Part shown: positions 1-9,284 of the stretch, piece after piece
Position numbering within the stretch: position 1 is the first letter of the stretch
Layout of the letters: every line of letters starts with the position of its first letter
Virus record (IMG/VR): IMGVR_UViG_2671180524_000015
Length of the DNA: 9,284 bases
Origin: a virus
Lineage: Duplodnaviria > Heunggongvirae > Uroviricota > Caudoviricetes
Direction: 5' to 3' (one strand)
Translations under genes and position numbers: made by a program
Notes under the pieces: generated by a model
Seen by the model: the letters and a program-made list of their open reading frames with translations, nothing else
Told to the model about the DNA's origin: nothing
Database searches by the model: none

Positions 1-182
1 ACAGCGCAGGCTGATTACGCAGTACCTGTTCGATCTTCGCTTTCTCGGATGCCTCACATTCACCATCTGCACAGGCCACCAGGTATGCGGCGTTAATCAC
101 CACCTGTGCCAGATCGCGTTTTTCAAACTTTTTAATTTCCGTTGCCGCTCTGCGGGCTTTTTTTACCAAAAATACCAAACAT
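1..182 (-). pseudogene. Second, variant copy of the TerB-like gene 5' end plus leader; reading frame breaks after about 6 codons
   Basis: Positions 1-237 align with 448-684 with scattered substitutions. The ATG at 182-180 opens MFGIFGKKSPQSGNGN then stops, because this copy has one extra base near codons 6-9; the +1 frame resumes ..KKARRAATEIKKFEKRDLAQVVINAAYLVACADGE... Could be a sequencing error or a genuine disrupted paralog. Confidence 0.3.
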
Positions 183-287
183 CGTGACGTTCCTTTGGGT
201 GGGTGAGCCAACGCCCGGGAGCGATCTGCCCACAGAGNNNNNNNNNNNNNNNNNNNNNNNNNNNNNNNNNNNNNNNNNNNNNNNNNN

Positions 288-629
288 CGCAATGGCCACC
301 GCCACATCCAGCACATCTTCCGCTTCACGCGTATCGTGTTTCACATCCTCAATCTCGCGTAACGCGGCACGACGACCAATTTTAAAATTGGTATCCAGCT
401 GACCGATAATAGTTGCGCTAATCGCATTAATTTCCGAGGTAAACGCAGACAACGCAGGCTGATTACGTAAGACCTGTTCGATCTTCGCTTTCTCGGATGC
501 CTCGCATTCACCATCTGCATAGGCCACCAGGTATGCAGCGTTAATCACCGCCTGTGCCAGATCGCGTTTCTCAAACTTTTTAATTTCCGCTGCCGCTCTG
601 CGGGTTTTCTTTTTGAAGATTCCAAACAT
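288..629 (-). CDS. TerB-domain-like protein, 3' end lost in N-gap
   Basis: ATG at 629-627 with AAGGAA Shine-Dalgarno about 8 nt upstream. 114 codons read to the gap edge: MFGIFKKKTRRAAAEIKKFEKRDLAQAVINAAYLVAYADGECEASEKAKIEQVLRNQPALSAF...DVLDVAVAIA. The spacing of A.ADG..S..EK.KI and the second ..VA.A stretch matches my memory of the tellurite-resistance TerB domain fold pattern. Confidence 0.55.
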
Positions 630-761
630 CGTGACGTTCCTTTGGGTGGGTGAGCCAACGCCCGGGAGCGATCTGCCCACAGAGAAAGTCACACTGACCA
701 CTCCGTAAGCTCACCCCCGAAAGGCTCTGTGGTTGATATGCGCCGGGCGTGGCGCAGATAC

Positions 762-786
762 AAAAAAGGCCCGCCGAAGCGAGCCT
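762..786 (-). terminator. Rho-independent terminator downstream of tRNA-Arg(UCU)
   Basis: Minus strand reads GGCTCGC-TTCG-GCGGGCC followed by TTTTTT (7-bp stem with one G-U pair, UUCG tetraloop). Equivalent hairpins follow the other two copies near 1062-1086 and 1322-1346. Confidence 0.5.
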
Positions 787-798
787 GGAAAATAAGTG

Positions 799-875
799 TG
801 GCGCGTTGTAGTGGAGTCGAACCACTGACCGATTGCTTAGAAGGCAATTGCTCTGTCCGGCTGAGCTAACAACGC
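799..875 (-). tRNA. argO: tRNA-Arg (anticodon UCU), phage-type
   Basis: Reverse complement folds as a 77-nt cloverleaf: acceptor GCGTTGT/ACAACGC, D stem GCTC/GAGC with GG in the loop, anticodon stem ATTGC/GCAAT with loop CTTCTAA, T arm AGTGG-TTCGACT-CCACT, discriminator G, encoded CCA. Symbol is by analogy with the ileZ-argN-argO cluster of Stx phages. Confidence 0.75.
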
Positions 876-1095
876 AGAATACCGATAANNNNNNNNNNNN
901 NNNNNNNNNNNNNNNNNNNNNNNNNNNNNNNNNNNNNNTTGGGTGGGTGAGCCAACGCCCGGGAGCGATCTGCCCACAGAGAAAGTCACACTGACCACTC
1001 CATAAGCTCCCCCCGAAAGGCTCTGTGGTTGGTATGCGCCGGGCGTGGTGCGGATACAAAAAAGGTCCGCAAAAGCGAGCGAGGGAAAATAAGTG

Positions 1096-1172
1096 TGGTG
1101 CGTTGTACTGGGTTCGAACCAGTGACCGATTGCTTAGAAGGCAATTGCTCTGTCCGGCTGAGCTAAAAACGC
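1096..1172 (-). tRNA. argO: tRNA-Arg (UCU), variant copy
   Basis: Same fold and anticodon loop as 799-875, but with T at position 6 opposite C67, T stem ACTGG/CCAGT, T loop TTCGAAC and discriminator A. Confidence 0.65.
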
Positions 1173-1185
1173 AGAATACCGATAA

Positions 1186-1219
1186 TGGACCGCCATCGGA
1201 GACTCGAACCCCGCGAAAC
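1186..1219 (-). tRNA. argN: tRNA-Arg (UCG) 3' portion, truncated by N-gap
   Basis: Identical to the 3' part of the complete copy at 1446-1522 (TGGACCGCCATCGGAGACTCGAACCCCGCGAAAC on the plus strand) and runs into the gap at 1220. Confidence 0.45.
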
Positions 1220-1355
1220 NNNNNNNNNNNNNNNNNNNNNNNNNNNNNNNNNNNNNNNNNNNNNNNNNNCCCCCCGAAAGGCTCTGTGGTTGGTATGTGC
1301 CGGGCGTGGCGCAGATACAAAAAAGGCCCGCAAAAGCGAGCCGGGAAAATAAGTG

Positions 1356-1432
1356 TGGCGCGTTGTACTGGAGTCGAACCAGTGACCGATTGCTTAGAAG
1401 GCAATTGCTCTGTCCTGCTGAGCTAAAAACGC
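1356..1432 (-). tRNA. argO: tRNA-Arg (UCU), variant copy
   Basis: 77-nt cloverleaf with anticodon loop CTTCTAA, T stem ACTGG/CCAGT, T loop TTCGACT, discriminator G and CCA; T at position 6 as in the 1096-1172 copy. Confidence 0.7.
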
Positions 1433-1445
1433 AGAATACCGATAA

Positions 1446-1522
1446 TGGACCGCCATCGGAGACTCGAACCCCGCGAAACCAGCTTCGAAGGCTGGCGTTC
1501 TATCCCGATGAGCTAATGGCGG
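1446..1522 (-). tRNA. argN: tRNA-Arg (anticodon UCG by my fold)
   Basis: Reverse complement CCGCCATTAGCTCATCGGGATAGAACGCCAGCCTTCGAAGCTGGTTTCGCGGGGTTCGAGTCTCCGATGGCGGTCCA. Acceptor CCGCCAT/ATGGCGG, anticodon stem CCAGC/GCTGG with loop CTTCGAA, T arm CGGGG-TTCGAGT-CTCCG, CCA encoded. The D stem has one non-canonical pair in my fold. Confidence 0.7.
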
Positions 1523-1529
1523 TATGTGA

Positions 1530-1605
1530 TGGTGGCCCTTGCTGGATTTGAACCAGCGGCCTGGCGATTATGAGTCGCTCGCTCTCACCACTGAGCTAAA
1601 GGGCC
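1530..1605 (-). tRNA. ileZ: tRNA-Ile2-like (anticodon CAU, lysidine type)
   Basis: Reverse complement GGCCCTTTAGCTCAGTGGTGAGAGCGAGCGACTCATAATCGCCAGGCCGCTGGTTCAAATCCAGCAAGGGCCACCA. Anticodon loop CTCATAA; closely resembles my recollection of E. coli ileX rather than an initiator or elongator Met tRNA. Confidence 0.75.
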
Positions 1606-1608
1606 GGG

Positions 1609-1643
1609 CGCAGGATAATAACGTTACGAAATCAATGTTGCAA
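1609..1643 (-). promoter_or_regulatory. Sigma70-like promoter directly upstream of the tRNA cluster
   Basis: Minus strand TTGCAA (plus 1638-1643), 17-bp spacer, TATTAT (plus 1615-1620), then a GC-rich discriminator CCTGCGCCCGGCCC running into the tRNA-Ile 5' end. Confidence 0.45.
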
Positions 1644-1725
1644 GCATTCAAGAATCACCTGGTTAAAAATTACCCTTGCTTCCTCCACCAGCGCATTCAC
1701 CATGTCTATCCGAGATAAGTGGCAC

Positions 1726-1750
1726 AAAAAAACCCGCTTGTGGGCGGGTT
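1726..1750 (-). terminator. tR'-like intrinsic terminator downstream of Q
   Basis: Minus strand AACCCGC-CCACAA-GCGGGTT followed by seven T. The plus strand also has a T-rich tail after the same stem, so it may terminate in both directions. Confidence 0.6.
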
Positions 1751-1797
1751 TTGTTTGCTTTTGCCATCACGTACAAAATCGGCAAAATATCAGATTT

Positions 1798-1832
1798 GCA
1801 TGAAATATATGCCTTTCAATCTACTTTTGCAA
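1798..1832 (-). promoter_or_regulatory. pR'-like late promoter overlapping the Q stop codon
   Basis: Minus strand TTGCAA (plus 1827-1832), 17-bp spacer, TATATT (plus 1804-1809). Predicted start lies about 70 nt upstream of the terminator at 1726-1750, the arrangement expected for a Q-modified late promoter. Confidence 0.45.
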
Positions 1833-2505
1833 CACTTTGCTTTGAAAATGCCGCCTTTTGTTTTGAACGCGTTCTCATTACAAACAATAAAGCCTCACTA
1901 TCCAGTCGGTGAAAAATGTGTTTCATTGCAACCCAGTGACGAGTAAATGTTTTGGACCAGTTTTTAGTTGTCACTCCCACCAGTAATGCCAGCTCCTTGT
2001 ATTCATAACCTTCCCCACCAAAAAGTTCTGCTTTTACTGCCTGCGCCGCCAGCCAGATTAATTTTTTCAGGCGTTCCTGCGTTTTCCCTGCAATTTTTCT
2101 GGTACCGGATTGAGTATTAAATTCATTCCACGCCCACTGTGTTATCGCGATCTGATATTCCCAACAAATACTCCCGCTGTAACACCACAACAACCAGGCT
2201 TTATGATGTTCTTCAAGAGACAGAACAGCCCGCCGCCACGATGATGTCGAAAACTCAACCGGACTGACCAGAGGAATTGACGTCACCTTCGCCAGCGATT
2301 GCTTTCCCGGGATTGGTGGATTATCCCGCGTTATCATTTTTCCAGTCACTTCATCGCGGTACCGGATTTTTTTTCGCCTGTAACGCCCTGTATCGAACAT
2401 GGCATTCTCCTGCCAGGCTTCAAGCTGACCTTTTGTTGCCCCACTCAAATCAGCGGTGGCGATAATGAGCTGCTCACGCACAAACTGTAAATAGTGGTTA
2501 TTCAT
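1816..2505 (-). CDS. Late-gene antiterminator Q-like protein (assigned by position)
   Basis: ATG at 2505-2503 overlaps the rusA stop as ATGA (the ORF track starts 6 nt upstream at GTG 2511). 229 aa beginning MNNHYLQFVREQ. Lies between rusA and the pR'/tR' pair in the same order as ydfU-quuQ in Qin-like prophages. I do not recognise the sequence itself. Confidence 0.55.
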   Translation of the reverse strand: MNNHYLQFVREQLIIATADLSGATKGQLEAWQENAMFDTGRYRRKKIRYRDEVTGKMITRDNPPIPGKQSLAKVTSIPLVSPVEFSTSSWRRAVLSLEEHHKAWLLWCYSGSICWEYQIAITQWAWNEFNTQSGTRKIAGKTQERLKKLIWLAAQAVKAELFGGEGYEYKELALLVGVTTKNWSKTFTRHWVAMKHIFHRLDSEALLFVMRTRSKQKAAFSKQSVAKVD

Positions 2506-2893
2506 GCGCACTCCAGTTCTGTGATTTTTATCCCCAGCCGCTCACCAGGAACGAGCTGACCGCGCACAATATTGATTTCATCAAACTGCTCNNNNNNNNN
2601 NNNNNNNNNNNNNNNNNNNNNNNNNNNNNNNNNNNNNNNNNATATTGATTTCATCAAACTGCTCATCGTCCATTAGCAACCCCGCATGCGTCAGCGCATC
2701 CAGCGGCGCTTTCAGAATATTGTCCAGGTCACGGCGGCGCTTATCCGGTGGCTCGGCAATAATCTTTATCGCCAGCCTTCCGGACAGGCTTAATTTCAGC
2801 CGCTGCTGGCGAACAATAAGCGCCACAGCCCGGCGATAACGNNNNNNNNNNNNNNNNNNNNNNNNNNNNNNNNNNNNNNNNNNNNNNNNNNNN
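2502..2893 (-). CDS. rusA: Holliday-junction resolvase RusA; N-terminus and start codon fall in N-gap 2842-2893, second gap 2592-2641 inside
   Basis: Translation ..RYRRAVALIVRQQRLKLSLSGRLAIKIIAEPPDKRRRDLDNILKAPLDALTHAGLLMDDEQFDEINIVRGQLVPGERLGIKITELECA aligns along its length with my memory of E. coli RusA (..[39 protein letters not shown]). An AAGAGGTG Shine-Dalgarno at 2896-2903 places the start just inside the gap. Confidence 0.7.
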
Positions 2894-2905
2894 CAGTCAC
2901 CTCTT

Positions 2906-3955
2906 TTACCCGAGCACGCCAGTCGCAAAGGCGTGATCAAGAAAACGAAAAATTAACTCAATCTGAGAGCCGTACTTTTTCTCAAACTCCAGCGGGTCTG
3001 CATGAAGTTCGTTGTGGTGCTCCCGGCACAACGGTAGCGTGAAAATATCGTGGGCCTTTGTCCCCATTCCCCCCTGACCATGACCAATCAGGTGATGCGG
3101 ATCGTCAGCAGGCTTACCACAACACGCACACGGCTGTGTCTTTACCCAGCGCGTGTATTTCTCATTAACCCAGCGGCAACGTTTAGGCCGCCTCATGAAC
3201 GATTCAGGAGACTCCGGATCAACGGCGATACTGACAACCGTTTTTTTCTGTGGTGGATTTTGTTGCTGGTGGACGTGAAGTGGCAGCGCAATATTTTTTG
3301 TGCGCTGCTTCAGTATGCTGATGGCTGTCTGTTCTCCCGGTACGATGTCACTCTCACGGTATACGGAGCGGATTTTTTCCGCTGGTAATCCCAGCGAACG
3401 ACGCGCTACTGCCTCAGGTAGTGCATCCACCACCTGATTGCAGGCCGCCCACCAGGATAATTCAGCCAGCGATAATTCACGCTCCTGTGTGCCATTCATT
3501 GCGTGACGAATGACGTCAATCATCCATGCTGACAGGTTTTGGTGAGCAAGTTGCTCAAGTGATTCGGAGGTCTGGTCACGCAACTGGTTGTCGCAGTGCC
3601 AGCACAACACCATTGCGCCGGTACCATAACGGTGAATGACGGTTTCACTGTGGTGATAATCGCCGTGTGGCCACTGGCAGGATTTAACATGGCGCAGTAA
3701 CCAGTCAGACAGTGCGCCAGCGCCACCAGCAGCACGAATCACTCGTTCGTCGCTGAAAAATGGCAGTAATGATTTATCCTCCGCCAGCGGCTGGCGAACG
3801 GCAGGAACGACCCCGGACGGCAGATTACGCATGCTTTTCGGTTCCGGCTCCACCAGTACCCGGGTATTGTGGAATACCGGCATGGATTCACGGCCCGGCT
3901 TAACGATCACCAGCCCGAGTTCCGGTACCAGAACAGGTCGAAGTAATACCCGCAC
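2906..3955 (-). CDS. ydfU: DUF968-type prophage protein with C-terminal HNH-like motif (YdfU-like)
   Basis: GTG start at 3955 with GGAGGT Shine-Dalgarno 4 nt upstream, lying inside the end of the upstream gene. 349 aa, same length as I recall for K-12 YdfU. C-terminus ..CACCGKPADDPHHLIGHGQGGMGTKAHDIFTLPLCREHHNELH is a Cys/His HNH-like signature. Order rem-ydfU-Q matches Qin. Confidence 0.6.
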   Translation of the reverse strand: MRVLLRPVLVPELGLVIVKPGRESMPVFHNTRVLVEPEPKSMRNLPSGVVPAVRQPLAEDKSLLPFFSDERVIRAAGGAGALSDWLLRHVKSCQWPHGDYHHSETVIHRYGTGAMVLCWHCDNQLRDQTSESLEQLAHQNLSAWMIDVIRHAMNGTQERELSLAELSWWAACNQVVDALPEAVARRSLGLPAEKIRSVYRESDIVPGEQTAISILKQRTKNIALPLHVHQQQNPPQKKTVVSIAVDPESPESFMRRPKRCRWVNEKYTRWVKTQPCACCGKPADDPHHLIGHGQGGMGTKAHDIFTLPLCREHHNELHADPLEFEKKYGSQIELIFRFLDHAFATGVLG

Positions 3956-3956
3956 G

Positions 3957-4235
3957 TTACCTCCAGATGCGTTGCTGGAATGTGCGGGACGGACGCGGTG
4001 GGCGTTCGGAGTAAGGAAGCCTGACGGAGATTATCCAGTGACGATAATCGAGACTGAGGGCTTTCTTAACCTCGTATCCGCGCCTGCGGTAACACTGAAT
4101 CAGCCATTCAGCCTGTTCTTCGGTGCAGGGGTCGTGCTGATACCAGTCAGATTTGAATGCATGAGAACGCCGCCCGTGCCTGCTGGCAGGGGCGGCAGAG
4201 TTATCCGAATTGTAAAATTTGGTATCGTGCGCCAT
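3957..4235 (-). CDS. Rem-like small prophage protein (by synteny), 92 aa
   Basis: ATG at 4235-4233, MAHDTKFYNSDNSAAPASRHGRR...QQRIWR. The longer ORF-track start (GTG 4364) is rejected because the terminator at 4306-4334 lies inside that extension. Sits between hokD and ydfU as rem does in Qin; sequence not recognised. Confidence 0.45.
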   Translation of the reverse strand: MAHDTKFYNSDNSAAPASRHGRRSHAFKSDWYQHDPCTEEQAEWLIQCYRRRGYEVKKALSLDYRHWIISVRLPYSERPPRPSRTFQQRIWR

Positions 4236-4305
4236 CTGTTTTCTCTGCTGGCGCAGCAGGTGCCAGTTGTTCAGGCTGACGGATGGATTGTAAACCAGAA
4301 CGACC

Positions 4306-4334
4306 AGAAAAAACAAAACCCGCCGAAGCGGGTT
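4306..4334 (-). terminator. Intrinsic terminator between hok and the rem-like gene
   Basis: Minus strand AACCCGC-TTCG-GCGGGTT followed by TTGTTTTTT (7-bp stem, UUCG tetraloop). Confidence 0.6.
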
Positions 4335-4402
4335 AAGTGCGGGTGCGTTGAGGATGCCTGACACATCAGCGGTGGCGAGGGATTTCTCCCCCGCCTGGTC
4401 TC

Positions 4403-4545
4403 TTACTCCTCAGGTTCGTAAGCTGTGAAGACANNNNNNNNNNNNNNNNNNNNNNNNNNNNNNNNNNNNNNNNNNNNNNNNNNGTCACTATGACGGTTAA
4501 ACAGATGACGATCAGGGCGATTAACATCGCCTTTTGCTGCTTCAT
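4403..4545 (-). CDS. hokD: Hok-family type I toxin (HokD/RelF-like), interrupted by N-gap 4434-4483
   Basis: AAGGAG Shine-Dalgarno then ATG at 4545-4543. N-terminus MKQQKAMLIALIVICLTVIV; after the gap the frame ends ..VFTAYEPEE with TAA at 4405-4403. Both ends match my memory of the 51-aa HokD. Confidence 0.8.
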
Positions 4546-4666
4546 AACCTGCTTCTCCTTGCCTTTCGGCGCGTAAGAGGCTAACCTACGTTTGTGAAGC
4601 ATAGATTGGGCCTCAGATTAATGTTAAGCGTCTTGCAGGACGCGTAATGTTAACTGGGGCTTTTCT

Positions 4667-4702
4667 CTGTCTGCCTTACGGTGGCATGCCCGAGGCAGAC
4701 AG
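4667..4702. repeat. Perfect 10-bp inverted repeat with 16-bp spacer containing an 8-bp palindrome
   Basis: CTGTCTGCCT (4667-4676), spacer TACGGTGGCATGCCCG with GGCATGCC inside, AGGCAGACAG (4693-4702). Confidence 0.5.
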
Positions 4703-4762
4703 CCTCAAGCACCCGCAGCAATTCTACTTAACTCTCGCTTTACAGCAAACCGTTTTGCCCGA

Positions 4763-4778
4763 TATGGGAATTCCCATA
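4763..4778. repeat. Perfect 16-bp palindrome TATGGGAATTCCCATA
   Basis: Self-complementary over all 16 positions; lies about 11 nt downstream of the stop of the 34-aa peptide gene. Confidence 0.5.
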
Positions 4779-4788
4779 CGGAATGAAT

Positions 4789-4893
4789 TCAGTTCCCCAG
4801 GCGCTCCATCAAAAACACAACCAGGCAGTAAACACCCACAACAGCAATAACAGCCAGAGCGCCTTCCATTACCAGTGAAATATCATCCGACAT
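4789..4893 (-). CDS. 34-aa hydrophobic (single predicted transmembrane helix) peptide
   Basis: Strong AAGGGAGGG Shine-Dalgarno 4 nt before the ATG at 4893-4891; MSDDISLVMEGALAVIAVVGVYCLVVFLMERLGN, stop TGA at 4791-4789. Below the ORF-track size cutoff. Not recognised. Confidence 0.5.
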   Translation of the reverse strand: MSDDISLVMEGALAVIAVVGVYCLVVFLMERLGN

Positions 4894-5002
4894 ATTCCCT
4901 CCCTTGGTGTGAATCCCGGCGAACGTTTTTACCCCCACCGACAAATAACATATACTAGAAAAGCAATAGCTATAGCAACGCCTGCAAATGCATCTGGCCG
5001 GC

Positions 5003-5566
5003 TCATTGGTTCTCCCCCTGTGTCGCTTCTACTGCGATCTGACTGGCGTATTCGTTAATGGTAACGATAAGTTCTTGCTCGGCCTCATCCAGACAACTAC
5101 CGATACCTCGCCTGTCCACTTCAGAAGCATCGAAATCTGCACGAAGCCTGGCGACCTTCAGGATTGCGGACAACACCTCATCAGGGATTGCCGGAGAGTT
5201 GGTTGACGTTTCCGAGATTATCCGAAAATTATTGGTTGACGAACCCTTATTTTCCCGAAAGTTTCCAGCCTGAAGCATGGCGGCGCGGTGACACCAGATA
5301 ATCCAGCCAAGCGCCATATCCCATGCCATGTATTCTCTATCGCCATTTTTTGCTCTGCGGCGATCTACAGATTCCCCGAAACGCTTCTCCATAAATAATT
5401 CATAGGCTGCCCGTTCATCCGATACTGATGCCAGTGATGCCAGTGCAATTTTTAATGCGGTAAGCATGTTGTTTTGATCTTCATCGAGTCCGAACGGTAT
5501 TTCATCCCGTGATGACTCAATTCCGGTAATCGTGTTCTGTAGCCATTCTTTGGTTAATTCAGTCAT
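5003..5566 (-). CDS. Hypothetical protein, 187 aa
   Basis: Long ORF from ATG 5566-5564 (MTELTKEWLQNTITGIESSRDE...) to stop 5005-5003. Weak Shine-Dalgarno; preceded by a 126-nt AT-rich intergenic region. No family recognised. Confidence 0.6.
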   Translation of the reverse strand: MTELTKEWLQNTITGIESSRDEIPFGLDEDQNNMLTALKIALASLASVSDERAAYELFMEKRFGESVDRRRAKNGDREYMAWDMALGWIIWCHRAAMLQAGNFRENKGSSTNNFRIISETSTNSPAIPDEVLSAILKVARLRADFDASEVDRRGIGSCLDEAEQELIVTINEYASQIAVEATQGENQ

Positions 5567-5692
5567 TTTTCACTACCGCCCTTTCGGGCGGTCTCCTGAT
5601 GTTCTGAGGGTGCAGGAATCCCTCCGGTTAAGGATTTAATAAAAATCATTTCTGATTTAAATTTTCAGTGTTTAGTTGTTGGTTTATAGCCT

Positions 5693-6004
5693 TTATGCTT
5701 CGGCCTTATTTCTCAGCCATACACAAACAGGACCATCTTCGGTGTCATGTATCGAACCGATAAACCATCCCTCACCTTCTGGTCGCTCAGGTTTCCATGC
5801 TGAAATATCAGGGCCATCTGCGTCCAGATTAAAATCATCTTCATCCATACTACGGATAGCCCACTGAAGATTATTTTTCTCCATCCAGGCGTTAAACTCT
5901 TCCGTTGAAATATATTCCCGACCATCACAGAATTTTTCATATTCAGGATGCGTCCAGCAGCCATATTCATTACGTTCCACTGGCATTTCTTTAATTACGC
6001 TCAT
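5693..6004 (-). CDS. Hypothetical acidic Trp-rich protein, 103 aa
   Basis: ATG at 6004-6002 overlaps the upstream stop as ATGA; AAGGGGGG Shine-Dalgarno. MSVIKEMPVERNEYGCWTHPEYEKF... Confidence 0.6.
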   Translation of the reverse strand: MSVIKEMPVERNEYGCWTHPEYEKFCDGREYISTEEFNAWMEKNNLQWAIRSMDEDDFNLDADGPDISAWKPERPEGEGWFIGSIHDTEDGPVCVWLRNKAEA

Positions 6005-6189
6005 TTACCCCCCTTATTTAATTTTCTACGACACTTTTTACAATCATCTGGACTTTCGAATGTATCCGGCTCACGCTCATTGCCAAAATACATCCACCCA
6101 CCGCAAATACTTGTTATTTCACCTTCAGCAAAATAATGATGTTTTTTCGCCATAAGTGGCCTTGCCCAGCCCGGATTCGTTTTACTCAC
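6001..6189 (-). CDS. Hypothetical small Cys/His-containing protein, 62 aa
   Basis: GTG start at 6189-6187 overlaps the upstream stop as GTGA, with AGGAGG 6 nt upstream. ..HHYFAEGEITSICGGWMYFGNEREPDTFESPDDCKKCRRKLNKGGK has a possible Cys/His metal-binding spacing. Confidence 0.5.
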   Translation of the reverse strand: MSKTNPGWARPLMAKKHHYFAEGEITSICGGWMYFGNEREPDTFESPDDCKKCRRKLNKGGK

Positions 6190-6542
6190 TTGTTGCCTCC
6201 TTTGCGAAGCTCTGCGACTAACTCGTCACATATGTGCGTCAAAGAGCAAAGTTTGATTGCTGGATGTTCGCGCACCATCTCCACACCCTGCGCCCGCAAT
6301 TCTGCCAGAAAAGCGTAGGGGTCAGTTTTTTCACTGTGGTACATGGCATCATAGATAATCATTGCAGCGACACCTGCCTGTCCTGCATCTGTGACGGATA
6401 TATGCTCAAGGGCTACGGCCATTGCGTGTTTCAACCTCTCATTTTCCACCTCAAGCACCACACGATTAGCCTCCAGCTCTTCTATGCGTTTTTTTGCTGC
6501 TCCCAGCTCAACACGCAGCTCCTGATAGTTAATCTCGCTCAT
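6186..6542 (-). CDS. Hypothetical protein with predicted N-terminal coiled coil, 118 aa
   Basis: ATG at 6542-6540 overlaps the upstream stop as ATGA; GGAGGAAGGAGA Shine-Dalgarno. MSEINYQELRVELGAAKKRIEELEANRVVLEVENERLKHA... Confidence 0.6.
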   Translation of the reverse strand: MSEINYQELRVELGAAKKRIEELEANRVVLEVENERLKHAMAVALEHISVTDAGQAGVAAMIIYDAMYHSEKTDPYAFLAELRAQGVEMVREHPAIKLCSLTHICDELVAELRKGGNK

Positions 6543-6763
6543 TCTCCTTCCTCCCGCACTGCTGTTTTATATGCCCGAAGCACATGCGATGTTTTTCCTG
6601 ACACAGTGCTTCTCAGAAAGAAAATTCCACTGGTGTTTATTACCAGATACGGGTCAGCAAGACGCAGCATATCCAGTATGTGATTATGTTTTCTTGTTTC
6701 CAGCACCGTACTTGAAATAAGCATATGTGACACGGGGCCGAAATCATGATATCTGATTTTCAT
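6539..6763 (-). CDS. Hypothetical protein, 74 aa
   Basis: ATG at 6763-6761, 21 nt downstream of the previous gene; MKIRYHDFGPVSHMLISSTVLETRKH... Confidence 0.5.
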   Translation of the reverse strand: MKIRYHDFGPVSHMLISSTVLETRKHNHILDMLRLADPYLVINTSGIFFLRSTVSGKTSHVLRAYKTAVREEGE

Positions 6764-6784
6764 ATCATCACCCTGCTGTAAAAA

Positions 6785-7483
6785 TTACCCGTTATCTCCT
6801 GTCGTTATTTTCTGTATGACATCACGATGCTTATTAATTTCCCGCAGCGCGGCGCATAAGCGCTCCCACTTCTGAACCTGACCTTTTGCCCGGCGCAGCT
6901 CGCGGTTAGCCACATGCAGCGATGGTAAAATCAGACCATCCGGATGCTTTCTGATGAACGACGACTGTGACTGCACTGTGACCGCCACACTTTCAGTTTT
7001 AATTTCTTCCTGTGTTTCCGCTTCCCGGACTGGTAACGCAACACCTGCCGGCTGAGGAAAGGCTTTACCATCGGTTTCCGTTACCGATGCAGCTTTCGGC
7101 TCTGCCGGTAAATTATCGCCCGGTATGCAGTAACGATATTTACCGTCCTGATTTACGCGAATCAGACGACCTTTGCTGACAGCCATCGCCAGTGATGAAT
7201 TCGCCCGGCGGGAGGTAATCCCGAACATTAACGCCAGTTCGTCAGCCGACTGAGGACCATGCTGTTCAATCGCGTTAATCAGCATCTCTGCAGTGGTTTT
7301 TGGGGCCGCTTCAGTTGCCTCACTCGTCAGCCACCACATCGACCCCTTGTTATCAGCTTCGCCACGACGCTTCAGCTTCCAGAGTTCGGTAACAGCATCG
7401 TCACGGCTGATTTCAAGACGGGCTGCAATCTCGTGCGACGAGGCTTTTTTCAGTGCTTTCAGTGCGTCAAAAACGGTTTCCAT
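6785..7483 (-). CDS. Hypothetical protein with two winged-helix-like segments, 232 aa
   Basis: Start chosen at ATG 7483-7481 ([42 protein letters not shown]...) because GGGAGGAAAA lies 7 nt upstream. The ORF-track start at 7549 would overlap the P-like gene and has no ribosome-binding site. Confidence 0.55.
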
Positions 7484-7517
7484 TAAATTTTCCTCCCGGT
7501 AAAAATTACTTCTCAAC

Positions 7518-8180
7518 TCAGACAAAACCGGCCGCCTTCCGGCGCTCATATTCCTGTTTCAGCAATTCAATTGGCGTTGGCCCTGGCGGGCGTTTGGGTG
7601 CTGCCAGTTGTCGCCGGACTGGCGGAACACTGAGGCCATTACCAACATGCTTTGCCCATTTCGTCAGCTGCCTTTCCACAAGCCGTTTTAACTCCCCTTC
7701 GGTCATCTGGCGCTCAATCCCCTTTGAACGCATCTCGAGGCAAATGTGGTACAGCACCGGCTGTGGCCACGGGTATTTATCACTCCCGTCGTACCGCCAG
7801 GATTCATTCCTCCAGCGACGGTACTCCTCCATCACGGCATCCACCGTCAGGCCAAATGGATTTGCCCCGCTCTCCGAAATCAACGCCACAAACTCAGCCA
7901 GATCCGGAGGCCACGTTTCACCCGCCCGGCAGCGGTCCATGCACTGACGGCAGACCTGCCGGATTTGCTGTTCAGTCATCGCGCCAATCTGAGCAATCCA
8001 GAGCTTCGACGGCGCAGCCCCGTTCTTCTGGGTCCAGCGGTTCGAATACACCTCCCCCATAAGTTCCCACAGCTTCCAGGCCGTTTCCGTTGCTGATAAA
8101 TCCGTTTTCACGTTCCCACTGTTCACGTGCTGCCCGAATTTCCTGAACTGCCCGTGATGCGGTGCCACCTGGTGCTGCAT
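7518..8180 (-). CDS. Replication protein P-like (putative helicase loader), 220 aa
   Basis: ATG at 8180-8178 with AAGGGGGT Shine-Dalgarno. The central and C-terminal parts (..[52 protein letters not shown]..) resemble my recollection of lambda P (..PSPGQFVAWCREEA..YPWKSNAHYWLV..). Size is close to lambda P (233 aa). Confidence 0.5.
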
Positions 8181-9009
8181 GGCTTACCCCCTTGCTGACT
8201 GGTTTTACCTGTGCCCTGACGTGCTGCACGTGACGGGCAAATTTCTGCTCCCACTGAACCTGCGTGAAAACCTTCCCCTCCGCCATCCAGTAATCCCGGA
8301 ATGCGGCAAGCTCAGCAGGTGTAAACTCAGGCTCAGGCAGAGCCATACCCCACACTGCTGCCCGCTGTCGAAAATCCGGCGACGGTTGCCAGACTCCAGT
8401 CATCGGAAATTTCCCGATCGGTTCGCTCAGGCCGTCCAGGTATTCAGGTTCGGCTGTCTGCAACGACGCGTCATTCAACTCACCGGTCGTAGCACTCTCG
8501 CGCATGCGCGCGTTATGTGTGGGGTTTAATTCTTTATCTGTATCTGTATCTGTCGTGATTTGTCGTGACATATGCGTGACGCGTCGTGACTCATCGTGAC
8601 AATCAGTGTTCTGCTTCCGCAGTCTTTCCCGCTCCCGCTGCGCTCTCTTGCGCTCTGCCGGGGATTTTGCGGTTTGCGAAACATTACCGTTATCCTCCTT
8701 CATCACCTGGCGTTTTTCCCATCCGGAAATAAGATCACCATCCAGAACTCGCCCCTGCATTGCATGCAAAATTGAATCAATCACGTCTTCCGTCACATCA
8801 AGCGCACTTGCTAAATCTTCCGTCGTGACATCAATGTGACCACGTAGTGACACGCCGTGACATGTCGTGACATTTCGTGACGCACTCACCAGAAGGTGGA
8901 TATACACCGCCATCACTGTTGCGATTGGCTGTCCTGAGACCCTGGCAATGGTTCGCCATTTGGGATCATTTGGCATGTCATGCCACAATCTGAGCCAGGC
9001 ATTAGCCAT
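7972..9009 (-). CDS. Replication initiator (O-like) candidate containing its own iteron arrays, 345 aa as called
   Basis: ATG at 9009-9007 with AGGTGA upstream (the ORF-track GTG at 9015 has no ribosome-binding site). N-terminus MANAWLRLWHDMPNDPKWRTIARVSGQ resembles phage replisome-organiser N-domains from memory. Two CGTGAC iteron arrays lie inside the gene and a P-like gene follows. The last ~70 codons overlap the P-like gene out of frame, so the true 3' end is uncertain. Confidence 0.5.
   Translation of the reverse strand: MANAWLRLWHDMPNDPKWRTIARVSGQPIATVMAVYIHLLVSASRNVTTCHGVSLRGHIDVTTEDLASALDVTEDVIDSILHAMQGRVLDGDLISGWEKRQVMKEDNGNVSQTAKSPAERKRAQRERERLRKQNTDCHDESRRVTHMSRQITTDTDTDKELNPTHNARMRESATTGELNDASLQTAEPEYLDGLSEPIGKFPMTGVWQPSPDFRQRAAVWGMALPEPEFTPAELAAFRDYWMAEGKVFTQVQWEQKFARHVQHVRAQVKPVSKGVSHAAPGGTASRAVQEIRAAREQWERENGFISNGNGLEAVGTYGGGVFEPLDPEERGCAVEALDCSDWRDD
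8553..8599. repeat. Iteron array 1: five CGTGA(C/T) repeats at 10-11 bp spacing
   Basis: Repeat starts at 8553, 8563, 8574, 8584 and 8594; immediately preceded by (ATCTGT)x3 at 8535-8552. Confidence 0.6.
8825..8882. repeat. Iteron array 2: six GTGAC repeats at 10-11 bp spacing
   Basis: GTGAC starts at 8826, 8837, 8848, 8858, 8868 and 8878, mostly in the context TCGTGACA. Confidence 0.6.
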
Positions 9010-9077
9010 ACTCACCTCATCTGATACCGAACTTTACCCTCGAACATCCGGAAGAAATCCGGCATGAATATTGTTGG

Positions 9078-9284
9078 TCAATGCACGACAACAGCATTAC
9101 CAGGCTGACCACCACTGTTAGTCAGGGTGCCCCAGGCGATCGCCGCTGCGACAAAATCATCCACATCTTTCACCAGCCGATCCCTCCGTTCGACGATCTC
9201 ACGGTAATATTCAGAGCTGTGACTGCGCATACGGGCCACCAGCAGAGGCGGCATTGCCTTTTCGATCGCCGGTAACAGAGCCTG
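9078..9284 (-). CDS. 3' end of an upstream gene that enters from beyond the window (partial, hypothetical)
   Basis: Open minus-strand frame from the window edge: ..QALLPAIEKAMPPLLVARMRSHSSEYYREIVERRDRLVKDVDDFVAAAIAWGTLTNSGGQPGNAVVVH, stop TGA at 9080-9078. Not in the ORF track because no start codon of sufficient length lies in the window. Confidence 0.35.
   Translation of the reverse strand, partial: QALLPAIEKAMPPLLVARMRSHSSEYYREIVERRDRLVKDVDDFVAAAIAWGTLTNSGGQPGNAVVVH

Follow-up and report, generated by a model that had tools for sequence, protein, structure and literature searches.

A described counterpart of the locus reported here is the stx2AB cassette of phage 933W and of Sp5, in which the toxin genes follow a tRNA promoter, the tRNA genes ileZ, argN and argO and a terminator directly after argO, and precede a region with sRNA, nanS-p (SASA esterase) and holin genes. 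The position is also known, from the Sakai prophages Sp3, 4, 9, 10, 11, 15 and 17, as the PR' 'moron CDS' site, at which convergent sRNAs (anti-sRNAs such as AgvB and AsxR) occur (Tree et al.; PMC4104026). TerB has been recorded as a conserved neighbour of the sRNAs PasA and PasC in a 2026 preprint (bioRxiv 10.64898/2026.05.13.724894). Both reports treat the sRNAs that lie 3' of the cargo; the 5' leader and the function of the TerB gene are absent from both.

Other relatives are known for the cargo and for the RNA that precedes it. The names tciA, tciB and tciC of phage P1 reportedly go back to Lobocka et al. in 2004. The P1 genes lie among phage tRNA genes, within the C1-controlled ban operon; they are non-essential and uncharacterised, and a CRISPRi screen found them dispensable for plaque formation (PMC10695390). 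At the level of the domain, the reference is TerB of the terZABCDEF operon (PF05099; PDB 2JXU). Leaders that sequester the Shine-Dalgarno sequence (SD) and are gated by processing or refolding are familiar from the lambda N leader with RNase III, the RNase III sites of T7 and RNA thermometers.

The window, by which the whole analysed stretch of 9,284 nucleotides (nt) is meant (IMG/VR virus record IMGVR_UViG_2671180524_000015), represents on its minus strand the early-right/late junction of a lambdoid prophage. It includes replication genes related to DnaT and lambda P, DUF1627 and DUF968 genes, and a hok/sok locus (Rfam sok, 114.9 bits). The reading regarded as probable for the whole is that of a non-Stx lambdoid late-operon start in which tciA and its partner tciB sit at the stxAB position behind a structured leader RNA. 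Transcription would depend on Q read-through, translation would be gated by the leader, and the products would act at the inner membrane in the lytic phase and not in tellurite resistance.

The order Q, pR'/tR' and ileZ-argN-argO ahead of a TerB-like gene, given in a preliminary description of this DNA, is present on the minus strand (Table 1). Weak isrK/isrJ-like Rfam matches lie over the tR'-like region (1727-1800), and the 933W region homologous to the promoter-like site 5' of ileZ bears the annotated tRNA promoter pT. Both 933W and VT2-Sakai have the annotation 'terminator' at the site homologous to the post-argO terminator. Six runs of N (50-52 N each) interrupt the window, which is a scaffold, and below position 1356 it consists of four short pieces that repeat argO, the terminator, the leader and the start of the TerB gene at 92-100% identity. 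Since closed genomes hold a single argO/leader/tciA unit per prophage and carrier genomes have a median of four matching places, these repeats are probably fragments of different prophages that were juxtaposed by the assembler, and not a tandem array. Three leader copies had been counted in the preliminary description where four pieces are found, and of the copy placed there at 135-237, positions 135-181 code for part of a second tciA allele. The fourth piece, which is on the Q-bearing contig, is broken off by a poly-G run. Between argO and the ATG there are 169 nt, and ~130 nt of these, the length given earlier for the leader, lie past the terminator. The ribosome-binding site is AAAGGAA.

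Table 1. Coordinates of features in the window, in descending order along the minus strand.
Feature	Position	Strand	Basis or remark
Antiterminator Q gene	1816-2511	minus	Pfam Phage_antiter_Q PF06323, E 7e-92
pR'-like promoter site	1832-1804	minus	Promoter scan
tR'-like hairpin, T7 after it on the minus strand	1729-1752	minus	Terminator scan
Promoter-like site 5' of ileZ, TTGCAA-17-TATTAT	1615-1643	minus	Scan
ileZ (CAT)	1530-1605	minus	ARAGORN; homologous to 933W tRNA block
argN (TCG)	1446-1522	minus	Homologous to 933W tRNA block
argO (TCT)	1356-1432	minus	Homologous to 933W tRNA block
Fourth leader copy, terminator 1325-1342 and 5' half	1270-1355	minus	94.1% identity to complete copy; terminator scan
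Further argO copy, 5' of third leader copy	1096-1172	minus	
Third leader copy, SD end lost at N gap	939-1095	minus	93.0% identity to complete copy; covariance-model match 924-1035, 80.9 bits
argO, tRNA-Arg (TCT), on tciA scaffold piece	799-875	minus	ARAGORN; Rfam tRNA 67.3 bits
Leader, complete copy	630-798	minus	Reference for the other copies
Intrinsic terminator right after argO: 8-bp stem, CTTCGG loop region, T-run	761-786 (hairpin 767-786)	minus	Terminator scan; upstream border of the stx-equivalent slot
Hairpin H0, TGCGCC-ACGCCC-GGCGCA, between terminator and leader core	739-756	minus	Sequence; in minimum-free-energy (MFE) fold
Structured leader core, ~113 nt	627-739	minus	Covariance-model match, 125.6 bits
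Helix P1	5' 725-732, 3' 677-684	minus	
Anti-SD CCTTT	720-724	minus	Pairs with AAAGG of the SD (helix P5)
Helix P2	5' 709-716, 3' 648-655	minus	
Helix P3	5' 696-704, 3' 665-673	minus	
Helix P4	5' 688-692, 3' 631-635	minus	
RBS/SD AAAGGAA	637-643	minus	
tciA ATG	629-627	minus	
tciA coding fragment, codons 1-114 of 143, ended by N gap 238-287	629-288	minus	Translation; 100% identical to WP_000466957.1
Leader of second tciA allele, 3' 55 nt	182-237	minus	100% identical to 630-684 region
Second tciA allele, 5' fragment	1-181	minus	100% identical to closed O157:H7 genomes

Judged by homology, tciA is an already annotated phage gene of the TerB family and a homologue of the tciA gene of P1, and the gene itself is not new. 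Together with its leader and argO, the fragment in the window matches many closed STEC genomes at 100% identity; there the gene has 143 codons, and in hundreds of closed genomes its product carries the annotation 'tellurite resistance TerB family protein' (WP_000466957.1). Pfam TerB (PF05099) is matched by the full-length product with 60.2 bits (E 2.9e-16) and by the 114-aa fragment alone with 35.2 bits, both above the cut-off of 24.4 bits, and residues 1-143 of 143 match phrog_632 in PHROGs (E 1.7e-69). A profile of TciA relatives matches the solved TerB structure 2jxu_A over the whole domain (E 2.5e-14, residues 13-137). The AF2 model of TciA is a six-helix bundle (pLDDT 86.9), for which the best Foldseek match in the PDB is the TerB-like 2h5n (TM 0.56-0.62, with an E-value of only 0.019); the other PDB matches have weak E-values. 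The assignment to TerB in the preliminary description was therefore correct; the gene's implied standing as an unrecognised cargo is not borne out, given the annotations, PHROG 632 and the P1 homologue. An NCBIfam match to DjlA was set aside since it reflects the shared TerB domain only, and no useful NCBIfam family was found.

TciA shares with TerB of the ter operon the domain family, the helical fold and the duplicated ADG...E motif, in which D39/G40/E46 and D117/G118/E124 are invariant or nearly so. It differs in being a soluble, stand-alone TerB-domain protein of 143 aa with no strongly hydrophobic segment, in having a small hydrophobic partner and in belonging to a phage late operon. None of the ter operon partners TerZ, A, C, D and E was found beside tciA in closed genomes, where the gene is flanked by tRNA genes, DUF3927, the SASA esterase and holin. 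Some copies look damaged, by insertions of IS66 and ISEc20 or, in the second allele of the window, by a run of seven A (A7) that ends the ATG frame after 16 codons. RefSeq takes a TTG lying 4 nt downstream as the start of the latter (WP_001303509.1, 142 aa), and the A7 run is not a sequencing error of the draft because the allele is 100% identical to closed O157:H7 genomes.

The next gene is tciB, with a 4-nt overlap at the tciA stop codon. It lies beyond the N gap at 238-287, outside the visible window, and was overlooked when the cargo was read as a TerB gene only. TciB is a DUF3927 protein (PF13064, 60.8 bits; phrog_1470 'TciB-like', E 7.9e-30), small and with two strongly hydrophobic segments. 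It adjoins tciA in 80/80, 90/90 and 77/78 loci of three divergent lineages (247/248), and this near-constant adjacency indicates that the unit is tciA-tciB. The pair resembles P1, where TciA is 42% identical over 143 aa (E 8e-24) and a DUF3927 TciB likewise follows tciA directly. P1 differs in lacking the structured leader, in the ban operon in place of a site behind Q/pR' and in the third small gene tciC; in the annotations of three loci (L001, L002 and L004), no third gene is given after tciB.

The module is common, with tciA in 784-790 of 5426 complete E. coli genomes (~14%), typically in four copies, and full-length relatives of TciA in 130 phage records. The phages include P1, P7 and D6, lambdoid phages of E. 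coli and Klebsiella, N4-like phages, jumbo phages of Erwinia and Salmonella, and phages of Vibrio and Pseudomonas, virulent phages among them. Lambdoid phages of Klebsiella, 'Actinobacillus' and E. coli also carry the module between Q and holin without tRNA genes. The leader is absent from tciAB of P1 and from one lineage of 80 loci. Taken alone, the gene changes little, being an annotated, common and functionally blank phage accessory module. No experimentally tested function was found in the literature on phage TerB/TciA, and a known role of TciA-TciB would fill a gap for a gene of temperate, N4-like and jumbo phages.

The preliminary description had placed the cargo in a slot equivalent to that of stx, and the flanks are indeed homologous to 933W on both sides at the nucleotide level. 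In an O157:H7 tciAB prophage (L004), positions 3595-3930 match the pT-ileZ-argN-argO-terminator block of 933W with 92% identity, after which the homology breaks; it restarts 87 nt past stxB and continues into nanS-p, holin and lysozyme. Between these points, 737 bp (leader, tciA and tciB) stand in place of 1369 bp (the stx2 upstream region and stx2AB). By this alignment, tciAB sits at the stxAB position between shared flanks; the idea of the slot is correct, and it was already known from the identical PR' moron site, with TerB (PF05099) near PasA/PasC. The two cassettes have the sRNA/nanS-p/holin region downstream in common and differ in their unrelated cargo and in stx2's own short upstream region, which lacks the leader motif. 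In records of Stx-converting phages, the match to the leader region is limited to its first 48 nt, which are the terminator, and the leading organism names in the 130 records with TciA relatives include none that is named as Stx-converting. The toxin slot of Stx phages is thus a general cargo site, which holds tciAB in many EHEC prophages.

The same post-argO terminator precedes stx2A in 933W and tciA here. A consensus scan found no sigma-70-like promoter on the minus strand at 630-798, weak or non-sigma-70 sites being beyond its reach, and candidate -10 hexamers inside the leader, examined by eye and by scan, lack key bases. With a terminator upstream and no promoter-like site in the leader, late Q-dependent read-through is, from position, the most likely source of the tciA transcript. 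The term moron, applied to the gene in the preliminary description, is not supported in its strict sense of a gene with its own promoter and terminator and expression in the lysogen, given that the scan gave no promoter-like site from the terminator to the open reading frame.

The leader is the part of the locus that appears to be new. Its conservation had been taken as a sign of constraint, which covariation supports and extends. A covariance model was built from 12 sequences with three nested helices, P5 (CCUUU:AAAGG of the SD), P2 and P3, and gave 61 matches in 63 sources; the crossing helix P1 and helix P4 were added on the 61-match alignment, and neither is in the model. In this alignment 92.7% of cells are paired, vs 83.6% in shuffles and at most 49.5% with partners slid, and 29/35 pairs are compensatory vs 11.9 in shuffles (0/500), where the nested helices are counted on model-fitted alignments with a bias towards structure and the leader sequences are related, so that the shuffle controls are no probabilities. 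In an independent set of 73 distinct sequences, the nested structure is 94.6% paired with 15/22 pairs compensatory, and slid controls reach at most 52.5%. Helix P5 is 100% paired, with 3/5 pairs compensatory, and 98.4% paired in the second set. Helix P1, though outside the model, has compensatory changes in 6/8 pairs; it occurs in at least 18 sequence versions, with a stem of at least 6 bp in 78% of sequences vs 13% of loop-shuffled controls. Helix P4, between the apical loop and the SD-AUG spacer, has support in the tciA subtype only and is tentative. Hairpin H0 is conserved with variant stems in related loci.

The direction of the signal favours the mRNA strand, with 82 G-U cells vs 44 A-C cells, and the fold z-score is -2.4 for the sense strand and -0.9 for the antisense strand. 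Of seven diverse representatives, six have the SD sequestered in their MFE fold. For the E. coli allele itself the MFE fold is another one (-58.4 kcal/mol vs -54.7, 3.7 higher, for the covariation-supported fold), and it was not taken as the consensus. A plain MAFFT alignment of 30 leaders, given to RNAalifold, yielded only 9 pairs owing to misalignment of the variable apical part, and was replaced by the covariance-model alignments. In Rfam 15 (E <= 1) no match was found over any leader copy of the window or in seven diverse loci. No description of the leader was found in the literature searched. The view of the leader as a conserved, uncatalogued structured RNA that would pair with its own ribosome-binding site is well supported by these comparisons, and its general kind is known: with a conserved, covarying anti-SD:SD helix in a predicted stable fold, it is by modelling of the SD-sequestering type. 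By analogy with the lambda N, T7 and thermometer leaders, an anti-SD:SD helix would form the base of a long imperfect helix before a phage gene. The tciA leader differs from these in the extra covarying crossing helix P1 and in its cassette-like recurrence before many unrelated genes, each just past a terminator, and has no sequence or Rfam kinship with them.

In the proposed mechanism, Q-modified polymerase would read through the post-argO terminator and provide the main transcription of tciAB, while the stable leader fold, with the anti-SD:SD helix stacked on P2 and P3, would hide the SD. Release of the SD may occur by a competing fold with helix P1, by RNase III-type cleavage of the helix of at least 22 bp, or by a further factor. 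In helix P1 the apical loop would pair with the 5' flank, in a pseudoknot or an alternative fold. No linker separates the 5' strand of P1 from the anti-SD, and P1 is therefore, on simple geometry, incompatible with a straight P5-P2-P3 helix; this incompatibility points to either an alternative fold, formed first in transcription with the SD free, or a bent pseudoknot. TciA and TciB would then act jointly at the inner membrane during lytic growth, where they may guard or sense membrane integrity before holin-triggered lysis, or exclude other phages or colicins. The module would give a lysogen no tellurite resistance. A role at the membrane in lytic growth is preferred over tellurite resistance because a soluble TerB protein is joined to a hydrophobic partner, the genes are placed before the lysis genes and relatives occur in virulent phages.

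Two other accounts of the gene have to be weighed against this reading. That tciA is a lysogenic-conversion gene, which its own promoter would drive in the lysogen and which would confer resistance to tellurite or colicins, is suggested by its name and TerB homology and by the link of the ter operon to colicin and oxidative-stress resistance (cited in PMC7649339). It is nevertheless very unlikely, since TerB stands alone without TerZ, A, C, D or E as neighbours, no promoter-like site lies from the terminator to the ATG, the SD is sequestered in the predicted fold and relatives occur in strictly virulent phages; the authors on phage PMBT3 also doubt a tellurite activity of lone terB (PMC8421299). 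A module for superinfection exclusion or anti-phage defence, in which a TerB sensor and a membrane effector would block incoming phages, is unlikely too, if less so. Ter systems inhibit phages, Iyer et al. proposed an anti-superinfection action for stand-alone TerB of Erwinia jumbo phages (PMC7824862), and the pR' slot and the post-lysis region are sites of accessory genes (PMC4104026). However, against the defence models of PADLOC-DB 2.0 TciA matches only PDC-S48, with a meaningless 14.5 bits over 35 residues, and TciB matches none; moreover, the late-operon place behind a terminator speaks against expression in the lysogen, the usual setting of prophage defences. Exclusion limited to lytic growth would overlap with the membrane role preferred here.

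For the leader, conservation might reflect only a recently exchanged mosaic joint of lambdoid phages, that is, a recombination linker with no role as RNA. The leader and the first ~70 nt of the coding sequence are ~80-84% identical between E. coli-type and Klebsiella-type loci whose TciA proteins share only ~42%, which is the signature of a junction inside the gene. A linker would not explain why compensatory changes keep four helices, down to the jumbo Erwinia phages and also in copies with unrelated downstream genes, why slid-partner controls fall to <=52% or why the anti-SD covaries with the SD, and this account is given very little weight. Somewhat less improbable, but still doubtful, is the view of the leader as a switch that senses a ligand or temperature (riboswitch or RNA thermometer) in place of an element for processing or constitutive dampening. 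Two conserved crossing pairing schemes (P1 vs P5-P2-P3) and a conserved single-stranded YCUUUCRG with a second role as the anti-SD are what such a switch might use, and switches of this sort usually have SD sequestration as their expression platform. More than 25 unrelated kinds of downstream gene are unlike a metabolite riboswitch, however, conserved internal-loop or junction nucleotides of the ligand-pocket type were not identified, and no Rfam relative was found.

The leader extends beyond tciA. Searches with nhmmer and the models found diverged copies 2-3 kb downstream, past the lysis genes, each after a terminator and before the SD and ATG of an unrelated gene, and a pattern scan of IMG/VR gave at least 120 further leader sites before more than 25 different ORF families. 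A tentative reading, to which slightly less than an even chance is given, is that the tciA leader belongs to an uncatalogued, widespread class of phage cis-regulatory RNA which would lie, cassette-like, directly after intrinsic terminators, join an SD-sequestering hairpin of three helices to a covarying crossing helix and gate, by switching or RNase III-type cleavage, the translation of many unrelated accessory genes within read-through late transcripts. Its examples may include tciA, ant of 933W, a Rha-family gene of a phi80 prophage, and KilA-N, HNH and glycosyltransferase-like genes. The leader is a candidate for a new RNA family in Rfam, and offers a testable handle on how accessory genes embedded in a late operon are restrained; if it gates the translation of late-operon cargo, it bears on the amount of cargo product at EHEC prophage induction. 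It also occurs in tractable model phages, namely 933W and phi80 in DH5alpha/DH10B. The leader model matches 933W just 5' of ant, and it matches a prophage of E. coli K-12 DH5alpha, presumably phi80, twice, ahead of two of its genes, one of the two being the Rha-family gene.

The leader of tciA, the TerB-family gene, carries a G-run between the anti-SD and helix P2 that varies from 4 to 11 G by copy, and a T-to-G change often accompanies this variation, producing a mismatch in P2. The G-run is a slippage-prone tract within the putative regulatory helix. Within the coding sequence of the second tciA allele, an A7 run ends the ATG frame after 16 codons, and the RefSeq start for this allele is a TTG located 4 nt downstream (WP_001303509.1). 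Slippage dropping one A from the run would bring back the ATG frame. Many closed O157:H7 genomes carry an identical second allele, A7 run included.

Features of the window and of related loci
Feature	Location	Strand	Details
Second tciA allele	window 1-181	minus	
N runs (n = 6)	window 238-287, 889-938, 1220-1269, 2592-2641, 2842-2893, 4434-4483		50-52 N each
Leader G-run sites	window 1010-1015, 1270-1275; O157:H7 tciAB prophage (L004) about 3990-4000; related locus L064		
hok/sok type I toxin-antitoxin locus	window 4540-4714	minus	Rfam sok, 114.9 bits
tRNAs beside tciA	P1 (L003)		Asn/Thr/Ile
tRNAs beside tciA	JLK-2012 (L002)		Asn-Thr-Gly
tRNAs beside tciA	lambdoid		Ile-Arg-Arg
tRNAs beside tciA	Erwinia jumbo phages (L197-L199)		tRNA-Cys

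The window consists of short contigs joined as a scaffold, with the breaks falling within repeated prophage sequence. One contig break is located at the poly-G run 1270-1275 and another at 939, immediately before the SD. How the pieces below 1356 are arranged in the scaffold gives no evidence that they truly adjoin one another.

The leader architecture is also found 5' of genes other than tciA. In the Stx2 phage 933W it precedes ant (L401 7240-7357, corresponding to NC_000924 26739-26856), and in a prophage of E. coli K-12 DH5alpha, which we take to be phi80, it precedes two genes (L402 922-1037 and 2514-2614), one encoding a Rha-family regulator and the other hypothetical. Insertion sequences interrupt the leader-tciA unit at two different points: ISEc20 (IS110 family) splits the leader after nt 85 in PPompW prophages (e.g., LC567822.1 15631-15715), and in two related loci an insertion of the IS66 family, roughly 2.5 kb long, lies exactly between the leader/ATGTTTG and tciA (L047 and L054, 460-3000).

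The hok/sok locus is situated in the nin-like region, and hokD is annotated at the equivalent position in related prophages. Two minus-strand stretches, window 1727-1800 and 4313-4394, weakly match isrK and isrJ, sRNAs of Salmonella Gifsy prophages, without reaching the gathering score; the former spans the region of the pR'-tR' short transcript. Phage tRNA genes adjoin tciA in unrelated phages, with differing tRNA content. In one viral contig, a match to the STnc100 sRNA family above the gathering score lies just 3' of tciAB (L161 3631-3759).

What the first reader, a model, noticed from the sequence alone, without database searches (positions are those of the whole stretch)
4789..4893. Unannotated 34-aa membrane peptide with a strong ribosome-binding site
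MSDDISLVMEGALAVIAVVGVYCLVVFLMERLGN has an acidic N-terminus, one hydrophobic helix and a short polar tail, with a near-consensus Shine-Dalgarno. That is the architecture of type I toxins and of small membrane modulators, and it lies between an unknown 187-aa gene and the hok locus. It is too short to appear in the ORF track.
Basis: partly seen in the sequence, partly recalled or inferred. Interest (0 to 1): 0.5.

Follow-up and report, generated by a model that had tools for sequence, protein, structure and literature searches.

The report
Small prophage membrane peptide beside hok
The 34-codon reading frame is a real, conserved and translated gene for a tiny membrane protein of E. coli lambdoid prophages that almost always sits directly in front of the hok/sok killer locus, but nothing indicates that it is itself a type I toxin and its function is still unknown.

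Summary
It is not unannotated: RefSeq lists it as hypothetical protein WP_001278460.1. A paralogue differing by two residues was published in 2017 as XECs145, a translated novel gene of strain Sakai (ribosome coverage value 4.35 in LB).

All 98 related loci keep the 34-codon frame. Substitutions concentrate at third codon positions, and dN/dS is about 0.1-0.4.

A sister subfamily at about 50% identity has a GTG start and 29 codons. It occurs in 1956 of 5426 complete E. coli genomes and is unannotated at every match listed.

Both subfamilies lie immediately 5' of the hok promoter (91 of 94 and 87 of 90 loci), while their upstream neighbours vary.

In this window the gene is a 173-bp cassette flanked by AAAACG repeats. 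It lies between a second micro-ORF (25 aa) and hok; phage 933W lacks the cassette precisely.

I found no antisense RNA, no promoter of its own and no structured mRNA, so the type I toxin reading is not supported.

My best reading is an ordinary early-operon membrane microprotein, inherited with hok and possibly working with it. That link is inference.

The parts
4789..4893 (-). ORF-B, the finding: a 34-aa single-helix microprotein gene, MSDDISLVMEGALAVIAVVGVYCLVVFLMERLGN, stop codon included.
   Evidence: Annotated as WP_001278460.1. The frame is intact in all 98 family-1 loci read (one runs off its contig before the stop). dN/dS against the window is 0.10-0.44 for most pairs. Paralogue XECs145 is translated.
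4894..4905 (-). Shine-Dalgarno region AAGGGAGGGAAT. The GGAGG core lies at 4902..4898, 4 nt before the ATG.
   Evidence: Read from the sequence. GGAGGGAAT-ATG is unchanged in every family-1 sequence aligned, including the most diverged ones. SD census.
4751..4923 (-). ORF-B cassette: a 173-nt unit made of leader with SD, the ORF, and a trailer with a palindrome. It is present here and precisely absent in phages 933W and vB_EcoS-689R5.
   Evidence: Alignment and sequences. In 933W the text reads ...TGGAGATAAAAACG|GTTTGCGG..., joining ORF-A directly to the hok promoter.
4924..4929 (-). Upstream copy of the AAAACG direct repeat that flanks the cassette.
4751..4756 (-). Downstream copy of the AAAACG direct repeat, at the last six bases of the cassette.
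4763..4778 (-). Perfect 16-bp palindrome TATGGGAATTCCCATA, 11 nt after the ORF-B stop. It is a 22-bp palindrome, CGATATGGGAATTCCCATATCG, in most relatives. No U-tract follows it.
   Evidence: It is conserved in family 1, including the hok-less variants, and absent from family 2.
4929..5006 (-). ORF-A: a 25-aa hydrophobic micro-ORF, MSRPDAFAGVAIAIAFLVYVICRWG. Its ATG overlaps the stop of the 187-aa gene (ATGA), and GGGGGAG lies at 5018..5012. It is not annotated in RefSeq.
   Evidence: The frame and the stop position are kept in diverged relatives (27 aa), and variable sites by codon position are 8/10/19. It is intact in 90 of 98 family-1 loci. A homologue sits directly before hokW in 933W.
4929..4937 (-). 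TGGGGGTAA: a run of five G followed by the ORF-A stop codon. A rare six-G allele fuses ORF-A and ORF-B into one 74-aa protein with two helices.
   Evidence: Structure model of the fusion (two helices, mean pLDDT 70.6).
4721..4749 (-). hok promoter: -35 TTTGCT (4749..4744), a 17-nt spacer, and -10 TAGAAT (4726..4721).
   Evidence: Inferred from its position just upstream of the 5' end of the Rfam hok-leader match and from its conservation. The equivalent TTGGCG-17-TAGAAT site in L104 was picked up by the promoter scan.
4317..4714 (-). The hok/sok cassette: hok mRNA leader with the sok region (4714..4540), mok start at 4602, hok CDS at 4545..4403, and terminator hairpin at 4334..4317. The hok CDS is partly masked by N at 4434..4483.
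   Evidence: Rfam RF01794, 114.9 bits. RefSeq calls the gene hokD. Terminator.
5003..5566 (-). Upstream 187-aa gene of unknown function (PHROG 14306). In other prophages a DUF551 gene takes its place.

Best explanation
ORF-B is a genuine gene for a 34-residue, single-pass inner-membrane microprotein that belongs to Escherichia lambdoid (pro)phages.

It has no promoter or antisense regulator of its own. It is read as an ordinary SD-driven cistron from transcripts that enter from upstream, either the early rightward operon or whatever keeps this region transcribed in lysogens.

Physically it is a 173-bp cassette inserted between another micro-ORF (ORF-A) and the hok promoter. Together with a sister subfamily at about 50% identity, it forms a family whose members sit immediately 5' of the hok/sok cassette in about 97% of loci.

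The part conserved between the two subfamilies is the helix plus its tail: ALA-x-x-AV-x-x-x-YCL-x-V-x-LMDRL. The product therefore most likely acts through helix-helix contacts in the membrane.

My preferred mechanism is an accessory that acts alongside Hok. It could tune Hok insertion or oligomerisation, and so membrane depolarisation and lysis timing when the prophage is induced.

Shown: the gene is real, it is conserved as a protein, a paralogue is translated, it is linked to hok, and the cassette boundaries are as given. Inferred: membrane location, source of transcription, and any interaction with Hok.

My confidence that it is a real translated microprotein gene is about 0.9. My confidence that it works with Hok is about 0.35-0.4.
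For: - **Coding:** every one of the 98 family-1 loci keeps the 34-codon frame (one runs off its contig just before the stop), and the stop codon is kept where it varies, TGA or TAA.
- **Selection:** Nei-Gojobori dN/dS against the window is 0.10-0.44 for 11 of the 13 informative comparisons. This includes 0.21 for the most diverged metagenomic variant, where pS is 0.46. Variable sites by codon position are 10/7/19, p = 0.039.
- **Ribosome-binding site:** the SD plus ATG is unchanged even where the spacer just upstream has diverged.
- **Sister subfamily:** all 91 loci have a GTG start with GGAGG 5 nt upstream, 90 of 91 keep the TGA stop, and codon-position variability is 6/6/17, p = 0.015.
- **Translation:** Hücker et al. 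2017 (PMC5597208) list the paralogue XECs145. In LB its RNA RPKM is 79.1, its ribosome-footprint RPKM 346.1, its ribosome coverage value 4.35 and its coverage 0.99. The paper predicts an inner-membrane location. The mean coverage value of short annotated genes there is 1.55.
- **Linkage to hok:** 91 of 94 family-1 and 87 of 90 family-2 loci have the hok leader just downstream. Upstream neighbours differ: the 187-aa gene, DUF551, an IS5-family insertion (ISKpn26), a GmrSD-family gene followed by an uncharacterised 349-aa gene, or an acetyltransferase on the other strand.
- **Cassette boundaries:**
- **Helix:** the structure model shows a helix over this segment with block-mean pLDDT 66-81.
- **Context for Hok:** prophage hokW-sokW speeds lysis and doubles phage release after mitomycin C (PMC8621323).
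Against: - The Hok protein is essentially identical next to family 1, next to family 2 and where neither is present. There is no co-variation to suggest a specific contact.
- hokW works as a toxin-antitoxin system and promotes lysis in Sp5. The closely related phage 933W carries hokW without ORF-B, and ORF-B DNA matches no record in the phage collection, which holds VT2-Sakai.
- Eleven complete genomes keep an intact ORF-B with no hok downstream; IbrB/IbrA genes lie there instead.
- Only 10-75 nt separate ORF-B from the hok promoter. Co-inheritance could be purely physical.
- The translation evidence is for a paralogue in another Sakai prophage, and that study removed identical ORFs, so reads may come from several copies.
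- There is no homology to any characterised protein in Pfam, NCBIfam, PHROGs or PADLOC.
Confidence: 0.45

Rival explanations
1. It is a real membrane microprotein, but its neighbourhood with hok is only historical and physical. It acts on some host or phage membrane target unrelated to Hok, for example a transporter, a sensor kinase, a DNA-entry route or a superinfection-exclusion target, as other small phage and E. coli membrane proteins do.
For: - Hok is identical whichever subfamily, or none, precedes it.
- ORF-B persists intact without hok in 11 complete genomes.
- hok cassettes occur without ORF-B in 933W-type Stx phages, Rac-SA53, PhiR12_3 and P1-like phages.
- The hok part is about 90% identical between contexts, while the peptide genes have diverged to about 50% amino-acid identity. 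This fits a hok cassette that spreads or is homogenised independently.
- The paralogue is translated in uninduced cultures.
Against: The upstream junction of ORF-B has been reshuffled many times, whereas the ORF-B/hok junction is unbroken in about 97% of 184 loci across two diverged subfamilies. That asymmetry is not expected if ORF-B were just another independent nin-region gene. The very short spacer weakens this argument.
Confidence: 0.33
2. ORF-B is itself a type I toxin: a membrane-depolarising peptide kept silent by an antisense RNA.
For: The peptide has the right size and shape, with a short polar N-terminus, one hydrophobic helix and a short tail. It lies in a prophage next to a bona fide type I system.
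Against: - Rfam finds nothing over 4750..4930 on either strand.
- The promoter scan finds no plus-strand promoter that would read across ORF-B. The only nearby plus-strand site, 4928..4956, reads away from it.
- The ORF has no predicted promoter of its own.
- The mRNA is not unusually structured (z = -0.5).
- The paralogue is efficiently translated during normal growth in LB and BHI. Type I toxin transcripts are translationally inert until processed (review PMC12648545).
- There is no match to any toxin family.
Confidence: 0.07
3. The functional product is a two-helix protein of 72-74 aa made from ORF-A plus ORF-B. In this lineage a one-base deletion in the G-run split the gene. The full-length protein would then come only from rare six-G alleles or from a -1 ribosomal slip at G-GGG-UAA.
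For: Three independent short-read assemblies carry six G and an uninterrupted 74-aa ORF (P0008, P0009). A -1 slip of the glycine tRNA at G GGG with UAA in the A site would give exactly the same protein; this follows from the sequence. The fusion is modelled as two helices. Under the 'Rosetta stone' argument, a fusion suggests that A and B interact.
Against: - Every family-1 locus read apart from those three short-read assemblies has five G and the stop codon. This includes complete genomes with the same haplotypes as the six-G assemblies.
- The most diverged variant has no G-run; there A and B are in one frame, separated by TAA.
- 933W has ORF-A alone, and 79 of 91 family-2 loci have no ORF-A.
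- The SD before ORF-B is unchanged throughout, which argues for independent initiation.
- G GGG UAA is not a canonical X XXY YYZ slip site, and I found no stimulatory structure.
Confidence: 0.05
4. The peptide itself has no function. Either the ORF is translated only as a by-product, or the act of translating it matters, for instance by keeping read-through transcription or mRNA stability intact up to the hok promoter.
For: The ORF ends only 10 nt (family 2) or 39 nt (family 1) before the hok -35 element. The non-coding spacer and the trailer are about as conserved as the ORF: 0.34 and 0.41 of their sites vary, against 0.35 in the ORF.
Against: Substitutions are biased to third positions and to conservative replacements in both subfamilies. 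The helix and the LMDRL tail are conserved between subfamilies that differ in about 40% of nucleotides. This indicates selection on the amino-acid sequence, not merely on an open frame.
Confidence: 0.07

Closest known systems
XECs145, a 'novel intergenic gene' of E. coli O157:H7 Sakai (Hücker et al. 2017, PLoS One, PMC5597208)
   Same: It is the same gene family and subfamily. Its last 34 residues, MSDDISLAMEGALAVIAVVGVYCLVVFLMDRLGN, differ from the window's product at two positions (V8A, E30D). [quoted passage not shown]
   Different: It is another prophage copy (Sakai 1550761-1550922). It was called with an upstream extension to 162 bp, without the SD-linked ATG. The paper proposes no function and does not note the link to hok or the existence of ORF-A.
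Hok/Gef type I toxins (Pfam PF01848) and other type I membrane toxins such as Ldr, TisB, Ibs, ShoB, DinQ and ZorO
   Same: It is a short peptide with a single hydrophobic helix, encoded on a mobile element directly beside a hok/sok locus.
   Different: There is no sequence match to any toxin family. No antisense RNA, own promoter or fold-back mRNA was found. It is efficiently translated in normal growth. It lacks the long periplasmic tail of Hok.
Small inner-membrane regulatory proteins of E. coli (AcrZ, MgtS, KdpF, CydX, MgrB; reviewed in PMC12648545)
   Same: It has about 30-50 residues and one transmembrane helix, is translated from a normal SD, and is conserved mainly in the helix. This is the class it most resembles in how it probably works, by binding a larger membrane partner.
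   Different: There is no homology to any of them. No partner is known. It is phage-borne and confined to Escherichia: no relative was found in 185,579 species-representative genomes.
Lambdoid-phage 'moron' and nin-region accessory genes
   Same: It is a short, dispensable cassette with sharp boundaries at gene junctions, present or absent between otherwise homologous phages, and flanked by microhomology (AAAACG).
   Different: Classic morons carry their own promoter and terminator. ORF-B has neither. Instead it rides directly upstream of a unit, hok/sok, that has both.

Membership tests
Type I toxin-antitoxin toxin | A small (<60 aa) hydrophobic peptide with one transmembrane helix. | tested here: met
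   The product has 34 aa with a hydrophobic core GALAVIAVVGVYCLVVFLM. The structure model shows a helix over this segment.
Type I toxin-antitoxin toxin | A cognate antisense or overlapping small RNA antitoxin with its own promoter. | tested here: not met
   Rfam finds nothing over 4750..4930 at E-values up to 1. The consensus scan finds no plus-strand promoter reading across the ORF. These are computational tests only; a strand-specific search for transcript starts would settle it.
Type I toxin-antitoxin toxin | A toxin mRNA that is highly structured and translationally inert until processed. | tested here: not met
   The fold of 4935..4760 has z = -0.5 against shuffles. The paralogue has a ribosome coverage value of 4.35 in LB.
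Type I toxin-antitoxin toxin | Growth arrest or membrane depolarisation on expression. | not testable with these tools
   This needs inducible expression.
Type I toxin-antitoxin toxin | Sequence membership of a described toxin family (Hok/Gef, Ldr, Ibs, TisB and others). | tested here: not met
   There are no Pfam hits and no significant NCBIfam or PADLOC hits: one weak chance-level match in each, at E = 0.053 and E = 0.027. There is no PHROG hit.
hok/mok/sok locus (component of the transcript unit) | Lies within the hok mRNA, between the tac element at the 5' end and the terminator. | tested here: not met
   The ORF-B stop at 4789 lies 75 nt upstream of the hok mRNA 5' end at about 4714, and upstream of the -35 element.
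hok/mok/sok locus (component of the transcript unit) | Constant co-occurrence with hok. | tested here: inconclusive
   Of the testable loci, 91 of 94 (family 1) and 87 of 90 (family 2) have hok just downstream. However, many hok loci lack ORF-B, and 11 genomes have ORF-B without hok.
Small inner-membrane regulatory microproteins (AcrZ/MgtS/KdpF class) | At most about 50 aa, one transmembrane helix, independently translated. | tested here: met
   Sequence and SD. Published ribosome profiling of the paralogue.
Small inner-membrane regulatory microproteins (AcrZ/MgtS/KdpF class) | A defined larger membrane partner whose activity it changes. | not testable with these tools
   No partner is known. 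Hok is a candidate by position only.
Programmed -1 frameshift gene (ORF-A/ORF-B fusion) | A slippery X XXY YYZ heptamer plus a downstream stimulatory structure, with conservation of both. | tested here: not met
   The junction is U GGG GGU AA, with no canonical heptamer. The G-run is absent in the diverged variant and in 933W. The six-G fusion is a rare allele.

The most novel reading that the evidence does not exclude
Lambdoid-phage hok loci may be three-part systems. In this reading the ORF-B family microprotein, and perhaps ORF-A, is a protein-level partner of Hok in the inner membrane. It would act either as an immunity or anti-Hok factor that lets the phage finish its lytic programme, or as a co-factor that sets when Hok depolarises the cell. 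That would add a protein modulator to the textbook RNA-only regulation of hok/sok.
Probability: 0.15. Interest if true: 0.7.

Novelty: new member of a known kind. Interest (0 to 1): 0.35.

Why it matters
The gene itself is not a discovery. It is already in RefSeq as a hypothetical protein, and a paralogue was reported as translated in 2017.

What I did not find described is the pattern around it, though my literature check was narrow: two full-text searches plus parts of three papers.
- A family of 29-34-residue membrane peptides sits directly in front of the hok promoter in lambdoid prophages.
- The two subfamilies occur in 674 and 1956 of the 5426 complete E. coli genomes. The larger subfamily is unannotated at every match listed.

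If the peptides work with Hok, they would give a simple, testable handle on how prophages use a classic toxin-antitoxin system during induction. If they do not, they are still abundant, translated phage microproteins of unknown function in major pathogens.

Tried and rejected
- **Profile searches.** Pfam, NCBIfam, PHROGs and PADLOC gave nothing for ORF-B, ORF-A or the family-2 peptide.
- **First homologue search.** It failed because 34 aa is under the tool's 40-aa minimum. I re-ran it with the 51-aa TTG-extended frame.
- **Other species.** A scan of one genome for each of 185,579 species found no relative. The family is effectively confined to Escherichia.
- **Isolated phages.** No phage record in the collection carries family 1 at DNA level. 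A protein-level search found only the family-2 phages.
- **Exhaustive profile search.** A search of 1.84 billion representative proteins gave 17 hits, all fragments or variants of ORF-A or ORF-B.
- **Literature.** Searching full text for the peptide sequence and for the WP accession numbers gave nothing. The hit came only from the supplements of the Sakai ribosome-profiling paper. The EDL933 ribosome-profiling supplements do not contain it.
- **Rejected: 'hok-less means fused'.** I first thought the variants without hok were always ORF-A/ORF-B fusions. Complete genomes with the same haplotypes have five G and are split, so the fusion is a rare allele.
- **Rejected: the palindrome as a terminator.** No U-tract follows it, and the fold of the region is not exceptional (z = -1.64).
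- **Rejected: co-variation with Hok.** Hok is the same in all contexts.
- **Weak: the structure model.** The model of the fusion shows only two helices at mean pLDDT 70.6. I ran no fold search because two generic helices would give meaningless matches.

Full report
**1. What is there**

The minus strand of the window from 4893 down to 4789 reads ATG...TGA and encodes MSDDISLVMEGALAVIAVVGVYCLVVFLMERLGN. The sequence AAGGGAGGGAAT precedes it, with a GGAGG core four bases before the ATG.

This ribosome-binding site is not a chance feature. In the whole window, on both strands, only nine start codons combine an ORF of at least 25 codons with GGAGG 4-16 nt upstream. All nine are on the minus strand, which is the coding strand, and most are starts of RefSeq-annotated genes; two are GTG codons inside the 118-aa gene.

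**2. Context**

The window is identical to lambdoid prophage DNA in many E. coli O157:H7 chromosomes. The RefSeq annotation of one of them gives the following order, all on the window's minus strand:
- a LexA-family repressor gene (the cI position; on the opposite strand), then Cro, YdaT, a DnaT-like O protein and replication protein P
- several hypothetical genes
- a 187-aa hypothetical gene
- this 34-aa ORF, annotated as hypothetical protein WP_001278460.1
- hokD, a 92-aa hypothetical gene, DUF968, RusA and the Q antiterminator
- tRNA genes

So the ORF lies in the delayed-early 'nin' region, co-directional with the early rightward operon. It is already annotated in public records.

The Rfam model of the hok leader/sok region matches 4714..4540 at 114.9 bits. 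This puts the 5' end of the hok mRNA near 4714. A conserved -35 TTTGCT / -10 TAGAAT promoter lies at 4749..4721. ORF-B therefore ends 75 nt before the hok transcript starts and is not part of it.

**3. Is it a gene?**

No profile library recognises it. The comparative evidence that it codes for protein is nevertheless consistent.
- The 241-nt region occurs at 1468 places in 674 of 5426 complete E. coli genomes. Prophage contigs in IMG/VR yielded 153 relatives.
- I read 98 family-1 loci: RefSeq chromosomes, viral contigs and metagenome assemblies. All keep the 34-codon frame; one runs off its contig just before the stop. Where the stop codon varies, TGA to TAA, it remains a stop.
- dN/dS against the window is 0.10-0.44 for 11 of the 13 informative comparisons. 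It is 0.21 for the most diverged variant, from human-gut metagenomes, where the synonymous difference is 0.46 per site. Replacements are mostly conservative: I/L/V/M, A/S, D/E.
- Variable columns fall 10/7/19 on codon positions 1/2/3 (p = 0.039).
- The SD-ATG is unchanged even in the diverged variant, whose spacer just upstream is largely rewritten.

One caution applies. The flanking non-coding stretches vary about as little as the ORF. Plain DNA conservation therefore proves nothing here. The argument rests on the pattern of substitutions.

**4. Translation**

The supplements of Hücker et al. 2017 (PMC5597208) list XECs145. This is a 'novel intergenic gene' of strain Sakai whose C-terminal 34 residues differ from the window's product at two positions. 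Its values in their S2 Table are:

| Condition | RNA RPKM | Footprint RPKM | Ribosome coverage value | Coverage |
|---|---|---|---|---|
| LB, 37 °C | 79.1 | 346.1 | 4.35 | 0.99 |
| BHI control | 121.3 | 150.1 | 1.14 | 0.84 |
| BHI stress | 73.3 | 1.1 | 0.01 | 0.37 |

The mean coverage value of short annotated genes in LB in that study is 1.55. The paper predicts an inner-membrane location and notes that the ORF is annotated as hypothetical in other EHEC strains.

This is direct published evidence that a near-identical copy is translated, in uninduced cultures. It is not evidence for this particular copy, because the study removed ORFs with identical sequences and reads may come from several prophages.

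**5. A sister subfamily and the link to hok**

An exhaustive profile search and a follow-up search uncovered a second subfamily...VLVLKCALAIAAVMAIYCLAVVLMDRLSD. It is about 50% identical to ORF-B over the helix and tail.
- At DNA level it has a GTG start with GGAGG five bases upstream in 91 of 91 loci and a TGA stop in 90 of 91.
- Its variability by codon position is 6/6/17 (p = 0.015). It too looks protein-coding, at 29 codons.
- It occurs in 1956 of 5426 complete E. coli genomes and in phages mEp460, Tritos, Evi and HannyBb. No annotated feature lies under any of the listed genome matches or under three of the four phage matches.

Both subfamilies sit directly in front of the hok promoter. 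91 of 94 testable family-1 loci and 87 of 90 family-2 loci have the hok leader just downstream. In family 2 the stop codon lies only about 10 nt before the hok -35 element.

The upstream neighbours vary: the 187-aa gene, DUF551, an IS5-family insertion (ISKpn26), a GmrSD-family gene followed by an uncharacterised 349-aa gene, or an acetyltransferase on the opposite strand. The upstream junction has been reshuffled repeatedly, while the junction with hok has almost never been broken.

**6. Limits of that link**

- hok cassettes occur without ORF-B in 933W-type Stx phages, Rac-SA53, PhiR12_3 and P1-like phages.
- In 933W and vB_EcoS-689R5 the sequence runs straight from ORF-A's stop codon into the hok promoter. 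Aligned with the window, ORF-B is a 173-nt insertion/deletion (4923..4751) bounded by AAAACG on both sides.
- Sp5 hokW-sokW is a working type I system that speeds lysis and doubles phage release after mitomycin C (PMC8621323). The closely related 933W carries hokW without ORF-B, and ORF-B DNA matches no record in the phage collection, which holds VT2-Sakai. Hok evidently does not need ORF-B.
- Conversely, 11 complete genomes carry an intact ORF-B followed by oppositely oriented IbrB/IbrA genes instead of hok. Homology breaks at the hok -10 element.
- The Hok protein is essentially the same next to family 1, next to family 2 and next to neither. There is no co-variation.
- The 10-75-nt spacer is short enough that physical linkage alone could explain much of the co-inheritance.

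**7. ORF-A and the fusion allele**

Just upstream, at 5006..4929, lies a second micro-ORF of 25 aa: MSRPDAFAGVAIAIAFLVYVICRWG. Its ATG overlaps the stop of the 187-aa gene (ATGA), and a GGGGGAG sequence precedes it.
- Its length and its stop position are kept in diverged relatives (27 aa), and substitutions favour third positions, 8/10/19.
- It is intact in 90 of 98 family-1 loci. It is broken by a stop codon, a frameshift or an IS element in a few. The commonest allele puts an Asp in the helix. Constraint on it is weaker than on ORF-B.
- It travels with the upstream gene rather than with ORF-B. Only 12 of 91 family-2 loci have it, and 933W has ORF-A without ORF-B.

Three short-read assemblies carry six G instead of five at TGGGGGTAA. 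This fuses A and B into a 74-aa ORF, which is modelled as two helices at mean pLDDT 70.6. Complete genomes with the same haplotypes have five G, so the fusion is a rare allele.

A -1 ribosomal slip at G-GGG-UAA would yield the same protein. The site is not a canonical slip site and is not conserved. I rate this reading at about 5%.

**8. Testing the type I toxin idea**

The peptide has the right shape, but the features that define such loci are missing.
- There is no Rfam family and no antisense promoter over the ORF.
- There is no promoter of its own.
- The mRNA folds no better than shuffled sequence (z = -0.5).
- A near-identical copy is efficiently translated in ordinary growth. Type I toxin transcripts are inert until processed (PMC12648545).

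Toxicity itself cannot be tested here. I put this reading at about 7%.

**9. Best explanation**

ORF-B is a real, translated, single-pass membrane microprotein of Escherichia lambdoid prophages. It is expressed as an ordinary cistron from upstream transcription and is carried on a small cassette that is inherited together with hok/sok.

The conserved part is the helix and the LMDRL tail. It therefore probably works through helix-helix contact with a membrane partner.

Hok is the obvious candidate partner by position, and this would fit the role of prophage hok in lysis timing. That step is inference, at about 0.35-0.4. A Hok-independent target is nearly as likely, at about 0.33.

**10. Novelty and score**

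The gene is already annotated, and a paralogue was published as translated. It belongs to the known kind 'small phage or bacterial membrane protein of unknown function'.

In the narrow literature check I ran I did not find three things described: the two-subfamily family, its near-constant position in front of hok, and the cassette structure.

I score interest at 0.35. It is a tidy, testable lead rather than a surprise.

Noticed in passing
window 4929-5006 (-): ORF-A is a second hydrophobic micro-ORF of 25 aa, MSRPDAFAGVAIAIAFLVYVICRWG. It overlaps the stop of the 187-aa gene (ATGA) and has its own GGGGGAG upstream. RefSeq does not annotate it. It is conserved as a 27-aa ORF in diverged relatives, and a homologue lies directly before hokW in phage 933W.
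   Followed up: yes
window 4929-4937 (-); L091-L093: The G-run at the ORF-A stop codon (TGGGGGTAA) is polymorphic. Three short-read assemblies have six G, which fuses ORF-A and ORF-B into a 74-aa two-helix ORF. Complete genomes with the same haplotype have five G.
   Followed up: yes
window 4763-4778 (-): A perfect palindrome, TATGGGAATTCCCATA, lies 11 nt after the ORF-B stop. It is 22 bp long in most relatives and is centred about 56 bp upstream of the hok transcript start. No U-tract follows it, so it is not an obvious terminator. It could be a protein-binding site or an RNA 3' hairpin. It is absent from the sister subfamily.
   Followed up: partly
L099-L189 (e.g. L100 3121-3210); phages mEp460, Tritos, Evi, HannyBb: The sister subfamily of ORF-B has 29 codons, a GTG start and the sequence VLVLKCALAIAAVMAIYCLAVVLMDRLSD. 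It lies directly before hok in 1956 of 5426 complete E. coli genomes. No annotated feature lies under any of the 30 RefSeq matches listed or under three of the four phage matches.
   Followed up: yes
L091-L093, L190-L193: A variant of the ORF-A/ORF-B module has no hok. Homology stops at the hok -10 element, and oppositely oriented IbrB-like and PAPS-reductase/DUF3440 (IbrA-like) genes follow. Eleven complete genomes carry it.
   Followed up: partly
window 4434-4483: A run of 50 N masks the middle of the hok coding sequence. It is 13 nt shorter than the real sequence in identical genomes. Window coordinates below it are therefore offset by 13 relative to public records.
   Followed up: yes
window 802-1605 (-): Rfam detects five tRNA genes downstream of the Q antiterminator region. 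This is two more than the three tRNAs annotated in the 100%-identical RefSeq locus I looked at.
   Followed up: no
L198 (P1-like phage MH422554) 371-697: In a P1-like phage the hok promoter is overlapped by the end of a 108-aa ORF with a strongly hydrophobic C-terminal segment. This is another membrane-type ORF abutting a hok cassette, unrelated in sequence to ORF-A or ORF-B.
   Followed up: no

Follow-up and report, generated by a model that had tools for sequence, protein, structure and literature searches.

A mosaic prophage accessory gene of Escherichia coli O157:H7 lies behind a conserved leader that may carry its ribosome binding site

Results

The 187-aa gene lies in the early-right operon of a lambdoid prophage

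The window, that is, the whole stretch of 9,284 nucleotides that was analysed (IMG/VR record IMGVR_UViG_2671180524_000015), is nearly identical to a prophage of E. coli O157:H7 (99.9% identity over 1.1 kb; 343 complete E. coli genomes), and among the 20 genome matches listed all 20 were E. coli, many of them labelled O157 or O157:H7. In the chromosome NZ_AP018488.1, the genes on the coding strand, which is the minus strand of the window, follow each other in the order LexA-family repressor, Cro, YdaT, DnaT-like replication protein, P, DUF1627, four small hypothetical genes, a 103-aa gene, the 187-aa gene studied here (WP_000137954.1), a 34-aa gene (WP_001278460.1), hokD, a 92-aa gene, DUF968, RusA, Q and tRNAs, which places the 187-aa gene among the nin-like accessory genes of the early-right operon. 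The window corresponds to this operon, encoded on its minus strand, in a Qin/Rac-type lambdoid prophage of E. coli O157:H7. The features discussed below are listed in Table 1.

The 187-aa ORF had been proposed as a real gene, which its annotation in this 99.9% identical O157:H7 chromosome confirmed. As had also been described, the genes further upstream are tightly coupled, overlapping by 4 nt, and a gap of 126 nt (5567–5692) separates the 103-aa gene from the 187-aa gene. This gap had been called AT-rich; its length stood, but its AT content is only modestly raised (59.5%, compared with 48.9% for the window). A 118-aa protein encoded nearby gave a weak match to Ead_Ea22. On the downstream side, the sok/hokD leader region forms the boundary of the accessory block. 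The view of the 187-aa gene as an accessory gene set off from its neighbours by a distinctive leader was borne out.

Table 1. Features at the locus of the 187-aa gene (positions in the window)
Feature	Coordinates	Strand	Remarks
sok antisense RNA and hokD leader region	4540..4714	-	Rfam RF01794, 114.9 bits; hokD annotation
34-aa hydrophobic peptide gene, WP_001278460.1	4789..4893	-	strong Shine-Dalgarno sequence of its own
Unannotated 25-aa hydrophobic ORF, MSRPDAFAGVAIAIAFLVYVICRWG	4929..5006	-	ATGA-coupled to the stop of the 187-aa gene
187-aa CDS, WP_000137954.1	5003..5566	-	ORF list; RefSeq annotation, hypothetical protein
28-codon upstream ORF	5563..5649	-	stop overlaps main start as ATGA; judged fortuitous
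A-rich spacer, 8 nt, AGTGAAAA	5567..5574	-	between hairpin and ATG (5566); without Shine-Dalgarno sequence
Conserved non-coding leader cassette, ~95 nt	5575..5669	-	AT-rich 5' part (variant 2; 5635-5669) and 60-nt core (5575-5634)
Stem-loop 2, perfect 7-bp GC-rich stem, GAAA tetraloop (ACCGCCC-GAAA-GGGCGGT)	5575..5592	-	-14.1 kcal/mol
AGGAG Shine-Dalgarno sequence	5593..5597	-	abuts the hairpin on its 5' side; 26 nt (linear) from ATG
Stem-loop 1, weak (GAGGG-N9-CCCTC)	5606..5624	-	-5.8 kcal/mol, no better than shuffles; 97% of cells paired, no covariation
103-aa gene (PHROG 1372)	5693..6004	-	last in a run of genes overlapping by 4 nt

The 187-aa protein is a mosaic related to DUF551 proteins

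The 187-aa protein consists of module A (residues 1–47), module B (48–100, ending in RAAMLQAGN), a low-complexity linker (101–127), module C (128–181) and a 6-residue tail, TQGENQ. In agreement with its original description as unrecognised, sequence and profile searches of Pfam (E ≤ 0.1), NCBIfam and PDB gave no usable match. Among the PHROG profiles, 14306 (residues 93–181, E = 1.3e-34) and 660 (residues 48–98, E = 1.2e-17) matched parts of the protein and PHROG 60 matched its full length (E = 2.4e-7), all three being families of phage proteins of unknown function. An AF2 model based on an alignment of 44 sequences was all-helical, with six helices and a disordered stretch at residues 100–128, at a mean pLDDT of only 50.

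A homologue search with the 187-aa protein returned 4,326 proteins, most of which are annotated as "DUF551 domain-containing protein". The homologues annotated in this way covered 53–97% of the query at 50–99% identity and had its first 53–72% in common at more than 90% identity. The motif WMPLP, which served as a check for DUF551, was present in 83 of the 120 homologues listed and absent from the 187-aa protein, and in four homologues (P0009, P0010, P0014 and P0020) the alignment showed the entire query followed by a further linker and DUF551. An exhaustive search yielded 1,049 clusters at 50% identity, in which the modules occurred separately and at differing positions; the domains found in 46 such module-bearing proteins were DUF551 (21), Ead_Ea22 (3), dATP/dGTP pyrophosphohydrolase (1) and Lar (1).

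At the DNA level, the 187-aa gene agrees almost completely with the gene of P0009, a member of a P22-like early-left operon, between about codon 39 (IALASLA) and about codon 181, and on either side of this segment the identity breaks off abruptly. The final 18 nt of the 187-aa gene, together with the start of the 25-aa ORF behind it, are homologous to the end (...PPQEVRQ*) of a DUF551 gene, and a DUF551 gene with this end fills the same slot in strain SJ7. The abrupt end of the identity to P0009 and the homology of the tail indicate that DUF551 was removed from an A-B-C-DUF551 architecture, and the 187-aa gene appears to be this architecture minus DUF551, of which the last six codons remain. 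In another protein, P0092 (165 aa), module C and the TQGENQ tail are the same but the N-terminus differs; the form lacking the C-terminal domain has thus undergone further recombination and is more than a single wrecked copy. Compared with the DUF551 prophage proteins of E. coli and Shigella lambdoid phages (PF04448), the 187-aa protein has modules A and B in common at more than 90% identity and, with some of them, module C; it has the same linker motifs (IALASLA, RAAMLQxGN and FRENK...STN), and its gene stands at the equivalent genomic position, with the 25-aa and 34-aa peptides and hokD behind it, and has homologous last six codons. Unlike the members of PF04448, it lacks the defining DUF551 domain and ends after module C. 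The 187-aa protein is a mosaic produced by recombination, with low-complexity linkers between its three short helical modules.

A role in defence, anti-defence or as a toxin had been suggested for the 187-aa gene. The defence models of PADLOC-DB v2, searched with the 187-aa, 103-aa and 25-aa proteins, matched with zero families, which leaves this suggestion unsupported, and nothing points to a defence or toxin role for the gene. The 187-aa ORF is a genuine, non-essential and ordinary shuffled prophage accessory gene.

The coupled downstream neighbour is a 25-aa hydrophobic ORF

Directly behind the 187-aa gene lies a 25-aa ORF that had escaped the original prediction; its ATG overlaps the stop codon of the 187-aa gene as ATGA, and its Shine-Dalgarno sequence (GGGGGAG) is located within the last codons of that gene. 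It belongs to a family of hydrophobic peptides of 25–27 aa, the commonest form of which is MTWPEAFTTVGIAMAVALVVYSICRWG. The ATGA overlap with the preceding gene, whatever that gene was, occurred in all copies at the loci compared (49/49), the pN/pS ratio was 0.26, and one variant of the peptide alone was present in 1,293 genomes. PGAP had left the ORF unannotated in the three RefSeq loci examined, and the supplements of the Sakai small-ORF ribosome-profiling work contained none of the four peptides looked for. The comparison of copies points to a conserved 25–27-aa ORF under purifying selection.

The 187-aa gene had been proposed to form a two-gene module with the 34-aa peptide. The block with the 25-aa and 34-aa genes was found in 673 genomes, about 344 of which had it at 99% identity or more. 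In this set of about 344, the block followed two hypothetical proteins, as it does in the window, among the rows listed; in the remainder (about 330 genomes), again among the rows listed, it followed DUF551 proteins. Since the block also stands behind DUF551 proteins, the pairing of the 187-aa gene and the 34-aa gene is not specific, and the co-occurrence check, with the 187-aa gene in front in only about 344 of the 673 genomes, spoke against the module. The coupled downstream partner of the 187-aa gene is the 25-aa membrane-peptide gene and not the 34-aa peptide.

The 187-aa gene is most likely transcribed by read-through, and its upstream ORF is accidental

The hexamers TTTAAA (5656–5661) and TTAAAT (5634–5639), separated by a 16-nt spacer, had been taken as promoter-like. 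They agree with the consensus at 8 of 12 positions and were absent from the output of a sigma-70 consensus scan, which reported no promoter in positions 4300–6300 of the window or in the relative L011 (two leader variants); a scan of this type could miss a weak or non-sigma-70 promoter. No terminator flanking the 187-aa gene was found in a terminator scan of the same region and of L011, the first terminator-like site on the minus strand lying at 4317–4334, beyond hok. With neither a promoter nor a terminator found on its flanks, the 187-aa gene most likely rides on the transcript of the early-right operon, that is, it is most likely expressed by read-through from the phage early promoter and not as a stand-alone transcription unit. 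Independent regulation, as first envisaged, was not supported by these scans. A moron (promoter, gene, terminator) was considered and rejected, as the scan gave neither a sigma-70 promoter of its own nor an adjacent terminator.

The 28-codon upstream ORF and its ATGA overlap with the main start codon are present as originally described, but a functional role for it found no support. Its ATG (5647–5649) lies inside the spacer of the proposed promoter, so that a transcript from this promoter would lack the upstream ORF, and the two cannot both serve the 187-aa gene. An ORF ending at the main ATG is missing in 97 of 114 related leaders, and the version seen in the window occurs in only 5; among the closest relatives that have this AT-rich variant too, ACG or GTG stands in place of the ATG of the upstream ORF. 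An exact look-up in a collection of 15 billion proteins showed that the peptide had never been called. Coupling through a leader peptide or upstream ORF, as in mok/hok, was rejected, there being no conserved upstream ORF that ends at the main start. The upstream ORF is accidental.

We consider it very unlikely, in light of these results, that the 187-aa and 34-aa genes form an independently transcribed module with its own promoter, coupling through the upstream ORF and a defence, anti-defence or toxin function. Such a module would fit with the AT-rich stretch before the gene, the ATGA overlap at the end of the upstream ORF and the small hydrophobic peptides and hok/sok downstream, and the lack of any match to a known function leaves room for a defence-related role; the module is contradicted by the poor match of the hexamers, which the scan did not report as a promoter and whose spacer contains the ATG of the upstream ORF, by the poor conservation of that ORF, by the occurrence of the 34-aa gene without the 187-aa gene in about 330 genomes, by the lack of a PADLOC match and by the lack of a terminator that would close the unit.

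The leader is a conserved cassette found in front of several gene families

The non-coding leader of the 187-aa gene comprises an AT-rich part, of which two related variants exist, and a 60-nt core with the sequence TCCTTAACCGGAGGGATTYCTGCACCCTCAGAACATCAGGAG-RCCGCCCGAAAGGGCGGT. The stretch just 5' of the ATG was matched in 2,627 of 5,426 complete E. coli genomes, mostly before other genes. When the GTDB species genomes were searched with a pattern in which the hairpin was left unconstrained, the cassette was found in E. coli, Shigella and one MAG labelled Collinsella, and the same search of IMG/VR found it in at least 120 contigs. The copies become homologous at the stop codon of the preceding gene, which varies, or just behind it, and their homology extends to the final base of the hairpin; the ATG follows 5–10 nt after the hairpin in all of the gene families (at least five) located behind the cassette. 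Sorted by their first six residues, the genes opened behind it (n = 114) were of the types DUF7167 (63), DUF4014 (21), MTELTK/MAELTK (15), MGITKE/MEITKE (8) and MQDIKE/MQEIKE (4). The 187-aa gene belongs to the MTELTK/MAELTK type. There is one copy of the cassette per prophage region; it is located at the border of the replication module and the nin-like genes, and also between Ead/Ea22-like and other accessory genes in apparent early-left regions. As judged from these alignments, the leader appears to be a portable cassette of about 95 nt that is common to at least five gene families.

No Rfam family was matched at E ≤ 1 across 5003–5692. The anti-sRNAs AgvB and AsxR and the Pas sRNAs, considered as candidates for the CA-rich start of the leader, map elsewhere, namely downstream of the late promoter and near esterase and holin genes. 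Neither an intrinsic terminator nor a nut site was recognised at the hairpin: behind the hairpin stands AGUGAAAAAUG, with no T-run on either strand, no boxA-like match lies near it, and the number of boxA-like matches at the locus equals that expected by chance.

In lambda, the terminator tR2 lies after the replication genes. The position of the cassette at the border of replication and nin-like genes is roughly that of tR2, it contains two stem-loops within 60 nt, the second of which resembles a boxB-type GNRA hairpin, and it occurs in both early operons, all of which would suit a cis-acting transcription element, either a tR2-like terminator or a nut- or put-like antitermination RNA. We regard this as extremely improbable, given that a U-tract is lacking after the hairpin on either strand and no terminator appeared in the scan, that the boxA-like motif is no commoner than chance, that the cassette, unlike nut and put sites, is about 4 kb away from the early promoter, and that no Rfam family was matched and stem-loop 1 folds no better than shuffled sequence.

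The hairpin may bridge a split ribosome binding site

The perfect 7-bp hairpin ending 8 nt from the start codon had been recognised correctly, one base off its true position (Table 1). The 18-nt hairpin is present in both the MFE and the centroid structure. As such, perfect 7-bp hairpins are not rare: the window contains 7 overlapping instances vs about 3 expected by our own arithmetic. The significance of this hairpin comes from its conservation elsewhere.

Shine-Dalgarno sequences of -10 to -12 kcal/mol stand 3–7 nt upstream of the start codons of other genes in the operon, whereas the 187-aa gene has none outside the hairpin, and none was found in its spacer (AGUGAAAA). The GGAG that is part of the AGGAG adjoining the hairpin was the same in all distinct cassette variants (43 of 43), although the bases immediately 5' of it vary. 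Looping out the 18-nt hairpin reduces the spacing between AGGAG and ATG from 26 nt to 8 nt. In family members without a cassette, an AAGGAG is situated 7–8 nt from the ATG, a normal spacing that looping out the hairpin thus recreates. The cassette would, in the mechanism that we propose, supply the ribosome binding site through the invariant GGAG directly 5' of the hairpin, and folding of the hairpin would bring this sequence to a functional distance from the start codon. From the geometry only, we infer, tentatively, that the cassette may contain a split ribosome binding site like those of T4 genes 25 and 38.

For these two T4 genes, a split ribosome binding site has been shown experimentally according to the account in PMC3014915 (citing Nivinskas 1999 and Malys 2009). 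In both T4 genes, as that account gives them, and in the cassette, the Shine-Dalgarno sequence is too far from the AUG (27 nt in gene 25, 22 nt in gene 38 and 26 nt in the cassette), and a stable hairpin lying wholly between the two elements reduces the spacing, to 11 nt, 5 nt and 8 nt, respectively. Differences also exist: the cassette is portable and found with several unrelated genes of temperate phages, whereas the T4 case described there concerns one structural gene of a lytic phage, and the 3' arm of the cassette hairpin is itself Shine-Dalgarno-like. Among the gene families behind the cassette, the MGITKE/MEITKE group is the only one with a GGAG of its own in the spacer. This group, in which GGAG follows the hairpin, counts against a split ribosome binding site and indicates that the upstream Shine-Dalgarno sequence is not always needed.

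Across the relatives, 96–96.5% of the cells of stem-loop 2 were paired, with one compensatory change, a number equalled by 150 of 500 shuffles, and the copies were about 95% identical. The conservation of such near-identical copies may reflect recent spread rather than selection. Substitutions in the hairpin were mostly C-to-U changes in the 5' arm that often kept G-U pairs, and the 3' arm was nearly invariant; this pattern fits a constraint on the sense-strand RNA but is only suggestive.

A different role for the hairpin would be that of a translational repressor, the real Shine-Dalgarno sequence being the 3' arm GGGCGGU, which is sequestered by the stem and becomes available for translation only when upstream ribosomes, a helicase, a temperature shift or altered RNA processing open the stem. 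The arm (GGGCGGUA) forms the best duplex with the anti-Shine-Dalgarno sequence within 22 nt of the ATG (-7.8 kcal/mol, 7-nt spacing) and is better conserved than any other part of the hairpin, the stem has a high stability, and in this window only, an upstream ORF ending on the ATG could open it. Yet this ORF is absent from most of the related leaders, so it is no general opener, GGCGG is mismatched centrally to the anti-Shine-Dalgarno sequence, a perfect and invariant GGAG(G) stands right beside the stem, and a permanently closed start site common to five gene families would be odd. A repressor hairpin is, in our opinion, unlikely.

It has also to be weighed whether the cassette is mainly a recombination linker at which lambdoid prophages swap accessory genes through homologous recombination, with a hairpin that has no specific regulatory role or only stabilises the mRNA. 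The sharp loss of homology at either end of the cassette, where the neighbouring genes are unrelated, its occurrence as one copy per prophage region both at the replication/nin-like border and in apparent early-left ea-type regions, the identity of about 95% with no significant covariation, and the mosaic nature of the 187-aa gene itself, whose breakpoints lie at conserved linkers, are all in line with this idea. It leaves unexplained, however, why four gene families without a Shine-Dalgarno sequence of their own start 5–8 nt after the hairpin, why GGAG is invariant beside variable bases, and why the changes in the 5' arm are biased towards keeping G-U pairs; we thus hold a role mainly as a linker to be rather improbable. 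A linker role is compatible with a split ribosome binding site or with sequestration, as one element can be both a linker and a ribosome binding site.

Discussion

The explanation that we slightly favour overall is that the 187-aa gene is a mosaic accessory gene expressed by read-through of the early operon, with a portable leader that probably supplies its ribosome binding site and an accidental upstream ORF.

The protein would most likely act, by analogy with the domain-shuffled early proteins of the Ea22 and DUF551 type, as a helical scaffold that forms oligomers and binds a partner from the host or the phage. In Ea22, a coiled coil follows the N-terminal segment and leads to a C-terminal domain that can be swapped and is DUF551 in Ea22_V2 (PMC10834534). 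The Ea22 proteins of lambda and of Stx phages (Ead_Ea22, PF13935; PMC10834534, PMC7093339) and the 187-aa protein thus follow a common design principle, in which a short segment at the N-terminus precedes a long helical or coiled-coil region and the C-terminal domain is portable and exchanged among phages, and both are encoded by early, non-essential and mosaic genes. They differ in location, the 187-aa gene lying in the nin-like region and Ea22 in the exo-xis region. Ea22 has a pro-lysogenic activity. The searches gave no sign of homology to Ea22: an hhalign comparison of the 187-aa protein with lambda Ea22 gave a probability of 0.5% (E = 0.11), and there was no Pfam match. BLASTP likewise showed no similarity between the 187-aa protein and the neighbouring 118-aa protein with the weak Ead_Ea22 match.

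With regard to the leader, conserved boundary or linker sequences at the mosaic joints of lambdoid phages are part of the concept of modular evolution. Like these linkers, the cassette is a short conserved non-coding stretch with unrelated genes on both sides in different phages; compared with them, it is uncommon in its length (~95 nt), its structure and its wide distribution, and it seems to provide the next gene with its ribosome binding site. It is conceivable, although we think it somewhat doubtful, that the cassette is a functional portable expression unit, combining a recombination linker with a hairpin-bridged ribosome binding site, and that the ATGA-coupled 25–27-aa membrane peptide at the opposite end is a conserved terminal gene of the same array. 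If this were true, a gene recombined in behind the cassette would gain a ready-made translation start, somewhat as at an integron cassette site, except that the effect would be on translation.

The 187-aa gene extends a very large family by a further domain-shuffled accessory protein, and is mainly of interest as a natural variant without the C-terminal domain. The 25–27-aa ORF, which appears to be conserved and under purifying selection, is missing from the RefSeq annotations examined. Neither this ORF nor the shared leader touches a long-standing open question. About half of the complete E. coli genomes contain the leader, and it always immediately precedes the start codon of an accessory gene, which varies. 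Should the leader be a split ribosome binding site, this would extend the T4 mechanism to temperate phages and would explain how shuffled genes continue to be expressed after recombination.

A recurring pair of short hydrophobic peptides

The 34-aa hydrophobic peptide gene forms a block with the 25-aa ORF, and in 673 genomes the two peptides were kept together as one block upstream of hokD. Both were also present in three IMG/VR contigs (L047, L088 and L107) in which a match to the 187-aa gene was absent. None of the RefSeq relatives that were examined has an annotation for the 25-aa ORF, a member of a family of 25–27-aa peptides with an ICRWG ending, for which pN/pS was 0.26. One variant of this ORF is carried by 1,293 complete E. 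coli genomes, in each of which it overlaps the stop codon of the preceding gene, whatever that gene is.

Other features of the operon and related loci

Among the gene families behind the leader cassette, only the MGITKE/MEITKE family has its own GGAG after the hairpin. Its 172-aa member in the related locus L004 is, by its PGAP label, a putative antiterminator Q family protein. Of the two weak Rfam matches, the isrK-like one is flanked by hokD and the 92-aa gene; it overlaps a hairpin (4317–4334) that has a T-run and resembles a terminator. The tRNA region, which is broken up by runs of masked bases, contains five genes compared with three in the otherwise near-identical prophage of NZ_AP018488.1, and its three Arg-TCT copies are spaced at approximately 260–300 nt; from this difference in gene number, the Arg-TCT unit appears to be amplified in the window. 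Three genes upstream of the 187-aa gene lies a weakly Ead_Ea22-like gene, so that several genes of the kind usual in the exo-xis/ea region are present in this prophage's nin-like region.

Features of the window and of locus L004
Feature	Position	Strand	Remarks
34-aa hydrophobic peptide gene	4789–4893	-	
25-aa hydrophobic ORF, MSRPDAFAGVAIAIAFLVYVICRWG	4929–5006	-	Conserved; ATGA overlap with preceding stop codon
172-aa gene	L004, 3071–3589		MGITKE/MEITKE start
isrK-like match	4313–4394	-	27 bits, below gathering score
isrJ/isrK-like match	1727–1800		Downstream of Q
Five tRNA genes	799–1605	-	CAT, Arg-TCG, 3× Arg-TCT
118-aa gene, weakly Ead_Ea22-like coiled-coil protein	6186–6542	-	Pfam E = 0.004; PHROG 492 and 368

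Follow-up and report, generated by a model that had tools for sequence, protein, structure and literature searches.

Four overlapping small genes in the early operon of an Escherichia coli O157:H7 prophage are probably individually exchangeable accessory genes

The DNA analysed here (the window; 9,284 nt in full) belongs to a lambdoid prophage of E. coli O157:H7. The segment matches 332 complete E. coli genomes at 99.9% identity, mostly O157:H7, and gives partial matches to a further ~616 genomes. Its minus strand carries four short genes, here called g1 to g4, whose ends overlap (Table 1) and which the matching E. coli genomes annotate as hypothetical proteins between DUF1627 and hokD. The gene order of the PV15-279 prophage is LexA-like repressor, cro, ydaT, DnaT-like O, P, DUF1627, the four hypotheticals, another hypothetical, hokD, DUF968, rusA, Q, tRNAs and the lysis genes. 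The slot that g1-g4 fill is the variable part of the rightward delayed-early operon, from the replication genes (DnaT-like O, P and DUF1627) to hok, DUF968, rusA and Q. Hundreds of genomes already contain the locus in annotated form, and an architecture of this kind is nothing unusual for lambdoid phages.

Table 1. Genes and sequence elements in and around the four-gene run. Energies are for predicted pairing of the Shine-Dalgarno (SD) sequence with the anti-SD.
Feature	Position	Strand	Remarks
DUF1627 protein, upstream neighbour	6785..7483	-	21-nt gap to g1; PGAP start 7483
g1, 74-aa basic protein	6539..6763	-	pI 9.6; phrog_1001, E=9e-24
SD of g2, GGGAGGAAGGAGA, inside g1	6543..6555	-	-10.3 kcal/mol
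g2, 118-aa short Ead/Ea22-like protein, likely coiled coil	6186..6542	-	pI 5.35; start overlaps g1 stop (ATGA)
SD of g3, AAGGAGG, inside g2	6196..6202	-	-11.6 kcal/mol
g3, 62-aa basic protein	6001..6189	-	pI 9.15; phrog_2358; GTG start overlaps g2 stop (GTGA)
SD of g4, AAGGGGGG, inside g3	6008..6015	-	-11.8 kcal/mol
g4, 103-aa acidic Trp-rich protein	5693..6004	-	pI 4.31, 6 Trp; phrog_1372; start overlaps g3 stop (ATGA)
Non-coding spacer, 126 nt	5567..5692	-	Ends the overlapping run; ~90% conserved downstream of g4 relatives, whatever the next gene
GGAG plus hairpin ACCGCCC-GAAA-GGGCGGT	5596-5575	-	7-bp stem, GAAA loop; 8 nt before the g5 ATG
g5, 187-aa hypothetical protein, downstream neighbour	5003..5566	-	phrog_14306/660

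Several features of the surroundings were recorded along the way. The longest ORF of the upstream DUF1627 gene begins at 7549 with a poor SD, whereas the ATG at 7483, the start chosen by PGAP, has a strong one (-10.3 kcal/mol); the gene therefore probably begins at 7483. Downstream, a full-length sok antisense RNA (Rfam RF01794, 114.9 bits; 4540-4714, minus strand) adjoins a hokD-type toxin gene, and a type I toxin-antitoxin module therefore lies ~1 kb downstream of g1-g4. The window has five tRNA genes (799-1605; three Arg-tct, one Arg-tcg and one Met/Ile-cat) where the near-identical PV15-279 prophage has three. The Arg-tct gene sits within a direct repeat of ~260-300 nt that is present in three copies (window 1-1450), and near the TerB-like gene there are two copies of a 164-nt piece (1-164 and 449-612). 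Six masked runs of 50-52 N (238-287, 889-938, 1220-1269, 2592-2641, 2842-2893 and 4434-4483) break the TerB-like gene, the tRNA repeats, rusA and the hok region; 5693-6763 contains no such run. No intrinsic terminator or Rfam family was found within or 3' of the four-gene run, and a literature search by RefSeq protein accession returned no match for these proteins.

An earlier note on this DNA had read the run as four minus-strand ORFs, each overlapping the next by 4 nt and each of the last three served by a strong SD inside the preceding gene. All four ORFs are present, and the junctions are ATGA (6542-6539), GTGA (6189-6186) and ATGA (6004-6001) as claimed. The predicted pairing of the three internal SDs is strong, with SD-to-start spacings of 6 nt for g2, 5 nt for g3 and 3 nt for g4, and g1, which starts after the gap to DUF1627, has a weak SD (-3.9 kcal/mol). 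The stop/start overlap of a translationally coupled pair is thus found at all three junctions. Experiments in E. coli have shown that an ATGA or GTGA overlap with an SD in the upstream gene couples translation (PMC6728339, PMC10666635, PMC12548453), and a 4-nt overlap, the commonest spacing of co-directional prokaryotic genes, supports coupling by termination and reinitiation (PMC10666635, PMC6728339). Judged from the letters, g1-g4 have the anatomy needed for such coupling. A ribosome that ends one small gene would restart on the next, so that all the short ORFs of a long polycistronic transcript would be translated, and the stop-start overlaps would leave no untranslated gap in the early transcript. 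The strong SDs of g2-g4 would also allow independent initiation.

The last two genes had been judged by eye to be more AT-rich than the rest, and the composition agrees: GC is 0.413 for g3 and 0.429 for g4, whereas the replication genes and DUF1627 lie at 0.52-0.58 and the full window at 0.511. The same is true of g1 (0.427), and g2 stands at 0.499; GC3 goes down to 0.32-0.39.

The overlap between g2 and g3 depends on where g3 starts. The RefSeq/PGAP protein (WP_001414276, 51 aa by its annotated coordinates) starts at an internal ATG at 6153, which abolishes the overlap. We consider GTG 6189 the better start because (i) the peptide AGWARP upstream of ATG 6153 is conserved in g3 homologues, (ii) an ATG or GTG is found at the position equivalent to 6189 in 42 of 48 related loci, and (iii) the SD of ATG 6153 is poor (-4.8 kcal/mol at 11 nt). 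The RefSeq g3 is probably 12 codons too short.

Profile searches bore out the view that the four proteins are uncharacterised. None has a match in NCBIfam, PADLOC or the PDB sequences, and none a Pfam match above threshold. Each falls in its own PHROG family of unknown function with its own taxonomic spread. We looked for an assignment of all four to well-characterised nin families, and this was not what the searches returned. Nor was a toxin-antitoxin or defence domain found for any of g1-g4 in PADLOC, Pfam or NCBIfam, and the gene pairs are not conserved. The coiled-coil protein, the small Cys/His protein and the acidic Trp-rich protein that had been noticed in the run correspond to g2 (Ea22-like), g3 and g4, respectively.

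The g1 protein contains no Cys, and its family, phrog_1001, is small, with ~21 clusters, nearly all of 73-85 aa, among 1.84 billion representative proteins. Relatives in Stx phages and in Fels-1 lie in the leftward early operon, where they adjoin xis/int. We rejected the identification of g1 with lambda Orf73, a TraR/DksA Cys4 zinc finger, which belongs to phrog_54; a transplanted lambda orf73-ea22 pair as the source of g1 and g2 was rejected with it, Orf73 being unrelated to g1. In phage vB_EcoP_phi367 (locus L003, 2947-3734) a DUF1627-like gene lies upstream of a g1 relative with one 126-nt ORF between them, in a leftward operon near xis/int. Since the DUF1627-g1 neighbourhood thus recurs in another operon, there may be a weak link between the two genes.

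For g2, the best PHROG matches are phrog_492 (7e-24) and phrog_368 (4e-19). Pfam Ead_Ea22 (PF13935) scores 18.1 bits (E=0.004), which is below the 27-bit gathering cut-off, and phmmer against all PDB chains did not recover Ea22 at E<=1. The stretch that encodes the C-terminal 43 aa is ~90% identical at the DNA level to a phage ev099 gene that RefSeq names ead/Ea22-like. We conclude that g2 is probably an Ea22-like coiled-coil oligomer.

Residues H17, H18, C29, C50 and C53 of g3 do not vary across 17 sequences, and these His and Cys residues suggest that g3 is probably a small zinc-binding protein. A Pfam scan of all members of the g3 alignment gave no match and no zinc-finger hit; matches to BPTI/Kunitz domains had E>0.01 and were taken as chance. 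The g4 protein has a confident structure model, an alpha/beta domain with no significant structural neighbour, and its family occurs in phages of Proteobacteria, including enterobacterial, Burkholderia, Pseudomonas and Vibrio phages. A Pfam scan of all members of the g4 alignment gave no match, and the longer g4-domain proteins of PEp14 and Burkholderia vB_RY5 contain no Pfam domain that hints at function. Speculatively, g4 would most plausibly bind or inhibit a protein of the host or of a competitor.

The lengths of these families bear on one explanation of the overlaps, namely that frameshifts have split larger genes into these ORFs and that the overlaps are what pseudogenisation or assembly errors left behind. 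The PHROG profiles are indeed longer than the proteins (146 positions for g3 and 194 for g4), and the window contains masked N runs. The proteins are nevertheless full length for their families: nearly all g1 relatives have 73-85 aa, those of g3 52-70 aa and those of g4 ~102-110 aa. Homologues of g4 that reach 155-172 aa are fusions to unrelated sequence, never to a neighbouring gene. The identical sequence is found in hundreds of finished genomes, and the four-gene run is free of N runs. We therefore regard fragmentation as hardly credible.

From the strict coupling the earlier note had gone on to deduce a cassette co-expressed in fixed stoichiometry. This corresponds to the possibility that g1-g4 together form one complex, or carry out the steps of a single pathway, with the overlaps fixing their proportions. 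[quoted passage not shown] If this explanation were correct, homologues of the four should stay adjacent in diverged genomes. For each gene, we searched IMG/VR loci that contain a relative for the other genes within 4 kb. All four occur together at 15 of 80 loci of g4 relatives among the matches listed (83-99% identical), and all 15 are 97-100% identical copies; the sample was at most 80 loci per query, mostly enterobacterial prophages, and small, fast-evolving partners could escape tblastn. Among the matches listed, the remaining 65 g4 loci have no g3 in 63 cases, and g1 is found in only two, both rearranged. Diverged g3 loci are without g1, g2 and g4 in 30 of 33 cases. In scans of close relatives the g1-g2 pair was found only in copies identical to the one in O157:H7, and the few diverged g2 matches are without g1. 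The adjacency in diverged genomes that marks a subunit operon is thus not seen for g1-g4.

What stands beside these genes elsewhere is diverse. When neighbouring ORFs were clustered, relatives of g4 had 5 families upstream and 11 downstream, and relatives of g3 had 12 upstream and 14 downstream. The geometry of the junctions persists regardless: an overlap of 4 or 8 nt with the upstream stop is seen for the g4 start in 76 of the 80 loci listed and for the g3 start in 42 of 48, whatever the upstream gene. Similar junctions are common in related operons. Between cII and Q of lambda, 10 of 12 junctions overlap and 7 of the 12 do so by exactly 4 nt, among them P/ren, ninB/ninC and ninI/Q, whose products are functionally unrelated. 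The early-left genes of Fels-1 overlap in a similar pattern, and the prophage annotation contains further 4-nt overlaps at cro/ydaT, DUF1482/dicB, rusA/Q and terB/DUF3927. A run of three 4-nt overlaps is therefore not unusual in lambdoid early operons. Because the junctions overlap alike with other neighbours and in lambda, the overlap is a property of the operon and not of these particular partners. The single-complex explanation also has against it that g1 relatives lie in a different operon beside xis/int (Stx phages and Fels-1) and that no fusion protein joins any two of g1-g4. We consider it very unlikely, and the deduction of stoichiometric co-expression from strict coupling is not supported.

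There is a narrower version, which limits the functional partnership to g3 and g4, a basic zinc protein with an acidic partner, acting like a toxin and antitoxin or like an inhibitor and its regulator. The two are adjacent in one diverged locus (L112; 73% and 65% identity) and occur together without g1 in two recombinant contexts (L024 and L043). Their isoelectric points are far apart (9.15 vs 4.31), at 30 other loci a different small Cys-rich protein (CX9C...CPFC) precedes g4, and one g4 homologue (P0062) bears a Cys/His-rich N-terminal extension. A g3-g4 fusion serving as a Rosetta-stone link was considered and rejected, as the 155-172-aa g4 homologues are fused to unrelated sequence. On the other side, another gene lies upstream of g4 at 61 of 78 g4 loci among the matches listed, and two of the upstream families are without the Cys motif. 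The other upstream neighbours include an acidic protein that has no Cys and a small membrane protein. In addition, g4 is absent from 30 of 33 diverged g3 loci, virulent phages of the Wifcevirus type have g3 without g4, and neither PADLOC nor Pfam gave a toxin or antitoxin match. A dedicated g3-g4 pair is, in our view, unlikely.

Since each of the genes occurs with other neighbours in other phages, the architecture is that of an ordinary phage mosaic, and g1-g4 are probably no dedicated four-part machine. The reading we prefer, with a probability of roughly 0.7, is that g1-g4 are real, individually exchangeable accessory genes of a lambdoid early operon, that the overlaps are the standard format of its junctions and that the products most likely act separately. 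The diversity of neighbours shows that recombination between phages exchanges genes at or close to their borders, so that one junction geometry recurs with other partners; reshuffling at gene borders among lambdoid prophages is consistent with earlier reports (PMC2327257, PMC3945230). Our best guess for the products is that g1, g3 and g4 would be separate binders directed at host or competitor proteins and that g2 would act like Ea22. One consequence is a caution: chains of 4-nt overlaps in lambdoid early operons do not indicate protein complexes and therefore should not serve as the sole grounds for proposing a functional cassette.

The overlapping run ends at the spacer 3' of g4. The predicted fold of the spacer RNA is better than that of all 200 shuffled sequences (z=-3.24). 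At its 3' end lies a leader with the consensus GGAG-(A/G)CCGCCC-GAAA-GGGCGGT, which we found in 80 unique lambdoid segments, where it precedes at least 7 gene families and follows at least 10. An ATG stands 5-10 nt past the leader stem in 64 of 67 cases. Across the alignment 95% of cells are paired, and most of the variation consists of C-to-U or A/G changes, with G-U pairs preserved. There is one compensatory change, C-G to A-U, and the covariation is not significant, with 176 of 500 shuffles as good. Neither the leader nor the spacer has an Rfam match, both are absent from lambda, and in a scan of species-representative genomes the spacer was found only in E. coli and Shigella. Three IMG/VR loci (L178, L202 and L243) each contain two leader hairpins 1064 nt apart with one gene between them. 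Such twin hairpins are as expected of a repeated boundary between exchangeable genes, if the element so acts.

There are at least three possibilities for the role of this leader, which is so far a candidate defined by its sequence: (i) a split ribosome-binding site, (ii) a hairpin that sequesters an SD and (iii) a recombination linker, and these may be combined. The order SD, hairpin, AUG that defines a split ribosome-binding site is present at 5596-5567. The 3' arm of the hairpin (GGGCGGU) may itself be a weak SD hidden by pairing, and this would have the opposite effect to that of a split site. As a homology linker, the leader may allow genes to be swapped among lambdoid prophages of E. coli and Shigella. 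A bolder proposal has two parts: g4 would be a new fold that inhibits a host or anti-phage protein, possibly aided by g3, and the leader would be both a portable split ribosome-binding site and a homology linker for gene swapping. Taken as a whole we give this an outside chance. Since the g4 family is widespread and its confident model resembles no known structure, screens for anti-defence or host-takeover functions could reasonably include it, and the leader is a candidate translation-control element reused before many prophage genes of pathogenic E. coli.

Several known systems resemble parts of this locus. A hairpin between the SD and the AUG is known from T4 genes 38 and 25, where it shortens the effective spacing and so forms a split ribosome-binding site (PMC3014915). 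The leader is similar in that its GGAG is followed directly by a 7-bp hairpin with a GNRA loop and the AUG stands 5-10 nt further on, but it has no sequence relationship to T4.

Lambda Ea22, encoded in the exo-xis region, forms tetramers and favours lysogeny; besides its coiled coil it has a short N-terminal domain and a C-terminal domain that varies (PMC10834534, PMC7093339). The g2 protein has a heptad-rich central part and shares the N-terminal motif MSEINxQxLR (MSEINYQELR in g2 and MSEINSQALRE in lambda Ea22; pairwise E=0.007). Both match phrog_368, phrog_11761 and phrog_250, although different parts of phrog_368 are matched. The two differ in length (118 aa for g2 vs 182 aa) and in the C-terminal module, where pairwise BLASTP found no similarity, and the g2 gene belongs to the rightward operon instead of the exo-xis interval. 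Given this weak homology, g2 may bias the decision between lysis and lysogeny in the manner of the Ea22 proteins of lambda and Stx phages.

A parallel to the run as a whole is the nin/O-P-ren operon of lambda, in which ren and the first nin genes fill the equivalent slot. Both have small genes 3' of the replication genes, ATGA-type overlaps and mosaic exchange of single genes. The genes themselves differ, as g1-g4 are not homologous to ren or ninA-ninI by any Pfam, NCBIfam or PHROG link. Compared with the pairs of complex subunits stressed in the literature on translational coupling (PMC6728339, PMC10666635, PMC12548453), whose junctions those of g1-g4 resemble, the partners here are not conserved.

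Follow-up and report, generated by a model that had tools for sequence, protein, structure and literature searches.

Two arrays of a short, helically phased repeat inside the replication initiator gene of a lambdoid prophage are very probably, judging from comparative analysis, the sites at which the protein encoded by that same gene binds to start phage DNA copying. They are likely to be the iterons of a phage origin, in which the internal array (array B) and an adjoining A+T-rich tract would form the core and the N-proximal array (array A) would play an auxiliary role. The window, i.e. the whole stretch of 9,284 nt that was analysed, is 100% identical to a lambdoid prophage of Escherichia coli O157:H7, whose neighbours are tRNA-Ser and mtfA and whose integrase gene is split by IS1203 in strain PV15-279. 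The early-right operon is on the minus strand and runs from a Cro-like gene through a YdaT-family gene (from 9078), the initiator gene, the P-like loader gene and a DUF1627 gene, and further on to Q. The features of interest are the following.

7518-7979, minus strand: lambda-P-like helicase loader gene (Pfam Phage_lambda_P, PHROG 109, RefSeq)
7972-9009, minus strand: replication initiator gene (ORF and translation, 345 aa)
8520-8553, no strand: A+T-rich tract adjoining array B, the proposed unwinding element
8554-8601, minus strand: array B (internal), five repeats, gene nt 410-455
8792-8796, plus strand: single inverted core, GTCAC on the plus strand, in coding GAC GTG ACG (D-V-T)
8824-8882, minus strand: array A (N-proximal), six TGTCACG-type repeats, gene nt 129-185

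The loader gene, which shares 8 nt with the end of the initiator gene, matches Pfam Phage_lambda_P (3.4e-16) and PHROG 109 'P-like helicase loader' (5.5e-54), and is named 'replication protein P' in RefSeq. The initiator is listed in RefSeq as a DnaT-like ssDNA-binding domain protein (WP_001262409) and is laid out as an N-domain (~aa 1-100), a basic helix (aa 117-137), a disordered linker and a DnaT-like C-domain (aa 193-267). This C-domain is matched by Pfam DnaT PF17948 (1.4e-17, 63.6 bits) and by the DnaT C-domain chains in the PDB (6aep, 4ou6) at ~1e-19 to 1e-20, the best at 3e-20. The initiator is not a full-length DnaT orthologue, a candidate that could be ruled out since the match is restricted to the C-terminal ssDNA-binding domain; the NCBIfam DnaT equivalog gave 93 bits versus a cut-off of 201. 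The N-terminal 160 residues match PHROG 3729/1408 'replication initiation protein', the initiator also matches PHROG 4880 'replisome organizer' at 1e-4, and 'phage replisome organizer' is the name used by NCBI for this type of N-domain. At normal thresholds, Pfam returned the DnaT domain alone, and at E up to 10 the N-half was matched by Phage_rep_org_N (PF09681) alone, weakly (E=0.014, 15.8 bits, below the cut-off of 23.3). Homology to lambda O was rejected, with no match to Pfam Phage_rep_O either at normal thresholds or at E up to 10, and because of this the term 'O-like', by which the gene had been introduced in the preliminary description, is valid by function and position and not by homology. 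In the AlphaFold model (pLDDT 65 overall, 80-90 in the core), the N-domain is moderately confident and displays three helices, a low-confidence loop (46-60) and a helix-turn-helix followed by a beta hairpin (63-93), C-terminal to which come the basic helix and a disordered tail. When this N-domain model was searched against the PDB with Foldseek, no significant structural match was obtained (best E 0.3), and because the weak matches are mainly to winged-helix regulators the fold is called here just probably winged-helix.

The (C)GTGAC-type repeats are eleven in number, all on the same strand and all within the initiator gene, and because this gene is on the minus strand the unit reads TGTCACG in the coding sense. 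In array A, which encodes ASRNVTTCHGVSLRGHIDVT, the plus-strand GTGAC cores are found at 8825, 8836, 8847, 8857, 8867 and 8877 (spacing 11, 11, 10, 10 and 10). In array B, which encodes DCHDESRRVTHMSRQITT, a part of the disordered linker, they are found at 8555 (a degenerate GTGAT), 8565, 8576, 8586 and 8596 (spacing 10, 11, 10 and 10). CGTGAC is exact in 8 of the 11 repeats, the other three being CGTGAT, TGTGAC and AGTGAC, and array A lies ~229 bp upstream of array B, in the same orientation. The preliminary description had reported these eleven phased repeats in two arrays, with coordinates that prove right to 1-3 nt, and had also pointed to an (ATCTGT)x3 repeat encoding TDTDTD, which is indeed present at 8536-8553, within the A+T-rich tract, as (ACAGAT)3 in the minus-strand coding sense. 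It did not contain the inverted core, which represents a twelfth copy 33 nt downstream (coding sense) of array A. This inverted copy keeps the core alone, the flanking bases of the unit not being kept, and its Val codon is GTG in all 21 homologues that have Val at this position.

The region reaches its lowest G+C (0.35) at 8510-8559, the tract of the window being just ~65% A+T. Array B and the tract correspond to linker aa 137-163, at the joint between the N- and C-domains. In terms of the AlphaFold model, the low-confidence loop is encoded by array A and the disordered tail by array B with the hexamer repeat, so that the repeats occupy segments in which the protein can tolerate an imposed sequence. 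The array B repeat nearest to the tract (8554-8560) is mutated in the window to ATCAC in the coding sense (Val to Ile), the sole exception among 25 genes of the GTCACG class. Because of this mutation in the tract-proximal repeat and of the broken integrase gene, the origin copy in this prophage may be weakened, perhaps decaying. No promoters or terminators were predicted within either array. Just past the tract there is a GC-rich palindrome, CGCGCATGCGCG (8499-8512), on which three overlapping terminator-like calls were made (8496-8524, antisense strand); it does not look conserved, because its peptide differs in L003 and L005.

Chance does not readily generate such a pattern. CGTGAC is found 15 times in the window versus 3.9 ± 1.9 expected, a count reached in 0 of 200 shuffles, and 8 of these 15 copies fall in the 330 nt of the array region. 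In 2000 windows simulated with a first-order Markov model, GTCAC copies spaced 9-12 nt apart never formed chains of more than three: the maximum was a single copy in 1905 windows, two copies in 94 and three in one, versus the 6 and 4 observed. Synonymous re-coding of the same protein (20,000 trials) yielded 2.0 ± 1.3 cores, with a maximum of 8 and a longest chain of 4, as opposed to the 10 cores and chain of 6 in the actual gene.

Homologues, which were drawn from phage records, E. coli genomes and one genome per species, show that the arrays are a property of a family rather than of one prophage. Both GTCACG arrays are found at the same two places in 31 of ~58 homologous genes from gamma- and beta-proteobacterial (pro)phages (in Escherichia, Shigella, Pseudomonas, Aeromonas, Bordetella, Serratia, Chromobacterium and other genera), at gene nt ~129-160 and ~387-420, mostly 226-230 nt apart. 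Of 5426 complete E. coli genomes, 642 contain the array-bearing segment, which can reach four copies in a single genome. In 12 diverged homologues CGAACGC replaces GTCACG in both arrays, at the same places, and GTAACG does so in 5 others, a class that is not crisp since one of its clades mixes GTAAC and GTCAC cores in both orientations. Array A is not recognisable in 8 of the ~58 homologues, and because these do without it array A is not essential to the family.

Comparative demonstration that the repeats are under selection at the DNA level came from synonymous sites in 25 GTCACG-class genes of <90% nucleotide identity, with 67 conserved-residue columns as background. The major-base fraction at third codon positions was 0.98 inside the cores versus 0.56 elsewhere (Mann-Whitney p=2e-6), with core codons fixed as GTC (24/24), GGT (25/25), CAC (24/24) and TCA (25/25), and with synonymous sites outside the cores near saturation. 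The base preceding the core (T) and the one following it (G) are fixed as well, which gives TGTCACG as the unit. The CGAACGC class behaves in the same way, with values of 1.00 in the cores versus 0.60 elsewhere (p=1.5e-5). In both classes this is the opposite of the outcome named beforehand as speaking against function, namely a loss of the repeats through synonymous change in homologues that keep the protein. Such frozen synonymous sites amount to selection on the nucleic acid, and the identity of the binder is not given by them. At the protein level, the array A peptide tracks the unit: GTCACG in three frames gives V-T, x-H and S-R (ASRNVT..RGH..VT), and CGAACGC gives N-A, E-R and R-T (SNATERGRT).

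The number of repeats varies around fixed positions. Array A has six copies in the window versus four in most relatives (range 4 to 6 or more), the two extra repeats being an exact 21-nt insertion of 7 codons (TCHGVSL) within the low-confidence loop of the model, at residues 48-55. Array B has 3-5 copies in homologues, at the same place, and another 21-nt block differs between it and the Pseudomonas and Aeromonas versions. In the window versus its relatives, indels have in this way a length of 21 nt, corresponding both to two helical turns and to seven codons. A hugely expanded array A was seen in L034 (Pseudomonas sp. JAI111), where it encodes GITCHDMSRENVTNVTFVTCHEINL (codons ~45-85); the array A loop therefore tolerates many extra repeats. 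In L044 (Sphingomonas sp.), both arrays encode the peptide ETTGNAGVTQG (codons ~47-57 and ~140-150), which suggests duplication or gene conversion between the two.

The neighbour of array B is conserved too. The tract that follows this array is A-rich, of the form AGATAAAGATAAAGAT and (GATAAA)n-like, with ACAGAT repeats in the window. Among 38 homologues, 36 have the lowest-G+C 30-nt window of the whole initiator gene at this tract, between -10 and +40 nt relative to the end of the array (0.31 versus 0.56 for the whole gene). Synonymous sites are fixed in its GAT AAA GAT codons, whereas elsewhere Asp is preferentially encoded by GAC, and its DNA motif is kept where the reading frame differs, e.g. 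in L016. The number of its hexamer/dodecamer repeats varies among E. coli prophages.

The sole constant companion of the arrays is the N-domain, since the C-domains and the helicase/loader partners differ between homologues. A DnaT-like C-domain and a downstream P-like loader are found in the window, a DnaT-like C-domain and a downstream DnaC-like loader in Aeromonas pAEv1818, an O-like C-domain and a downstream primase-helicase in Pseudomonas phita81A, a DnaD-like C-domain with no adjacent loader in phage Evi, and a Phg_2220_C C-domain in protein P0081 from a metagenome assembly. The module joints are at the A+T-rich tract (~8531-8553): the 89% nucleotide identity with Rac-type ydaU genes is limited to 7903-8550 and the 84% identity with Evi-type genes to 8531-9018. 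The suggestion made from the window by itself, that the repeats are candidate iterons of an origin inside the initiator gene, gains further support from three sides, i.e. the joint switching of the unit in both arrays, the A+T-rich tract and the constancy of the N-domain. The alignment gave no clean rule in the form of a residue code that would tie the wing or the basic helix to the class of unit.

What is expected of an iteron origin is a set of at least three short direct repeats in helical phase, an adjoining A+T-rich tract and DNA-level constraint with co-variation between repeats and initiator. The window has five and six copies at 10-11 nt, the tract adjoins array B, and the constraint is accompanied by co-variation with the N-domain lineage of the initiator. 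A model can be outlined in which the N-terminal DNA-binding domain of the initiator would bind the repeats in its own gene, array B and the (GATAAA/ACAGAT)n tract forming the core of the prophage origin. Initiator molecules would occupy one site per helical turn; the bound domains would therefore lie on one face of the DNA, an arrangement suited to cooperative oligomerization and bending. Oligomerization of the bound initiators would distort the DNA and open the A+T-rich tract, after which the C-terminal DnaT-like domain might hold the ssDNA and/or bring in the P-like loader with the host DnaB. Array A, presumably bound by the same domain, would be auxiliary, through looping, cooperative loading or autoregulation.

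Of the alternatives, the one that survives best, which we nevertheless regard as unlikely, retains the initiator as the protein that binds the arrays and assigns these, array A above all, to control, by autorepression, a transcription roadblock, titration or handcuffing (pairing between the arrays or between co-resident prophages). Control iteron arrays in the P1, F and R6K plasmids work by such control. A control function would fit a location of array A 129 nt into the initiator's own coding region and far from the A+T-rich tract, its absence from eight homologues, its variable copy number (4 to 6 or more) and the presence of up to four copies of the module in one E. coli genome. However, in being directly adjacent to a conserved A+T-rich tract array B is exactly like an origin core, and control and initiation can coexist, the two being inseparable by sequence in the case of array A. 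We would similarly give a low probability to array A having a role beyond that of spare sites. It might be a distinct control element, from which the bound initiator would loop to array B, ~22 helical turns away; such looping would couple initiator synthesis, origin firing and the cross-talk of up to four co-resident prophages with the same unit. Another possibility is that the protein loop encoded by array A helps to read the repeat, in which case the same nucleotides would specify both site and reader, neither of which could change without the other.

It is very unlikely that the repeats bind another protein than the initiator N-domain, be it a host factor or another phage regulator. Although the structural search with the N-domain gave no significant DNA-binding match, the unit changes with the N-domain lineage across hosts that span gamma- and beta-proteobacteria, and loci with identical units differ in their upstream and downstream genes and in their C-domains; a host factor would, moreover, leave the switching of the unit between classes unexplained. 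Hardly credible, finally, is the notion that the arrays have no function as DNA sites and are a by-product of a repetitive peptide, of slippage, of recombination at joints or of an mRNA signal. It is true that the region is a mosaic joint and that its hexamer repeats are prone to slippage and differ in number from one prophage to another. However, the synonymous-site and covariation tests already contradict this notion (synonymous sites are frozen in the cores only and both arrays switch unit together), a repetitive peptide is ruled out as the cause because the 10-11 nt period is out of frame, leaving the peptide aperiodic, and random re-coding of the protein removes the repeats, and an RNA element is ruled out by unremarkable mRNA folding (z -1.2 and +1.0) and by the lack of a match to any Rfam family.

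The proposed origin, in which array B and the A+T-rich tract would be the core, can be compared with several known systems. SPP1 oriL, which is embedded in gene 38 and is sufficient for in vitro replication (PMC5737612), is made up of an A+T-rich unwinding element and, next to it, short direct repeats to which the organizer binds (PMC5737612, PMC6316719). When read from the sequence, gene 38 (L062) was found to contain, in mid-gene at 7944-7981, four GACA(C/G) repeats spaced by exactly 11 nt, with GATAA in the A-rich tract that comes next, an arrangement that resembles array B and its tract in that phased repeats and an A-rich tract lie inside the gene of the organizer. Some relatives of the window's N-domain carry a Phg_2220_C C-domain, the family (pfam09524) to which G38P has been assigned (PMC5737612). 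However, the N-domains are without detectable similarity, homology to G38P not having been detected by profile comparison (hhalign E 0.85), and the second SPP1 locus, oriR, is intergenic and ~13 kb away, whereas the second array is here ~230 bp away in the same gene. A distant second origin like oriR was not found in the complete 40-kb genome of phage Evi, which has no same-orientation phased arrays beyond the two inside the gene.

In lambda and Stx phages, ori lies in the O gene (PMC7466680). The likeness extends to an origin placed between a DNA-binding N-half and a partner-binding C-half of the initiator, to module joints at the origin, to an A+T-rich tract coming after the iterons and to a downstream gene for a P-type loader (PMC7466680). 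Stx-phage origins with six iterons have been described, and changes in iteron number in steps of two add residues in both cases, 13 aa in Stx phages (PMC7466680) and 7 aa here. There are, however, two arrays here versus one in lambda, the C-domain is DnaT-like and the initiator is not an O homologue. Lambda iterons are ~19 bp long with internal dyad symmetry, whereas the unit here is an asymmetric 7-bp direct repeat, present once per helical turn, and the earlier remark that the unit and the two-array layout depart from lambda was therefore correct. P1 (incC/incA), F, R6K and P4 (ori/crr) likewise have one initiator-binding repeat in two separate arrays within or near the initiator gene, an origin array being accompanied by a second, control or enhancer, array. 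In these replicons the rep gene is flanked by the arrays or separated from them by kilobases, and the initiators are of the RepA/Pi/alpha type, whereas here both arrays are coding sequence. The YdaU-YdaV module of the Rac prophage, which we take to be the oriJ replicon, shares with the window the DnaT-like C-domain and the P-like partner (89% nucleotide identity) as well as a KDTDTD-coding A+T tract at the domain joint. In contrast, YdaU has a DUF1376 N-domain, and no 10-11 nt phased arrays were found in its gene. At CDS nt 427-458 of L008 (Rac-SA53 ydaU), an inverted repeat, GTTCAAACA..TGTTTGAAC, was observed just before the KDTDTD-coding A+T tract, and this is perhaps the corresponding site in the Rac replicon.

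An origin inside a phage initiator gene is of a known kind, very probably represented here by a widespread family. No description of the repeats or origin of this family was found in the searchable literature, and an earlier prediction elsewhere is possible. The candidate replication site, the unit, its specificity classes and a predicted unwinding tract are hereby mapped for lambdoid EHEC prophages that are not of the lambda type, and prophages of various gamma- and beta-proteobacteria contain related modules. In EHEC, virulence genes are known to be mobilised by regional replication and by interactions among prophages (PMC2669165), and co-resident prophages that share a unit would be expected to cross-activate or interfere with one another. 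The arrays also exemplify overlapping constraints, the putative binding sites setting the peptide of a loop and of a linker. Beyond E. coli, the initiator module was seen beside a DnaB-like primase-helicase in two 50.9-kb circular P. aeruginosa 'plasmids', CP137943.1 (L063) and CP124671.1, both of which are lambdoid phage genomes deposited as plasmids; plasmid replicon typing of CP137943.1 returned no type. Many database proteins of the initiator family are labelled 'partial', which suggests that draft assemblies break in the repeated initiator gene.
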